This document shows positions 1 to 64,000 of a DNA stretch of 64,000 nt, in pieces (the first letter of the stretch is position 1; each line of letters opens with the position of its first letter). A program made the position numbers and the translations under genes. The stretch is taken from contig JAMPIC010000005.1 of the NCBI GenBank assembly GCA_023663025.1, forward strand, positions 13,735 through 77,734. The letters are read 5' to 3'. This DNA is from Prevotella sp. (GTDB taxonomy: Bacteria > Bacillota > Clostridia > Oscillospirales > Ruminococcaceae). The notes under the pieces were generated by a model. That model did no database searches. It saw only the letters and a program-made list of their open reading frames with translations, and was not told the origin of the DNA.

Positions 1-709
1 CATACAAATCTCTGTACTTGCCCTTTGACTTAATTCCCTGAAAAACGGCAATCGGCTGTGACATATCTGGTATCGGTATACTTTCAATTTCAAGGTCGAG
101 TGCCTCTTGTATACGCGCACCTGTGAGGTACAAAAGTTTGTACAGAAGCCTATCCCGCTGTTTATCAAGAGCATTAAGAACCACCGACATTTCATCATCT
201 GTAACAAGTTTGAACTGCCGAGGACTTTCTTTAACCTTAAAAATGGACTGTTTCGTCATATTGTCACGTTTGGCGTGGTGCAGAATGCTTTTGAACATAT
301 TGAACGGACGTTTTACGTTCTCCATAAGAATAGGATTTTCAATGTCGCTCATATACGCTTGATACTGATAAAAGCTATGCACCGTGCTGAGTATGCGGTT
401 GATTGTGGTGTTGGTTCTTGCGCTTTCCTTGTGCAGAGCAATGATTTTTTCGGAATCATCGCCTCTGCGGAGAAAGTCCACAAAATCCAAAATCATATTG
501 GGCGTGACTTCATCATAATTCAGACTTTTCTCCGACAAAAAGCACCAAAACGCTTTTAAATCCGAAGCGTTGGCAATGAGGGTATTTAAAGCCCTGTCCT
601 TGCCGTACTGAAAACGAAGAAAATCGTTTACGGGTTTGACGGGTTTCATCAAGTCATCGAGCAAAATGACTAAACTCTCTCCGTCCCTTGTTACTGTGTG
701 AATTTCCAT
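1..709 (-). CDS. Tyrosine recombinase/integrase, 3'-partial (runs off the left edge)
   Basis: Absent from the ORF track because it has no stop inside the window. Reverse-strand translation from the ATG (complement of 707-709), with GGAGG about 9 nt upstream, gives MEIHTVTRDGESLVILLDDLMKPVKPVNDFLRFQYGKDRALNTLIANASDLKAFWCFL...LYKLLYLTGARIQEALDLEIESI. This is an N-terminal SAM-like core-binding domain followed by the box-I 'TGxRxxExLxL' arginine motif of tyrosine recombinases. Confidence 0.75.
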   Translation of the reverse strand, partial: MEIHTVTRDGESLVILLDDLMKPVKPVNDFLRFQYGKDRALNTLIANASDLKAFWCFLSEKSLNYDEVTPNMILDFVDFLRRGDDSEKIIALHKESARTNTTINRILSTVHSFYQYQAYMSDIENPILMENVKRPFNMFKSILHHAKRDNMTKQSIFKVKESPRQFKLVTDDEMSVVLNALDKQRDRLLYKLLYLTGARIQEALDLEIESIPIPDMSQPIAVFQGIKSKGKYRDLY

Positions 710-1104
710 TGGTTTTTACCTCCTGACAATGTGTATATGATTTATGCGTTTGCATTATCATTTTACACCTTTTTGTCAGATTTTGCAAGACCTTTGGAAA
801 TGTGTTATATGTTGAATGATTTTGCTTATGTTTTAACTGTCATTTTACAAAATCAAATTCCCTCAAATCTTTTGTACATAATGGGTTGAGACTATTCTAA
901 CGTATCATACACTGGGGGACTGAAGATAACATAAAATACCTCCGTTTATACTAATTCGCCTATCAAACATTATAGCATAAAATAAAATTTTGTCAATAAA
1001 TATTACAAAAATGTAATACCCAAAAGATACGCTCTTTTCGGGTAATTTATTTCAAGTTAAAAAAATGTGATTTTTTTCTCTTGACATTATAGCAATCCTC
1101 CTAA

Positions 1105-1645
1105 TTATCGCCTCAGAAAGCAAGAATAAAACCAGCCCAAGCAATCGCGAGAGGAAACAAGTTTAAAAGCCGCAGAAATCGCAGCAGACAAATCCGAAAC
1201 CGTTCTTGCTTTCAGTTTGCGGAGAATAGCTTTTATTTTAGACCACATCTTCTCAATAGGGTTAAAATCGGGACTGTACGGCGGCAAAAAATAACATTGA
1301 TTTTCAGTTCCTCAATTGCCTGTTTAACAGCTTTTAAATGATGTGTACGCATATTGTCCATAACAACTATGTCGCCCTCGTGAAGCGTCGGCGCAAGCAC
1401 ATTTTTTAGTAGAGCCTGTTCACATAAAACCCGCATCAAAAATCATAAATGCTTGTGCTGTCTATGCAAATAATTTCGGTGCGTATTTCAATAATATTTT
1501 CTTCCTGCAATGCCCTCCAATTGCAGCTGTTTTCGATTATGTACAGTAACCCGCATAAAAAATCATAATTTGATATTGTTGGCTTCTTCCGCAGTATCGT
1601 CATTAAATGCTCTATCCGCTCAAATTGTTCTCTTGTTAATTTCAT
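1105..1645 (-). pseudogene. IS630/Tc1-mariner-type transposase remnant split over three reading frames
   Basis: Three collinear ORFs lie in different frames and together are far too short for an intact transposase: 1436-1645 (MKLTREQFERIEHLM...NSCNWRAL, HTH part), 1233-1439 (GDIVVMDNMRTHH, DDE region) and 1105-1287 (MPPYSPDFNPIEKMWSKIK, the terminal SPxxNPIE motif of DDE_3). Confidence 0.7.
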
Positions 1646-2020
1646 TTTGGTACAATATAAGCATAGTCAAAACTAATTATTTAGTAGTGGATAGATCATG
1701 CTTATTTTAGTGATATCATCAAAACCGTGTTATATCCTAAATTCGGAAAATGTGTAAAAAAGTACACAAAAATGCTGCAAAAATGATTCAGCGGCTTGCG
1801 GTGAGTGCTGTGCTGCAAAAATGCGTATTAAATGACATCAAAAAAGTCGCAAAAAGTATGCAAAAATGATTCATATTTTTCACATTTGATATAATGATTG
1901 AGGTGATTGTTTGAGATTTACTGAAATATGTGATTTAAACGGCTGCCCCGTGAGCAAACGCAGCAAACGCAGCGAAACGGTTTTATACGCGGTTTACGGA
2001 AATTGTAAAAACGTATTTCG

Positions 2021-2893
2021 TCAAAGCTGCCGCCTTTCCGCCCTAAACCGCTTGGGAGTAACCCCTTTATATTTCTTAAAACTTTTTATAAAATGACTGC
2101 AATCGGAAAAACCCGTTTCCTGACTGATATAATTAAGGTCGAAATCGGTGAAAAGGAGAAATTCCTCCGCTTTGTAAAGTCTCATTCGTTCTATGTACTG
2201 CTTGCAGCTCATGCCGTACTGCTCACGGAATTTTTTCGCAAAGCAGGAGTAGCTTAGTCCGCACTGTTCCGCAATATCCGCAACACGCAGATTTTCCGAC
2301 AAAAAATCGTCGATATATTCCGTTATATTTTCAATGGCGCAGTCCTCCGTTTTGGGAATATTTCGGCTGTCAATTACCATTCCGCTGTCAAGCCACAGGC
2401 GAACGATATTCATAAGCAGCTCATATATATTTGACTGCAAAACAAGGTCCCTGCCGTATTTGTAACCGGTAAATTCCGACAGGCACGTCGTCCATATTCT
2501 TTCACATTCAAGCCTTTCGGATTCTTTTTTGTCAAAGAGAATTTTCATTCCGATTTTTTCGGCGTACTGAAAAATACCGCTCAGCTTCGGGGCGTACGCG
2601 GGGGTAAGATTGAACCTGTTTATATCAAATTTCAGCACGGCGTATCTGGGAAAATTTCCGTCCGCGGAATATATTGAATGTACCGCGGAGGGGTGAAAAA
2701 TTATCGTTTCCCCCTTATTAAGGGTGTAGGAAACGTCGCCGCAGCGCATTTCCGCGCAGCCGTCAAGCATATGGATAAATTCCGCGAAATAATGCCAGTG
2801 GGGCTTTACCGGGAATTTTTCATTTTTCGCGTCGAAAACAAAGCACTCTATGGGAGTGTTCAGCGCGTCGCTTTTTTCAAAAAGTCCGCTCAT
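2021..2893 (-). CDS. AraC family transcriptional regulator (cupin sensor domain plus C-terminal HTH)
   Basis: The C-terminus ...AEQCGLSYSCFAKKFREQYGMSCKQYIERMRLYKAEEFLLFTDFDLNYISQETGFSDCSHFIKSFKKYKGVTPKRFR is a typical double AraC HTH. The N-terminus has the cupin pattern HWHYFAEFIHMLDG...FHPSAVHS. Start chosen at MSGLFEKS (2893), which has GAGGTG upstream. Confidence 0.85.
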   Translation of the reverse strand: MSGLFEKSDALNTPIECFVFDAKNEKFPVKPHWHYFAEFIHMLDGCAEMRCGDVSYTLNKGETIIFHPSAVHSIYSADGNFPRYAVLKFDINRFNLTPAYAPKLSGIFQYAEKIGMKILFDKKESERLECERIWTTCLSEFTGYKYGRDLVLQSNIYELLMNIVRLWLDSGMVIDSRNIPKTEDCAIENITEYIDDFLSENLRVADIAEQCGLSYSCFAKKFREQYGMSCKQYIERMRLYKAEEFLLFTDFDLNYISQETGFSDCSHFIKSFKKYKGVTPKRFRAERRQL

Positions 2894-3003
2894 AATATCA
2901 CCTCGGAAATAGATTTTTACAATTTTTTCTGTATAAATATTATAGCACATTTCGGAATAAAATGCTATACTTAATTGTAAATTTCACAATTTCGGAGAAA
3001 AAT

Positions 3004-4830
3004 ATGAAAAAGCCAAAAGAACAAAAAGAGCATATTTTTGCGGAAAAGCTTACCAAAAACGCCGATATTGACGAGGACGTACTCCTCGAAAGCTTCCGCA
3101 GGAACGAAAACCACAGCCTTAAAATACTTATAGGACTTTACAAGGGGCAGTATTTCAAGCTGTTTCTGTCGGTGCTGATGTTTGCGGTGAAGCACACACC
3201 CGTGTGGGCGCTGCCAATAGTCACGGCGAATATCATAAACGCGGCGGTTTCCGCCGGTGAAAACGCCCTGCGGACTATTATAATAAACGTTTCGGTAATA
3301 ATACTCCTGGTGCTTCAGAATTTGCTGACAAATTACCTGCATACATATTTTTACGCAAAGGTGGTGCGGAACGTTGAATGCGGTCTGCGCAGCTCGATGA
3401 TACGCAAGCTGCAGCAGCTCTCGATAACCTACCACAACGAAATGCAGTCGGGAAGATTGCAGTCGAAAATAATGCGCGACGTGGAGCAGATAGAAAACCT
3501 TTCGGCGCAGATATTTATTTCGGTGCTTAGCATTATACTTAACGTGGCGGTGTCCCTTACGGTGGTGCTTAATTCGTCATTTACTGTGTTTCTTTTCTTT
3601 GCCGCGTCGATACCCGTGGCGGTCGTTATAAGAAACGCTTTCAAGGAAAAAATAAATACCCGCAACAGAAATTTCCGCCGCGAAATGGAGGAAACCTCCG
3701 TCAAGGTAATGGAAATGGTGGAACTTATCCCCGTTACCCGCGCTCACGCCCTTGAGGAAACCGAAACGAAAAAGCTGGGTTCTCAGCTTAAAAATGTTGC
3801 GGAACACGGCTTTAAGCTGGATATGATACAATCCTTTTTCGGCTCGGTAAGCTGGGCTTCGTTTCAGATTTTTCAGGTAATTTGCCTCGGCTTTACGGGC
3901 TGGCTTGCGGTGCAGGGCAAAATACTTCCCGGCGACGTTGTAATGTACCAGACATATTTCGGCACTATCGTAAATCAGGTCAGCGGCATAGTCACGCTCA
4001 TACCGATAATTTCAAAGGGACTTGAATCGGTAAATTCAGTGGGGGACATTCTTTTAAGCGCAGACGTTGAGGATACGGGAAACAAAAAGAAAATCAAAAA
4101 AGTAGAGGGAAAAATCGAGTTCAAAAACGTAAATTTCCGTTTTAAAGACGCTGAATTTCCCGTAATAAACGATTTGAGTTTTTCGGTAAAAAAGGGCGAG
4201 ACGGTCGCATTTGTTGGCGCTTCGGGTGCGGGAAAAACCACGCTGATAAATCTTGTGATAGGCTTTCTGCGCCCCAATTCGGGGCAGGTGCTTATCGACG
4301 GAAAAAATCTGAACGATATTGATCTGCAAAGCTACCGCAGGCATATTTCGGTAGTGCCCCAAACGCCGATTCTGTTTACGGGGACGATAAGAGAAAACAT
4401 AACCTACGGTTCGGAAAATATCAGCGACGAATTTTTAAACGAAGTCATAAACGCCGCCAATCTGCGGGAGCTTGTCGACTCGCTGCCCGACGGACTTGAC
4501 ACAAAAATTACCGAGCACGGTTCAAACCTTTCCGGCGGTCAGCGGCAGAGAGTTTCCATAGCGAGGGCGTTTGTGAGAGACCCGAAAATTCTCATTCTCG
4601 ACGAGGCGACGTCGGCTCTTGACACGGTTTCCGAAAAGAAAATCCAGGACAGCATAGAAAGGCTTGTCAAGGACAGAACGACGCTTATCGTCGCGCACCG
4701 TCTTTCAACCATAAGAAACGCGGACAAAATCGCGGTTATCGGCGACGGCGGCATGCTTGAATACGGCACATACGACGAGCTTATGGAAAAGCGGGGGGAA
4801 TTTTACAAGCTGAGGTCTTTGCAATTTTAA
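3004..4830 (+). CDS. ABC exporter, fused permease/ATPase (MsbA/multidrug type)
   Basis: Six-TM N-terminal half, then Walker A GASGAGKTT, signature LSGGQRQR and Walker B ILILDEATSALD. Start at MKKPKEQ (3004) with GGAG upstream. Confidence 0.9.
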   Translation: MKKPKEQKEHIFAEKLTKNADIDEDVLLESFRRNENHSLKILIGLYKGQYFKLFLSVLMFAVKHTPVWALPIVTANIINAAVSAGENALRTIIINVSVIILLVLQNLLTNYLHTYFYAKVVRNVECGLRSSMIRKLQQLSITYHNEMQSGRLQSKIMRDVEQIENLSAQIFISVLSIILNVAVSLTVVLNSSFTVFLFFAASIPVAVVIRNAFKEKINTRNRNFRREMEETSVKVMEMVELIPVTRAHALEETETKKLGSQLKNVAEHGFKLDMIQSFFGSVSWASFQIFQVICLGFTGWLAVQGKILPGDVVMYQTYFGTIVNQVSGIVTLIPIISKGLESVNSVGDILLSADVEDTGNKKKIKKVEGKIEFKNVNFRFKDAEFPVINDLSFSVKKGETVAFVGASGAGKTTLINLVIGFLRPNSGQVLIDGKNLNDIDLQSYRRHISVVPQTPILFTGTIRENITYGSENISDEFLNEVINAANLRELVDSLPDGLDTKITEHGSNLSGGQRQRVSIARAFVRDPKILILDEATSALDTVSEKKIQDSIERLVKDRTTLIVAHRLSTIRNADKIAVIGDGGMLEYGTYDELMEKRGEFYKLRSLQF

Positions 4831-4889
4831 TATTCCGCAGCAAAATTAATTTGGATATAAAAATAAAATTATGAAAGGAATTTGCCAAA

Positions 4890-5909
4890 ATGAAAATACT
4901 GATAATAGGCGGAACGGGAACGATAAGCACCGCTATTTCGCGCAGGCTTGCGGACAGCGGCCACGAGCTTTATCTGCTCAACCGAGGAAACGCCAACGAC
5001 AAATTGCAGTCCCACATAAAATTTATCGCGGCGGACATAAACGACGAAAAAGCCGTTTCGGAAAAGCTGAACGGAATGACATTCGACGCGGTATGCGATT
5101 TTATCGGTTTCGTTAAACCTCAGCTTGAACGGGATTTCCGTCTTTTCGGCGGACGTACAAAGCAGTTCGTTTATATCAGCTCCGCCTCCGCGTACAACAA
5201 GCCGCCTGCCGATTACGTCATAACCGAGGGGACTTCCCTTGCCAACCCTTACTGGGAATATTCGCGCAACAAAATACAGTGCGAGGAATACCTTATGAAA
5301 CTTTACAGAGACGAGGGTTTCCCCGTCACGATAGTCAGACCCAGCCACACCTACTGCGAGACTTCCGTGCCGCTTGGGGTTCACGGCAGAAACGGCAGCT
5401 GGCAGGTCATAAAGCGTATGCTTGATGGCAAGCCCGTTATAATTCACGGCGATGGAACGTCCCTTTGGACAATGACCGACAGCAGAGATTTTGCCGAGGG
5501 TTTCACCGGACTTTTGGGAAATCCCCACGCCATTGGCGAGACGTTTCAGATCACCTCGGACGAAACCCTTACTTGGAATCAAATTTACCGCACGATTGCG
5601 GACTGCCTGGGCGTGGAGCTAAAGCCGTACTATGTACCGTCGGAATTTCTCGCGGCGGTGAGCGACTATGATTTTACGGGAAGTCTTATCGGCGACAAGG
5701 CTAATTCGGTTGTTTTCGACAACAGCAAGCTGAAAAGAGCCGTGCCCTATTTTCAGCCGAAAATCAGCTTTGCGGAGGGAATAAAAAACACGCTGGATTA
5801 TGTGCTTCTGCACAAGGAATGTCAAGCAGAAGATGAAGAATTTGACAATTGGTGCGACAAGGTAATTGCCGCACTTGAAAACGCAAAAAAGGAGATTTTA
5901 AAATGGTAA
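4890..5909 (+). CDS. NAD-dependent epimerase/dehydratase family (extended SDR) protein
   Basis: N-terminal Rossmann motif MKILIIGGTGTIS and an active-site YSRNK (YxxxK). The stop overlaps the next start (ATGGTAA), suggesting translational coupling. Confidence 0.85.
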   Translation: MKILIIGGTGTISTAISRRLADSGHELYLLNRGNANDKLQSHIKFIAADINDEKAVSEKLNGMTFDAVCDFIGFVKPQLERDFRLFGGRTKQFVYISSASAYNKPPADYVITEGTSLANPYWEYSRNKIQCEEYLMKLYRDEGFPVTIVRPSHTYCETSVPLGVHGRNGSWQVIKRMLDGKPVIIHGDGTSLWTMTDSRDFAEGFTGLLGNPHAIGETFQITSDETLTWNQIYRTIADCLGVELKPYYVPSEFLAAVSDYDFTGSLIGDKANSVVFDNSKLKRAVPYFQPKISFAEGIKNTLDYVLLHKECQAEDEEFDNWCDKVIAALENAKKEILKW

Positions 5910-6673
5910 ACGTAAAAGGAAAATGGGCGCTCATCACGGGCGCGGCGAGAGGTATCGGAAATCTTACGGCGAAATTTATGGCGGAACAGGGCTGTAATCT
6001 CATACTCCACAGCAGGGATAAAGCGCACTGCGAAAGGCTTCTTGCGGAGGTCAAGGCTATGGGCGTCGAGGCTTGCGCAGTTCAGGCTGAATTGTCCGAT
6101 TTGGACGGCGTTCAGGCTATGCTTGACGAAATCGACGGTATGGGTATGGATGTTGATATTGTGCTGAACAACGCGGGTATGCAAATTGCCTACCGTACAG
6201 ATTATTACAAGACCCCCGTTTCGGACTACACCGAAAGTTTTAAGATAAACACAATCGCCCCTGCGATGATATGCTACCATTTTATGCCAAAAATGATCGA
6301 GCGGGGCTTCGGCAGAATTGTGAACACCACCAGCGGTATACGCCTTGAACCCGAGCAGGCGGGGTACTCCGCGAGCAAAGCCGCCCTTGACAAAATCACA
6401 ATCGACTTAGGCTCAAAGGTCGAGGGTACGGACGTTATGATAAACCTCACAGATCCGGGCTGGTGCAGAACTGATTTAGGCGGACCTCACGCTCCCAATG
6501 CCCCCGAAAGCGCGATCCCGGAATTGCCGTGGGCGCGTTTGTTGACGACAAAAAGTCGGGACGTTACCTTAACGCCCCCCATTTTACGGGACTTACCCTC
6601 GAAGAGGCGGTTGCAAAGGCGGAAAGAGAATTTGACAGTCCCTACGGGAAATAAGGCGGTGCGGTATGGATAA
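5903..6673 (+). CDS. Classical SDR family oxidoreductase with an apparent -1 frameshift near 6518-6522. The protein-like C-terminus continues in another frame and ends at 6654.
   Basis: TGAARGIG cofactor motif, NNAG and YSASKAAL (YxxxK). After ...APESAIP the listed frame turns into low-complexity junk. The -1 frame instead reads GIAVGAFVDDKKSGRYLNAPHFTGLTLEEAVAKAEREFDSPYGK* and stops 11 nt before the next ATG. Confidence 0.8.
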   Translation: MVNVKGKWALITGAARGIGNLTAKFMAEQGCNLILHSRDKAHCERLLAEVKAMGVEACAVQAELSDLDGVQAMLDEIDGMGMDVDIVLNNAGMQIAYRTDYYKTPVSDYTESFKINTIAPAMICYHFMPKMIERGFGRIVNTTSGIRLEPEQAGYSASKAALDKITIDLGSKVEGTDVMINLTDPGWCRTDLGGPHAPNAPESAIPELPWARLLTTKSRDVTLTPPILRDLPSKRRLQRRKENLTVPTGNKAVRYG

Positions 6674-7592
6674 AATTGCGGAGAATACTCCCTTTGCCGT
6701 TCACGGGGAGTTAGCCGTTGAGGGCGCGTATCTCGTCGATAAAAACGGGGAGAAAGTGCAGCTTCGGGGAATGTCTACCCACGGCATAGCTTGGCGGCCC
6801 GATTACATCAATTTTGAAACGTTTAAATTCCTGCGGGACAGCTGGAACAACAACTGCGTGCGCCTTGCCATGTACACCCACGAAAGCGGCGGTTACTGCA
6901 CCGACGGCGACAGGGAAAAGCTGAAAAGGCTTGTTAAAAACGGCGTTGAATACGCAACAGAGCTTGGTATGTACGTCATTGTCGACTGGCACGTCCTTAG
7001 GGAGAAAAATCCGCTGGTGTACAAGGACGATGCCGCCGCATTTTTTGAGGAAATGTCAAGGCTTTTCGCGGGCTGCGGAAACGTGATATACGAAATATGC
7101 AACGAGCCTAATTCCGCGCCCTGGGAGGATATCGCAGCCTACGCGGACGAAATTATTCCAATAATAAGGGCGAACAGCAACGGCGTGATTATCGTGGGAA
7201 CTCCCGACTGGAGCCAAGGAATTGACAAAGCCGCCGCCGCACCGTTAAATTATGAAAATATAATGTACACCCTGCATTTTTACGCTGCGACCCATACCGA
7301 CCGCCTGCGGGAGAGAATGTCGGTCTGCGCCGAGGGCGGTCTGCCCGTTTTCATAAGCGAGTTCGGCACTTGCGACGCGTCCGGCGGCGGAAAGGTTGAC
7401 CGTGAGCAGTCCGCAAAATGGAAAAAAATCATAGATAAATACGGCGCAAGCTATATCTGCTGGAATTTATCGAATACCGGACAGACGTGCAGTATAATTT
7501 CCCGCAGCTGCAATAAGCTGAGCGGCTGGACTGCGGAGGAGCTGAGCGAGCAGGGAAGGCTGGTTGCGGAATGGTTTAAGAGTGCGCATTAA
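6666..7592 (+). CDS. Glycoside hydrolase family 5 endo-beta-1,4-glucanase-like enzyme, no signal peptide
   Basis: VQLRGMSTHGIAW, NCVRLAMY, VIVDWH, the acid/base motif IYEICNEPN, HFYAATH and the nucleophile motif ISEFGT together form the classical GH5 (cellulase A) pattern. Confidence 0.9.
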   Translation: MDKIAENTPFAVHGELAVEGAYLVDKNGEKVQLRGMSTHGIAWRPDYINFETFKFLRDSWNNNCVRLAMYTHESGGYCTDGDREKLKRLVKNGVEYATELGMYVIVDWHVLREKNPLVYKDDAAAFFEEMSRLFAGCGNVIYEICNEPNSAPWEDIAAYADEIIPIIRANSNGVIIVGTPDWSQGIDKAAAAPLNYENIMYTLHFYAATHTDRLRERMSVCAEGGLPVFISEFGTCDASGGGKVDREQSAKWKKIIDKYGASYICWNLSNTGQTCSIISRSCNKLSGWTAEELSEQGRLVAEWFKSAH

Positions 7593-7621
7593 TAAAAGGC
7601 ATACTTGCGTTTGCGTAATTG

Positions 7622-8415
7622 TCATACAACCCTTTTAAAATCACAGTGTCCCCGTTCTTTTTTATATTCCAAAGGCGTAACGCCCTCATATTTTTTGAAA
7701 ACCGCGCTGAAATATCCAGCGTTTGCAAATCCCGAGGCAACTGCCGTTTTAGAAACGGACATATTTGTTTCCGACAGAGGGTTTTTGGTTTCTTCAAGCC
7801 TGTGTTTCGCGAGGTGTTCGGTGGGACGCATATTCATTGTCTCCTTGAAAATTCTGCAAAGGTGCTGCGGGGTAACGCCCGAAACCCGGGAAGCTCCGAC
7901 ATCGGAAAATCACGGCGGAAATTATCGTCAATATAAGTCAGAACGGGCATAAGAATACTGCTGCGGTCTTTTCCGCCGGACATATTTTTATCTATCACCA
8001 GCCTGTGAAATTCAAGCAGATACTCATAAACCAACCCCGAACATTTATAATCGCCGTAAACCTTGTCGGTTTTTTGCGCGATAAACATTTTATTGTATAT
8101 GGACTGCATTAAATCCGATTTTTCCAGTTTCAGCGCAATTGGCTTTGTCATATTGAATTTTTTCAGCACGTCGGCGCAGGCATAGCCGTCGAAAGCGACC
8201 CACCGCACGTCCCATTTTTCCCCGAGCGGACAGTACTCATGGGGGTAATTTGCAGGGAGGAAAAAATAAAAATTCTCGGCAAGGGTGACGGTAACGCCGT
8301 CATATTTGAGAAACCCTTTATCCCCCGCGCTGAAAAGTATCTGATGATTTGGGTACCCCTCGGGGCGCTGTATATGGTACTGATATTCGCGGTCTTGACT
8401 ATATGAACGACGATT
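7622..8415 (-). pseudogene. AraC family regulator, inactivated (frameshift near 7876-7890 and no usable start codon)
   Basis: ORF 7834-8208 plus its start-less upstream extension (..SQDREYQYHIQRPEGYPNHQILFSAGDKGFLKYDGVTVTLAENFYFFLPANYPHEYCPLGEKWDVRWVAFDG) form the cupin half. ORF 7622-7837, extended upstream as GVTPQHLCRIFKETMNMRPTEHLAKHRLEE...GFANAGYFSAVFKKYEGVTPLEYKKE, is the HTH half in another frame. The cupin frame has no ATG/GTG/TTG between the TGA at 8416-8418 and the GTG at 8208. Confidence 0.75.
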
Positions 8416-9122
8416 TCAAGGGCGTGAACAGACGGGCGGAGGAATGGTTCAAAAAAGGCGGCATTGTCACAATATGCTGGCATTGCGGCAGCAATTTCAG
8501 CGGCAGCTGGGACGAGTGCATGAAAACCGAAATAAAGGACTGGAACAAGGCTCTCACAAAGGGTACAGCCGAATATAAGGCGCTTATCGAGGGAATTGAC
8601 AAGGGCGCAAAGGCTTTGAAGGAGCTTAAAGAAAAGGGCATACCCGTACTTTGGAGACCTTTCCACGAATTTGACGGCGCGTGGTTCTGGTGGGGCAAGG
8701 GCGGTTCCGAAAATTTTGTGAAGCTTTGGCAGATAATGTACGACCGCTATACAAATTACTGGGAGCTGGACAATCTCATCTGGGTGCTGGGCTATTCGGG
8801 AAACGGCAGGGATTATGACAAATGGTATCCCGGGGACAAGTACGTTGATATTGTGGGCGCGGATTCATATTCCGACGGAGCGAACGCCGCTCTTTACAAA
8901 AAAACCGAGAATATTGCCGACGGTAAAATGCCCGTATGTTTCCACGAATGCGGACGTATTCCCACCGTCAAACAGCTTAATGACGGTGAGGCAAAATGGG
9001 TGTGGTTTATGACTTGGCATACTTCGTTTATTACGGACAATAACGATGCCAAAGATTTAAAAGCGATTTATAACGATAAGTACGTTATTACGCTTGACGA
9101 GCTGCCCGATATTTATAAATAA
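8349..9122 (+). CDS. Glycoside hydrolase family 26 (beta-mannanase-like), probably 5'-truncated
   Basis: GGIVTICWH, the acid/base motif WRPFHEFDGAWFWWG and the nucleophile region CFHECG match GH26. The frame opens only at 8334, just before the IRGLDYM segment, so the first barrel strands are missing. The 5' end overlaps the dead AraC gene on the opposite strand. Confidence 0.7.
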   Translation: MGTPRGAVYGTDIRGLDYMNDDFKGVNRRAEEWFKKGGIVTICWHCGSNFSGSWDECMKTEIKDWNKALTKGTAEYKALIEGIDKGAKALKELKEKGIPVLWRPFHEFDGAWFWWGKGGSENFVKLWQIMYDRYTNYWELDNLIWVLGYSGNGRDYDKWYPGDKYVDIVGADSYSDGANAALYKKTENIADGKMPVCFHECGRIPTVKQLNDGEAKWVWFMTWHTSFITDNNDAKDLKAIYNDKYVITLDELPDIYK

Positions 9123-9227
9123 TAAGCGTTTTACACGCGAAAATAAGCCGTTTACCGCGGCTTATTTTCGATTATTTTTATTGATTTATTTCCACAAAAT
9201 ATTTTAAATAAAAAATGGAGAGATAAT

Positions 9228-11366
9228 ATGAATAATTTTACGGCGCACCACGCTGACGGTCGTATTACGGCGGATTTTAATTCAAGCTGGCGGTTTATGA
9301 AGCTTACTCAAAAGGGCGGACTTTCCGAACTTGCCGTTGAAACGATTGATTTTGACGACAGCGATTGGACTGAAATTTCCCTGCCACACACCTGGAACGA
9401 CATTGACGGTGCGGACGGTTGGTCGGGCAAGGACGAGGGCGGCGAGAACTATTACCGCGATTTGGGCGGTTACAGAAAAACCTCTTATTTCCCCGAAAGC
9501 GAATACGGCGGGAAGTCCGTTTTTATCGAATTTGAGGGAGCAAACACTGTCACTGAGCTTTTTGTGAACGGCGTGTCGGCGGGCGTTCACGAGGGCGGTT
9601 ACTCCGCTTTCAGGTTTGAAATTACCAAACTTTTAAGGCTTGACGGGGAAAATCTTTTCGCGGTCAAGGTGAACAACGCTCCCACCGATTACATCGCGCC
9701 GATAACAAATCAAGGCGATTTTACGAAAATGGGCGGGATTTACCGCGATGTAAAAATTATCGTCGTCCCGAAAATTCATATCGACCTTACGGATTTCGGC
9801 TCGCCGGGAATTTACATTACTCCGAAAAATATTTATGAAAATCACGCAGACGCAGACATTGTTGCAATGCTTGCAAACGACGGCGGTGAAAGGGTTTCCG
9901 CAGATATTTCCGTAACAATTTTCGACGAAAATAAAAATATCATTTCCTCCGAAAAACGCGGGGTAACTTTTATTCCGCACAAAAAATTTCAGGCGGAATT
10001 TACCCTGCCGATTGAAAATCCGATTTTGTGGAACGGTACGGAAAATCCATATCTGTACACCGCCGAAATTACCGTTGAAACAGAGGGAAAAATTCTTGAC
10101 AGTCATAAGCAGAATTTCGGCGTACGCACATATTTTATCGACCCGGAAAAGGGTTTCTTTTTAAATGGAAAATACCTTGATTTGCGGGGTGTGAATTATC
10201 ATCAGGACAGCTTTGAAAACGGCTGGGCAATGACGGACGAACAGCGTGAACGCGATTGCAAAATGATGCGTGAAATGGGCTGTAACGCCGTCAGAATGGC
10301 GCATTACCAGCACGACGGTTACGAATATGATTTGTGCGACAGGCTGGGAATTACAGTGTGGACGGAAGTCGGAATTGTCAATAAAATGTCCGCCGACGAA
10401 AGCGGGAAATTAAAAATTGCCGACGGTTTTAAAGCCAACGCAAAACAGCAGCTTACCGAATTAATTCGGCAGAATTACAATCACCCGTCTGTAATTGTCT
10501 GGGGAATTTCCAACGAGCTTTATCAGATGTCGGACGAAATTTTTGATTTTTATACGGAATTAAATTCTCTTGCGAAAAACGAGGATAAAACAAGGCTTAC
10601 AACCTTTGCGGACGCGCAGTTTTGGGGACGTTTTCTTGAACTTCCCGCCGACGTTGTGGGGTACAACAGATATTTCGGCTGGTACAAGGACGCGGGTCCC
10701 GCGGAGAAATTCGGCGAATGGCTGGACGTTTACCGCAAAGAAAAAGAAAGCCGCCCCATATGCGTTTCGGAGTACGGCGGCGGCGCGGCAGTGTCCCAAT
10801 TTAAGGACAATATCGACTGGCAGACGGACATCGACCCTTGGGGTGAACGTCACTATCAGAATTACCAATCGGCAATGCACGAAAAAATTTGGGCGCAGTT
10901 TGCAAAGCGGAAATATCTTTGGGGCAAATATATTTGGTGTATGTTTGATTTTGCCTCCGACGGCAGGCAGGAGGGAGACACAAATGGTCAGAACGACAAG
11001 GGACTTGTCACACGCAGGCGCGTCCCGAAGGATTCATTTTATTTTTACAAATCGGTTTGGAACGGCACGCCTATGGTGCACCTCACGGAAAAGGGTTTTG
11101 CGCGGCGGGCAAGCGTTGTGCCGCAAATTAAGGCGTACTCAAACGCCGAAAGCGCGGAATTATTTATAAACGGCGTTTCTCGGGGAACGGTAAAACGCGC
11201 CGACCTTGACGAGGATTTTTCAACGGTGTTTATTTGGAAAAACGTAAAAATTGCCGAGGAAAAAGAAAGCGAAATTATTGTAAAAGGCACTTTTGCGGAC
11301 GGGTCTGTTTTGGAGGACAGGGCGGTTTGGACGGGGGTAAAAATACCGCTCAAGAATAATTTTTGA
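9228..11366 (+). CDS. Glycoside hydrolase family 2 enzyme (beta-galactosidase/glucuronidase/mannosidase class), cytoplasmic
   Basis: GH2 sugar-binding N-domain (WRFMK...SLPHTWN...GGYSAFRFEIT), TIM barrel with NAVRMAHYQHD, the acid/base motif VIVWGISNE and the nucleophile region VSEYGGGA. No signal peptide. Confidence 0.9.
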   Translation: MNNFTAHHADGRITADFNSSWRFMKLTQKGGLSELAVETIDFDDSDWTEISLPHTWNDIDGADGWSGKDEGGENYYRDLGGYRKTSYFPESEYGGKSVFIEFEGANTVTELFVNGVSAGVHEGGYSAFRFEITKLLRLDGENLFAVKVNNAPTDYIAPITNQGDFTKMGGIYRDVKIIVVPKIHIDLTDFGSPGIYITPKNIYENHADADIVAMLANDGGERVSADISVTIFDENKNIISSEKRGVTFIPHKKFQAEFTLPIENPILWNGTENPYLYTAEITVETEGKILDSHKQNFGVRTYFIDPEKGFFLNGKYLDLRGVNYHQDSFENGWAMTDEQRERDCKMMREMGCNAVRMAHYQHDGYEYDLCDRLGITVWTEVGIVNKMSADESGKLKIADGFKANAKQQLTELIRQNYNHPSVIVWGISNELYQMSDEIFDFYTELNSLAKNEDKTRLTTFADAQFWGRFLELPADVVGYNRYFGWYKDAGPAEKFGEWLDVYRKEKESRPICVSEYGGGAAVSQFKDNIDWQTDIDPWGERHYQNYQSAMHEKIWAQFAKRKYLWGKYIWCMFDFASDGRQEGDTNGQNDKGLVTRRRVPKDSFYFYKSVWNGTPMVHLTEKGFARRASVVPQIKAYSNAESAELFINGVSRGTVKRADLDEDFSTVFIWKNVKIAEEKESEIIVKGTFADGSVLEDRAVWTGVKIPLKNNF

Positions 11367-11376
11367 GCGGTAATTT

Positions 11377-12225
11377 TTATCGCAGTCCCGCCGCTTGAAA
11401 ACCGAGTACGCCAAGCACGCAAAGAATACTTCCCGCAAGGTTTAGTCCCGTGGGACGGGCGCTTTTTCTGAACAAATCGAGAATAAAAATCACAATAAGT
11501 ATCATCGGCTGAATAAATGAATAATTTGTAAGACTTTGCGCCGCAACGGCATTTTCGCCCAGTAATCCGAGGGCGTTTGGGAGCTTGCAGAAAACTACGG
11601 TTATAACGCCCCTGAGCCCTTCGGGACTGCCCGCGGCAATGGACATCGGCTTCGCGGACGGAATTAAAACAACCGCTAAAATTATCAGCGCGAAAAACAG
11701 CGTAAGCGTTGAGGATATGTATTTTTCCGCCGCTTTCATAATAACTCCGTAGCCGAATTTTACGCCGATGTAAATTATCAGCGGAATAATTATTTTGGGG
11801 TAATTTACTTTTTTTCGTCCCGATTTCGCAATCATTGCAAGCCCAACAGCGGTGATAATTATGCAAAGTATTTTCAGCACGCTCACGCCTTGACCGTACA
11901 TAATTATGTCCGTAAAATACGAAATAAACAGGGTTATTCCGAGCCAAGCCTTTAATTCAAAGGCGGACATTTCTATTAAAATTTTCGCGCCCATTGAGAA
12001 TTCAAAAAATTTGCAGGCGGCGATAAGCAGTATAAAAATAAATGTAAACGGCGAAAGCGTAAACGTTCTGTCGAAAAAAGGCAGCAGCAGCGCGAGGAAC
12101 GGAACAGTTCCCGCAGCCATTAAAAAAGTAAGCTGCGGACCGTTCAGTTTCGCCTTGCTGACCGCGTATTTATCGTTAAGCGAACAAACCGTGTACATCG
12201 CCACGACGAAAAGCATTTTAAGCAT
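11377..12225 (-). CDS. Ten-TM membrane protein, DMT/EamA-like transporter (tentative)
   Basis: About 10 hydrophobic helices in two similar halves. Start chosen at MLKMLFVV (12225) with AGAGGA 6 nt upstream. The family assignment rests on topology only. Confidence 0.5.
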   Translation of the reverse strand: MLKMLFVVAMYTVCSLNDKYAVSKAKLNGPQLTFLMAAGTVPFLALLLPFFDRTFTLSPFTFIFILLIAACKFFEFSMGAKILIEMSAFELKAWLGITLFISYFTDIIMYGQGVSVLKILCIIITAVGLAMIAKSGRKKVNYPKIIIPLIIYIGVKFGYGVIMKAAEKYISSTLTLFFALIILAVVLIPSAKPMSIAAGSPEGLRGVITVVFCKLPNALGLLGENAVAAQSLTNYSFIQPMILIVIFILDLFRKSARPTGLNLAGSILCVLGVLGFQAAGLR

Positions 12226-12549
12226 TTGCAGTCCTCTATTCCACAAGTATTTTTTAATTTCCGCGATTTATTTCCCGAAAAAAATAAACGCTGCTGCGGA
12301 CAAAGCCGCGGTAACTTTTTTCATAGTAAATATTTTCTTTCGTATATAATTATACACCATTTATTTGTTAAAATCAATAGTTTACAATAAAATTATATTA
12401 GAGAAGGTTTTGTTGAAAACAGCATAAGGGTATAATTTTAATAACATAAGTTTAAACTTTTTATTAAGATGAGATTGTGAGGTCCAAATTATATTACATT
12501 TTAGCAAAAAATAAGATTTTGGAAGCACAGTATATGGGCTGTATTTGAT

Positions 12550-12825
12550 ATGGTTTTGTTTATTGTGTCATTATTTTTTATTGTGCACTTATATTGTAAA
12601 TCTAAGCTCATAAACAAGCAGATTTCTCAATGCTGGCACATTGCCCGTGAAAAAATAAAGGACATTGCTTCAAAGGAGGAAACGGATATGCTTCGTATGC
12701 GCTTTTGCCTGGGCTGGCAATGGAAAAAATGCGCAGCGGAAATGCAGAAAAAATACGGCGCGAAATGGAACATAAATATGGTGTTTCGTACATATCGCCG
12801 ATTATTGGCTAAATGCACAAAATAA
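12550..12825 (+). CDS. Hypothetical phage protein, possible sigma-70 region-4-like HTH (start uncertain)
   Basis: The C-terminal part EETDMLRMRFCLGWQWKKCAAEMQKKYGAKWNINMVFRTYRRLLAKC resembles small phage late-transcription/sigma r4-like HTH proteins. The N-terminal 25 residues of the listed ORF look non-genic. Confidence 0.25.
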   Translation: MVLFIVSLFFIVHLYCKSKLINKQISQCWHIAREKIKDIASKEETDMLRMRFCLGWQWKKCAAEMQKKYGAKWNINMVFRTYRRLLAKCTK

Positions 12826-12908
12826 TCATAAAAAGTTATACATTTTGTAAATTGAAAAAAAGCCGTTTCGGTCTTAAAATTATATTATGAAATATTATAT
12901 ATCGCAGA

Positions 12909-12942
12909 AAATCCTGCCGGCTTTGTCGGCGGGATTTTGTTA
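12909..12942 (+). terminator. Rho-independent terminator
   Basis: AAATCCTGCCG-gctttgt-CGGCGGGATTT hairpin (one T*G pair) followed by TTTTGTT, directly upstream of the tRNA. Confidence 0.6.
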
Positions 12943-12945
12943 TAT

Positions 12946-13021
12946 TGTGACGTATTCAAGAGGTTAAGAAAGCAGACTTTGACCCTGCTGTTCGTTGGTT
13001 CGAATCCAACCGTCACAGCCA
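12946..13021 (+). tRNA. tRNA-Gln (anticodon TTG), CCA encoded
   Basis: Manual cloverleaf, 76 nt in total:
- Acceptor TGTGACG/CGTCACA, a perfect 7 bp.
- D arm TTCA-AGAGGTTA-AGAA.
- Anticodon arm GCAGA-CTTTGAC-CCTGC (loop C-U-UUG-A-C, with an A31*C39 mismatch).
- Variable loop TGTTC.
- T arm GTTGG-TTCGAAT-CCAAC.
- Discriminator G plus CCA.
Collinear with canonical Firmicutes tRNA-Gln. Confidence 0.85.
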
Positions 13022-13048
13022 CAGTCAAATTTCAAGGGGGAGGAATAA

Positions 13049-13444
13049 ATGCCGAACAATCCTAATTCCGCCGCCAAGCTTAAACCGGTGACATCAAGCG
13101 ACGAGGCAAAGGAACGGGGGCGTAACGGCGGTATCAAGTCGGAGAAGTCAAGACGCGCAAGAAAGCAAGCTCGGGAATGTATGGAAATAATCTTAAAAAG
13201 CAAGGTCGCTAAAGATGAACATAAACAAATTCTTGCAAATATGGGGATTAAGGACAAAGACAAACAAAATATTATGCTGCTTATGGCTTCCCTGTTTTTT
13301 AAGGGAGTAAGCACCGGAGACAGCGGCACGGTAAAAGCTATTCTTGAAATTTCGGGAGATTTAGAGCAACCGCAGGAAACGCGGGCTCCGCAAATCAATA
13401 TAACGGTGTCAGCGGCGACAGCCGATGATATAGAAAATACCTAA
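13049..13444 (+). CDS. Phage protein of unknown function (possible small terminase-like/DNA-binding)
   Basis: Good RBS (GGGGGAGG). The basic N-terminus KERGRNGGIKSEKSRRARKQ is a motif I associate with small phage DNA-binding proteins. The function is not established. Confidence 0.4.
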   Translation: MPNNPNSAAKLKPVTSSDEAKERGRNGGIKSEKSRRARKQARECMEIILKSKVAKDEHKQILANMGIKDKDKQNIMLLMASLFFKGVSTGDSGTVKAILEISGDLEQPQETRAPQINITVSAATADDIENT

Positions 13445-13464
13445 TTTGGAAAGGAGGAAAATTT

Positions 13465-13629
13465 ATGCCTGAAACAACGAAACAAACTATCGCAAGAACT
13501 TCGGGCGGCGGAAGCGCACCCACAAGGTTTAAAAAGTCGGCGTATACTTCCGCAAAGGCGTTTGCCCGCAGCGGCGTGCTCGGCAGAAACGTTCAGCGAC
13601 GCAAGTCGCTCGGCAGCAAAGGTGGTTAA
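13465..13629 (+). CDS. Small basic hypothetical protein (54 aa)
   Basis: Not in the ORF track (under 60 aa). Strong RBS AAGGAGG 7 nt upstream. Translation: MPETTKQTIARTSGGGSAPTRFKKSAYTSAKAFARSGVLGRNVQRRKSLGSKGG. Confidence 0.3.
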   Translation: MPETTKQTIARTSGGGSAPTRFKKSAYTSAKAFARSGVLGRNVQRRKSLGSKGG

Positions 13630-13959
13630 TAATGAGCAATTTATTATTCGACCCCGTCAAGACGCAGGCAAGCGTTACGGACAGCGTTATTGTCGCTTTT
13701 TCTCGTCTTTGAAAATGAAAAGGCGAAAGCAGAATTTTACAAGAAAATCAGCACGCCGATTTCTGAAGAGTACCTGACCGTCGACAAGCTTATGAGGCTT
13801 GCGCAAAATGACGGTTGAAGCAAGATGAAACCAAGATAAGCTATGCAGTATGGATATTACAATGGGAAAGCCGCACAAAGTTATAACGTATATTTTGTGC
13901 AATTTATACGTTGTAACCGAAACGTAATAATGGTATAATATTATTATGGAGGTGTTGTA

Positions 13960-14193
13960 ATGACTGTTACAAAAGCGCAAATGGCTGCAAATAAAAAACA
14001 CGATAGATCACATTTCAAATATCAATCCGTAAAGCTGAAAATATCCGAATATGAAAAACTTAAAGAGGCTGTAAGCATATCCAAAGAACCTATGAACGGA
14101 TTTTTGAGGTCTGCTATTATGGATAGAGTATCTGAGTATATTTCTAATAAGCCCGCTCCAAACGGAACGGAACGGGAGGAAAACATCGAATGA
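13960..14193 (+). CDS. Ribbon-helix-helix (Arc/CopG-like) protein, antitoxin-like
   Basis: YQSVKLKISEYEKLKEAVSISKEPMNGFLRSAIMDRV fits a beta-strand/helix/helix RHH pattern. Its stop overlaps (ATGA) the start of a RelE/ParE-like remnant. Paralogous to 15705-15893. Confidence 0.6.
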   Translation: MTVTKAQMAANKKHDRSHFKYQSVKLKISEYEKLKEAVSISKEPMNGFLRSAIMDRVSEYISNKPAPNGTEREENIE

Positions 14194-14319
14194 AAATAAA
14201 ATACTCAAAAGCGGCGTTGAAATTTCTCGCGGGTGTGCAAAAGAAAATCGCCGACAGCAAATGAATTGAAAATACTGTATATTATAGACATAGGCTCAAG
14301 GGGAGATATTTATAAATGA
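14190..14319 (+). pseudogene. RelE/ParE-family toxin remnant with an internal deletion/frameshift
   Basis: Frame 1 reads MKIKYSKAALKFLAGVQKKIADSK*, a typical toxin N-terminus. The +1 frame then reads ..ANELKILYIIDIGSRGDIYK*, a typical RelE/ParE C-terminus. The roughly 50 central residues are missing. Confidence 0.6.
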
Positions 14320-14331
14320 GGAGGTTGTTTT

Positions 14332-14553
14332 ATGTCGCCTAAAACACAGCAAATGGTTGAATTGTACGAAATGCTCCCCGAACGGGAGCAGGAGCTTGCC
14401 TTTGAAACGGTCAAGAGGTTTGTCCTTGCGTGGGACCCCGATTTTACGAAGGTTACTCCCGCCGAACGCAGACAGATTGACGAGGCTGAAAAGAGCGGGT
14501 TTGTTTCCGAAGATGAAATAGACTGGGATAATCTCGGTAAATATGCGGATTAG
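14332..14553 (+). CDS. Small acidic hypothetical protein (73 aa)
   Basis: RBS GAGGAGG. The acidic C-terminus GFVSEDEIDWDNLGKYAD suggests an antitoxin-like/adaptor protein. Function unknown. Confidence 0.4.
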   Translation: MSPKTQQMVELYEMLPEREQELAFETVKRFVLAWDPDFTKVTPAERRQIDEAEKSGFVSEDEIDWDNLGKYAD

Positions 14554-14581
14554 CAGAATGAGTATAAGGAGGGCGCACACA

Positions 14582-14755
14582 ATGAGTAACCGTGATTTAG
14601 CCAAAAATCTTATTGACAAAATCCCCGAAAGCAGGCTGTTTTATGTTATATCATATTTGCAGGGCGCGGCTGTCCCCGACGAAACGCCCAACGCCGAAAC
14701 ATTAGCGGCGTTCGCGGAACTTGACTTGAAAGCAGAAAAAGAAACGGAGGAATAA
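14582..14755 (+). CDS. Small hypothetical protein, RelB/DinJ-like C-terminal motif (57 aa)
   Basis: Start at MSNRDL with AAGGAGG 8 nt upstream. The TPNAETLAAFAELD motif resembles antitoxin C-termini. Confidence 0.4.
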   Translation: MSNRDLAKNLIDKIPESRLFYVISYLQGAAVPDETPNAETLAAFAELDLKAEKETEE

Positions 14756-14757
14756 CA

Positions 14758-15018
14758 ATGCCGACATTAAGCATATTCAGAGGTATTAAAGTTTATATGA
14801 ACTGGAATGAACATAATCCGCCGCATTTTCACGCAGTATACGGCGGTGAAGAGGTAACGGTGCTTATAAAGGAACTGGAAGTATTAAGCGGCAGCTTGCC
14901 AAACAAACAGCTTAAAATGCTTTTAGGCTGGGCGGCGTTCCATCAGGAGGAGTTAATGGAAAACTGGGAGCTTGCCGAAAAGAAACAGGAGCTTTTCCAG
15001 ATTGAACCTATGAAATAA
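14758..15018 (+). CDS. DUF4160 domain protein
   Basis: MPTLSIFRGIKVYMNWNEHNPPHFHAVYGGEE is the hallmark DUF4160 N-terminus (F.GI.I.M...DH.PPHFHA.Y). Confidence 0.85.
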   Translation: MPTLSIFRGIKVYMNWNEHNPPHFHAVYGGEEVTVLIKELEVLSGSLPNKQLKMLLGWAAFHQEELMENWELAEKKQELFQIEPMK

Positions 15019-15033
15019 GAAAGGTGTGATATT

Positions 15034-15384
15034 ATGCCGAACAGTATTGAATATTATCTTTCTAAAGGCTGTGACAGAGCTGCTGCCGAATATTATGCGT
15101 CCGGCAGGAAAAAAATCATTTCCGTATCGCCTAATGAAGATTTTACATTAACGCTTTGCTTTGAAAGCGGAGAAAGGCGTATACTGGACTGCAAGCCTTT
15201 TCTTGACGGTGCTGTTTTTAAACCTTTTAAGAACTATGAAAACTTCAAGAGAGTATACCTTGACGATACAAGCTGTGTTGCATGGGACATTGATCCGAAT
15301 ATCGACAGTAATGTCGTATGGAACAATAAAGTTGATTTATGTCCCGATAGCTGCTATATTGACAGCGTGCCGATAGCCTATTAA
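15034..15384 (+). CDS. DUF2442-like protein with an N-terminal extension
   Basis: The pattern FTLTLCFESGERRILDCKPFLDGAVFKPFKNYENFKRVYLDDTSCVAWD...DLCPDSCY matches DUF2442 (..F.dG..r..D..p.l....f..L.d...F..v.vd....i.W). Confidence 0.6.
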   Translation: MPNSIEYYLSKGCDRAAAEYYASGRKKIISVSPNEDFTLTLCFESGERRILDCKPFLDGAVFKPFKNYENFKRVYLDDTSCVAWDIDPNIDSNVVWNNKVDLCPDSCYIDSVPIAY

Positions 15385-15451
15385 AGGAGAACGGGATTGG
15401 GTTTGCTTGCTCCCATATCTTTTGTACAATTGGAACAAGAGGGTACACGCC

Positions 15452-15703
15452 ATGTTACAGCCTAAAGTATTGAATGTTACGCCCTTGGAGGATTACCGCC
15501 TTCTTGTCGAGTGGGAAACTGGTGAAAAGAAAATTTTCGACGTTAAACCGTATATTATTGGCTCTTGGTTCGGCAAACTTCGCGATGTTCGGACGTTCGG
15601 GACGGTGCACCCGCGCGGTTCAACCGTTGAATGGGCGGACGGTCAAGACATTGCGCCCCACGAGCTTTACGAGCTTTCGGTGCTTGCAGGGGGTGATTTG
15701 TAA
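15452..15703 (+). CDS. DUF2442 domain protein
   Basis: VLNVTPLEDYRLLVEWETGEKKIFDVKPYI...FGKLRDVRTFGTVHPRGSTVEWADGQDIAPHELYELS. Start at MLQPKV with AGAGGG upstream. Confidence 0.8.
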   Translation: MLQPKVLNVTPLEDYRLLVEWETGEKKIFDVKPYIIGSWFGKLRDVRTFGTVHPRGSTVEWADGQDIAPHELYELSVLAGGDL

Positions 15704-15704
15704 T

Positions 15705-15893
15705 ATGGCTGTAAGCAAAGCCCAGCAAAAGGCTGTTGCAAAGTATATGAAAGAAAATTACGACAATTTTCAACTGCGAATGCCAAAAGGCAAGAAAGCG
15801 ATTATAAAAGATTTTGCGGATAAGCAGGGGGAAACTATGAACGGCTTTATAAATAAAGCTGTTGACGAGAAAATGCAGCGTGATAAACAATAG
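15705..15893 (+). CDS. Ribbon-helix-helix (Arc-like) protein, paralog of 13960-14193
   Basis: MAVSKAQQKAVAKYMKENYDNFQLRMPKGKKAIIKDFADKQGETMNGFINKAVDEKM. It shares the KAQ..A..K N-terminus and the MNGF(L/I)..A motif with the first RHH gene. The ATG lies 2 nt after the preceding stop. Confidence 0.6.
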   Translation: MAVSKAQQKAVAKYMKENYDNFQLRMPKGKKAIIKDFADKQGETMNGFINKAVDEKMQRDKQ

Positions 15894-15895
15894 AC

Positions 15896-15926
15896 AAAAG
15901 CGGTTGAAATATCAGCCGCTTTTTTG
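15896..15926 (+). terminator. Rho-independent terminator between the small-gene array and the terminase
   Basis: AAAAGCGG-ttgaaatatcag-CCGCTTTT followed by TTGTG. Confidence 0.6.
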
Positions 15927-15963
15927 TGTTGTTTTTATTTTATACAGAAAGGTTTTGATATAT

Positions 15964-17199
15964 TTGAATATAAAAGTCAAAGCAAACAAAGTGTATATAC
16001 CGTATTTCAACAAACCGCAGTTCACGCAGATATATTACGGCGGGAGCAGCAGCGGGAAGTCTTACTTTTTAGCCTCAAAGGTCGTGCTGGACAATCTGAA
16101 CGGCGTTAATTGGCTTGTTTGCCGCAATGTTGCCGCAACCATCGGAATGTCGGTATTTAACGAGATAACGAAAGCCATATCCAATATGGGATTGATGAAA
16201 TACTACAAAATAAACCGCTCCACAATGTCGATAACCTGTTTGCTGAACAGCAGGCAGATACTTTTCGCGGGACTGGACGACGCCGAAAAAATAAAGTCGG
16301 TAACGCCGATTGACGACGTTCTGCACCGCATATGGATAGAGGAGGCTACCGAGGTTAAGCGCGAGGCTTACAAGCAGCTGACAAAACGTCTGCGCGGCAA
16401 TACGAAAAGCAAATTTTCAAAGTGCGTTATATTATCGTTCAACCCCATTTTGCGCTCCCATTGGATATATAAAGAATTTTTCGGCGAATGGCAGGACGAT
16501 AAAACGTCTTTTGAAAGCGAACGGTTAAGCATACTCAAAACGACCTATAAGGACAATTTATTTTTGACCGACGACGACCGAAAACAGCTTGAAGATGAAA
16601 CGGACGAGTATTATTATCAGGTCTATACGTTGGGGAATTTCGGCGTTTTGGGACACGTTATCTTCAAGAACTGGCATACGGAGGATTTAAGCGGACTTAT
16701 ACCGACGTTCGATAAAATATACAACGGTCTTGACTTCGGCTACAGCGTTGACCCTAACGCGCTGATAAGGGTACATCTTGATAAAAAGCGCAAAAAGATA
16801 TACGTTTTCGACGAATGGTATCAAGCGGGAATGTCGGACAGCGAGCTTATACGGCTGGTAAAAAATAAAATCGGCACGCAGTATGTCACCTGCGACAGCG
16901 CAGAGCCGAAAACTATTGATTTGCTGTATGCAAACGACGTCAGGGCGGTCGCGGCGGTTAAAGGCGCGGACAGTATCAATCGCGGCATAAGGTGGCTTCA
17001 GGACTACGAAATTATTGTCGACGTAAGGTGTCAGAATTTCAAAAACGAAATCGAGCAATATCATTGGAAAGAGGACAGAAAAGGAAATGTAATGGCAATT
17101 CCCGCAGATATGAACAATCATTTGCTTGACGCGCTGCGGTATGCGCTTTGCGATGAGATTTTAGCGGCGGAAGTAAAGGCGGGACGGAGGCTGATTTAA
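15964..17199 (+). CDS. Phage terminase large subunit (PBSX/Terminase_3 type)
   Basis: Walker A YYGGSSSGKSYF, then WIEEATEV (Walker B/coupling). The C-terminal nuclease half has DFGYSVDPNA and NHLLDALRYA. Start taken at the in-frame TTG at 15964 (MNIKVKANK); it could lie further upstream. Confidence 0.9.
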   Translation: MNIKVKANKVYIPYFNKPQFTQIYYGGSSSGKSYFLASKVVLDNLNGVNWLVCRNVAATIGMSVFNEITKAISNMGLMKYYKINRSTMSITCLLNSRQILFAGLDDAEKIKSVTPIDDVLHRIWIEEATEVKREAYKQLTKRLRGNTKSKFSKCVILSFNPILRSHWIYKEFFGEWQDDKTSFESERLSILKTTYKDNLFLTDDDRKQLEDETDEYYYQVYTLGNFGVLGHVIFKNWHTEDLSGLIPTFDKIYNGLDFGYSVDPNALIRVHLDKKRKKIYVFDEWYQAGMSDSELIRLVKNKIGTQYVTCDSAEPKTIDLLYANDVRAVAAVKGADSINRGIRWLQDYEIIVDVRCQNFKNEIEQYHWKEDRKGNVMAIPADMNNHLLDALRYALCDEILAAEVKAGRRLI

Positions 17200-17354
17200 T
17201 GTGCGGTCATGATTTTATAAAAATAAATGATGTTTCGGTTTGTCGGAAATGCGGCTTGACCCGCACCTACGACGGCAGAATATTTTTTGACAAAAAGCTG
17301 CCGAACCGCAAGCGCCCAAAACGAAAAAAGGAGAATAAAAATGTCAAGGACTAA
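17199..17354 (+). CDS. Small putative zinc-ribbon protein (51 aa)
   Basis: Not in the track. The ATG overlaps the terminase stop (TAATG). Translation: MCGHDFIKINDVSVCRKCGLTRTYDGRIFFDKKLPNRKRPKRKKENKNVKD, with a CxH...CxxC arrangement and a basic tail. Confidence 0.35.
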   Translation: MCGHDFIKINDVSVCRKCGLTRTYDGRIFFDKKLPNRKRPKRKKENKNVKD

Positions 17355-17646
17355 AATGGAATTGCTCCCCGAATTTTCGGCGGAGCTTGAGGAAATCCGC
17401 AAAAGCGGCATAACCAAAGAATTACTGCAAAAAATCATTTCAAAGCACCAAGCGAACGCCGTATATAACAAAAAACTTTACGAACGGTATATGACCTTGC
17501 GGGAAAACGTACCGATATTCGGCAGAAAACCTCGTTTTGAAGATGAAGATAACCCTATCAACAACAAGTTGAATAACGATTTTTTCGGCGAGATAGTAGA
17601 TTTTAAAACGGGATATTTCGCGGGAAAACCTATCGCGTACAGCTAA
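17341..17646 (+). pseudogene. Phage portal protein (SPP1 gp6-like), N-terminal stub only
   Basis: MSRTKMELLPEF...YERYMTLRENVPIFGRKPRFEDEDNPINNKLNNDFFGEIVDFKTGYFAGKPIAYS* matches portal N-termini but stops after about 100 of an expected 450 or more residues. RBS AAAGGAG. Confidence 0.65.
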
Positions 17647-17692
17647 TTCCTTTATTGCGGAAACATATACAAAATATTCGGACGGTAACGGA

Positions 17693-18994
17693 ATGCTGAC
17701 GGTCGCGCAATTACAGAGGAGTGCAAAACTGGCTTGGTTCCTGAATGAGATTGACAAAAACTGCAATGAATATCTTCCCGATGTTTCAAGTGAGATACAG
17801 AAGCTTATAAATACCGTATATGAGGAATGTTATATCGGTATGGTCGAGGCGGTAAATCAAGCGCATGACTTGTCGGCGCTGAGGGTGCGCCCCGAGGTAA
17901 TGAAATCGGCAATCGCGAACAATATTGAAAAGCTGACCTTGCCCGCGCTGCTTGAAAAGAACCGCAAGGAGATAGTATACGAAATCAAGCAGACGGTAAG
18001 CATAGGACTTATGAACGGCGAGCGGTACGAAACAATGTCCCGAAAGCTTGTTGACAGGCTTGATTTCAGCTATGGCAAGGCAAACAATGTTGTGCGTACA
18101 GAAACGCACAGAAACATTGAGGCGGGCTTAATGGACGGCGCAGCGGAAACGCAGAAAGCCTTGTTGGGCAGCGGACTGGTACATACCGCGATATGGCGCA
18201 CAATGGAGGACGAACGCGTCAGACCGCAGAGGCGTTATCATACAAAAACGGGCTGGAAAACCAAAACCGCAGGCAAGGCAAATCATATGAAAATGGAAGG
18301 TGTGGCAATAATCGTCGGCGATAAGTTCAAATTAGAGCCGAATGTGTACGCGCCCTGTCCCGGAATGAGCGGTACGGCAAGAAACGACTGCAATTGCCGC
18401 TGCTTTCTTGAATACGACCTGCTTACGCTTGACGAATGGGCGGCATTGCCGAATAAACAGGAAAATTTCCTGTCGGCGAAAAGTCTTGACAAATCGGGGG
18501 AAAGTGGTATAATAGGGGTAAGGAGTGATAAAGTGACGATTTCAGCCATTGAACAGCCGATAGAGCAGCAGCACACCGGCAAGGGCAACCCAAACGCGAT
18601 TTTGACATTCGACGCTCCGCTTAACAGCAGACAGCAGAAACTGCTTGAACAGCTTAGCGAATTTGACAGCAAGATAATTGTACCTAAAAAATCGGTTAAT
18701 ATGGCGGATTTATCTGCACTCACCGCTAAAACGGGCGACGAGTTTGCTATGTTTACCAAAGGCGGCGAACGGCTTATTATCCGAGGAAACAATGTAATGG
18801 TAAACATAGGTAAAGAGGACGCGCAGGAACTGGCTGAACAGGGCTACAAGTGGAGCGGACATACTCACCCGGGAGTTGACGAAAATTGTTTGCTCCCATC
18901 TGGCGGTGATAAGGGTATATTACAGTGCTTTAATCAAGAAATCAGCGTTATATATAATTCAAAGGGCAACCGCCAAACGTTTGAAAAGGAGTGA
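17693..18994 (+). CDS. Phage head-morphogenesis protein (MuF / SPP1 gp7 family) with a ~190-aa C-terminal extension bearing a JAMM-like motif
   Basis: MuF core: KANNVVRTETHRNIEAGLMDG...WRTMEDERVRPQRRYH...NDCNCRCFLEYDL. The C-terminal extension ends ...TGDEFAMFTKGGERLIIRG...GYKWSGHTHPGVDENCLLPSGGDKGIL (E...HxH-x10-SxxD). Confidence 0.85.
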   Translation: MLTVAQLQRSAKLAWFLNEIDKNCNEYLPDVSSEIQKLINTVYEECYIGMVEAVNQAHDLSALRVRPEVMKSAIANNIEKLTLPALLEKNRKEIVYEIKQTVSIGLMNGERYETMSRKLVDRLDFSYGKANNVVRTETHRNIEAGLMDGAAETQKALLGSGLVHTAIWRTMEDERVRPQRRYHTKTGWKTKTAGKANHMKMEGVAIIVGDKFKLEPNVYAPCPGMSGTARNDCNCRCFLEYDLLTLDEWAALPNKQENFLSAKSLDKSGESGIIGVRSDKVTISAIEQPIEQQHTGKGNPNAILTFDAPLNSRQQKLLEQLSEFDSKIIVPKKSVNMADLSALTAKTGDEFAMFTKGGERLIIRGNNVMVNIGKEDAQELAEQGYKWSGHTHPGVDENCLLPSGGDKGILQCFNQEISVIYNSKGNRQTFEKE

Positions 18995-18998
18995 TATT

Positions 18999-19256
18999 AT
19001 GTGCAAATTATTTGATGAGTGGTCTCCGCAGATTGAAAAATTCTGCAATGAAAACGGTTTTGACTTTGAAAAGGCTAAGAAATTATCGAAAAGCTGGGGA
19101 AAAGACAATTTAGCTTTGCAGCACTACGACCCCGAAAAGGGTAAAATGGGACTGCGCGACGAAACACCTATGCCGCTTGTGCTGCGGATTAAGAAAAACC
19201 CCGATGACACTCTTGAATTTGTTCAGACTGAATACACGAAAAAGTATCTTGTGTAA
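18999..19256 (+). CDS. Hypothetical 85-aa protein, candidate immunity partner of the MuF C-terminal domain
   Basis: The ATG lies 4 nt after the MuF stop and GGAG is upstream. A terminator hairpin follows (AACCGC...GCGGTTTTG, 19268-19299). The function is inferred from position only. Confidence 0.45.
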   Translation: MCKLFDEWSPQIEKFCNENGFDFEKAKKLSKSWGKDNLALQHYDPEKGKMGLRDETPMPLVLRIKKNPDDTLEFVQTEYTKKYLV

Positions 19257-19468
19257 AAATGATATTTAACCGCTTTGAGTTTTCAAGGCGGTTTTGTTTA
19301 TTACTTTGACATAATAAAAAGCAATATACTTTGTGCATTATGTCAATGGAAAAAGTTGCTTTATAATGATACAATTATAACATTTATTGTATACGAATCA
19401 GTATTTATGTCGTTTATTATTACACGAATTAAAAAATAAATTATGTTATATTTTATTCTGATGAAAGA

Positions 19469-19861
19469 GTGAGTGTATTGGTAGAATTTCATGCATGGAT
19501 AACAATACGTCAATCATATTTAAATATTGATGAAGATGACTGTGAATTACAGCGTATTATTTTAAATATTAAAAGAAAAATAAAGGGCAGTATTGCATCA
19601 TTGGTTATAAAAAATGGAGAGTATTGTTTAACAGCACATTCATATTCCAATCATTTGTCTAAAGAATATGAAGAATTTTTTGAAATTGTTGATTTTGTTC
19701 AAAAAGTTGCGGTAGGGAGCTATGGTGTAATATATATATATGATGACGAAAAGTTGGATAAAAATAATTTGTTTCAAGTATATGTCATTAAAAAAGGAAA
19801 ATTACAGATATTGGATGATGTGTATTTATCTCCATTTATACCTGAAGTAGAGGAAAAATAA
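19469..19861 (+). CDS. AT-rich hypothetical 130-aa protein, possible orphan immunity protein
   Basis: The N-terminus (M)SVLVEFHAWITIRQSYLNIDEDD is, from memory, like an immunity-protein family of polymorphic toxin loci (Imm7-like). I have not verified this. Confidence 0.4.
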   Translation: MSVLVEFHAWITIRQSYLNIDEDDCELQRIILNIKRKIKGSIASLVIKNGEYCLTAHSYSNHLSKEYEEFFEIVDFVQKVAVGSYGVIYIYDDEKLDKNNLFQVYVIKKGKLQILDDVYLSPFIPEVEEK

Positions 19862-20235
19862 TATTTTATAACAAAACATTATTTTTGGCAGACTAATAAT
19901 TCTTGACACAATTCTTAATGGTCTTGAAAGCATGTAATTTCCAAAAAACAATTTGTCTTTAAGTGTAGCTCTTGAATTTCTCTTCGGGGTCATATTTTAA
20001 AAATTGTTTCAATAAATTTGTAACTTTCTACAAACTTTTAAAAACTGTGGGAAAATCACACAAAGATAATCTTTATATGAACAAGGTATACAACTGATAC
20101 AAAGTTGTATACCTTGTTTTTGTATATTTTGTTTGAGAGAATAACGCAACTCCTTGCCGTTATCAACCGTGAAGCTCTTTTTCAGTTTTCCGAAATCTTC
20201 TCAAACGCCGCAATAGGTAACAAGCAGGTAACAAA

Positions 20236-20499
20236 TCAAGGAAGTAAATCTATCGCTTTTCGCAGTTCTGCGACGTCTTTATGGGTGTAAACTTTATCGG
20301 TTATATTCGTCGAAGAATGCCCCATTAATCTTTGAATGCACACTTTATTCATACCGTAATTGTCCGCGCGTGTGGCGAATGTATGTCTGCAACCGTGCGG
20401 ACTGTGTTTCATTCCGTGTTTTTCGCACACCGCGTCAAAATATTTTCGGTACATTGTATATGAATTTGACGGTATTATAGCAGATCTACAAAATAACAC
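20236..20499 (-). pseudogene. Tyrosine integrase, C-terminal fragment only
   Basis: HGCRHTFATRADNYGMNKVCIQRLMGHSSTNITDKVYTH contains the HxxR and terminal GH...Y catalytic boxes. The roughly 250-300 N-terminal residues are absent. Confidence 0.8.
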
Positions 20500-20604
20500 A
20501 TTTTTGTAGGGGCGGATTCCATATCCGCCCGCCGTGAACTCCCTTTTTCTTTTCTTGATTTCTCATAATATGCGCTTGTGGGCACAGCAGTTTCCCTCTC
20601 CGGC

Positions 20605-20633
20605 TTGACAAATGTTAAAATTTATATTATAAT
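20605..20633 (+). promoter_or_regulatory. Sigma-70 (sigA) type promoter
   Basis: TTGACA (20605-20610), a 17-nt spacer, then TATAAT (20628-20633), about 38 nt upstream of the CPBP gene ATG. Confidence 0.55.
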
Positions 20634-20670
20634 GATGTAAAGTTTTTTTGTTTTCCCGAAAGGAGCTTTT

Positions 20671-21699
20671 ATGGAACAATATTACACTGCGCCCGCGCCG
20701 CCCGCTCCGGTCAGCGTCAAACCCGATAAGGAAGAACGCAGACTGATACGGAAAAAATATAACCTGACCGCCGCCGTACTTCTGATAAATATTTTTATTT
20801 TCAACGGTCTTGCCATCGGCAGCGGAATATTCAGCAATTCCCCCGTTTGGAACGACGAGTTTTTCAGTACGGCGTTCTCCTGCTGCGTACCGATATTAAG
20901 CGAGACCGCCGCAATAATCGCCGGCTTAAAGTTTCTTAATATAGACTTCAAGCCCTTGGCGACGCTGAACGGCTTTAACGGCGGTACGATATTCAAGCTT
21001 GTTACGCTGGCTGTCGGTTTGCAGACGTCCGCGTCGATCATCGCCGCGATCGTGGCTTATGTACTTGAAATGTTCGGTATCAAACCCGCAGCCGTGGATC
21101 TGTCGGCGACATCGTCCCTGCCCGCAAATCTGCTTATGTACTTCTACGCCTGCCTGCTCGGACCCGTTCTGGAGGAGCTTTTGTACCGCGGCATACTTTT
21201 GCAGTCCATGAGAAAATACAACGAAAAATTCGCGATTTTTCTGTCCGCGCTGATATTCGGACTTATGCACCAGAATTATCAGCAGTTCATACTCGGTTTC
21301 CTGATAGGCATACCGCTTGCCGTGGTAACGATAAAGAGCGGCTCCATCGTTCCGGCGATTTTCACGCACATTATCGTGAATACGAGCGGAATGTTTTTCA
21401 ACTGCTGGATGCAGTATTCCGATCCGGATTTTTTCAATTCCGCGCTTAAAGGAACAACGGACGCGGTGAACTCCCTCGATATTTCGGCGGCGGTTGTCGT
21501 TACCGTGCTGTTCAGATTTGCGGTTATGATCGCGGCGGCTATCGTGGGAATAATCATACTCGTCAAGGGAGGCAATATGAGTCGTCCCACCCCTGCTGGA
21601 AAAGCTCGCGCAATGCCGATTTTGGTTACATCGGTTCTGTGGTGGGCAGTATTTATACTGTATGCGGTTCTTAACTTTGTGCTGCCTTTTATCGGATAA
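20671..21699 (+). CDS. CPBP family intramembrane glutamic endopeptidase (CAAX protease/Abi-like)
   Basis: Polytopic protein with the motifs PVLEELLYRG, FGLMHQ and FTHIIVN, which are the EExxxR / FxxxH / HxxxN triad of CPBP proteases. Confidence 0.85.
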   Translation: MEQYYTAPAPPAPVSVKPDKEERRLIRKKYNLTAAVLLINIFIFNGLAIGSGIFSNSPVWNDEFFSTAFSCCVPILSETAAIIAGLKFLNIDFKPLATLNGFNGGTIFKLVTLAVGLQTSASIIAAIVAYVLEMFGIKPAAVDLSATSSLPANLLMYFYACLLGPVLEELLYRGILLQSMRKYNEKFAIFLSALIFGLMHQNYQQFILGFLIGIPLAVVTIKSGSIVPAIFTHIIVNTSGMFFNCWMQYSDPDFFNSALKGTTDAVNSLDISAAVVVTVLFRFAVMIAAAIVGIIILVKGGNMSRPTPAGKARAMPILVTSVLWWAVFILYAVLNFVLPFIG

Positions 21700-21807
21700 C
21701 GTTTTTAAATCCCCCGCCGAGAACCGTTCTCTGCGGGGGTATTTCTGCTGTTTGGCAATTTATAAAAAAATACGGGAGACAGCCTTGCTGTCTCCCGTAA
21801 AATATTT

Positions 21808-23196
21808 TTAACTCTTGCTCTTGATGTATTCGTCCATAGCCTTTGCGGCGGTCTTTCCCGCGCCCATTGCAAGAATTACCGTAGCCGCGCCCGTTACCGC
21901 GTCCCCGCCGGCGTAAACGCCCTCGCGGGAGGTAAGACCGTTCTCGTCCGCGACGAAGCAGCCGCGGCGGTTGGTCTCCAAACCCTTGGTGGTGTTCCTG
22001 ATAAGCGGATTGGGGGACGTTCCTATCGACATAACAACGCAGTCAACGTCCAGAACGAACTCGGAGCCTTTCTTCTCCACCGGACTTCTTCTGCCGCTCT
22101 CGTCGGGTTCGCCCAGCTCCATTTCTATGCACTTCATTCCCGTCACAAGCTTGTGCTCGTCGCCGAGTATCTCCACGGGATTGTTAAGGGTCTTGAAGAT
22201 AATGCCCTCCTCCTTGGCGTGCTCGATCTCCTCGTTACGGGCGGGCATTTCCGCTTCGCCGCGGCGGTATACTATGTATACGTTCTCCGCGCCCAGACGT
22301 TTCGCGCAGCGCGCCGCGTCCATAGCAACGTTTCCTCCGCCCACTACCGCGACGTTTTTGGCGTGCTGAATAGGCATGTCCGCGTTTTCGGTGTAGGCTT
22401 TCATAAGATTTGTACGGGTCAGGAACTCGTTCGCCGAGTACACGCCCTTCAGGTTCTCGCCGGGGATACCCATAAATCTGGGCAGACCCGCTCCCGAACC
22501 GATGAAGACAGCTTCAAAGCCTTGCTCGAAAAGCTCGTCCACGGTGATCGTCCTGCCTACGACGATATTGGTGTTCACCGTTACGCCGAGAGCCTTAAGT
22601 CCCTCGATCTCTTTTTGGACGATAGCCTTGGGCAGACGGAACTCGGGTATGCCGTACACCAGAACTCCTCCCGCAAGGTGGAGAGCCTCGAACACAGTCA
22701 CCTCATAGCCCAGACGGGCAAGGTCTCCCGCGCAGGTAAGACCGGCGGGTCCCGCTCCTATAACCGCAGCCTTGTGACCGTTGGGAGCCGGCTTTTTAAC
22801 CTCGGCGGAGCTGTGCTCGTTGTGCCAGTCGGCGACAAAACGCTCCAGTCTGCCGATACCCACGGGATCGCCCTTGATGCCGCGGACGCATTTTCCCTCG
22901 CACTGCGTCTCCTGGGGACATACCCGTCCGCACACAGCCGGCAGGGAGCTTGACGCGCTTATGATATCGTAAGCTCCGTCGAAGTCCTCAGCCTTTACCT
23001 TTTGGATAAACGCGGGGATATCTATATTTACGGGACAGCCGCTCACACAGGGCTTGTTTTTGCAGTTAAGGCACCTGTCCGCCTCGTCCACGGCGGTCTC
23101 TTTGGAGTAGCCGAGAGCCACCTCTTTAAAGTTCTTGTTGCGGACGTTCGGCTCCTGAGCGGGCATTTCATTCTTTTTTAAGGACATATTGGGCAT
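21808..23196 (-). CDS. nfnB: NADPH-dependent glutamate-synthase small-chain-like oxidoreductase (NfnB/SudA type)
   Basis: N-terminal 2x[4Fe-4S] cysteines (CLNCKNKPCVSGCPV...CGRVCPQETQCEGKC) and two Rossmann motifs (VIGAGPAGL, VVGGGNVAMD). Lies directly downstream of the NfnA-like gene. Confidence 0.8.
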   Translation of the reverse strand: MPNMSLKKNEMPAQEPNVRNKNFKEVALGYSKETAVDEADRCLNCKNKPCVSGCPVNIDIPAFIQKVKAEDFDGAYDIISASSSLPAVCGRVCPQETQCEGKCVRGIKGDPVGIGRLERFVADWHNEHSSAEVKKPAPNGHKAAVIGAGPAGLTCAGDLARLGYEVTVFEALHLAGGVLVYGIPEFRLPKAIVQKEIEGLKALGVTVNTNIVVGRTITVDELFEQGFEAVFIGSGAGLPRFMGIPGENLKGVYSANEFLTRTNLMKAYTENADMPIQHAKNVAVVGGGNVAMDAARCAKRLGAENVYIVYRRGEAEMPARNEEIEHAKEEGIIFKTLNNPVEILGDEHKLVTGMKCIEMELGEPDESGRRSPVEKKGSEFVLDVDCVVMSIGTSPNPLIRNTTKGLETNRRGCFVADENGLTSREGVYAGGDAVTGAATVILAMGAGKTAAKAMDEYIKSKS

Positions 23197-23197
23197 T

Positions 23198-24040
23198 TCA
23201 GTTTACCTCCTTTTTGAAGAGATTGCAGACTTCCTCGTGCTTTTGGCGTTCAAAGGACTTGTACATGGCGCTGCGTTCCATAGCCTCGTCGAAGTCCACA
23301 AGATGTCCGTCAAAGTCGGGACCGTCAACGCAGGCGAACTTGGTCTCCCCGCCCACGGTGAGGCGGCAGCCGCCGCACATTCCCGTACCGTCTATCATGA
23401 TCGGGTTCATGGAAACAACGGTCTTTATACCGTACTGCTTTGTCAGCGCGCACACGAATTTCATCATTATCAGCGGACCTATGGCGATCACCTCGTCGTA
23501 CTTCCCGCCGCTTTCGATAAGCTGCTTAAGAGCGTCGGTAACAAGACCCTTTGTGCCGTAAGAACCGTCGTCGGTCATCATGCAGAGCTTGTCGGAGACA
23601 TTGCCGAATTCCTCTTCAAGGATAACAAGGTCTTTGTTTCTGAAGCCCACGACGGAATGCACCTCGCAGCCTAAATTGTGGAGCTTCTTGGCGATGGGGT
23701 ACGCGATCGCGCAGCCAACGCCGCCGCCCACAACGGCGACCTTTTTCAGCCCGTCGGTATGGGATTCGACTCCGAGAGGTCCCACAAAATCCTGTATGAA
23801 GTCTCCCTCGTTCTTTTGATTAAGCTTTTCCGTGGTAGCCCCCACTATCTGGAAGATGATCGTTACCGTACCCTTGTCCCTGTCGAAATCCGCCACGGTG
23901 AGAGGGATACGCTCGCCGTTTTCGTCCACCCTGAGAATGATGAACTGACCCGGCTCGGCTTTTTTTGCGACCATGGGCGCGTCGATGTCCATAAGAGTGA
24001 CTGTGGGGTTAAGCGATTTTTTTCTTACAATTTTATACAT
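23198..24040 (-). CDS. nfnA: Ferredoxin-NADP+ reductase-like FAD/NAD-binding subunit with a C-terminal [2Fe-2S] (NfnA/SudB type)
   Basis: FAD-binding barrel FIILRVDENGERIPLTV, NAD motif VVGGGVGCA and a C-terminal MCGGCR...CVDGP cluster. There is a 1-nt gap to the next gene. Confidence 0.8.
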   Translation of the reverse strand: MYKIVRKKSLNPTVTLMDIDAPMVAKKAEPGQFIILRVDENGERIPLTVADFDRDKGTVTIIFQIVGATTEKLNQKNEGDFIQDFVGPLGVESHTDGLKKVAVVGGGVGCAIAYPIAKKLHNLGCEVHSVVGFRNKDLVILEEEFGNVSDKLCMMTDDGSYGTKGLVTDALKQLIESGGKYDEVIAIGPLIMMKFVCALTKQYGIKTVVSMNPIMIDGTGMCGGCRLTVGGETKFACVDGPDFDGHLVDFDEAMERSAMYKSFERQKHEEVCNLFKKEVN

Positions 24041-24117
24041 TATCTCATTCCTTTGCTGTAATTTTATCAGTGAAGAAGCAAGGGGCAGGAGACGCCGCCC
24101 CTTGCCTGCGAACCGTT

Positions 24118-24918
24118 TTACGGTCTGAGACCCATACCGCCCTCAAGGGTGATGGTCTCGCCCGTCATATACTTGAAGTCGGGAGAAGCAAGCTGTACGC
24201 ACACTCTGCCTATCTCCAGCTCGGAGTTTCCGTAGTGACCCATGGGAGGCATATGCACGTTAGCCTTGAAAGCGTCGGGATAATTGTCCTGGAACTGTTC
24301 GAGCTGAGCCGTCCAAGCCAGAGGGCATACTATATTGACGTTTATGCCGTCCTTGCCCCACTCGGTAGCCGCAACTCTCGTAAGACCGCGTATACCCTCC
24401 TTTGCGGCTGCGTAGGAGCACTGACCGAAGTTGCCGAAAAGTCCCGCGCCCGAAGCAAAGTTGATAACCGTACCCTTTGTCTCTTTAAGATAGGGGTAGC
24501 AGGCTTTCATATAGTAGAACGTTGCGTAAAGTCCCGAATAAAGAGCGAGGTTGAACTGCTCGGTGGTATGCTCCGCAAGGGTAACGCCCGAAGCGGACGC
24601 CTGCGCGTTGTTGATGAGCACGTCTATTCTGCCGAAAGCTTCTACAGTTTTGTCGATAACATTTTTTACCACGGCTTCGTTGTCGCTGCCATCGCTCACG
24701 TCCGCCCGAACGGTAAGAACCTTTATGCCGTACAGTCTTTCAAGCTCTTCCTTTGCGTCGTCGAGCTTCTTCACGTTGCGTCCCGTAATGACGATATTTG
24801 CGCCCTCCTTGGCGTAAGCGGCGGCTATGCCGTAGCCGATCGAGCCGCAGCTTCCGTCCTTGAGGACGGCTCTGCCCGCTCCCGTGATAATGGCGGTTTT
24901 ACCTGTAAGATGACCCAT
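24118..24918 (-). CDS. SDR family oxidoreductase
   Basis: TGKTAIITGAG...NNAQ...YAAAKEG (YxxxK). Confidence 0.85.
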   Translation of the reverse strand: MGHLTGKTAIITGAGRAVLKDGSCGSIGYGIAAAYAKEGANIVITGRNVKKLDDAKEELERLYGIKVLTVRADVSDGSDNEAVVKNVIDKTVEAFGRIDVLINNAQASASGVTLAEHTTEQFNLALYSGLYATFYYMKACYPYLKETKGTVINFASGAGLFGNFGQCSYAAAKEGIRGLTRVAATEWGKDGINVNIVCPLAWTAQLEQFQDNYPDAFKANVHMPPMGHYGNSELEIGRVCVQLASPDFKYMTGETITLEGGMGLRP

Positions 24919-25032
24919 TTAATACCATTCCTTTCTATTTTGTACGGAAAAATTTTCCGCAAAATTTAACAAAACAAACAAAAAAACAAGTATTTTCCTG
25001 TGACAATTCATACAACATATATTATAACCCTA

Positions 25033-25791
25033 TTAAGCGGGATTGTCAAGAGTTAAACAATATAAAAAACTGTTCCCTTTTTTTCCGACCCGCGAGACCG
25101 CACCCGCTGCTGTCAGGACGTTCAGCATATAGGATGCGAAGCTCCTGCCCGCGCCGCTCAGCGAACCGAATTCGGAGGAAGTAAACTCCTCCGGAAGTCC
25201 TCGGGGAATAAAATATTCCCAATCCCGCAGACAGTCTATATGTATCTCGTCGGCAAGCTCCAGCGGTATCCTGTCGTACCGCACATATCCCCTCCGTCTG
25301 CCCCGTTTCAGACCCTCCGTTTCGGGAGGACGACGGTATTCCTCCACGTCCAGCATAACAATGCACAGGCGGAAATTCTCATGGCTCAGGAACTCCTTTA
25401 TCTTATACAGCTCCGGAAAAACGTCCCAAGGCTCGCCCTTTGCGGGGGACTTGCGCTTTCTGCCCCGCTCGCCGGTTTCGGGGTCTATGGAAATTATCCA
25501 CTTCTGCCGCGCTATGGGGTAGACCACCGTTACTCTGCCGACGGATAAAAATGCTTCAAGCTTTTTCCTTAATCTGGAGAAGTCACGGGTTTGTATCTCG
25601 ATAATGCCGTCCTCGCCGACGATGTCCGCAACGAAGCCGCCCACCCTGTTTTCGTGGCTGTCGGCGTAAGGCTCGAAGTAATTTTTCAGAACCGCGTGGA
25701 CGGTCTTTTCGCCGTAGGTGCCTATTCCCGCGCGGACGTGTTCGCCGTTCAGAACCTTGTCCCGCGCTTCGTAAAATCTCTGCCTGTCCAT
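25033..25791 (-). CDS. Conserved hypothetical protein, PD-(D/E)XK nuclease-like N-terminal domain (tentative)
   Basis: GEKTVHAVLKNY...GGFVADIVGEDGIIEIQTRDFSRLRKKL suggests a D...E-x-Q/K restriction-endonuclease-like core. The remainder is uncharacterised. Confidence 0.45.
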   Translation of the reverse strand: MDRQRFYEARDKVLNGEHVRAGIGTYGEKTVHAVLKNYFEPYADSHENRVGGFVADIVGEDGIIEIQTRDFSRLRKKLEAFLSVGRVTVVYPIARQKWIISIDPETGERGRKRKSPAKGEPWDVFPELYKIKEFLSHENFRLCIVMLDVEEYRRPPETEGLKRGRRRGYVRYDRIPLELADEIHIDCLRDWEYFIPRGLPEEFTSSEFGSLSGAGRSFASYMLNVLTAAGAVSRVGKKGNSFLYCLTLDNPA

Positions 25792-25925
25792 ATGCGTATC
25801 CTCCTTTCGTCAGATTATATCATATTTTCCGCATATAATCAATAAAACCGTGAAAACAAAAAAATCCCCCGACAAAAGGCTGAACACGGTAAAGAAGTAT
25901 TTTAAAATTTTGAGAAAGGCTGCAA

Positions 25926-27605
<1,680 letters not shown>

Positions 27606-27701
27606 TTATACCACATCTTATTTTAAAATTCAATATGGTAAATTGCTAAATTTTATCTGACTTTTTTGACATAATCCGCTAATTTGCCGATTATATCAAA
27701 T

Positions 27702-27866
27702 TTATGCTGACCTTTGAATTTCCTTTCTTATTAACCTTGCGAGAATGTCTTTCAGGCTTTCGCCGTTTAAATTGAATTTGGTAACTACTTCGTATGTAGT
27801 GTACCCTATTTTGTATTTTGTAACTTCCTTTGGTGTATAGGTATTTATATATCCATTTCTAATCAT
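27702..27866 (-). CDS. TnpW-like small transposon protein (54 aa)
   Basis: MIRNGYINTYTPKEVTKYKIGYTTYEVVTKFNLNGESLKDILARLIRKEI matches the 'IG.T.Y.V...F......l.d.l.RLi..E' pattern of small proteins found beside TnpX-type recombinases. RBS GAAAGGAG. Confidence 0.5.
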   Translation of the reverse strand: MIRNGYINTYTPKEVTKYKIGYTTYEVVTKFNLNGESLKDILARLIRKEIQRSA

Positions 27867-27966
27867 TGAACTCCTTTCTGTCAAAGCGGGGTGTGTTCCA
27901 GCGTTTTATCGAACCTCCTTACATTTAAAAATTCACTACAAGGCATAAATATACTTTGTAAAGAAT

Positions 27967-27995
27967 ATTATATTCATTATGCTGAATTTTGTCAA
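27967..27995 (-). promoter_or_regulatory. Consensus sigma-70 promoter driving tnpW and the recombinase
   Basis: The minus strand reads TTGACA (complement of 27990-27995), a 17-nt spacer, then TATAAT (complement of 27967-27972). Confidence 0.55.
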
Positions 27996-28115
27996 GCTTT
28001 TAGAAACAAGTTTACAGAATGTTAATATTTGCCGTTTGTGAGAATTTTCCCGAACGGCGGATACTATGAAATAGTCCTAACCCACTATGACTATTTCCTC
28101 CGTAAATAGTCCTGT

Positions 28116-28200
28116 GGGAAAAACCGTCCTGCGGACGGTTTGGCTGTTCCTCTTGACCCCTATTGCAAAAAATCCTACCGCGTATCGCGATAGGATTTTG
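28116..28200 (-). terminator. Two tandem rho-independent terminators (minus strand)
   Basis: Hairpin 1 is AAACCGTCC-tgc-GGACGGTTT (28121-28141). Hairpin 2 is AAAATCCTAcCGCG-tat-CGCGaTAGGATTTT (28169-28199). Read on the minus strand, each is followed by a run of 5-6 T. Confidence 0.55.
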
Positions 28201-28540
28201 CATTGAATAAGAGCGGTTTTAGGTGAAACCTAAAATTTGGTAAAGGCATATGCACTTTACTGGGTGAAAGTATATGTATACTTTCTATGGCTTGCGAGCC
28301 TATGAAAAAACATTTTAACGGCGAAACCGCACTGCTTACTTAGGCTTTGCCCTAAGTAACGCCATAGTACATATGACATTGCCCTTTAAGGCAATATCAT
28401 ATGTACTGGCGCTCTCCGAGGGCAATATTTGCGGCGGTCTTAGGTGCAGCCGTACCTGCTTAGGTTTTGTCTCAAGTAATTTCATATGTGCAGGTGCTCT
28501 CATAGCGAAAACAGGAAATCAAGTAATGATTTCCTGTAAT
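28201..28540. ncRNA. Candidate structured RNA or long structured 3' UTR (hairpin-dense, ORF-free)
   Basis: No ORF here has an RBS. Perfect or near-perfect hairpins lie at 28217-28235, 28336-28359, 28366-28407 (11+6 bp) and 28511-28537 (11 bp). The region is bounded by minus-strand terminators. Class unknown. Confidence 0.25.
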
Positions 28541-28609
28541 TGCTTCAATATTATTTTTGCCCCATACATTAATTTTTATATTTTTTCGTTGATTAAGATA
28601 TAACTGTAC

Positions 28610-30031
28610 TTAATATGTAACTGAAATAGTAGGTGTGTCAATTCCATTGTAATTATCGTCCTTAATTTTTAAAGTAATTTCAAAATTTTCTATGTCTTCC
28701 GCACAGGAAACATTCGAATCATCAAGATACATATCCCATAATTTGATTTCTAAAATTACTGATTTACCAGCAGAAATAGTTTGACCATAAAAGCTATAAT
28801 CCATCATAAATCCGTTTACAGAAAATGAATCGTATTCATCAGTAATATAAATATCTTTTGTACTGCTGTTTTCGGCTAAAAGCATTATATGTATATCATT
28901 GCTATAAGCGCTGCTGTCGTCAATAGCTTTCTTTGAAACAATCCGTATGCCATTATTGTTATATATTTCCTCACCGGAATTGTCAAAGGACGATTTTACT
29001 TTTGGAATAGTAATTTTAATATCTGAGGAATCAATTATTTTGTCATAACTGTCACCCCGAACTACTAAATTAAATTCTATTTCTCCAATTTTATCTATGC
29101 CATACAAATCCCAAATGTTTTTTTCAATCATATTTGAAAACGCCATATCAACAACACAGCGTTTTCCCATATTAACGGTTTTGCTTGTCCAATTTCCGCT
29201 TTCAATAGTCAAACCATTCAAAGCAATATCACTTATACCAATATTAACAATTTCATCTGAATTGTTTTCAATTTCTAACAGTATAATATCATCACCGTCC
29301 TTATTTTTAAACAACATTTCAGAAATTAGGCGTATTCCATTGACATCATATAGTATATCTTCCGAAGAATAATTCAATGAATAGTCATATTTACTTTGGA
29401 GGGTATTACTTGATATTGCGTCTTTATAAGAATCAATAGTATAATCATAGGAATCATAGGCAGTAGTTTTTATTTGCAACGGACCGGTATAAATTTTATT
29501 GTAATCATCGTCCTCAATTTCAATATCTATTTCGATATCAGCAATTTCATTAATTCCATACAGACTTAATTCATTATAGCTGAATCCTATTGAGTCCATT
29601 GCCTTTTTCCCTGCTGAAACATCGCAATTCAAATAACCGCCATTGTACATATAGCCATTTACAGAATTACCGCTATGTCCCAAAGAGCCGGCAATAAACG
29701 ACAAGCTTTTGTTGCTGTTATTTTCAATCATAAGCTTAAGTTCCGCTTCATAATTATTGTAACTGAGTTCTGTTGCAGTAATTTTTACATCATTTTCGTC
29801 ATAGATAAGTATCTCTTCAATAGTCGCATTTTGTTTGAGTTCGGTTTTGTTCTCTGATTTAGTTTCGGTTTGAGCTGTGTAGGTTTCTTCATATTCTTCA
29901 TTACTTGTTGATACATCCTCATAGATTGCGTTTTCTAATGTTGTATTTTTTGTAGTGTCATTATCTTCATAGCAAGCAGTCATTGTCGCTGCAAGTAATA
30001 TTGTCATAAGTATTACTATTATTTTTTTCAT
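28610..30031 (-). CDS. Lipoprotein with three tandem ~130-aa beta-rich repeats
   Basis: Signal peptide and lipobox MKKIIVILMTILLAATMTAC (start 30031, RBS AAAGGAGG). Three repeats each contain a (L/I)xxENNS...NG(Y/L/F)... core and a Y/DxI.EIE..L.. tail. Confidence 0.75.
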   Translation of the reverse strand: MKKIIVILMTILLAATMTACYEDNDTTKNTTLENAIYEDVSTSNEEYEETYTAQTETKSENKTELKQNATIEEILIYDENDVKITATELSYNNYEAELKLMIENNSNKSLSFIAGSLGHSGNSVNGYMYNGGYLNCDVSAGKKAMDSIGFSYNELSLYGINEIADIEIDIEIEDDDYNKIYTGPLQIKTTAYDSYDYTIDSYKDAISSNTLQSKYDYSLNYSSEDILYDVNGIRLISEMLFKNKDGDDIILLEIENNSDEIVNIGISDIALNGLTIESGNWTSKTVNMGKRCVVDMAFSNMIEKNIWDLYGIDKIGEIEFNLVVRGDSYDKIIDSSDIKITIPKVKSSFDNSGEEIYNNNGIRIVSKKAIDDSSAYSNDIHIMLLAENSSTKDIYITDEYDSFSVNGFMMDYSFYGQTISAGKSVILEIKLWDMYLDDSNVSCAEDIENFEITLKIKDDNYNGIDTPTISVTY

Positions 30032-30144
30032 ACTGATACCTCCTTTCATAAAATTGTTTGAAATAATTAGGTTGCTTGCTAATTTTGCAAGTAAACTCTT
30101 TTCTTTTCCACTTCTGTTCATTATAAAGCTCCTTTTTTCAATAT

Positions 30145-30561
30145 TTAGGCAACATTACATTCTCTAATGTGAGATTTTACCAATGTTTGATTGGGTTTAA
30201 GAGTAATATCTCGTTCAATGGCTTCAGCTATTTTTGCGGGAGATGGATGATAGCCATTTGGTAAATTTCTAATATGTTCACACACATTAACGGGTATTTT
30301 TGTTGTTTCTAAATGGATTTTTGGAATTGAAACCGTTGGGGCAATCGGTAAAACTGTAATTTTCTCCATGTCAGCATAAGAATTAGGTGGTATTTTAGTT
30401 TGTGGTTTTTCAATGCTCCTTTTTAAATACTCCCATAACATAGTAATTGAGTCTCTATTTCTAATTGCTAAGATTATTGCAGTAAGACTCACTCCAACAA
30501 GAATCAATTCGTTCTTATGCTCTTTAACCCACTTGATAAATTTACTCTTTTGTTCTCTCAT
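30145..30561 (-). CDS. Membrane-anchored hypothetical protein (138 aa)
   Basis: One N-terminal TM helix (LILVGVSLTAIILAI). The C-terminal segment CEHIRNLPNGYHPSPAKIAEAIERDITLKPNQTLVKSHIRE belongs to no family I recognise. Confidence 0.6.
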   Translation of the reverse strand: MREQKSKFIKWVKEHKNELILVGVSLTAIILAIRNRDSITMLWEYLKRSIEKPQTKIPPNSYADMEKITVLPIAPTVSIPKIHLETTKIPVNVCEHIRNLPNGYHPSPAKIAEAIERDITLKPNQTLVKSHIRECNVA

Positions 30562-30643
30562 AATAAACCTCCGTAATAAATTATTAATTTTTGATACATT
30601 GTTTTTATTATTGTCATAATCTTATTTTTAAAACTATATGATA

Positions 30644-31717
30644 TCAATCCTCCCTTTTGTAGTTTTCGCAATAAATTTGGAATGAATTTGCGATATATCG
30701 GAATATGTATACTTTTACATTTTTCTTCTTGCATAAAATATATTCATCACTACGCAATAAAAAATAATCCTTAATGTTATCCAATAAAATTATGTTGTAG
30801 TCTTTTGAAACAATTTCAATTTTGGTCAAAATGCCGCATATTTGCTCAATTTCCCATTGTACCTCAGCAGAGAATGGACTTTTTTTATTCACACAAAATT
30901 TATAAAGGTTTTCAAAACTTTCTGTAAGAACCTTATCTATTTCATTATCCGAATTTTTCACAGTTGTGCAATAATATTTCACGGCATTAATGAAGAATAA
31001 TGTCTCATCGCAAGTTACTGTTGGTTCATCACCTGTCATAAGCCACACAGCAACACCTTCAAAAAATATTACAGATTCCGAAATAACCTTCGAAATAATT
31101 TTATGTATTTCTGTAATTTTAAGCTGTACCTCTTCTGAATAATAGGAATATTTTTCAGCATAAAGTTTTTTGGTATTTTCAAGAGCTTCAATCAAAATAT
31201 CCACTTCTTCGTCTGTAAAAGCTTTACTGATAAGGTCGTCATATTCATCACTAAGGCTTTTTCCAAAGCGAAAATTTTTACCAATTAATGAGAGGTATTT
31301 TATAGTTTTATCATAGTTCCATTTACTGTTTAAGTTAAGAATAATCTCAGGTGTGATACCCGTTTCCAATATAGCTTCTTGGGCATCAATATCCCTGTCG
31401 TACTCTTCTCTGCGCTTTTTTAACTTATTAAGATATTTTTCATGAAATGTTTTATAATTAAAATCAGTAGATTTTCCATAAATAATTTTTTTAATCTCTG
31501 AATTAGTGTACCAATCTTTTTTATTTTTGCAAAGCCCATTATAATCTTTTATCTCTTTTATCATACGGATTTTTTTAATTTCCATTTCATCAAAATGTTG
31601 TGCAATTCCTTGCCCTGTTTTATGAGTATCAAGTATTGCATCTATCCATCCTTGAAGTGTTTGTTTCGGTACATCAAGTTCTTTACTCAATTGAGAAACG
31701 GTTTTGATTTTTTTCAT
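30644..31717 (-). CDS. HTH (MerR/excisionase-like) domain protein with a ~300-aa helical C-terminal region
   Basis: N-terminus MKKIKTVSQLSKELDVPKQTLQGWI (HTH). The remainder is helical with an internal duplication (SEEVQLKITEIHKIISK / SAEVQWEIEQICGILTK). RBS AAAGGAGG. Confidence 0.6.
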   Translation of the reverse strand: MKKIKTVSQLSKELDVPKQTLQGWIDAILDTHKTGQGIAQHFDEMEIKKIRMIKEIKDYNGLCKNKKDWYTNSEIKKIIYGKSTDFNYKTFHEKYLNKLKKRREEYDRDIDAQEAILETGITPEIILNLNSKWNYDKTIKYLSLIGKNFRFGKSLSDEYDDLISKAFTDEEVDILIEALENTKKLYAEKYSYYSEEVQLKITEIHKIISKVISESVIFFEGVAVWLMTGDEPTVTCDETLFFINAVKYYCTTVKNSDNEIDKVLTESFENLYKFCVNKKSPFSAEVQWEIEQICGILTKIEIVSKDYNIILLDNIKDYFLLRSDEYILCKKKNVKVYIFRYIANSFQIYCENYKRED

Positions 31718-31930
31718 ACAGATACCTCCTTTATTTAAGTATAAAACTTACTGAGATCAGAAAGCAATACTATATTTTCAACAAATTTTTACAATGCTTT
31801 TTGTTAAGTATGACAGAAATAAATTGCATATACAAAAGCTGCCGATACATTAGTATAAGTATCGACAGCCATATAATCCGCTGTATTTGTCTTTTAATAA
31901 TATTTTTGAAAAACTTCTACATCGCTGTCA

Positions 31931-32040
31931 GCCTAAAGGCTGAGCCTTTGCCCTTATGGGCGTATATTGCCTGTAAGGGTAAATTGCTCCCACGGGCAAC
32001 AATACTTCCGTACCGTTACCTGCCTAAAGCCGAGGGACTT
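31931..32040 (-). repeat. Structured intergenic repeat, copy A (functional strand inferred as minus)
   Basis: The plus strand reads gcctAAAGGCtgaGCCTTTgCCCTTAtgggcgtatattgcctgTAAGGGtaaattgctcccacgggcaacaatacttccgtaccgtt... It starts 35 nt after the stop of the minus-strand gene 32075-32971. Confidence 0.6.
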
Positions 32041-32074
32041 TATTCCGCTAAAAATTATTCAACGCCTTGTGGTA

Positions 32075-32971
32075 TCATTCGCTGTCGTCATCATCATCTT
32101 CGCCGCCGAGTACAGCGCCGCTTAAATTCACATAATTGCCTTTTGCCGCCAAATCCATAATCTTTTTGAGCACCTCGCCGTCCTTAATAACCGCGCCGCT
32201 TAAGTTAAGGAATGAGCCGTTGCCGTTGCCGCAGAAATAATTTTCGTTTTCCTGCCGCTCTTGTATCTCCCGCCAAACGTCCGCATATGTCCAATCCTCC
32301 AGCTCGGCGTAGGCGTCAAGCTCCTTTGCGGACATAACGGTTTCCGCAAAATGGAGGGCGTTCAGCAGGAACGTCACCAGCCCGCTTTCGCCGCTGTTGA
32401 ACGGTATTTCGTAGACCCTCAGCAGACCGTCCTGCGTTTTCTTGCTTAACGTTGGCTTGAAACGGCTTCTTTCAAGCGGGTACTGCAAACTGTTCTCCCA
32501 ATCCTTGCCGCGCTCGATAATAAAGCGGGACTGCCCGTCTCCCGTGTCGTTCACGCCGCCCTGCACCGCAAAGCGGAACACATAGTCGGTGTTGGGTTCA
32601 AGCTGTTTCTCGCACTTGATCTGCGACCATGTCCAGTGCCAGTCGCCTATCTCGAAAACCTGCACGTTCTCACCGTCAAAATCGGAAACGAACAGCCTGC
32701 CGCCCGCGTTTACGGGGTTACCGTCCGATGACTGACAATTTTCGTCGAATTTAAACTCCCCGGCGTTGAAATTTATAACTTTACTCATTTTAAAATCCTC
32801 CGTATCCTTTACGGGCGGAGTTTTCGCGCCTTCGAGCAGTCTTATCCGCAGTTCGGAGACGCGCTCCGCCCTGCCGCTTTTTACCAGTCCCCGCGCCCTT
32901 TTCGGGTACGTCCGACCGATTTCGTTATCGAATTTGTCCGTAACAATAACGTTTTTTTCTATGGGTGTCAC
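32075..32971 (-). CDS. Hypothetical protein with an RRXRR/PLMP-like N-terminal motif and an acidic tail
   Basis: N-terminus VIVTDKFDNEIGRTYPKRARGLVKSGRAERVSELRIRLL, a beta-rich middle, then two NLSGAV repeats and a C-terminal GGEDDDDDSE. GTG start with poor SD spacing. Confidence 0.55.
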   Translation of the reverse strand: MTPIEKNVIVTDKFDNEIGRTYPKRARGLVKSGRAERVSELRIRLLEGAKTPPVKDTEDFKMSKVINFNAGEFKFDENCQSSDGNPVNAGGRLFVSDFDGENVQVFEIGDWHWTWSQIKCEKQLEPNTDYVFRFAVQGGVNDTGDGQSRFIIERGKDWENSLQYPLERSRFKPTLSKKTQDGLLRVYEIPFNSGESGLVTFLLNALHFAETVMSAKELDAYAELEDWTYADVWREIQERQENENYFCGNGNGSFLNLSGAVIKDGEVLKKIMDLAAKGNYVNLSGAVLGGEDDDDDSE

Positions 32972-33347
32972 CCCCTTGCTACCTATTCGGTTTTTAGTAT
33001 ATGTCCTGCTGTTTTTTGTTATGGGTGTCGTCCCCTGTTACAATGATAACATATTTGCTATTTTGTGACAATTGACGTTTTTTACAATTTTCGCCCTGAT
33101 TTTTTGTACTGCGGCAAACCAATAAAATAACACCTTTTGCAGTGGCGGATTTGATTATTGTTTTGTAGGACTGCTATATATAAATATCCTGCGATTAAAG
33201 CCGGACGAAGCTGTTATGAGAACAACTCCACAGATATATAAGCAATATTTTTTACGGAAATTTTTTTAAAGGGTATTGCGAAATACGGCGGCATATGGTA
33301 AAATTATTATCAATTCAAGAGGTATTTTTACCGGAAAGGACGGTATT

Positions 33348-36300
33348 ATGAAAAAATTATTCAACGACGGCTGGAAATTCAAGAAAACCGACGTGGATCT
33401 GTCTTTGGAACAGCTCCCGGCGGACGGCTGGAAAAGAGTGGATATCCCCCACGACTGGCTGATACATCAGACAAAGAACCTTTACGAAACAAGCGCGGGC
33501 TGGTACAGAAAAAGCTTCACGGCAAGCGGCGAAGCTTCCGCGCGGATAGTCCGCTTCGAGGGCGTGTACATGGATACCGCAGTCTGGGTCAACGGCAGGC
33601 TTGCGGGCGAGTGGAAGTACGGCTACTCCACATTCGAGTTCGACATAACCGCTCTGGTGAACGAGGGTGAAAACGAGATAACCGTAAAGGTGTCTCACCG
33701 TGCGCCCAACTCCCGCTGGTACTCGGGCGCGGGAATTTTCCGGAACGTTTGGTTTTTGGAGCACAAGGGCGCATACCTGAAATCGGACGGCGTGTACTTC
33801 TCCGAAAAGCAGGACGGTCAGAACGCCAATGTCCGCAGGATCAAGCTGTCCGCGGAAAGCGTCGGCGGCGACGAGGTGGAGTATACCATATCCGACGGCG
33901 GCGGAAAAGTCCTGCTGACGGCAAAGGGCAAGCCAAACGAGGAGATATCCGCGACTGCGGAAAACCCGCTTCTGTGGGACGTGGCTTCGCCCGATCTGTA
34001 CACCCTCGAAACAAAGCTTTTCGACGGCGGAAAGCTTGCGGACAGCCAATCCTGCAAGATCGGCTTCAGGACGGTGGAGTTCAGGGCGGACAGCGGCTTT
34101 TGGCTCAACGGCAAAAATTTCAAGCTGAACGGAGTGTGCCTTCACCACGATCTGGGCGCACTGGGCGCGGCTGTGAACAGAACAGCTCTGCGGAGACAGC
34201 TGGCGTCTATGAAAGAAATGGGCGCGAACGCTGTGAGAACGTCCCACAATATGCCCGCCGTCGAGCTTATGGAGCTTTGCGACGAAATGGGAATTTTAGT
34301 CGACAGCGAAGCTTTCGATATGTGGGAGCTGAAAAAGACAGACTATGACTACGCCCGTTTCTTTGACGACTGGTACGCACGCGATGTGGCAAGCTGGGTG
34401 CGCCGGGACAGAAATCACCCCTCGGTAATAATGTGGAGCGTGGGCAACGAGATATACGATACGCATGTTTCCCCGCGCGGAGCCGAGGTGACGAAAATGC
34501 TCTGCGGCGAGGTAAGGAAGCACGACCCCAACCGAAACGCCTATACCACCATCGGCTCAAACTATATCGAGTGGGAGGGCGCGCAGAAGTGCGCCATGGA
34601 GATCGATACGGTGGGCTACAACTACGGCGAGCGTCTTTATGAGGATCATCACCGCCGTTTCCCGAACTGGATCATCTACGGCAGTGAGACTGCGGCAAGG
34701 GTGCAGAGCAGAAGCATTTACCACTTTCCGAAGTCGGCGGCGTACATAACTCATGACGACTTGCAGTGTTCAAATCTGGAAAACTGCCGCGCGGGACTTT
34801 CCGAGCGCACTTCCCAGACCTCGATAATCGCCGACAGGGATACGCCTTTCAGCGCGGGACAGTTTATCTGGACGGGCAGCGATTACCTTGGCGAACCCAG
34901 TCCCTATTCCACCAAAAACTCCTACTACGGTCCTATCGACACTGCGGGCTTCCGCAAGGACGTATATTACCTTTATCAGGCGGCGTGGACGGACAAGACC
35001 GTTCTGCACCTTATGCCCTACTGGGACTTTAACGACGGTCAGCTCATCGACGTGATGGTCTACACAAATCAGCCTTACGCCGAGCTGTTCTTTAACGGAA
35101 AATCCTTGGGCAAAAAGGCTGTGGAGGGTATCTACAGCGCAGATTGGCAGCTTCCCTACCAAAAGGGAGAGCTTCGCGCCGTCTCCTACGATAAGGACGG
35201 GAACGTCACCGCCGAGGACAGCGTGCGCTCTTTCGGCGATACGGCGGAGATACGTCTAACACCCGACAAAACGACCCTAAAAGCCGACGGCGAGGATATG
35301 ATCTTCCTTGACATTTCCGCTTACGACGCGGAGGGTACTTTTGCTGCCAATGCCCGTAACCGCGTGCTGGCAGAGGTAAGCGGCGCGGGACGTCTGGTAG
35401 GTCTGGACAGCGGCGACAGCACCGATTACGACGAATACAAGTCCTCCTCGAAAAAGCTTTTCGGCGGTAAGCTTCTTGCCATGATAGCGGGAAAAGACTG
35501 CGGCGGGGAGATTTCCGTAAAGGTCACGTCGGAGGGACTTCCCGCAGCGGAACTCACCCTTTACGCCGAGGACGCCGTTTTTCCCGAGGGCAGGGCTGAC
35601 GCTTTCGAGGAGAACGCTCCCATAGGAACGCTGAAAGAAATTCCCGTGCGGAAGATAGAGATTTCCGCTTCGGCGCAGCACTTAGGAAAGGACGCCGCCG
35701 AAGCCGAGGTCACGGCGAAGGTACTGCCCGAAAACGCAGAGTACGGCGTGGATTGGGCTGCCGTTACCGAAACGGGAGTAATTACCAATATAGCCTCCGT
35801 AGAGGGAGACGGTCTCAAAGCAAAGGTCAGGGTTTACGGGGACGGTAAATTCAGGCTCCGCTGCTATAGCTGTAACGGCAAGCCTCACCCCGAAATAATC
35901 TCAGAGCTTGAAATGGACGCCGCCGGACTTGGCAGCGTGGTGATAAACCCCTACGCCGCGCTTGTCAAGGGAAGCCTTTACAATATGAGTCCCACACAGC
36001 TTGACGAGGTGTCCGAGGGCGGCGTGAAGATCGCCAAAGGCAGCGGAAATATCGTAGGTTTCCGCAGCGTGAACTTCGGCAGAGCAGGCTCGGACAGCTT
36101 TTCGGTAAACCTTATCAACTGGCACAACAACGACAACGTGCGCTTCTCGCTGTGGAACGGTATGCCCGGGGAGGACGGTTCCGAAAAACTGGGGGATTTC
36201 GTTTACCGAGCGGACTTTATCTGGCAGACATATATCCCCAACAGCTTTAAGCTTGAGCGTCCCTTAAAGGGCGTTAAAGACTTGTGCTTCGAGTTTGAAA

Positions 36301-36713
36301 AGTCCGACAAGAGGATATATTTCGGCGGCTTTATTTTCGAGGGCGGAGACGAATCCTACTCCGAGATAAGCGCGGCGGAGTACTCCAATATACGCGGCGA
36401 CAGCTTCACGGCAGGTGAGAACGCCGTGGAACGTATCGGCAACAACGTTTTCATCGACTACGACGGTTTTGATTTTTCAAAGGGCGTGACAAGCGTTACC
36501 GTCAGGGGCAGGACCCGCAACGCCAACGATTCCGTGCATATGCGTATCGTGGGCGAAAGCGGCGAGATCAAGGAGATACTGGAGTTCCCTCGCAGCGAGG
36601 ACTATCTTGAGAAAACCTTTGCGGTAAGCGGCTTTACCGGCAAGGCGGACGTTAAGTTCGATTTCCTGCCCGGCTGCGATTTCGACTTCCTGAGCTTTAA
36701 ATTCAACGCGTAA
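33348..36713 (+). CDS. Large glycoside hydrolase family 2 enzyme (beta-galactosidase-like) with Ig-like and carbohydrate-binding-like C-terminal domains
   Basis: FNDGWKFKK...DIPHDW, GVYMDTAVWVNG, NAVRTSHNMP, the acid/base motif VIMWSVGNEI, the nucleophile region IYGSETA, and about 500 further residues of beta-rich domains. Start at MKKLFNDGW (33348). Confidence 0.9.
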   Translation: MKKLFNDGWKFKKTDVDLSLEQLPADGWKRVDIPHDWLIHQTKNLYETSAGWYRKSFTASGEASARIVRFEGVYMDTAVWVNGRLAGEWKYGYSTFEFDITALVNEGENEITVKVSHRAPNSRWYSGAGIFRNVWFLEHKGAYLKSDGVYFSEKQDGQNANVRRIKLSAESVGGDEVEYTISDGGGKVLLTAKGKPNEEISATAENPLLWDVASPDLYTLETKLFDGGKLADSQSCKIGFRTVEFRADSGFWLNGKNFKLNGVCLHHDLGALGAAVNRTALRRQLASMKEMGANAVRTSHNMPAVELMELCDEMGILVDSEAFDMWELKKTDYDYARFFDDWYARDVASWVRRDRNHPSVIMWSVGNEIYDTHVSPRGAEVTKMLCGEVRKHDPNRNAYTTIGSNYIEWEGAQKCAMEIDTVGYNYGERLYEDHHRRFPNWIIYGSETAARVQSRSIYHFPKSAAYITHDDLQCSNLENCRAGLSERTSQTSIIADRDTPFSAGQFIWTGSDYLGEPSPYSTKNSYYGPIDTAGFRKDVYYLYQAAWTDKTVLHLMPYWDFNDGQLIDVMVYTNQPYAELFFNGKSLGKKAVEGIYSADWQLPYQKGELRAVSYDKDGNVTAEDSVRSFGDTAEIRLTPDKTTLKADGEDMIFLDISAYDAEGTFAANARNRVLAEVSGAGRLVGLDSGDSTDYDEYKSSSKKLFGGKLLAMIAGKDCGGEISVKVTSEGLPAAELTLYAEDAVFPEGRADAFEENAPIGTLKEIPVRKIEISASAQHLGKDAAEAEVTAKVLPENAEYGVDWAAVTETGVITNIASVEGDGLKAKVRVYGDGKFRLRCYSCNGKPHPEIISELEMDAAGLGSVVINPYAALVKGSLYNMSPTQLDEVSEGGVKIAKGSGNIVGFRSVNFGRAGSDSFSVNLINWHNNDNVRFSLWNGMPGEDGSEKLGDFVYRADFIWQTYIPNSFKLERPLKGVKDLCFEFEKSDKRIYFGGFIFEGGDESYSEISAAEYSNIRGDSFTAGENAVERIGNNVFIDYDGFDFSKGVTSVTVRGRTRNANDSVHMRIVGESGEIKEILEFPRSEDYLEKTFAVSGFTGKADVKFDFLPGCDFDFLSFKFNA

Positions 36714-36720
36714 CGGTTCG

Positions 36721-36756
36721 CGGCGTACCCGATACAATTCGGGTACGCCGTTTTTG
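36721..36756 (+). terminator. Rho-independent terminator
   Basis: CGGCGTACCCG-atacaatt-CGGGTACGCCG followed by TTTTTGCCGTTTTT. Confidence 0.75.
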
Positions 36757-36784
36757 CCGTTTTTATTTTATATTGCAAAAGGAC

Positions 36785-36813
36785 TTGAAAAAATTGCTGT
36801 AATGTGCTACAAT
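36785..36813 (+). promoter_or_regulatory. Sigma-70 promoter with extended -10; implies a leaderless or near-leaderless mRNA
   Basis: TTGAAA (36785-36790), a 17-nt spacer, TGc-TACAAT (-10 at 36808-36813). The ATG at 36823 lies only 9 nt after the -10 hexamer and there is no SD. Confidence 0.5.
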
Positions 36814-36822
36814 GTTTATATT

Positions 36823-37401
36823 ATGAAAAAATATTTATTTTTTACCGTTTCAGCGGCAGCTGCGGTTTTTCTTTCCGCCTGCCAAAGAGACAGAACTGCC
36901 ACCGTCGTCTATACGGACGTTCCGTCTCCGCTTACACAAATGACGTTCAGCGAATCCCTGCCGCCCGAAACTTACAGCGAATATATGGCGACATATACTT
37001 CCGAGACCGAAACTTCGCGGGGGGGACATTACTTTTCAATGCTGATCGGAAGCGGTATCTATGCGGATACGGGAGTGACTGCGCCTCCCGGAATTGGAGG
37101 GGGTCTTGAAACGCTTAAAAAAGATACCGCCGTTGCGACTGCGCCGCCGGTTTCCGAACCCGACGGTGAGGAAACCGTAACCTGCGCCCCGACCGGTACG
37201 GACGTCCCGACCGATACGGATACCGATATCACGGAAACCGAAGTAACCGAGGAAACGACGACAGTCACCACGCTTGTGCGCCCCAAGGCGGATACCGGAA
37301 TATCGGCATTTGTAACGAAAGTGACAGGAATATCAGCCGATACCTCGCAGACAAGCCTTTCTTCCGAATCGGAAACAACAGATACCTCGGACGCCGAGTA
37401 G
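36823..37401 (+). CDS. Lipoprotein, T/E/S/D-rich low-complexity mature part
   Basis: MKKYLFFTVSAAAAVFLSAC lipobox, followed by a threonine/acidic-rich sequence. Confidence 0.6.
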   Translation: MKKYLFFTVSAAAAVFLSACQRDRTATVVYTDVPSPLTQMTFSESLPPETYSEYMATYTSETETSRGGHYFSMLIGSGIYADTGVTAPPGIGGGLETLKKDTAVATAPPVSEPDGEETVTCAPTGTDVPTDTDTDITETEVTEETTTVTTLVRPKADTGISAFVTKVTGISADTSQTSLSSESETTDTSDAE

Positions 37402-37430
37402 TCTAAAGAAATCAAAGGAGTTCCTTGCAA

Positions 37431-38360
37431 ATGCCTATCAATATCCCAAATAATCTTCCCGCCTACACCGTACTTAACAACGAAAATATTTTCGTGATGA
37501 CCGATACCGCCGCCGCGCACCAGGATATCCGTCCGCTGCGTATAGCCATCGTAAACCTGATGCCCAAAAAGATCGAGACCGAGACCCAGATACTCCGCCT
37601 GCTTTCCAATACGCCGCTTCAGGTGGACATTGAGCTTATCCAGATGGCAAGCCACGTCACAAAAAACACGCCCATCGAACATCTGACAAAGTTTTACAAA
37701 ACCTTTGACGACGTAAGCGGCGAGCGTTTCGACGGACTTATCATAACCGGCGCACCCGTGGAGCAGATACCCTTTGAGGAAGTCGACTACTGGAAAGAGC
37801 TTTGCGGCATTATGGAGTGGTCGAAAACCAATGTGTGCTCGACCCTCCACATCTGCTGGGGAGCGCAGGCGGGACTGTACTATCACTACGGCGTGCCGAA
37901 GTACGACCTGCCGCAGAAAATGTTCGGAGTGTTTCCCCACAGGGCGGAAGTGACCAACAATCCGCTGCTGAGAGGCTTCGACGAGAAGTTCAACGTCCCG
38001 CACTCGCGGCACACCGAGATACGGCGCATGGACGTGGAAAAGGTCAGGGAGCTGAAAATACTCGCGTCCTCGCCGGAATCGGGAATTGCGGTAATTTCCG
38101 ACGGTACGGACCGCCAGTTCTTTATTCTGGGACATCTGGAGTACGACCGCTTCACCCTCGCAAACGAGTACTTCCGCGACAGGGACAAGGGGCTGCCCAT
38201 AGAAGTCCCCAAGCATTACTTCCCCTATGACGATCCCTCCGAACCGCCGCACTTTAACTGGCGTTCCCACGCAAATCTGCTGTTTTCAAACTGGCTGAAC
38301 TACTGCGTTTACCAGAAAACTCCATACGACCTTGAAAAGCTTGAGCCGCTCGTTTACTGA
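37431..38360 (+). CDS. metA: Homoserine O-acyltransferase (MetA family)
   Basis: [23 protein letters not shown]...[28 protein letters not shown]...[15 protein letters not shown]...HSRHT is the canonical MetA sequence. RBS AAAGGAG. Confidence 0.9.
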
Positions 38361-38377
38361 GCGGCTCAAATTTTTTT
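38341..38377 (+). terminator. Bidirectional terminator shared by convergent metA and cheC
   Basis: TTGAGCCGCTC-gtttact-GAGCGGCTCAA followed by ATTTTTTT. The 5' arm overlaps the metA stop. Confidence 0.6.
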
Positions 38378-38388
38378 GGAAAGTAAGA

Positions 38389-39003
38389 TCAGCATTCCAC
38401 GCCGATCTTACCCATAAAGTTCTTGATAGTGCTAAGTTCCGGGAAAAACAGCACGTTGAACGCCTTGTGGCTGTCCGTTATTTCAATGGAATTATTTACA
38501 AAGCACATTGCGGAAGCATTCGCACCGCTGATGGAAATTATCTCCGCGGACGGCGAGGTCACGCTTTCGGGAACGGAAATATCCACCGTCATTCCCGACA
38601 TAAGCGCAAAGCTGTTTGCGTATGCCGCCGACACGATGTTCACTGTTTCGCGGACGACGGACGTGCTCATTTCGTCCATATCCTCCTTTTTCTGAATGGA
38701 CACTCCGGGAAAGAATGTCTCTGCCAATCTGTTGATAAAAGCGTAAGGGAACACAAACAGTACCGAGCCGAGCATATCTCCGCTGAGCTTGATGAGGAAA
38801 GCCTCAGCGTCGGAGCTGTGCATATCCGCGATCTTTCCCGCCAGCGCGGCGGCGAGTATTTTTACCTGCGGCGTTGAAATGTCCGTAGCGGAAGATATCA
38901 TCTGAGAAACGGCGGTGGCTGCGTTGCCCGCGCCGATGTTGCATATTTCCTGAAGCACAGACCTGTGCATTTCTTCAAATTCGTTAAAACTGTTAAGTGA
39001 CAT
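38389..39003 (-). CDS. cheC: CheC-family chemotaxis phosphatase
   Basis: EICNIGAGNAATAVSQMI and a second pseudo-repeat (VRETVNIVSAAYANSFA) are typical of CheC/CheX/FliY-type proteins. No other che genes are nearby. Confidence 0.7.
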   Translation of the reverse strand: MSLNSFNEFEEMHRSVLQEICNIGAGNAATAVSQMISSATDISTPQVKILAAALAGKIADMHSSDAEAFLIKLSGDMLGSVLFVFPYAFINRLAETFFPGVSIQKKEDMDEMSTSVVRETVNIVSAAYANSFALMSGMTVDISVPESVTSPSAEIISISGANASAMCFVNNSIEITDSHKAFNVLFFPELSTIKNFMGKIGVEC

Positions 39004-39161
39004 AAATAAGCTCTTGCCTCCATGGTTTTTTATATCCTATGCCGATTTGATTGCCGATGTAACTTTGAAACCGCGCAAATTGCGCAGGCAAAGCACGCAG
39101 ACAGCCGCACATAAAACCCGTTTATGTGCGGGAGCGCGCCGACCGGAAACGATCCGACCGA

Positions 39162-40949
39162 TCAATAAAGCAGCTTGAACAGCTTTTTCTTTTCGACAGC
39201 AAATTCACTTTCGGATATAATGCCGTTGTCAAGCATGGATTTAAGTTTTTTGACAGCGGTCTCAAAGTCCTCAAGGGACATATTTTCGACATTCTTACCT
39301 ACGACTTCCGCAGCGGGCTTTGAAGGCTCGGCGGGTACGGCGGCAGCGGGGACGGGTTTTTCCGCAGCATTGGTTTCCTCACTGCGTTCCGGAGCGGGAG
39401 CGGAAACGGGTTTCGGTTCTGCCGCAGGCGCGGAAACCGGTCTCGGTTCGGTTCTGACCTCGGGAGCAGGGGACGGCTTGGGAGTGAGACGTTTCGCGAT
39501 TTCCTTTGTGGGATCAAGCTCTTCGATCTCGGCGGGGATATATTTTTCCTCGCGCACTTCCTCAAGCTCGTATTCCCGCGTGTCAACAGGAATTGTCAGT
39601 TCCTCGATCTTATCGGGATTTTTCTGTATTGTCTCCACAGGCATGGAGTTGATCTCTTCCTCGTCGGGTCCTTCGGATATCTCGTCCATGAACGATGTAA
39701 CCGACGGCATATCGTCCGCTCTTATTCCCAGGATATCGTCAAGACCCAGTATATCCTCAACCGTGACGGATTCGTTTTTATGAACCGGAGCGGGAGCGGG
39801 TGCGGGTTTAGGCGCGGGAGCAGGTGCAGGTGCGGGTTTAGGTGCGGGAGCGGGCGCAGGTGCGGGAGCGGGCGCAGGTGCGGGTTTAGGTGCGGGAGCA
39901 GGTGCAGGTGCGGGTTTAGGCGCGGGAGCAGGAGCGGGTGCGGGTTTAGGCGCGGGAGCGGGCGCAGGTGCAGGTTTAGGTGCGGGCGCGGGTGCGGGTG
40001 CGGATACAGGTTTAGGCGCGGGAACGGGCGCAGACTCGGTCTTTGGCTTCGGTTCAGACTTGATCATGTCCCTATAGCCGCTCGTCATGCTTTCAAATTC
40101 ATCGTCCTGCGCTCTGCGGCGAGCCTCCGGATTGAGCTTGCGACCGTTTTCAAGCTCTTGTTTCCGGGCGAGCTTGGCGTCGTATTCCGCCTTTGCGCTG
40201 CTGACCGCCTGTACTATCTTTTCCTTGTCGTTTTCCTCGAATTTTGGGAGGATTATCCTGCGGCTTGTTTTTCCATTGGTATTGTCGTCTCCGCACTGAA
40301 TATAGATAGGAGCTATCTTGTTGCTGTTATTAATGTATATCTTCGTGATCTCGTCGAAGCTGCAGGTAAATCCCTTATAGACGGGGTCTTCCTCGTTTAT
40401 TCCTGTGCGGACGCATATAAAGCCCTTGCCGTACACATGCTGGGGCGTAACGGTAATACAGATATCCTGCGGTTTTGAGAGAACGTTTTCCCTGTAGACG
40501 GTCTCAAAGTAAGCAAGCTTTTTTTCGCTGTAAACGGCGGCTTGGTTATCGGCGGAGGCGGGCTGCTTTTCGGGACGGCTGTCAAACTTTTCCTTTCCGT
40601 CCTCGATAGTCTTGATGATCTCATCCTTATTGCCGAAGCCGGGCAGAATTATCCTGCGCTGGTTCATAACGCCCGTGGAATTGTCGGCGCACTGCACATA
40701 TACAGGCTGAAGCTTGTTGTTAAAATTTATGTATACCTTTGTTATAATATCAAAGCCGCATTCAAAATTGGAGTAAAACATATCATCTTCTTTAGTGCCT
40801 ATCTGGTCGCAGATAAAGGCAGTGCCGAATATTCCGTCCTCGGTGACGGTAACCTTGATATTCTGCGGTTTTGAGATTACGCTTTCCTTGTAGACCGTTT
40901 CAAAAGAAGCAAGCTTTTTTGCGGATGAAATGCTTACTTGATTATCCAT
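39162..40949 (-). CDS. SHOCT-domain protein with two ~125-aa N-terminal repeats and a long (PAPAPAPKPA)n linker
   Basis: The C-terminus SLEDFETAVKKLKSMLDNGIISESEFAVEKKKLFKLLY is a SHOCT motif. The N-terminal duplication reads KKLA(S/Y)FETVY(K/R)E(S/N)V(I/L)SKPQ...RRIILP. Start at MDNQVSI (40949). Confidence 0.7.
   Translation of the reverse strand: MDNQVSISSAKKLASFETVYKESVISKPQNIKVTVTEDGIFGTAFICDQIGTKEDDMFYSNFECGFDIITKVYINFNNKLQPVYVQCADNSTGVMNQRRIILPGFGNKDEIIKTIEDGKEKFDSRPEKQPASADNQAAVYSEKKLAYFETVYRENVLSKPQDICITVTPQHVYGKGFICVRTGINEEDPVYKGFTCSFDEITKIYINNSNKIAPIYIQCGDDNTNGKTSRRIILPKFEENDKEKIVQAVSSAKAEYDAKLARKQELENGRKLNPEARRRAQDDEFESMTSGYRDMIKSEPKPKTESAPVPAPKPVSAPAPAPAPKPAPAPAPAPKPAPAPAPAPKPAPAPAPAPKPAPAPAPAPAPAPAPKPAPAPAPAPKPAPAPAPVHKNESVTVEDILGLDDILGIRADDMPSVTSFMDEISEGPDEEEINSMPVETIQKNPDKIEELTIPVDTREYELEEVREEKYIPAEIEELDPTKEIAKRLTPKPSPAPEVRTEPRPVSAPAAEPKPVSAPAPERSEETNAAEKPVPAAAVPAEPSKPAAEVVGKNVENMSLEDFETAVKKLKSMLDNGIISESEFAVEKKKLFKLLY
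39787..40030. repeat. In-frame tandem repeat, ~30-bp unit, about 7-8 copies
   Basis: The unit GGTGCGGGTTTAGGYGCGGGAGCRGGYGCA repeats head-to-tail. On the coding (minus) strand it encodes APAPAPKPAP units inside the SHOCT protein. Confidence 0.8.
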
Positions 40950-41178
40950 TGACAAACACCACTTTCGTATAATATTGCAGTACAAATCCTGCGGACTGAT
41001 TTATTGACAGCACTTTGGCATTACAGTAATATTATAACATATATTCTTAAAATAGTCAAACATTATTAATAGAGGAACACATAAAATTTCGGCGTGTTTT
41101 TTTTAACGATATGCACAATGGAATTATTTCTGTGAAATTACAGATAATACTGCTGAAATTGGTTCCGGAGGCTTTGCT

Positions 41179-41979
41179 GTGAAAAATTGGATATTTCTTG
41201 CTCTTGCGTTTTACGGACTTGCCGCCGCCTATATATCGTCGCTTTTCTATGCTGAAGCTCTGGCTTACGTCCCGCCCGCCGCGGCAATGACGGATATGGA
41301 CTTCCTTGCGGCTAAGCCGGTTTCCGCCTATACCGAAAGCGACTTTGAGCTGATACGGGAGCAGACGGGTCTGGGACGTTCCGCCGTGGTTTCCCTCGGA
41401 AGTTATGAACAGCTTTCGGAGTATCGGGACAGATACTTCGGCGGCGCGGATTTTTCCTGCACCATGAACTCCCCCGTTTCCTTTGAGGAGCGTATCTGCG
41501 GCGCTCCCGCCCTGCTTGCCCCTCTGGAGGACGGAGACATACTCGTTACCAATTGCTCCCACGTTTTAAGCTGGAGGAACGGTCACGCCGCCATAGTCGT
41601 GGACGCGGAGAACGGCGTTACTCTCGAAGCCGTCGTCATTGGCTCAAACTCCCGTACTCAGGACATAAGCAAGTGGACGCGCTACCCGAATTTCGCGGTG
41701 CTCCGCCTCAAAAACGCGGACAAAAAAGAACGCGCCGAAATAGCGCGTTCCGCATTGGAAAATCTTAACAACATTCCCTACAAGGTCACAATAGGACTTT
41801 TTCCAGCCAAATATTCGGAGCTTAGCCTTGCCGCGGGTACGCAGTGCGCACATCTGGTGTGGCTTGCCTACGCGGCTCACGGGTACGACATAGACTCCGA
41901 TCACGGACTGATAGTCACCCCCGAGGATATTCTCGGCAGCGACCTTTTCGAGCGGGTGCAGGTGTTCGGTATGGGCTAA
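41179..41979 (+). CDS. Permuted papain-like amidase, YaeF/YiiX (C92) family, with an N-terminal membrane anchor
   Basis: GDILVTNCSHVLSWRNGHAAIVVDAENGVTLEA...IPYKV...GTQCAHLVWLAY shows the His-before-Cys permuted NlpC/P60-like arrangement. The N-terminal hydrophobic helix is WIFLALAFYGLAAAYI. Confidence 0.7.
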   Translation: MKNWIFLALAFYGLAAAYISSLFYAEALAYVPPAAAMTDMDFLAAKPVSAYTESDFELIREQTGLGRSAVVSLGSYEQLSEYRDRYFGGADFSCTMNSPVSFEERICGAPALLAPLEDGDILVTNCSHVLSWRNGHAAIVVDAENGVTLEAVVIGSNSRTQDISKWTRYPNFAVLRLKNADKKERAEIARSALENLNNIPYKVTIGLFPAKYSELSLAAGTQCAHLVWLAYAAHGYDIDSDHGLIVTPEDILGSDLFERVQVFGMG

Positions 41980-42050
41980 AGGCTGAGCCTTTACCCTTGC
42001 CGCCATTTACAGCACGCAAGAGAAATTTTGCTTCCGAGACGAAGGAGCGT
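41976..42050 (-). repeat. Structured intergenic repeat, diverged copy D
   Basis: The plus strand reads ctAAAGGCtgaGCCTTTaCCCTTGccgccatttacagcacgCAAGAGaaattttgcttccgagacgaagg. It lies between convergent genes, beginning about 23 nt after the stop of the minus-strand HD gene. Confidence 0.5.
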
Positions 42051-42072
42051 TTATCGCCCGCCGGACGGTGCG

Positions 42073-42741
42073 CTAAATTATTTCCCCGCCGTTGATCCGC
42101 AGGCGGAACTTCACTCCGAGGAACTCCGCCGAGCGTTTGCACAGCATCATTCTCTGGAGGAAAATCTCAAAATATTCCATAACCGAGGCTATGCCTGTGT
42201 CTATTTCCAGCTCCAGGATAAGAGCGGTCTTATCCGCGCCGAAAAACAGGTCGGACTTTTCAACGGCGTAGTTCACGCGGTCGTGAATGTCGAAGCTTTT
42301 CATATCGGCGTTGCGGACGCGGCTTCGGCGCACGTCGGTCTTGTCGGCGATTATAAGCGCTGCGGAGACCGCGTTCAGCGGCTGGGCGGTGGACTCGTCA
42401 TGGTTGCCGATCGCCGAGATTATCGCGCAGATCTCCTCGGCGGGCATATTGAGATTGTCCAGCAGACGGAAAGCCATTACCGCGCCGCTCTGAGCGTGGT
42501 CGATACGGTTTATCACGTTGCCGATATCGTGAAGATAGGCGGCGATTTTTCCCAGCTCGACTGTGCGGGAGGGGTAATTCAGTGTGGACAGTATCATCTC
42601 CACCGTCGCCGCGGCTTTCTCCACATGGGCAAAGGAATGCTCCGTGTAGCCCTGAGCCTCCACTGCGGCGTCGGCGTTCTTTATATATGTGCGTATGTCG
42701 GGATTCCGGCAGATATATTCATAGGTCACAATGCTGCTCAT
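42073..42741 (-). CDS. HD-domain phosphohydrolase
   Basis: HSFAHVEKAA...AAYLHDIGNVINRIDHAQSG...AIGNHDE contains the H...HD...H...D metal ligands. Confidence 0.8.
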   Translation of the reverse strand: MSSIVTYEYICRNPDIRTYIKNADAAVEAQGYTEHSFAHVEKAAATVEMILSTLNYPSRTVELGKIAAYLHDIGNVINRIDHAQSGAVMAFRLLDNLNMPAEEICAIISAIGNHDESTAQPLNAVSAALIIADKTDVRRSRVRNADMKSFDIHDRVNYAVEKSDLFFGADKTALILELEIDTGIASVMEYFEIFLQRMMLCKRSAEFLGVKFRLRINGGEII

Positions 42742-42769
42742 TCGGCAGTATCTTCCTTTCCGTGATGAA

Positions 42770-44302
42770 TTACAGTGACTTAGGCTTTACCTTGACCTTG
42801 ATCTTTCTTCTGACGGGTGCGCGGAAGTACCGTTTGGAGTATTTCAGTATCTTCTCGGCAAGCTTGTCGGTAAGGTCGTCCTCGCCGAGCCGCCAAGCCC
42901 AGTTGCCGTTGCCGACAGTGGAGGGGACGTTCATTCTCGCCTCCGAGCCAAGTCCCAGAAAGTCCTGCATCTGAATGACCGCAAGGTCGGAAACGCTTGC
43001 GTAAGCCGTCCTTATCATACCCCAGTTCGCGCCCTCCTTTTTGGTGAGAGCCATATATTTTTTCGCGTTTTTCCGCGTGGATTTGTCAAGGCTGCCGTAC
43101 CAGCCGAGAGCGGTGTCGTTGTCGTGGGTTCCGATATATGTTACGCTGTTTTTGACGTAATTGTGAGGAAGGTAGCCGCTGTCCTCGCCGCCGAAAGCGA
43201 ATTCGAGCACGTTCATGCCGGGGAAGCCCGATTCCTTCAGCATTTTTTTCACGTCAGCAGTAAGGAAGCCCAAATCCTCCGCAACAAGGTTGACATTGCC
43301 CAGCGTGGACTTTATCGCCCTGAACAGCTTCATGGACGGTCCGGGCAGCCAGTCGCCCACCTCGGCGGTCTCGTTTCCGTAGGGAATGGCGTAGAAGCTT
43401 TCAAAGCCGCGGAAATGGTCGATGCGGGTCAGGTCGAACAGTTCGCCCGAATACTTCACGCGGGACACCCACCAGCTGTAGCCTGTCAGCTCCATATAGT
43501 CCCAATCGTAGAGGGGATTGCCCCAAAGCTGTCCCGTGGGGGAGAAATCGTCGGGAGGACAGCCCGCCACCTTTGTGGGACGTCTGTTTACGTCCAGCAT
43601 GAAAAGCTCGGGAGCCGCCCATATGTCGGAGCTGTCCATGGAAACGTAGATGGGCATATCGCCGTACAGCTTTATTCCCCGCGAATTGGCGTAGCGTTTC
43701 AGCTCGAAGTACTGCTCGAAAAACTTGTACTGGATAAACTTGACGCATTGGATATCGTCCGCAAGCTCCTCGGAGTAACGTTTCATGGATTCGGGCAGGC
43801 GCAGGCGGATATCGTCGTCCCATTCAGTCCACATCACGCCGCGGAAATTCTTTTTCAGCGCGGTGAACAGGGCGTAGTCCTCCAGCCAGAAAGCGTTGAC
43901 CGTACAGAACCTTTCAAAGCCGGCAAGCTTTTCCTTGTCCGCGAGGGCGAAGAATGAAACGCAGGCTTTTTTCAGAACGGTCTGCTTGAAGCCGCCGAGC
44001 TGTGCGTAATCGGTAAAATCCCGCTTTTTTTCGATGACCCGCAGATCGGGATCGTCCGCGCTTATCAGTCCCTCGGCAATGAGAGCGTCGAGGTCGATGA
44101 GCAGGGGATTTCCCGCGAAAGCGGAGTAGCTCTGGTAGGGGGAATCGCCGAAGCCCGTAGGACCTATCGGCAGTATCTGCCAGTATTCCTGACCGCTTTT
44201 TACAAGGAAGTCCACAAATTTTTTCGCCCGGAAGCCGAGCGTGCCTATGCCGTACCGTCCCGGCAAACTGGAAATATGAAGCAAAATTCCGCTGCTGTGC
44301 AT
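42770..44302 (-). CDS. malQ: 4-alpha-glucanotransferase (amylomaltase, GH77)
   Basis: MHSSGILLHISSLPGRYGIGTLG, SPYQSYSAFAGNPLLID, RIDHFRGF, NLVAEDLG and GTHDNDT are all canonical MalQ motifs. Confidence 0.9.
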   Translation of the reverse strand: MHSSGILLHISSLPGRYGIGTLGFRAKKFVDFLVKSGQEYWQILPIGPTGFGDSPYQSYSAFAGNPLLIDLDALIAEGLISADDPDLRVIEKKRDFTDYAQLGGFKQTVLKKACVSFFALADKEKLAGFERFCTVNAFWLEDYALFTALKKNFRGVMWTEWDDDIRLRLPESMKRYSEELADDIQCVKFIQYKFFEQYFELKRYANSRGIKLYGDMPIYVSMDSSDIWAAPELFMLDVNRRPTKVAGCPPDDFSPTGQLWGNPLYDWDYMELTGYSWWVSRVKYSGELFDLTRIDHFRGFESFYAIPYGNETAEVGDWLPGPSMKLFRAIKSTLGNVNLVAEDLGFLTADVKKMLKESGFPGMNVLEFAFGGEDSGYLPHNYVKNSVTYIGTHDNDTALGWYGSLDKSTRKNAKKYMALTKKEGANWGMIRTAYASVSDLAVIQMQDFLGLGSEARMNVPSTVGNGNWAWRLGEDDLTDKLAEKILKYSKRYFRAPVRRKIKVKVKPKSL

Positions 44303-44430
44303 AAACATCATTCCTTTGCAAATAATTAATATCATTATACACCATGTTTTCTTGATTTTCAAGCGTTGTGTATAATTTGGCTCCGTGATTTTAAAATATA
44401 CGGAGAAAAAATTAAAGGAGAGCGAAAAAA

Positions 44431-44622
44431 ATGAGCTATCAGAACAATAACCGCAGCGACAGCCAGAACAGCCGCAGCAACGACAGCAAGAACCAGCAGA
44501 ACAATCAGAACAATCAGAACCGGCAGAACAACCAGAACAACCAGAACAGCCAGAACAGCCAGAACAGCAAGAACAACAGCAGCAACAAGAACAGCGGCAG
44601 CAGCTATCAGGACAACAAGTAA
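44431..44622 (+). CDS. 63-aa protein composed almost entirely of N, Q, S and K/R
   Basis: MSYQNNNRSDSQNSRSNDSKNQQNNQNNQNRQNNQNNQNSQNSQNSKNNSSNKNSGSSYQDNK. Strong RBS AAAGGAG 10 nt upstream, and a strong terminator follows immediately. Confidence 0.6.
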   Translation: MSYQNNNRSDSQNSRSNDSKNQQNNQNNQNRQNNQNNQNSQNSQNSKNNSSNKNSGSSYQDNK

Positions 44623-44640
44623 GCTTTGTCCCTCTTAACG

Positions 44641-44680
44641 AAGCAGCCCCCGATATTTTTCGGGGGCTGCTTTCGGTTTT
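44641..44680 (+). terminator. Rho-independent terminator
   Basis: AAGCAGCCCCCG-atattttt-CGGGGGCTGCTT followed by TCGGTTTTT. Confidence 0.75.
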
Positions 44681-44836
44681 TACGCCAAATCGCCCAAAGC
44701 TTTCGGGCGGCGCTTTCTATCGCAATTTTATCCGCGATTTTGCAAAAAACAGTTGCAGTTTGCACGGAAGTATGATATAATGGATTTGTATTGTATCCGC
44801 TCGGACGCAAGCGGCGTTTATTTTGCAGCAAAGGTG

Positions 44837-46129
44837 ATGCTCTTGAATTACTGCGAAGCAATGAAATATATTGAAGGTTTCTCAAAGCTCGGCAAGCCTG
44901 TCGCAAATCTTTCTCGGTTTGAAAGAATTATGAACGCATTGGGAGATCCCCAAAAGGAAATGAATTTCGTCCATGTGGCGGGAACCAATGGCAAAGGCTC
45001 GACAGTGCGTATGATCGCCGAAACGCTTACAAAAGCGGGCTATCGGACAGGCGAGTTCACTTCACCCTATATCAGGGTCTACAACGACAGAATACGCATC
45101 GACGGCGCGAATATAGCCGACGAAGAGCTTGCGGAAATAGTAACGCAGATCAAGCCCATACTGGACGGTCTGACCGAAGGCTGCTCTCAGTTCGAGATAA
45201 CGACGGCAATAGCGTTCATTTATTTCAAGGCTAAAAAGTGCGGTATCGTTGTGCTCGAAACGGGTCTGGGCGGACTGCTCGACTGCACCAATATTATCGA
45301 AAAGCCCTGCGTATCGGTGATAACCTCCATATCCCCCGACCACACCGCCATACTGGGTGACACCTTGGAACAGATCGCGCTCCACAAGGCGGGGATAATC
45401 AAGCAGGGCTGCCCCGTAGTAATATCGCCCTCCCAAAGCAAGGAGGCATACGCGGTGGTCTACAGGACGGCGGCGCGGTTTGAGGCGAAGCTCGTCACGC
45501 CCGACATGGACAGGCTGAAAATAAAAAGCTGCGGCTATACGGGCAACAGCTTTTACTACAGGGGACTGCCCTATAAGACCTCCATGGTGGGCAGACATCA
45601 GATAGACAACGCGCTCACGGCTCTGGAAACGCTCCGCGTACTGAAAAGGCGCGGCTTCGGACGGATATTTTATCCCCGCGTCTATAAGGGTCTGAAGGAA
45701 GCTTCCGTACCCAGCAGGTGTCAGACAATACGGGCAGACAAGCCTTTCGTCATGATGGACGGGGCGCACAATCCAGACGGAATGAGGGCGCTGGCGGACT
45801 TTGTGCGGACTGTCCCCAAAGCTCCGAAAATACTGGTGTGCGGCATGATGGCGGACAAGGACTGGCGCGCCTCGATAGGCTACATAAGCCGCTATATCGA
45901 CAGAGCGGTCTGTCTCGACGGATTTGCGCGGAACACCGTATCAGCACGCGAACTGGCGGGAATGTTCACCGAGGGAGAGATATCCAATCTGCGCGACGCC
46001 GCGTCAAGGGCTGTCACGCTGGCGGGAACGGACGGAATGGTGATAATCGCAGGCTCGCTTTATCTGGCGGCGGCTTTGCAAACTCACGGCGGACTTGAAA
46101 ATATCGCCGATGAAAACGAAGAAAAATAA
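44837..46129 (+). CDS. folC: Folylpolyglutamate synthase/dihydrofolate synthase (Mur ligase family)
   Basis: NYCEAMKYIEGFSKLG..., the P-loop VHVAGTNGKGST, and later DGAHNPDG. The start is ambiguous: the ATG at 44837 or the TTG at 44843. Confidence 0.85.
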   Translation: MLLNYCEAMKYIEGFSKLGKPVANLSRFERIMNALGDPQKEMNFVHVAGTNGKGSTVRMIAETLTKAGYRTGEFTSPYIRVYNDRIRIDGANIADEELAEIVTQIKPILDGLTEGCSQFEITTAIAFIYFKAKKCGIVVLETGLGGLLDCTNIIEKPCVSVITSISPDHTAILGDTLEQIALHKAGIIKQGCPVVISPSQSKEAYAVVYRTAARFEAKLVTPDMDRLKIKSCGYTGNSFYYRGLPYKTSMVGRHQIDNALTALETLRVLKRRGFGRIFYPRVYKGLKEASVPSRCQTIRADKPFVMMDGAHNPDGMRALADFVRTVPKAPKILVCGMMADKDWRASIGYISRYIDRAVCLDGFARNTVSARELAGMFTEGEISNLRDAASRAVTLAGTDGMVIIAGSLYLAAALQTHGGLENIADENEEK

Positions 46130-46147
46130 TTTGAAAGGACGGATAAA

Positions 46148-47185
46148 ATGGCAGTTTATCTGGTGGATTTTGAAAACGTTTCCTCTGCGGGAATATCGGG
46201 CATACAAAAGCTTACAAAGGAGGACAAGGTGTACATATTCTACACCGTGAACGCGGCGAATATGTCGTTCGCGGCTCATCTCAACCTGCTTTCAAGTCCC
46301 GCCGAGGTGGTGTACTACAACGTCGCCAGCGGCGGCAAAAACGCGCTGGACTTCCAGCTTGCAAGCTTTTTGGGATACCTTATATGTCAGGGCAGGGAGA
46401 AAAAATTCTGCATAATCAGCAACGACCGGGGCTTCGAGTACGTCAAGACTTTTTGGGAAAGGAACGGCATTGCGGCGGATATTTCCATATTCGGCTCACC
46501 GTCCATAAACCGCTCTCTGCTTGCGGCGGAGAAGCCTTACACGGCCCGTATCCAGCAGAACGCGGCAGCTCCGGCGGCGCAGGCGTCTGCGATGCCGGCG
46601 GCTGCGGTTCAAATTCCGGCGGAAACGGCTGCGGATAATGCCGCCGACGGTGAAAAGTCCGAAGCGGAGGTTTCCGAGACTGCGGCGGAAGCAAGGGACG
46701 TTCCCGAAGTTACGGAAGCGGAGCAGGCAGCGGAAAAACCCGCTCCGAAAAAGCGCGGCAGACCGAGAAGCGTCCCCAAGCAGGAAAAGCGGGAAACCGT
46801 ACAGGAAATCAAGTCCGAAGCGGAAACTCCCGCAGCGGAAGAACCTGCGGAACAGCCGAAACAAACCAAACGAACCCCAAGGCAGCCGGGGCGGACAAGG
46901 CAGTCCCCAAAAGAACCCGCGCCGAAGCAGACGGCTGAAGAAAGCGCTCCCAAGCCCGCCGACGTCGCGGGAGAAATTCCCGCAGCTCTGAAAAGCTCGC
47001 TGTCAAAGGCGGGGATCATCGACGACGCCGAGATCAGAAACGTTCTCGGTCTGCTGAAAAGCTCCGAGGGCAAGCAGCAGTTCTACCGCGGCATATTGAA
47101 ATTTTTCGGCATGGAACGGGGCGTTGAGGTGTACAAGGCGGTGCGCCCCGAGTATACTAATTTGACAAAGCTTATCAAGCAGTAA
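46148..47185 (+). CDS. PIN/NYN-like domain protein with a long A/P/E/K-rich disordered linker and a small C-terminal helical domain
   Basis: N-terminus MAVYLVDFENVSSAGISG...VYIFYT...NALDFQLASFLGYLI...ISNDRGF, then about 150 low-complexity residues, then a C-terminal ...GIIDDAEIRNVLGLLKSSEGKQQFYRGILKFFG. Confidence 0.5.
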   Translation: MAVYLVDFENVSSAGISGIQKLTKEDKVYIFYTVNAANMSFAAHLNLLSSPAEVVYYNVASGGKNALDFQLASFLGYLICQGREKKFCIISNDRGFEYVKTFWERNGIAADISIFGSPSINRSLLAAEKPYTARIQQNAAAPAAQASAMPAAAVQIPAETAADNAADGEKSEAEVSETAAEARDVPEVTEAEQAAEKPAPKKRGRPRSVPKQEKRETVQEIKSEAETPAAEEPAEQPKQTKRTPRQPGRTRQSPKEPAPKQTAEESAPKPADVAGEIPAALKSSLSKAGIIDDAEIRNVLGLLKSSEGKQQFYRGILKFFGMERGVEVYKAVRPEYTNLTKLIKQ

Positions 47186-47263
47186 GACTATATTTTGGTT
47201 AAAATATACAGATTTTTCGGGAAATTTTCGTCAGGAAAGTTTCCCGAAAATTTATCCGCACAC

Positions 47264-47292
47264 TTGCTATTAAACGTTTAACGTGATATAAT
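47264..47292 (+). promoter_or_regulatory. Promoter of the cellobiose phosphorylase gene with an embedded palindromic operator
   Basis: -35 TTGCTA (47264-47269), a 17-nt spacer, extended -10 TGaTATAAT (-10 at 47287-47292). The spacer contains the perfect 12-bp palindrome TTAAACGTTTAA (47270-47281). Confidence 0.55.
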
Positions 47293-47369
47293 AAGTCTAA
47301 ATGGTTCGGTTTGCGGCAGGATATTTCAGCCGCCAAAACCGTCGCAAGAAGAAAGGATGGTTTTTTCAG

Positions 47370-49844
47370 ATGAAATTCGGTTTCTATGACGACGCTAACA
47401 AGGAGTATGTTATCACTTCCCCGCAAACCCCTTATCCGTGGATAAACTACCTCGGCACGCAGGACTTTTTCGGACTTATCTCAAACACCGCAGGCGGCTA
47501 TAACTTCTACAAGGACGCACGTCTCGCACGTATCACGCGCTACCGCTACAACAACGTTCCCGCCGACGCGGGGGGACGGTATTTCTACATAAACGACAAC
47601 GGCACTGTGTGGAACCCCGGCTGGTCTCCCGTTAAGACCGACCTTGACGAGTACAAGTGCCGCCACGGTATGGGCTACACTATTATAAAAGGCAAAAAGA
47701 ACGACCTTTCCGCAGAGGTGACTTTCTTTGTACCAAACAATTTCAAGGGCGAGGTGCAGAAAGTCGTGCTCAAAAACGAGGGCGGCGCGGCTAAGACTTT
47801 CAAGCTGTTCTCCTTTATCGAGTGGTGTCTTTGGGACGCGCAGGACGACTCCACAAACTTCCAAAGAAATTTTAATACCGGCGAGGTTGAGCTGGAGAAA
47901 AACGGCGCGGTCATCTACCACAAAACCGAATACAAGGAAAGGCGCAACCATTTTGCGTTCTACGCGGTAAACGACGCGGTGGACGGCTACGACACCGACC
48001 GTGAGACGTTTATGGGCGATATTTACCACGATTTCCACAACCCGAAAACCGTTATGGAGGGAAAGCCTGCCAATTCCGTTGCGGACGGTTGGTCGCCCGT
48101 GGCTTCCCACTACAAGGAAATTACCCTTGCGGCGGGCGAGGAGAAAACTCTTGTTTTCATTCTCGGCTACGTTGAGAACCCCTACCCCGAAAAATTCAAC
48201 GCCGACGGAACAATGAACAAGTCCCAAGCGTATGAGATGATGAAGAAGTTCGATACCGCCGAAAAAGCGGACGCGGCTCTCGCGGAGCTTCGGAAGGACT
48301 GGGACGAGCTTCTTGCAAAATACACACTTACGTCCCCCGACGAAAAGCTCAACAGGCAGGTCAACATCTGGAACCAGTATCAGTGTATGGTTACGTTCAA
48401 TATGTCCCGCTCCGCTTCGTATTTTGAAAGCGGCATAGGCAGGGGTATGGGCTTCCGTGACTCCAATCAGGACTTGCTGGGCTTTGTACACCAAATCCCC
48501 GAACGCGCGAGGGAGAGAATACTCGACATTGCCGCCACACAGCTTGAGGACGGCGGCAACTACCACCAGTACCAGCCCCTTACCAAAAAGGGCAACGACG
48601 CTGCGGGAACGAATTTCAACGACGACCCGCTGTGGATGATTTTGTCCACCGCCGCCTATATCAAGGAAACGGGCGATTACGACATTCTCAAAGAGCAGGT
48701 GGACTACAAAAACGACCCCGCTTTGGCGCAGCCCCTGCTCGACCACCTGAAGAGAAGCTTCTACCATGTTGTGAACAATAAAGGACCTCACGGCTTGCCC
48801 CTTATCGGACGTGCCGACTGGAACGACTGCCTTAACCTGAACTGCTTCTCCCGCGTACCGGGCGAGAGTTTCCAGAATACGGCAAGCAACATTGCCAAAG
48901 AGGTAAACCCCGAAACGGGTGCGCCCCTGAACGAGGAGACTGCCGAGTCCGTGATGATCGCGGGTATGTTCACCTATATCGGACCGGAGTATGTGGAGCT
49001 TTGCCGCAGAATGGGCGACAACGCCGAAGCCGACAAGGCGCAGGCTGAAATCGACAAGATGAAAGAGGCTATCGTCAAGTACGGCTGGGACGGCGAGTGG
49101 TTCTTGCGCGCGTATGACGCTTACGGCAAGAAAGTCGGCTCCAACGAAAACAAAGAGGGCAAGATTTTCATTGAGCCTCAAGGTTTCTGCGTTATGTCCG
49201 ACGTGGGCGGAAAAGAGTTCACCGAAAAGACCATGGCAAGCATCGACAAGTATCTGGGCACGAAGCATGGTCTGGTGTTAAACAACCCCGCCTTTACAAG
49301 CTATATCGTTGAGTACGGCGAGATTTCCACCTACCCCGGCGGATATAAGGAAAACGCGGGAATTTTCTGCCACAACAACGCTTGGATTATGTGCGCCGCC
49401 GCACACGCGGGTATGGGCGACACGGCGTTCGACTACTACACAAGGATCGCCCCCGCTTATCAGGAGGACGAGAAACTCCACCGCACCGAGCCCTACGTTT
49501 ACGCACAGATGATTGCGGGCAAGGACGCAAAGCGTTTCGGCGAGGCGAAAAACAGCTGGCTGACGGGTACTGCCGCTTGGAATTTTGTGGCAATTTCCCA
49601 GTACATTCTGGGTATCATTCCCGACTACAGCGGACTGAAAATCGACCCGTCCATACCTAAGGCTTGGGACGGCTACACGGTTTCCCGTTTCTACCGCGGC
49701 GCGACCTACAACATCAAAATCGAGAACCCGAACCACGTTTCCAAGGGTATCAAGTCCGTTACCGTTGACGGCAAGGAGATCGAGGGTAATGTTCTTCCCG
49801 TATTCGAGGGCGGCGTTCACGAAGTTGTGGCTGTTATGGGTTAA
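47370..49844 (+). CDS. Cellobiose phosphorylase (GH94)
   Basis: [29 protein letters not shown] is the characteristic cellobiose phosphorylase N-terminus. At 824 aa it matches the cellobiose rather than the cellodextrin enzyme. It also has the [10 protein letters not shown] and RADWND motifs. Confidence 0.9.
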
Positions 49845-49870
49845 TTTATTCAAAGTATAAATGCAATAAG

Positions 49871-49917
49871 GTATACACCGTCCGTCCTCTCAATAAACAG
49901 AGGGCGGACGGGTGTAC
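49871..49917 (+). terminator. GC-rich hairpin terminator after the GH94 gene
   Basis: ACACCGTCCGTCCTCT-caataaac-AGAGGGCGGACGGGTGT. The trailing T-tract is weak (tgtataatttt). Confidence 0.55.
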
Positions 49918-49948
49918 TGTATAATTTTGCAAAAAAGGAGAATTTTTT

Positions 49949-49987
49949 ATGAAAAATAATCATGTAAGCACGCCGATTGCAGACTGA
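49949..49987 (+). CDS. 12-codon upstream ORF (candidate leader peptide)
   Basis: ATG AAA AAT AAT CAT GTA AGC ACG CCG ATT GCA GAC TGA (MKNNHVSTPIAD). There is a strong AAAGGAG 8 nt upstream and a TATAAT at 49919-49924. Confidence 0.3.
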   Translation: MKNNHVSTPIAD

Positions 49988-50019
49988 CCGGGAGGTTAGT
50001 TTTGCAGCAGCCTCCCGAA

Positions 50020-50120
50020 AAGGTCTTTGGAAGAAACAGTACGAAAGTATTGTTACCCGTGGGAGCATTTTCCTCTTATTGGTAAAGTATGCCTATAAGG
50101 GTAAAGGCTCAGCCTTTTTT
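50020..50120 (+). repeat. Structured intergenic repeat, copy C (functional strand plus), ending in a terminator-like hairpin with a T7 tract
   Basis: ...aacagtacgaaagtattgttacccgtgggagcattttCCtCTTAttggtaaagtatgcctaTAAGGGtAAAGGCtcaGCCTTTTTTTgg. This is the reverse complement of copies A, B and D and lies 14 nt upstream of the RNHCP gene start. Confidence 0.6.
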
Positions 50121-50133
50121 TGGAGGAATTTCA

Positions 50134-50568
50134 GTGAACAGAGAAAACAAAAGAAAAGCATACGAAAAGGGTTACTATAAAAGCCACCCCTGCAAGGACG
50201 TTTTTACCTGCAAAGTCTGCGGACGACAGGTCGTCTCCGAGGGGGCGGGAAGCGAACACAGAAACCATTGCCCAAACTGCCTGTCAAGTCTGCACGTTGA
50301 CAACGAGCCGGGGGACAGGTCGTCCGACTGCGGCGGAATAATGGAGCCTGTGGCGGTGTGGATTAAAAAGGGCGGCGAGTGGTCGGTGGTACACCGCTGC
50401 AAACGCTGCGGGAAGTTCACCGCAAACCGCACAGCCGCCGACGATAACCCCGTGAAACTAATGTCAATCGCAATGAAGCCGCTGGCGAACCCGCCGTTCC
50501 CCATAGAGTTCCTGGAGGAGCTTACGGAGCAGATGGGCGGCGGTTCGATACCGAACGTCGGGGAGTAG
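50134..50568 (+). CDS. RNHCP-domain zinc-ribbon protein
   Basis: FTCKVCGRQV...EHRNHCPNCLSSLHVD...CGG...HRCKRCG contains the RNHCP motif and paired CxxC motifs. GTG start at 50134 with GGAGG 7 nt upstream. Confidence 0.75.
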   Translation: MNRENKRKAYEKGYYKSHPCKDVFTCKVCGRQVVSEGAGSEHRNHCPNCLSSLHVDNEPGDRSSDCGGIMEPVAVWIKKGGEWSVVHRCKRCGKFTANRTAADDNPVKLMSIAMKPLANPPFPIEFLEELTEQMGGGSIPNVGE

Positions 50569-50701
50569 GCTTACCTATATGCAATAAAAAACCGGAGCAA
50601 AGCCGTTAAAAAGTTGTGGCTTTTGCGCCGGTTTTTTGCGTTTTCAATCGCATATCTGTCTATGTCAATTCCGCAAAAAACAAATTTCAACAGGCGGGAA
50701 C

Positions 50702-50795
50702 AAAGACTGAGCCTTTACCCTTTTAGACGCAATATGTTAAAAAGGGTAAATTGTTCCCATGTGTAACAATACTTCCGTAACACTGCCTATCTAAG
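50702..50795 (-). repeat. Structured intergenic repeat, copy B
   Basis: The plus strand reads AAAGACtgaGCCTTTaCCCTTTTagacgcaatatgttaAAAAGGGtaaattgttcccatgtgtaacaatacttccgtaacactgcc. It begins about 9 nt after the stop of the minus-strand histidine kinase gene. Confidence 0.6.
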
Positions 50796-50803
50796 TCCCC
50801 GCC

Positions 50804-52438
50804 CTATGCTTTTACGGGTATCTTTATCACCGCGCTGAACCCTATCCCCTCCCCCGACCTGAACACTGCCGTTCCGCCGAGAGCTTCCGTCCTTTCGGTT
50901 ATGCCTTTCAGACCGTCGTGAGCGGTTATTTCCGCGCAGCCCCTGCCGTTGTCGAACACATACAGCTCCATAGACGTTCCGAGAAATTTTATGATAACGT
51001 CTATCCTGTCCGCACCCGAATACCTTACCGCATTGGTGATAAGCTCCCGAAAGCTGCTGTACACGCTCTGCACGCAGAACGCGTAGCTGCTGTCCTCCGC
51101 GCCCTGCGCGCACACTTTGACGCTTATGTCCCTCACCGCGTTCGCAACCGTCCTTACGGCGGCGGTGACGGTAGTCATAAAGCTGTCCTCCCGCAGGTCG
51201 TTTATTGAGCACCTCAGCTGGGTAAGTCCCCCTCTTGCCAGCGATTCCGTCTGCTCGGCGAAATCAAGCAGCTCCTCCGCTTCGGGCACAGCCCGTATAT
51301 TGGCGATACGCGACTTTGACAGCTTTGCGAGGGAGCTTATCATCGTAAAGGTATGCCCCGCAGTGTCGTGTACCTCTTGGGCTATCCTGTTCCGCTCCTG
51401 CTCCAGAGCCAGCTTCTGCCGCGCGAGAGCAAGCTCGTCGTTTTTTTCGATAAGCTGATAGTAACGGGATATATCTGAAATGATTATCAGCCGCGCTATC
51501 GGTATGCCGTTTCCGTTGCGGCAGAAATAGTGCTTTATGCCGTACACAATCCCGTCTTTTTCGATTTCCGCGCGGTCGAAGCTTTCGCTTATCCTTTTGC
51601 CGTTGAGTTCGGAAATATACTCCATAAAAGAAGCAAGGTCGGTTTTTGCGGTAATGCCCAGCTGCTTTTTCGCCATACCGTTGATGTAGGAAATACGCCC
51701 GCGCCTGTTGAAAACCGCCACGCCCTCCTCAATGGAGTTGAACGCGTCCTCAAAGGCGATCTCGTTCACGTTCAGAAAACCGTAACGGTATGTCGCGAGA
51801 AGCACCAGTATACCCGACAAAACAAAGGATACGGGGGTCAGCGCAAAGTCAAGGGTTATCACGTCCGCAAGGGTGAGCAGGTTTATCGTCAGGGGTACGG
51901 CGGTACTTAACGTCAGCAGCACTGCCTGTCCCCGCGAACGTTCTTTTATCTCAAAGCATTTTTTGCAGATAAGGACAATGCCCGCAAGCATAACCGTATA
52001 TGTATACACCTGTAAAACGTAGAAAAGCGGACCGTGTACGATCCTATCCGCCGAAAATTCGGAGTAGTAAAGCCGGTGCAGCGGATTTGCCGCCGCGCAT
52101 ACAAACATAACGGCGGAAAAGGTCAGAGTTTCGATAACAAGGGGTTTTGAAAGCTCCCTGTCCATATAGCTCACAGCGAACAGCAGCCAGCAGCTCCCAA
52201 GAAAGCTGATACCGAGGTTGCCCACGGCGTAGCTTACGGCAAGCTGACGTTCGCTTTCCGAAAAGATTATCATAAGCTGGGAGACTATCCAAAGGAGCTG
52301 CGAAAGCAGGCAGCAGACGAAAAGGAACGTCACCCTGCTGCGGCTGCCCCCGAAAGCGAGCCACAGTATCAGCCCGCACACCGTAAAAAGAGCCGCCAGC
52401 AGCATTCCCGTTATTACGGGCAGCAATTCTGTATTCAT
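50804..52438 (-). CDS. Sensor histidine kinase (N-terminal 7TM domain, PAS-like, HisKA_3, HATPase_c); no cognate response regulator adjacent
   Basis: Seven N-terminal TM helices, the H-box QERNRIAQEVHDTAGHTFTMI (HisKA_3, the NarL/LuxR-partner type), and N and G boxes (ELITNAVRYSGA, DNGRG, GLKGITER). Confidence 0.85.
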   Translation of the reverse strand: MNTELLPVITGMLLAALFTVCGLILWLAFGGSRSRVTFLFVCCLLSQLLWIVSQLMIIFSESERQLAVSYAVGNLGISFLGSCWLLFAVSYMDRELSKPLVIETLTFSAVMFVCAAANPLHRLYYSEFSADRIVHGPLFYVLQVYTYTVMLAGIVLICKKCFEIKERSRGQAVLLTLSTAVPLTINLLTLADVITLDFALTPVSFVLSGILVLLATYRYGFLNVNEIAFEDAFNSIEEGVAVFNRRGRISYINGMAKKQLGITAKTDLASFMEYISELNGKRISESFDRAEIEKDGIVYGIKHYFCRNGNGIPIARLIIISDISRYYQLIEKNDELALARQKLALEQERNRIAQEVHDTAGHTFTMISSLAKLSKSRIANIRAVPEAEELLDFAEQTESLARGGLTQLRCSINDLREDSFMTTVTAAVRTVANAVRDISVKVCAQGAEDSSYAFCVQSVYSSFRELITNAVRYSGADRIDVIIKFLGTSMELYVFDNGRGCAEITAHDGLKGITERTEALGGTAVFRSGEGIGFSAVIKIPVKA

Positions 52439-52644
52439 ATGTATATTTTCCTTTCGGGTTTTATTGCAATTTTACTTTTATTTTACAGTATTTTGGGGGA
52501 AAAATCAACAGTAATTTACAACTTTCCTCTTGCTTATTGCTCCTGCAAAAACGTTATTTTACAAGCTTGCTGCAAACAGTAAAGAGCCGCCGTTTAAGTT
52601 ATACGCGTATTATGAATAGGACAATTGTTAACAAATTAAGACGC

Positions 52645-52787
52645 TTTTCACATTTTTCACACTGCATAATCGCAAATTTGGTTCTATACCTTGATTTGAA
52701 GGACTGTGAAAAATGTGAAGCAAAAATGTAAGGTTCTCTAAAAAAGTTTTCTCGATTGCTTACATAAACTTTTCACATTTTTCACAG
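52645..52787. promoter_or_regulatory. Three copies of a TTCACATTTTTCACA motif (two direct, one inverted)
   Basis: Copies at 52645-52662 (ttttcacatttttcacac), 52694-52710 (ctgtgaaaaatgtgaag, inverted) and 52768-52787 (acttttcacatttttcacag), in the 406-bp gap upstream of the kinase gene. Confidence 0.4.
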
Positions 52788-52844
52788 ATTTAAAAATTGC
52801 CATAAAAATTCCTTGCTTCTTGCCTCTTAACCTCTTGCCTCCGG

Positions 52845-55800
52845 TCACCATTTCCAATCCTCGAAAAATCTTCCCGCCTTTTCTTTAAGCTCCTTGCCCT
52901 TGCGGACAAAATACTCGTTCGCCGCGGATACCGCTATAAGGATGAGACCAACGGCAAGGAGGTATATCCACCAGTCTATCATTGTGAAAAAGTCCCTGAA
53001 CATATAGACCGTCAGACCGAGAAGCGATACCGACGACACCGCGAACCAGCGTTTTTTCTTCGAGATAAAGGAGTAAAGCAGTATTGCCGCCGATACTCCC
53101 AAAACCGTAAGAGTGTTGAAAAGATTTTGGTGTACAAGCGCGTCTATGACAAGGCTGACAAAGCATATGCCGTATACCGCCGAGGAAAAGTTTTCCGACA
53201 GCGAGGGGTATTTTGCCCAGATTTTGGAAAAGGCAAAACCGAAGCCGCAGATTATCAGCAGGGTTATTTTCGGCGAAATATTGCCGCTTATCAGCAAGAA
53301 AGGTCTGAATATGAAAGCGAGAGTGAGAAGTCCGCTTGCGGCGGTGAGGGCGGCGCGGTTGAAGTCCCCACTATGCTCCCTGCGGACGAGATTGGCGGCA
53401 AAGACAGCAAGTATGACAAGTACCGCGAACGCCGTTACTCTGCCGTTTTCCGAGCGTATCATGGGCAGGGCGAGAAGTATCCCCGAACAGCAAGTATCAA
53501 GCTTGAACCGCCCGTTTTCGCGGTCAAGGAAACGTCCGCCGTAAAATATTCTCGAAGCCGCAAGAGAAGCTGCCGCGAATATTGCCGCCAGTAAAAGGGA
53601 TATGTTGAATTCCGTTTGGTACGACGCAGTTTCCGCAATACGGTACATCACCGCCGCCGTTCCCGCCATAGTAACCAGCGAGGGCAGATTGTTCCCGCAT
53701 TTGCAGAACAGAACGGTCAGCAAAACGCTTACCGCGAGGAGAAGCAGCATCATACCGTGTACCTCGGAAGCCGCGCCGATAAAAAGCATTGCCGCCGCCG
53801 TAAAGGCAAAGGAGTAAAAGGTTTTGTTCCCGCCTTTTATTTTGAAAATCACCGCTGCCGCCGCCGCAAGGACAGCCGCGTTTAACGCCGCCATATCGGC
53901 GAAAAGGCTTGAAAAGCTGTAGTATGCAAAGGTCAGAACCATTCCCGACGCGGGAAGAGGGAGAAGAATTTTAAATATTTCCGATAATTTGCTTTCTTTT
54001 TCTGCGGACTTTATCAGCATTGCCGCACCCAAAAGCGCGAAGCCGATTATGCCGAAAATATTGTGTTCAGCCGCGCAGGCAATTGCCGAAACCGTCAGAG
54101 CCGCAGGAAGATAAATGTCGGAAAATAAAGTCCGCAGGGGCTTTGCGAAATGGTGCGCGAGGGTAAGTGCAAACAGCATACACACAAGCAGAAATTCGGG
54201 GGCGGCAATACGCCATTCCTCTGCGGCACAGCAAAGATTGAACGCCGCAATACCGGCGAGGAAGCATTCCGCCGCCTTTAGCGGACTGTTGTTATTCCGC
54301 ACGCCTCTGACTGCGGTGTAGCCTATATAAAGCAGCGCGGTCAGGAAGCAGTAAATATTCCAGTCACCGAAATTGCCCAGCATAATTCCCGCCGCCGGAA
54401 TTGCAGCAGCTATGTTGAAGATTATGTCAACGGAATTTACAGTTTTATCCCACCTTTCGGGGAGCTTCAGAAACGCAAGGCAAACCGCCGCAGAGTACAA
54501 AGCTCCGTATGCCGCAAAAATCAAAACAAACAATTCAGCTGTTTCAATTTTTTTGTAAATAATTATAAGCGGAATTACAATTGCAATAAACTGTGAAACC
54601 GCCGCCCAGCGGGCTTTGGAGTATTCCCCATGCTTTAAGAACGCCATTGCCGTGACTGCAGCCGCATAGGCGATATAAATTCCCGCCGAAACATAAAATT
54701 GATAAGTCCACTCGCTATAGAAAAGCATTTGCGGAATTGTAAAAACCGCTCCCAATAAACCGAGAATGCAAGAAAAAACTTTGAGGGAAATTTCCCAGTT
54801 TTCCGGTTTTTTTATCTTGAAAGTGTGTACAAAATTTAAGTATGCAACAGCAAAAATTGTCAGGTACAGCATAAAGTCAACGCTGTTTTCCGCAAGCTGA
54901 GCAAGGGTGAGTACCGCGAAAAATATACCGGCAAGCTGGGACAGTACCGCCCAGCGGCATTTGGAATACTCGGCGTGACTGCGGTACGCAGCCGCCGTGA
55001 TGACCGCCGCTTGCAGAATATAAAGCAGAGAAACGGTATAGCAGGACGCGTCCCAATTTCCGAAACTGTCAATAAATGTGAACGCCGTACAGAAAACGCT
55101 TATCAGCCCGAGCAAAGCCGACGTTACGTCCGCGGCGGTTTTCCAGTTTTCGGGAAGTCTCGAACGGGCGGTATAAACAGCGTTCACAAACACAAGAAGC
55201 ATAACCGTAAGGCATAACGCGGCGGATGCCATGCTTGCGGAAAGCTCCGCGACGAGCATTACCGAAAAGGCGAGACCCGTAAACATCGAGGCAAAGGCTG
55301 AGGGCGTTTCGCCGTACCGCTCATGCCCGCGAACCGCCATTATGCCGACCGCAAAGGAGGATACAATGTATACTCCCGCCGCCGCGAAGCAAACGCCGTT
55401 CCAATCGCCGAAATTCCTCATAAGGACGTAAAACGCCGATATTACGCCGACCGCGTTCAGAACAAAGGCTGTCGTTTTTACGGGAACGTTCCAATCCTCG
55501 GGTACGGAAAGTCCGAACGTGAACATTCCGAGAGCGAACAGTATACCGAAAACAGCTGCGGAAAGAGCGAATACCTCCGCGCTTGCGGACAGCTTAAACA
55601 TAGCGAGCAGCGCGAAAAACGCTCCCGACGAGAGAGAGGATACCGCCGCAGGACGAGTCTTATATACGCGGCGACCCTTAAATCCCATAACAGCCGCCGC
55701 GATACTGCGTATCACGAAAACAGCCGCTGCCGCGTAAAACATCGGGGAACTGCCGAAAGCCGCGCTTACCCCGCCAAGCAGGGCAACGGCATTCATAACG

Positions 55801-56867
55801 GGGACGACGATATGCAGGGGTTTTTCCCATTTATCGGAAATTTTGAGACCGAGGACATACACGGAAATGTTTACCGCAGCGGCAAACAGCGCGGCAAGGA
55901 GAGCAAATACGCCCGTATCCGGGGAAAGCTGAACGAGCAGGAGCACCGCCGCAAATACCCCGCAGAATACGGAAATATAGGCGGCTGCGGGTATGTCAAA
56001 AATACAGCGCCCCTTTGCGGAGAAAAGAGCTATTATGAGCAGGGCGGCGGCGTAGAGCAGGCAGGCGCCCTCTCCCGCGACGGAAAAATACGCGCCCATA
56101 ACGCCGAAAAATCCCGCTGTTATCAGCGTTATAGCCGAGAAAAACGCGCCGAGGGTGTAAAACGCGAAAGACGTGCGTTCAAGCTTCATTTTTTTCCATG
56201 TGAACGCGCCGATACCGAAAAACATGGCGGCGACAGTTCCCACGGAAAGAGTTCGTCCGATCTCGCCCAGATTTACCCACACCGCAGTCGAGAAAACAAG
56301 TCCCGCAAGAACAACGAAAATAATGCCTATCATCATCAGTACGGACATTGCTGCGGCGCGTTTTTTGCCTGCGGGAGCTTTTTCCTTTTTGATTTTTGGA
56401 GCGGCTTCCTTGGTGGACGCCGTTTTTTCCACGGCTGCTTCAACCGGCTTGGCGTCGGGAAGTCTGCGGGGTTCGGCGGCGGGGTACGTTTTGTTTTCGT
56501 TCGCCGAAAGAACGTTTTTTTCCTGCGCGTAAACGGGTATGTCACGCAAATATTTATTCGCTTCGGATTGAATTCCGGGCGCGGCGGATATCGCGGCAGT
56601 ACCCGTTACGGCAGCTTTTTCCTCCGCAGCCGTATTTGCGGGCGCGGAGGCTCTTGCGGAGTTCCCGCCGTTATCCGCAGACAAGGGAGCGGAAACCGTT
56701 TTTTCGGCTTTGAGGTTTGCATACTCCGAGTTGCTTATCCTGCCGCAGCGGCAAAGGTCGTCAACAAAATGCTGCAGCTCGTTCGCCGTTTTTGTCTTTT
56801 TTATCAAAAGCGGAATGAGAACCAGCGGCGACAGTATCCACCCGATTATCAGAATAATATAAAACAT
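52845..56867 (-). CDS. 1340-aa polytopic membrane protein containing at least five tandem ~115-aa multi-helix modules
   Basis: Roughly 40 predicted hydrophobic helices. There is a recurring (D/E)xW module start (ISDKWEKP, VPEDWNVP, LPENWKTA, KPENWEIS, LPERWDKT) and a mid-module FG(D/N)W(N/D)xxC(F/Y). The N-terminal cytoplasmic region is A/E/K-rich. Confidence 0.8.
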   Translation of the reverse strand: MFYIILIIGWILSPLVLIPLLIKKTKTANELQHFVDDLCRCGRISNSEYANLKAEKTVSAPLSADNGGNSARASAPANTAAEEKAAVTGTAAISAAPGIQSEANKYLRDIPVYAQEKNVLSANENKTYPAAEPRRLPDAKPVEAAVEKTASTKEAAPKIKKEKAPAGKKRAAAMSVLMMIGIIFVVLAGLVFSTAVWVNLGEIGRTLSVGTVAAMFFGIGAFTWKKMKLERTSFAFYTLGAFFSAITLITAGFFGVMGAYFSVAGEGACLLYAAALLIIALFSAKGRCIFDIPAAAYISVFCGVFAAVLLLVQLSPDTGVFALLAALFAAAVNISVYVLGLKISDKWEKPLHIVVPVMNAVALLGGVSAAFGSSPMFYAAAAVFVIRSIAAAVMGFKGRRVYKTRPAAVSSLSSGAFFALLAMFKLSASAEVFALSAAVFGILFALGMFTFGLSVPEDWNVPVKTTAFVLNAVGVISAFYVLMRNFGDWNGVCFAAAGVYIVSSFAVGIMAVRGHERYGETPSAFASMFTGLAFSVMLVAELSASMASAALCLTVMLLVFVNAVYTARSRLPENWKTAADVTSALLGLISVFCTAFTFIDSFGNWDASCYTVSLLYILQAAVITAAAYRSHAEYSKCRWAVLSQLAGIFFAVLTLAQLAENSVDFMLYLTIFAVAYLNFVHTFKIKKPENWEISLKVFSCILGLLGAVFTIPQMLFYSEWTYQFYVSAGIYIAYAAAVTAMAFLKHGEYSKARWAAVSQFIAIVIPLIIIYKKIETAELFVLIFAAYGALYSAAVCLAFLKLPERWDKTVNSVDIIFNIAAAIPAAGIMLGNFGDWNIYCFLTALLYIGYTAVRGVRNNNSPLKAAECFLAGIAAFNLCCAAEEWRIAAPEFLLVCMLFALTLAHHFAKPLRTLFSDIYLPAALTVSAIACAAEHNIFGIIGFALLGAAMLIKSAEKESKLSEIFKILLPLPASGMVLTFAYYSFSSLFADMAALNAAVLAAAAAVIFKIKGGNKTFYSFAFTAAAMLFIGAASEVHGMMLLLLAVSVLLTVLFCKCGNNLPSLVTMAGTAAVMYRIAETASYQTEFNISLLLAAIFAAASLAASRIFYGGRFLDRENGRFKLDTCCSGILLALPMIRSENGRVTAFAVLVILAVFAANLVRREHSGDFNRAALTAASGLLTLAFIFRPFLLISGNISPKITLLIICGFGFAFSKIWAKYPSLSENFSSAVYGICFVSLVIDALVHQNLFNTLTVLGVSAAILLYSFISKKKRWFAVSSVSLLGLTVYMFRDFFTMIDWWIYLLAVGLILIAVSAANEYFVRKGKELKEKAGRFFEDWKW

Positions 56868-57102
56868 AATGACCCCTCCCCTTGAGCTTTAGCTAAATTA
56901 TACCATTCAAGCCGATCGGGGGCAATATGCCGTTTGTAATTATCGGAGTGACATTTGTCATTTTACTGCCCGGGGAAAAATCCGCCGCAAAGCAAATTGC
57001 TCCGTAGGGCATGAAAAATATATCGGGACTTCCTTTCCCTATGAGAAGCATATTTTTATTTCTGCGGAATATCTATATATAAAAACCTATATGGAGGGAT
57101 AA

Positions 57103-58128
57103 ATGATGCAGGACAAAAACAATCTTGACGATATGGCGAAAAAGTACAAAGAGGAAATGATGAGATTATACAGCAAAAAGCCAAAATCCGCGGTTCAGAC
57201 TGTTCCCGCCGCTGTTTCCTCTCCGCCGTCCGGACAGACGTCTCATGCTGCGGCTTCCGTGGCTTCCGAAAAACAGGCGCAGACTGTCAGGCTCATGCCC
57301 GCACAGACTGCGGCGTCCTCCCGAAGCGCCCCGTCAGCTTCTTCTGCGGCGGTACACAAACAGCCTGCCGCCGCAAGCTCCGACGGTATTTCCGAGGAGC
57401 GGCGCAGGGAGCTTTCCCAGCCGCCCATGCCCGAGATACCGCAGAACTACCCCGACGCGGGCGTCAAGAGCGCAGAGACGTCAAACTCTCCCGCGCCGAA
57501 GTTTCCGCCTGCGGAAGAGCTGATACGCGGCGAGACAACGGAAAGACCCGCTCGCACTTCTGCGGAAAACACCGTCCCGGAAAACCGTTCCGCAGTATCC
57601 GAGGAACACAATCAGGGAAACTACACAGCCGCCGAGCCGCCCGCCGCCAATACGGACAGTTCCGCCGAGCCGCCGCAGGTAAACGAAAGCTATCCCGATG
57701 AGAACACTGATTTTTCTTCTGTGAATACGGGAGAAAATTTCACGGGAGAAAACCCTCCCGACATGAGCGGACAGGGCTACTTGCAGATAGAGGTCACGAC
57801 CGCCTCGGGAGCGATACCCGTAAGGGACGCGACGGTCATAATCACCGAAAAGACCGACGGAGTTGACGCTCTGATCGGAATGGTCGTAACCGACGAAAAC
57901 GGAACTACTCCCGTCGTTCCGCTGCCCGCTCCCCCGCAGGCGCTTTCCGAAGCTCCCGACCCGAGCGAAAGACCCTACAGCGAATACAATATAAGCGTTT
58001 ACAAAAAAGGCTTTTACAGTATCCCGCAGCTTACCGTGCCTGTGTTCGATACCATAAAATCCATTCAGCCCGTGTCTGTAATACCTCTTGCGGAATTTGA
58101 GCGCAGCGGCGCGGAAGTCCCCAATTAA
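57103..58128 (+). CDS. SleC N-terminal (prepro-like) domain protein with a long S/A/P-rich linker
   Basis: The C-terminal ~120 aa, GYLQIEVTTASGAIPVRDATVIITE...VVPLPAPPQALSEAPDPSERPYSEYNISVYKKGFYS, align by eye with the N-terminal region of clostridial SleC (FLTVSIIDA...VLPAPDVDYSLQPSDVRPYSQY). Confidence 0.6.
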   Translation: MMQDKNNLDDMAKKYKEEMMRLYSKKPKSAVQTVPAAVSSPPSGQTSHAAASVASEKQAQTVRLMPAQTAASSRSAPSASSAAVHKQPAAASSDGISEERRRELSQPPMPEIPQNYPDAGVKSAETSNSPAPKFPPAEELIRGETTERPARTSAENTVPENRSAVSEEHNQGNYTAAEPPAANTDSSAEPPQVNESYPDENTDFSSVNTGENFTGENPPDMSGQGYLQIEVTTASGAIPVRDATVIITEKTDGVDALIGMVVTDENGTTPVVPLPAPPQALSEAPDPSERPYSEYNISVYKKGFYSIPQLTVPVFDTIKSIQPVSVIPLAEFERSGAEVPN

Positions 58129-58155
58129 AGCCGCTGATGAAAGGAGGTTTTGCAT

Positions 58156-59553
58156 ATGCCCGAATCTGTTCCGTACATTCCGGAAACGGTCACGGTACAT
58201 CTGGGGCGTCCGAATAATCAGAACGCCGCCAATGTTACCGTAAGCTTTCCCGACTACATAAAAAACGTCGCTTCCAGCGAACTTTACCCCACCTGGCCCG
58301 AAAACGCGCTGAGAGCGAACATTTACGCAATTATTTCCTTTACCCTGAACAGGATATACACCGAGTGGTACCGCTCGCAGGGCTATGATTTTGATATTAC
58401 CAATTCCACCCAGTACGACCACTACTTCGTGGAGAACCGCGATATCTTCGAGCCGATAAGCCGTATCGTGGACGATATCTTCGACGAGTACCTTGTCCGT
58501 CAGGGCAGCGTTGAACCTCTTTTCGCCACCTACTGCGACGGCGTGGAGGTCACCTGCGACGGTCTCTACCAATGGGGAAGCGTCGAGCTTGCCAATCAGG
58601 GAATGACCCCTTACGAAATTTTAACATATTATTACGGAGATGATATTAACATTTTGACCGCCGATATCAGACCCAATATCCCCACCTATCCCGGAACTCC
58701 GCTTACCATCGGTTCGGGAGGAACGGACGTCAACCGCATCGAGATACAGCTTAACAGGATATCCACAAACTATCCCGCCATACCGAAAATATACCCCGTG
58801 GACGTTACCTACGACGACAAGACCGCCGACGCGGTGCGGGAGTTCCAGCGGATATTCAATCTGCCCCAGACCGGAGTTGTGGACAAAGCCACCTGGTATA
58901 AGATAAACTACATCTACACCAGCGTGAAAAAGCTCGCCCAGCTTAATTCGGAAGGACTTTCCCTGCAGGAGCTGCCCGAGCAGTTCACAGTGCCCGTCGG
59001 TCTCGGCGCGACGGGATTTCCCACACAGTACATACAGTACTACCTTGAAGTTATCGGAGCGTACTACAAAAACGTGCTGCCCGTGGAAAGCACAGGCGTT
59101 TACGACGAGCAGACCGCCAATGCGGTGCGTTCCTTCCAGCAGGTGTTCGGACTTCCCCAAACGGGAACGGTTGACGAACGGACTTGGGACGATCTTTACC
59201 GCGCCTACGCGGGTATTGTGGAGAACGTCCCCATAAACACGGAGGGCGAAAACGCTGTGCTTTTCCCGGGAACAGTCCTGACCGAGGGAATGACAAGTCC
59301 CTATGTGAAAGTGCTTCAGGAATATCTTTCCTATATCCATAAGACCTATCCCAATATACCCGACGTCAGCGCGACGGGATATTTCGGTCCCATCACAAGA
59401 AACGCCGTGACCGAGTTCCAAAGGCAGTTCGGTCTCCAGCAGACAGGCTCTGTGGGACCCGGCGCTTGGGACGCGATCTCGGACGTTTACTCCGACCTGC
59501 GGTTCGGATACGTAAAACAGCCGGGACAATATCCCGGCTACATCATAGAATAG
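58156..59553 (+). CDS. sleC: Spore cortex-lytic enzyme SleC-like catalytic domain plus three peptidoglycan-binding (PG_binding_1) repeats
   Basis: FPDYIKNVASSELYPTWPENALRANIYAIISFTLNRIYTEWYRSQGYDFDITNSTQYDHYF...ATYCDG...LYQWGSVELANQG closely parallels SleC. It is followed by three xxVREFQRIFNLPQTGVVDKATW-type repeats. ATG at 58156, 8 nt after GGAGG. Confidence 0.8.
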   Translation: MPESVPYIPETVTVHLGRPNNQNAANVTVSFPDYIKNVASSELYPTWPENALRANIYAIISFTLNRIYTEWYRSQGYDFDITNSTQYDHYFVENRDIFEPISRIVDDIFDEYLVRQGSVEPLFATYCDGVEVTCDGLYQWGSVELANQGMTPYEILTYYYGDDINILTADIRPNIPTYPGTPLTIGSGGTDVNRIEIQLNRISTNYPAIPKIYPVDVTYDDKTADAVREFQRIFNLPQTGVVDKATWYKINYIYTSVKKLAQLNSEGLSLQELPEQFTVPVGLGATGFPTQYIQYYLEVIGAYYKNVLPVESTGVYDEQTANAVRSFQQVFGLPQTGTVDERTWDDLYRAYAGIVENVPINTEGENAVLFPGTVLTEGMTSPYVKVLQEYLSYIHKTYPNIPDVSATGYFGPITRNAVTEFQRQFGLQQTGSVGPGAWDAISDVYSDLRFGYVKQPGQYPGYIIE

Positions 59554-59569
59554 AAAGAGGGCGTATAAA

Positions 59570-60166
59570 ATGGCATACACCGACGAAGAAAAAAAGCGGC
59601 ACATTTCCGAAATACAGAAATATCTGCGCACCGTCGCGCAAGCCAATGAAAATATTCCCGTTGTGATCCCCACGGGAGTTTACGATGAAAAGACCGCCGA
59701 AGCGGTAAGGGCGTTCCAAAAGGAATACGGACTTCCCGTAACCGGAACGGTCGACCGCGAAACATGGGATCTGCTTTTCGAGGTATACCTTGCGGTGCAG
59801 GAATACTTCACCGAAAACGCGGCGATAATGCCTTTCCCCGACTCCGCGTATACCATATGCGAGGGGGACAAAAACAATACCGTCTACATTTTGCAGGCAA
59901 TGCTCAACACCGTCGCGGAGTACTACTCCAATGTGAATTCGGTAGCCATAGACGGCGTTTACGGCAATTCCACCGTTGAGGCGGTGAAAAATATGCAGAC
60001 CGTTACAGGCGAGGAATGTACGGGAACAGTGGACTACAAGACATGGAACAAGCTTGCGAGGCTGTACAATTTCCATGCCATGCAGTATGCGGAGCAATGC
60101 GAAAAGCAGCACAAGGCGGCTTTGAAAAAAAGCTCGGAGGTCTCGGGAAAGTCCGTCAATAGCTGA
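59570..60166 (+). CDS. Peptidoglycan-binding domain protein (two PG_binding_1 repeats)
   Basis: GVYDEKTAEAVRAFQKEYGLPVTGTVDRETW and GVYGNSTVEAVKNMQTVTGEECTGTVDYKTW. Confidence 0.75.
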   Translation: MAYTDEEKKRHISEIQKYLRTVAQANENIPVVIPTGVYDEKTAEAVRAFQKEYGLPVTGTVDRETWDLLFEVYLAVQEYFTENAAIMPFPDSAYTICEGDKNNTVYILQAMLNTVAEYYSNVNSVAIDGVYGNSTVEAVKNMQTVTGEECTGTVDYKTWNKLARLYNFHAMQYAEQCEKQHKAALKKSSEVSGKSVNS

Positions 60167-61106
60167 AGCTGCTGCCGCCGATAAATTCTCTTACCAGCGA
60201 ATCGGCGGGAACGCTGTCCATATCCGCGGGCGCAAGCCTGCTCATGGTGCGGAGCAGCGCGCCGCCGTCCTCGCCGAAGCAGCCCGACTCGGCGGCTTTT
60301 TCAAGCTCGGGCAGAAGCATGGCTCTGTAGACCGAGGGTTCGTAGGCGAGAAAGGTGTCTATATCGAAATGAGCGCGGCTTTTGTGGGGCATTATGTATA
60401 AGTCCTCGCCGCGGGTAACGCCGGGGAGCATTGAAAAAACGTCCTCCGCGCTGCGCCCGCGGAAAAGCTTGTCGCGGCAAAGTCTGCGCATAAGGCGTAC
60501 CGTACGCGGGTGGAGCACGGTGTCGTCCCCCGAAACGATACGGGTGCGGACGCTGACGTACACGCAGTTTGTGAAATCGTCGGTATCTCCCGTGACCTGC
60601 GGGTTAAGGGCGTGGATACCCTCGATAATGATGATCTCGTCCTTTTGTCTGCGAAGCGGCTCGCCGAAAACGCGGCTCTGGGTCTTGAAGCTGAATTTTG
60701 GGACGTTTATCGGCTCGCAGCGGAACAGCTTTTCCAAGTGCTCCGAAAAGAGGGGTATATCCATTCTCAGCGGGGATTCAAGGTCGACCTTTCCGTTTTC
60801 GTCCAAAGGTATGTCCCCTATCGACGGCGCGTCGGCGGGGAGAAAATAGTTGTCCATGGAAATGATGTGTACGGGCTTTCCCTTTTCGCGCAGACGTTTT
60901 CCTATACGGAGCGCGCTTGTGGTCTTGCCCGATCCGGAAGGTCCCGAAAGAAGCACAAGGGGACGGTCTTTTGAATCGAGGTATATTTTTTCGGCAGCCT
61001 CCGCAAGCCGCTGGTTGTAGATATCCTCGCATTTTCGGATATATCCCGCAGCGTCTGCGGAAAGTCCTCTGTTTATTTCGGGAACTCCTATAAAATTAAC
61101 TGCCAT
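60156..61106 (-). CDS. Uridine kinase/phosphoribulokinase-family P-loop nucleoside kinase-like protein
   Basis: Walker A LLSGPSGSGKTT, ISMDNYF and IIIEGIHALNP are typical of the Udk/PRK family. Confidence 0.7.
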   Translation of the reverse strand: MAVNFIGVPEINRGLSADAAGYIRKCEDIYNQRLAEAAEKIYLDSKDRPLVLLSGPSGSGKTTSALRIGKRLREKGKPVHIISMDNYFLPADAPSIGDIPLDENGKVDLESPLRMDIPLFSEHLEKLFRCEPINVPKFSFKTQSRVFGEPLRRQKDEIIIIEGIHALNPQVTGDTDDFTNCVYVSVRTRIVSGDDTVLHPRTVRLMRRLCRDKLFRGRSAEDVFSMLPGVTRGEDLYIMPHKSRAHFDIDTFLAYEPSVYRAMLLPELEKAAESGCFGEDGGALLRTMSRLAPADMDSVPADSLVREFIGGSSFSY

Positions 61107-61289
61107 AACTGTGATATCCTTTCTCGGTGTTTTATCCGAACGTCCGGCGGGAGCGATCCCGTCGGACGTTTTTTCGGGACGGTATTATATATATTATACA
61201 TTATTTTACGGCAAAAGTCTACAGTTTTTTTGTTTGTTTGCAAAAATATGCCGAAGTTACCTCAATCGGTACAAAATGCCATTTAAAGG

Positions 61290-61318
61290 TTGACATTCGG
61301 GAAAAATCGGTGTATAAT
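61290..61318 (+). promoter_or_regulatory. Perfect-consensus sigma-70 promoter
   Basis: TTGACA (61290-61295), a 17-nt spacer, then TATAAT (61313-61318), upstream of the Mrp/ApbC gene. Confidence 0.6.
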
Positions 61319-61354
61319 AGTGCTATAGCTATTATGCCGAAAGGAATTGATGAA

Positions 61355-62182
61355 ATGAGCGAATGTACACACGATTGTTCTTCATGCGGTGAGAACTGCG
61401 GCGACAGAACCGAACCCCAAAGCCTTATCGAACAGGTGAACTCCCAAAGCAAGGTAAAAAAGGTCATCGGCGTCGTCAGCGGCAAGGGCGGCGTGGGCAA
61501 GTCCCTGGTTACGGGTATGCTGGCTACTCTCTTTGCGCGCAAGGGTTATAAAACCGCTGTTATGGACGCCGATATAACAGGTCCGTCGATCCCGAAAATG
61601 TTCGGCATTGGCGGCAGAGCAAAAGGCACCAGCGAGGGCATTCTCCCCGCGGTATCGCGCGACGGGATCAAGATCATGTCCGTAAACCTGCTTCTCGAAA
61701 ACCCCGGCGACCCCGTTATCTGGCGCGGCCCCATAATCGCGGGCGTGGTAAAGCAGTTCTGGACGGACGTTATCTGGGGCGATATCGACTATATGTTCGT
61801 TGATATGCCTCCGGGAACGGGCGACGTTCCGCTGACCGTTTTTCAGTCCATACCTCTGGACGGCGCGGTCATAGTTTCCTCCCCTCAGGACTTGGTGGCG
61901 ATGATCGTCAACAAGGCGGTCGGCATGGCTAATATGATGAATATTCCCATTGTGGGAGTTGTCGAGAATATGAGCTATGTGCAGTGTCCCGACTGCGATA
62001 AGAAGATATATATTTACGGCGAGAGCCATATCGACGCGATCTGCGAGGAAAACGGCATGCCGCTTTTGGGACGTATTCCCATTTCTCCCGAAATAACCCA
62101 TCAGTGCGATATGGGTCTTATCGAGGACTTCACCGGAGACTTCCTCGATCTTGCTGTCAAGGAAATTGAAAATATCCAATAA
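61355..62182 (+). CDS. Mrp/NBP35/ApbC family Fe-S cluster carrier ATPase
   Basis: N-terminal Cys-rich MSECTHDCSSCGENCG, the deviant Walker A VVSGKGGVGKS, DMPPGTGD and a CPDC motif. Start at 61355 with AAAGGAA upstream. Confidence 0.9.
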   Translation: MSECTHDCSSCGENCGDRTEPQSLIEQVNSQSKVKKVIGVVSGKGGVGKSLVTGMLATLFARKGYKTAVMDADITGPSIPKMFGIGGRAKGTSEGILPAVSRDGIKIMSVNLLLENPGDPVIWRGPIIAGVVKQFWTDVIWGDIDYMFVDMPPGTGDVPLTVFQSIPLDGAVIVSSPQDLVAMIVNKAVGMANMMNIPIVGVVENMSYVQCPDCDKKIYIYGESHIDAICEENGMPLLGRIPISPEITHQCDMGLIEDFTGDFLDLAVKEIENIQ

Positions 62183-62283
62183 GCATTTCCCCGAAACAAC
62201 CGATTTGCCGAAAATAAATTATAACCTAAAAACGGTCACCGCCCTGCGCAAGCACATCGGTGACCGTTTTTTCAATTTTAATT

Positions 62284-63450
62284 TCAGCCGCTGCCGCCGC
62301 ATTTTGCCGTTTTCCTGAAAGTCGTTTCCGTCATGCAAATCATTAATGCGATAAAAAAGCTCAGATAGAACGGCATTGCCGCAAAACCGATACGGCTACC
62401 GAGAAGTCCGAACAGCGGCGGCATAAATGTCGAGCCGACGTATGCGCTCGCCATTTGTATGCCGATTATCGCGCCCGAATTTTCCGCGCCGAAATTGTCG
62501 GGCGTGGAATGGATAATGCACGGATATATCGGTGCGCAGCCGAAGCCGATAATGATAAATCCCGCAAGGGGCGCTGCCGGGTTTTCCGAGGGAATAATCA
62601 GAGATATTATTCCGCAGGACAAAATACAAGTGCCGATAATTATCATTTTTCTGTCGCCCAGACTGTTCATGACAAATCCGCTCAGAAACCTGCCCGCCGT
62701 AATTCCTATGTAGAACAGCGAAGCGAACCTTGCCGCCGTTTCCGCAGCTATGCCCCTGACCTCAACCAAGTAGGTGCTTGCCCAGCCCATGGCGGTGGCT
62801 TCGGCGGAACAGTAAGCAAAAAATCCCAGCAGAAGATAGGGTACGCCTTTTATTTTCAGCGCGCCGATCAATCCGACGCTTTTGCCGTTCTCCTCAGCTT
62901 CCTGACTGTGTATCTTCCACACGGGCAGGGTGACGAGCAGCAGCAGTCCTATGCCAAGCTGAATAAAAGCAACGATACGGTAACCGCCGTTCCAGTCCAG
63001 ATTTGTCAGAGCGTAGCTCATCACAAAGGGACTGATTATCGTCCCCACGCCCCAGAAGCAGTGCAGCCAGCTCATATGCTTTGAGGTGTAGTGCAGAGCA
63101 ACATAATTGTTTAACGCAGCGTCGATAGCTCCCGCGCCGAGACCGTAGGGTACGGCAAATATTATCAGCTGCCAAAATCTGTCGGATATTGAAAAGCCGA
63201 ACAAGGCTACCGCCGTCAGAAAGACGCTTGTTACCGTTACGACCCGCGTGCCCAGTTTTCTCGTCAGTTTATCCGAGAAAAGGCTGGAGACGATAGTCCC
63301 GCCCGATATAATCATGGAAACTATTCCCATAAAGGATATGGGAACGTTCAGCGAGCCATGCATAACGGGCCACCCCGAGCCGAGCAGCGAATCCGGCAAA
63401 CCGAGACTGATAAAGGCGATGTAAATCAGCGTCAGCAAAAGCGTATACAT
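62284..63450 (-). CDS. MFS transporter
   Basis: Twelve TM helices in two halves, with an MFS loop 2-3 motif SDKLTRKLGTR. Confidence 0.85.
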   Translation of the reverse strand: MYTLLLTLIYIAFISLGLPDSLLGSGWPVMHGSLNVPISFMGIVSMIISGGTIVSSLFSDKLTRKLGTRVVTVTSVFLTAVALFGFSISDRFWQLIIFAVPYGLGAGAIDAALNNYVALHYTSKHMSWLHCFWGVGTIISPFVMSYALTNLDWNGGYRIVAFIQLGIGLLLLVTLPVWKIHSQEAEENGKSVGLIGALKIKGVPYLLLGFFAYCSAEATAMGWASTYLVEVRGIAAETAARFASLFYIGITAGRFLSGFVMNSLGDRKMIIIGTCILSCGIISLIIPSENPAAPLAGFIIIGFGCAPIYPCIIHSTPDNFGAENSGAIIGIQMASAYVGSTFMPPLFGLLGSRIGFAAMPFYLSFFIALMICMTETTFRKTAKCGGSG

Positions 63451-63660
63451 AAATTACCTCCGATTTTATTTCCGCTGCCGCCCGAATTATTTCGGTTTTA
63501 TCCGGCTGCGCAGTCCGTATGCAGTCTTTGCGCGGCATTAATTTTTATTACATTATAGCATATCCTTTTGATAAGTCAAGCGTTTTATAAATTTTTTCGG
63601 CAGCATTTCCCGCTGTTCCGCAAAACAGTCAGCCCCGGGAAATTCCCGGGGCTGATAGTT

Positions 63661-64000
63661 TTACTTATTATCCTTGTCGCGGATCTCTACCCGCCTGATC
63701 TTGCCGCTTATGGTTTTGGGAAGCTCGTCCACAAACTCCACAATTCTGGGGTACTTGTAAGGCGCGGTGTTTTTCTTTACATAGTCCTGCAATTCCTTGA
63801 CGAGAGCCTCGCCGCCCTTGTCCTTGTAGTCCTTTGTGAGGACGATCGTCGCCTTTACCACCTGACCTCTGATAGGGTCTTTCGCGCCTGTTACCGCAAC
63901 CTCAAGAACGGCGGGGTGTTCCATAAGAACGCTCTCTATCTCGAACGGTCCTATGCGGTAGCCCGAAGCCTTGATAACGTCGTCGGTGCGTCCCACATAC
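63661..64000 (-). CDS. AMP-forming acyl/acetyl-CoA synthetase, C-terminal part (5' end beyond the right edge)
   Basis: [36 protein letters not shown]...[24 protein letters not shown] is the ANL-superfamily C-terminal domain. A hairpin CAGCCCCGGGaaattCCCGGGGCTG lies downstream (63630-63654). Confidence 0.85.

Follow-up and report, generated by a model that had tools for sequence, protein, structure and literature searches.

A conserved leader, predicted to act as an erm-type translational attenuator, precedes an RNHCP zinc-ribbon gene probably bracketed by two independent insertions of a miniature repeat

The RNHCP zinc-ribbon gene found at 50134..50568 on the plus strand of the window (the whole 64,000-nt stretch of DNA that was analysed) is probably an ancestral gene with an ancestral leader attenuator of the erm type, into whose surroundings a repeat inserted twice, independently, without mobilising the gene. 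The open reading frame starts with GTG at 50134, codes for 144 amino acids and matches the RNHCP domain (PF12647) with E=1.5e-38, in agreement with the sequence-only reading of this locus. The RNHCP proteins are 72-96 % identical across Clostridial families, and the protein of the closest relative, L024, has 96 % amino acid identity. RNHCP is under purifying selection: its codons have 18 synonymous and 4 non-synonymous differences from those of L024.

The zinc-ribbon protein RNHCP is very strongly conserved, and no relative of it has a solved structure. Two AlphaFold2 models were obtained, with pLDDT of 59 (poor) and then 75; Foldseek with the latter against the PDB gave no match below E=0.1 (TM 0.25 or less), and a sequence search of the PDB gave no meaningful match. 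Literature searches returned only chemistry papers for RNHCP and none for PF12647.

The leader follows the long terminator hairpin of a gene with GH94 (cellobiose-phosphorylase-like) domains, identified from sequence at 49873..49915 (+, fold −35 kcal/mol). A TATAAT at 49920..49925 (+), which the sequence-only reading had rightly reported but placed at 49919-49924, is a possible −10 box and is kept at the equivalent position in L024; it has no consensus −35, and a promoter scan found no two-hexamer promoter for the leader. The uORF region (49937..49987, +) consists of an SD, GGAGA, at 49937-49941, an ATG at 49949 and a TGA at 49985-49987, and the product has 12 codons, MKNNHVSTPIAD, exactly as the strong SD and 12-codon ORF at 49949-49987 had been described. 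Four pairing segments were defined, all on the plus strand. Segment 1 (49975..49989; minimum-free-energy fold and covariation) is the 3' end of the uORF and the 5' arm of hairpin 1:2, and segment 2 (49990..50007; covariation and complementarity) contains the GGGA loop and the 3' arm, with GGGAGG as the anti-anti-SD. Segment 3 (50011..50023; covariation of helix 3:4) contains the anti-SD CCTCCC and GAAAAGG, and segment 4 (50115..50126) consists of an ancestral U-tract (50115-50121) and the SD of RNHCP, GGAGG (50122-50126). The reported hairpin of CGGGAGG (49989-49995) and CCTCCCG (50011-50017) is thus present, with its end at 50017 rather than 50016. Both it and the uORF are ancestral and not derived from the repeat. 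Repeat copy C (50024..50114, +), an insert of 91 nt, occupies the loop of the hairpin formed by segments 3 and 4.

The leader is predicted to be a four-segment, ermC-like translational attenuator which acts by sequestering the SD. The elements of such an attenuator were found, namely a conserved, SD-preceded uORF, a helix 3:4 masking the SD and an alternative helix 2:3 which, by thermodynamic prediction, frees it. The short uORF with its own SD stops beside CCGGGAGG; segment 1 pairs with segment 2 in a hairpin closed by the GGGA loop, and segment 3 (CCUCCC-RAAAG) with segment 4 (CUUUU-GGAGG), which carries the RNHCP SD. The GGGAGG of segment 2 is also complementary to the CCUCCC of segment 3. 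In the proposed switch, helices 1:2 and 3:4 would form in the free RNA, hiding the SD (OFF). A ribosome held approximately 3-5 codons before the uORF stop would melt segment 1 and leave GGGAGG free, so that helix 2:3 could form and expose the SD (ON), and a ribosome reaching the uORF stop would cover GGGAGG, with the switch remaining OFF. The trigger would accordingly be a stalled ribosome.

The leader was found at about 64 of 80 RNHCP loci (~80 %) across Clostridia. Of 62 distinct RNHCP leaders, 59 have an SD-preceded uORF, whose end lies either 5-6 nt ahead of the first G of GGGAGG or 8-22 nt past it; leaders with the later stop may work somewhat differently. The covariance model of the leader (R2) had matches in 24 of 300 Clostridia genomes, upstream of genes encoding RNHCP (8), a GNAT acetyltransferase (10) or an RsgA-family GTPase (7), and the GNAT and RsgA leaders contain a uORF of the same form. 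Helices 1:2 and 3:4 were 87 % paired, with 97 cells of double-sided change compared to 37.5 ± 7.4 in shuffles (0/500 as high); helix 3:4 considered separately was 94 % paired and covaried. The core of helix 2:3 (GGGAGG with segment 3) was 97-100 % complementary across 60 leaders, including two with the compensated pair GAGAGG:CCUCUC, and its extension was paired at 0.69, compared to 0.49 ± 0.03 in shuffles (0/1000 as high). All three competing helices (1:2, 3:4 and 2:3) thus covary.

Strongly conserved bases in the leader were limited to SD-like, anti-SD and loop bases, with no aptamer-like core. In the 3' half of the uORF the amino acids vary although the wobble G and third-position T do not. 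An arrest motif at the peptide level (E/D-I/L-V/A) was not adopted, since the invariant wobble bases indicate constraint at the RNA level. No Rfam family matched six intact leaders at E up to 1, apart from chance miRNA-like matches and one unrelated 5S rRNA. A literature search returned nothing on a GGGAGG/CCUCCC leader, which has apparently not been described before.

Accessibility of the SD was assessed by thermodynamic folding only, in 62 leaders, with the 5' side blocked stepwise as a stand-in for the ribosome. The probability of the SD being unpaired was 0.08 in the free RNA, 0.23-0.57 with a block on the 5' side that reached to −9..0 nt from GGGA, and 0.00-0.04 with GGGAGG covered as well, rising again with the blocked edge at +30 or beyond. 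For the leader in the window, with its insert, the corresponding values were 0.01 in the free RNA and up to 0.38 when stalled.

The proposed arrangement resembles the ermC, ermA and ermB leaders (also those of cat86 and cmlA) in having a short, SD-preceded uORF. As in ermC, ermA and ermB, helices 1:2 and 3:4 would form at rest, with 3:4 masking the SD of the regulated gene, and a ribosome held on segment 1 would let an alternative 2:3 helix form and free that SD. The RNHCP leader has no sequence relationship with the ermC, ermA, ermB, cat86 or cmlA leaders and no Rfam match, and differs from the erm leaders in that segment 2 carries an SD mimic, GGGAGG, spanning a GNRA-type GGGA loop. Unlike in the erm and cat systems, the regulated genes encode RNHCP, GNAT and an RsgA-family GTPase rather than rRNA methylases or acetyltransferases of known drugs, and the RNHCP uORF reads as RNA-constrained, peptide-specific arrest being only a candidate. 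Other uORFs that sense ribosome-targeting antibiotics, located before translation factors, include the msrD leader (PMC10314930) and, in E. coli, the toiL uORF upstream of topAI-yjhQ (PMC12121999). Both are regulatory uORFs which report ribosome stalling and turn on downstream genes, as proposed here, although their sequences and organisms differ from those of the RNHCP leader. The readout of msrD and toiL is reportedly mainly transcriptional (termination or Rho). YjhQ, one of the downstream partners of toiL, is a GNAT.

Since one leader precedes RNHCP, GNAT and RsgA-family genes, it most likely reports slowed or arrested ribosomes. A wider proposal can be put forward only tentatively: that the leader is an undescribed and widespread ribosome-stall sensor of a small Clostridia regulon of RNHCP, an extra RsgA-family 30S GTPase and GNAT, in which RNHCP would be ribosome-associated and induced when small-subunit function or elongation is impaired. 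It is unlikely that the leader senses no stall and instead couples RNHCP expression to the rate of uORF translation, or that a protein or small ligand binds the GGGA hairpin. The RNA-constrained 3' codons of the uORF would fit these alternatives. So would the one class of leaders whose uORF extends across GGGAGG to a stop codon in the loop, where the anti-SD could lie within direct reach of a terminating ribosome, the predicted accessibility of the SD rising at a blocked edge of +30 or beyond. Set against this, the presence of three unrelated gene families behind one leader speaks against RNHCP autoregulation, the conserved bases offer no aptamer-like core, and a uORF with SD and start codon is nearly universal.

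The repeat which interrupts the leader is approximately 92 nt long, is structured, with three hairpins (90 % of cells paired), and is present in about 30 copies in the 2.5-Mb genome, far more than chance would produce. The covariance model of the repeat (R1) matched copy C at 50023-50120 (+; 94 bits, E=1e-19) and copy B at 50699-50796 (−; 85.7 bits, E=8e-18), and the two copies are 77 % complementary over 81 nt. The sequence-only reading of C and B as inverted repeats flanking the RNHCP gene therefore stands, with slightly shifted coordinates, as does its observation that the AAAGGC-loop-GCCTTT hairpins of both copies lie on the gene-proximal side. Within the genus the repeat is patchily distributed, being present in 13 of 25 genomes (own genome included), 8 of which have more than 20 copies. 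The copies are more clustered than under random placement and are mostly intergenic, at gene 3' ends (14 convergent contexts vs 2 divergent). A rule that the repeat always shares the orientation of the gene before it (23/32) was rejected, because convergent gene pairs yield that outcome by definition; in tandem contexts the count was 9 vs 7.

No clear terminal inverted repeats were seen, only a weak AGGC..GCCT match between the ends. A target-site duplication could not be defined, the L024 loop being too diverged for comparison, and no outward promoter was found in the repeat by eye or by scan. Searches of Rfam with the window, at the gathering threshold and at E up to 10, gave only chance miRNA-like matches, and no family matched the repeat. 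The repeat resembles a miniature, non-autonomous mobile (MITE-like) element in its many dispersed non-coding copies and its empty site in L024. Bacterial miniature repeats at gene ends include REP/BIME, pneumococcal RUP/BOX, bcr1 of Bacillus cereus and the Correia elements of Neisseria. Like these, the repeat is small, non-coding, multi-copy, structured, intergenic (mostly at gene 3' ends) and polymorphic in presence or absence at orthologous sites. It differs from them in having no clear terminal inverted repeats and no definable target duplication, in having several copies within the loops of pre-existing hairpins, and in a 5' end similar to those bounding a 6-kb serine-recombinase island at 25800-31840 of the window.

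The alignment with the L024 leader stops at 50023, the 3' edge of segment 3. L024 has a 13-nt loop in place of the 91-nt insert at 50024-50114, and the flanks of the insert are 90.7 % and 93.9 % identical to L024 and colinear on both sides. Copy C interrupts none of the four pairing segments, and the switch is predicted to tolerate it and probably still works with the insert, although the 91 nt could disturb folding during transcription or cause some weak termination at the last hairpin and U7. That the insertion broke the switch in this lineage, leaving RNHCP constitutively leaky or silenced, is improbable. A structured insert of this length would delay synthesis of segment 4 and raise the cost of closing the loop, and the predicted ON value of 0.38 is below the family mean of 0.57, but no damage is seen in the four segments, the uORF or the ORF, the predicted OFF state (0.01) is retained, and the 18 synonymous vs 4 non-synonymous differences from L024 may also argue against a broken switch, depending on the age of the insert.

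The sequence-only reading had further suggested that the element was co-opted, its last hairpin and U7 serving as a premature terminator which together with the uORF would make a transcription attenuator. This has a low probability. The hairpin AAAGGC-TCA-GCCTTT is indeed followed by T7, 14 nt upstream of the start codon, as had been noted, and its 3' arm and the inner part of helix 3:4 compete, which could tie formation of the hairpin to the switch state. However, the 6-bp hairpin has only 3 G-C pairs and −5.2 kcal/mol, compared to the −35 kcal/mol of the GH94 terminator and −23 kcal/mol of the intrinsic terminator of the RNHCP gene itself (50586..50642, +; hairpin −23.2 kcal/mol, then T6). 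It is absent from the minimum-free-energy fold and was not called by the terminator scan. The U-tract is ancestral, T7 (50115-50121) in the window corresponding to T8 and an adjoining GGAGG at the equivalent position in L024. No hairpin with a U-run was found in the leaders of relatives, which regulate without a terminator there, and no strong leader terminator alternating with an antiterminator was found. Of the attenuator originally suggested, the uORF-based part thus holds, and the element-made device of uORF plus terminator does not, the attenuator being ancestral, conserved across Clostridia without the element and, as predicted, translational.

The preferred reading, an ancestral leader with later insertions, is supported by the orthologous loci. 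The covariance model, run with filters off, found no repeat at the RNHCP loci of 7 congeneric genomes, and none was found near 43 further RNHCP loci. The GH94 gene adjoins RNHCP without the repeat in L024, G002 and G004; synteny with L024 stops directly after the RNHCP stop codon. Repeat-free RNHCP orthologues and the 13-nt loop of L024 therefore point to two independent insertions as the origin of the bracket of C and B. Copy B (50702..50794, −) lies in the loop of a terminator-like stem in the 3' UTR of a convergent gene (50804..52438, −) encoding a histidine kinase with Pfam domains 7TM-HisKA_3. The kinase had no orthologue among 25 relatives, and no empty site for copy B was found in relatives. 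The flanks of copy B, GGGCGGGGAC (50804-50795) and GTTCCCGCC (50701-50693), are complementary and form the strongest flank duplex (−22.8 kcal/mol) of the 24 near-full-length repeat copies tested; the flanks of copy C are likewise complementary. Over the 24 copies, targeting of hairpin loops had p=0.04 (Mann-Whitney), with 4 copies beyond the control's 5th percentile, and is clear for only part of the family.

The repeat would thus have inserted twice in this genome, copy C entering the loop of the 3:4 hairpin and copy B the terminator loop of the kinase gene, and the inverted bracket would be a by-product of two hairpin-loop insertions with the RNHCP gene not mobilised. Capture or mobilisation of the gene as one composite with an inverted copy at either end, the other suggestion of the sequence-only reading, is all but excluded: the inward-facing geometry matches element-like ends elsewhere, such ends bound the 6-kb serine-recombinase island, an inverted pair at C44:93646/94384 flanks a truncated serine-recombinase gene and the copies cluster, but the GH94-linked gene occurs in relatives without any repeat, the clean 91-nt insert lies inside a leader conserved with RNHCP across Clostridia, copy C parts RNHCP from its uORF and segments 1-3, so that the bracketed unit would be without its own control region, and no transposase or recombinase gene lies between the copies, as had been noted earlier together with the lack of a definable target-site duplication. 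The presence of the gene without flanking repeats in relatives, the comparison which that reading had itself proposed, refutes capture, and the pattern of a composite transposon, in which the gene accompanies the elements and is absent or elsewhere at orthologous sites, was not found.

A gene bracketed by repeats is in itself ordinary, and the covariation-backed leader switch beneath the bracket is the more useful result. By shared control, the leader connects a GNAT and an RsgA-family GTPase with the uncharacterised but very strongly conserved RNHCP (PF12647), and it provides a handle on the function of RNHCP through the question of what stalls ribosomes on the uORF. Leader-peptide attenuators have mostly been described for drug-resistance genes, and this leader would be a new family among them. 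The 91-nt structured insert, within the loop of the hairpin that masks the SD, provides a natural test of the tolerance of such switches and shows the ability of this repeat family to enter hairpin loops. If the tentative proposal of a ribosome-stall regulon is true, RNHCP would be switched on, for example, by a ribosome-targeting natural product, and the repeat insertion described here would represent a naturally occurring form of the switch with an insertion in its loop.

The RNHCP zinc-ribbon gene (GTG start, 50134-50568) codes for a full RNHCP domain (PF12647, E=1.5e-38) and is located downstream of a gene encoding a GH94 glycoside phosphorylase and upstream of a convergent 7TM-HisKA_3 histidine kinase gene (50804-52438). 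The RNHCP leader comprises a TATAAT (49920-49925), a Shine-Dalgarno site (SD) GGAGA (49937-49941), an upstream open reading frame (uORF) of 12 codons (MKNNHVSTPIAD, 49949-49987), CGGGAGG (49989-49995) and CCTCCCG (50011-50017), followed by copy C of a structured repeat of about 92 nt, T7 (50115-50121) and GGAGG (50122-50126). Downstream of the gene are its own terminator (50586-50642) and, on the strand opposite to the gene, repeat copy B (50702-50794). All features listed in the sequence-only reading were present, with coordinates off by at most one base.

That reading also considered the repeat to have been co-opted as an attenuator. A uORF attenuator does exist, but it is ancestral rather than derived from the repeat, and translational in type: the same uORF, CCGGGAGG, CCTCCC and GGAGG occur without the repeat in congeneric genomes. 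The architecture was found at about 64 of the 80 top-ranking RNHCP loci from GTDB genomes, with carriers including Faecalibacterium, Lawsonibacter, Acutalibacter, Christensenella, Oscillibacter and even an Adlercreutzia, and is thus ancestral and widespread. Its 5' part consists of AAGGAGA, a spacer of 6-8 nt, a TTG, ATG or GTG start and 9-24 codons (mostly 10-20), the uORF stop lying 5-6 nt 5' of GGGA in most leaders and 8-22 nt past the first G of GGGAGG in a second class. The 3' part consists of a GGGA-closed hairpin, CCUCCC-RAAAG, a loop of 17-33 nt, CUUUU-(A)-GGAGG and the start codon. At two loci, L016 and L026 (genome G015), the uORF and SD are tandemly duplicated upstream of RNHCP (MNIKFNYEAVVVAV, MNIKFNYKAVVIAV), with the CCGGGAGG hairpin after the second copy only. 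The congeneric gene L019 (genome G001) has no leader; a short ORF upstream of it instead looks like a duplicate of the 5' end of the gene that follows RNHCP (MKQKVNINTLMSALVCVYH.. versus MEQKASITALMSAFVRAYH..).

Four segments of the leader can pair: the 3' end of the uORF (1), the part carrying GGGAGG (2), the anti-SD CCTCCC (3) and the U-tract with the RNHCP SD (4). In an alignment of 46 sequences, helices 1:2 and 3:4, the latter predicted to hide the SD, were 87 % paired, with 97 cells of double-sided change compared to 37.5 ± 7.4 in shuffled alignments (0 of 500 shuffles reached 97), and pairing fell to 39-58 % in slid controls. The core of the alternative helix 2:3, GGGAGG:CCUCCC, is almost invariant, with a compensated GAGAGG:CCUCUC in two leaders. 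Its 4-bp extension (UGCG:CGCA or UGGC:GCCA) had a paired fraction of 0.69, versus 0.49 ± 0.03 when shuffled (0 of 1000 as high), and near-equal counts of G-C and C-G at two positions. Covariation thus backs all three competing helices.

How likely the RNHCP SD is to be unpaired was computed for 62 distinct leaders, with everything 5' of a moving boundary, a stand-in for the leading edge of the ribosome, forced single-stranded. The mean was 0.08 in free RNA, 0.23-0.57 with the boundary 9 to 0 nt before GGGA, and 0.00-0.04 with the boundary at +3 to +24, where GGGAGG is covered. If the edge is assumed, as for ribosome footprints in general, to be about 13 nt in front of the P site, the switch would be ON with a ribosome halted 3-5 codons short of the uORF stop and would remain OFF with one at the stop codon. 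The logic predicted by folding is the same as that of ermC. In the 3' half of the uORF the bases at wobble positions are fixed regardless of the amino acid, a pattern that points to constraint on the RNA rather than to a specific arrest peptide. The leader genuinely belongs to a conserved family of translational attenuators of the erm type, and this family is apparently undescribed, since neither an Rfam family nor a paper was found for it.

Copy C is located in the loop of helix 3:4 and leaves the uORF, the ORF and each of the four segments intact. The minimum-free-energy fold of the window leader retains 1:2 and 3:4, the latter closing around the folded repeat, and the predicted probability of an unpaired SD is 0.01 for free RNA, rising to at most 0.38 with a stalled ribosome. 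An element-derived terminator in the leader is unlikely: the hairpin has only -5.2 kcal/mol (two neighbouring terminators have -23 and -35 kcal/mol), was not called in a terminator scan and is absent from the minimum-free-energy structure, and the U-tract following it is the ancestral one of segment 4, present as T8 in the closest relative, L024 (a Ruminococcus sp. metagenome-assembled genome, 96 % amino acid identity). The miniature repeat interrupts the leader in this genome, probably harmlessly, although copy C may have a modest polar or kinetic effect.

Capture or mobilisation of the gene between two elements is refuted by orthologous loci lacking the repeats and by copy C parting the gene from its leader. 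RNHCP orthologues occur in 8 further congeneric genomes, in addition to two fragments ending at contig edges; no repeat copy was found within 1.5 kb either side of the 7 complete congeneric loci in a full-sensitivity covariance model search, or at 43 further RNHCP loci of other Clostridia. The window and L024 are colinear on both sides of copy C: between the GH94 gene and 50023 they are 90.7 % identical, and from 50115 to the end of the RNHCP gene 93.9 %. The interval 50024-50114 comprises 91 nt in the window, versus 13 nt in L024. Copy C therefore cuts the gene off from the remainder of its leader, and its placement is the outcome of insertion, not capture. The GH94-RNHCP linkage is also conserved in two further genomes (G002, G004). 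On the right side, synteny with L024 is lost directly past the RNHCP stop codon (50569 onwards) and the kinase has no orthologue among 25 relatives, so this region may be a lineage-specific acquisition; no empty site for copy B was found there. Copy B lies between the arms GGGCGGGGAC and GTTCCCGCC, immediately after the kinase stop codon, a position compatible with insertion into a putative terminator loop of the kinase gene. In another species, the leader at locus L033 (CAKUJL010000044.1) carries an insert of about 190 nt within the region some 250 to 40 nt 5' of the RNHCP start. It separates the GGGA hairpin (ctgaccgggaggtctggc) from the anti-SD (cattcctccc) and is a second insertion into a loop of the switch, independent of that of copy C.

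BLAST and iterated nhmmer located the repeat at 32 loci in the 2.5-Mb genome, 24 of them near full length and one a tandem triple (contig C11, 163534-163807), in which three head-to-tail copies with a period of 91-92 nt lie within a single terminator-like stem (AAAAGCTCCCG ... CGGGGGCTTTT). The 92-nt unit forms three hairpins (90 % of cells paired, compensatory changes chiefly in the middle one) and matched no Rfam family. A covariance model of the repeat found it in 13 of 25 congeneric genomes, its own included, with more than 20 copies (21-60) in eight, and in none of 16 other families of the order searched; this patchy distribution is the pattern of a mobile repeat. Copies lie chiefly at gene ends (14 convergent versus 2 divergent), both orientations being about equally frequent in tandem contexts (9 versus 7). 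A subset lies between complementary flanks, in loops of pre-existing hairpins; the enrichment of flanking duplexes over all 24 near-full-length copies is modest (-8.9 versus -7.1 kcal/mol, p=0.04), with copy B having the strongest among them (-22.8 kcal/mol) and copy C -11.2 kcal/mol. The bracket around RNHCP is ordinary.

The window also contains a 6-kb serine-recombinase island, the left end of which (25877-25904) is similar to the 5' end of the repeat, scoring slightly above background (31 versus a maximum of 29). Five copies (window 31910-31937, C5:39916, C20:24570, C44:58648 and C44:93646, the latter four given by genome contig) carry a 3' extension, GGNTGANNGCGATGYAGAAGTTT, similar to both of these ends. 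At C44:93646-94468, two inverted, inward-facing copies 650 nt apart surround a 94-aa N-terminal serine-recombinase fragment; this pair (93646/94384) with its truncated gene is apparently a decayed island. The RNHCP terminators just downstream of the gene at L015 and L017 (genomes G009 and G008) are AAAGGCTGAGCAGACGTTCTGTTCAGCCTTT, with an outer stem nearly identical to the last hairpin of the repeat, AAAGGC-TCA-GCCTTT.

RNHCP is 72-96 % identical across many Clostridial families and differs from that of L024 by 18 synonymous and 4 non-synonymous codons; a total of 3,684 homologues were found. No solved relative was found by sequence, or by fold using an AlphaFold2 model (pLDDT 75). A covariance model of the leader matched 24 of 300 Clostridia genomes (22 of 178 genera), two weak matches being probably false. 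The downstream gene encoded RNHCP in 8 cases, a GNAT acetyltransferase of about 208 aa in 10 and an RsgA-family GTPase of about 360 aa in 7 (TIGR00157, 166 bits versus a cut-off of 100; PF03193, E=2e-51). A leader common to three gene families argues against RNHCP autoregulation and in favour of a device that senses ribosome state, and the leader shared with the RsgA-family GTPase is the best lead to the function of RNHCP.
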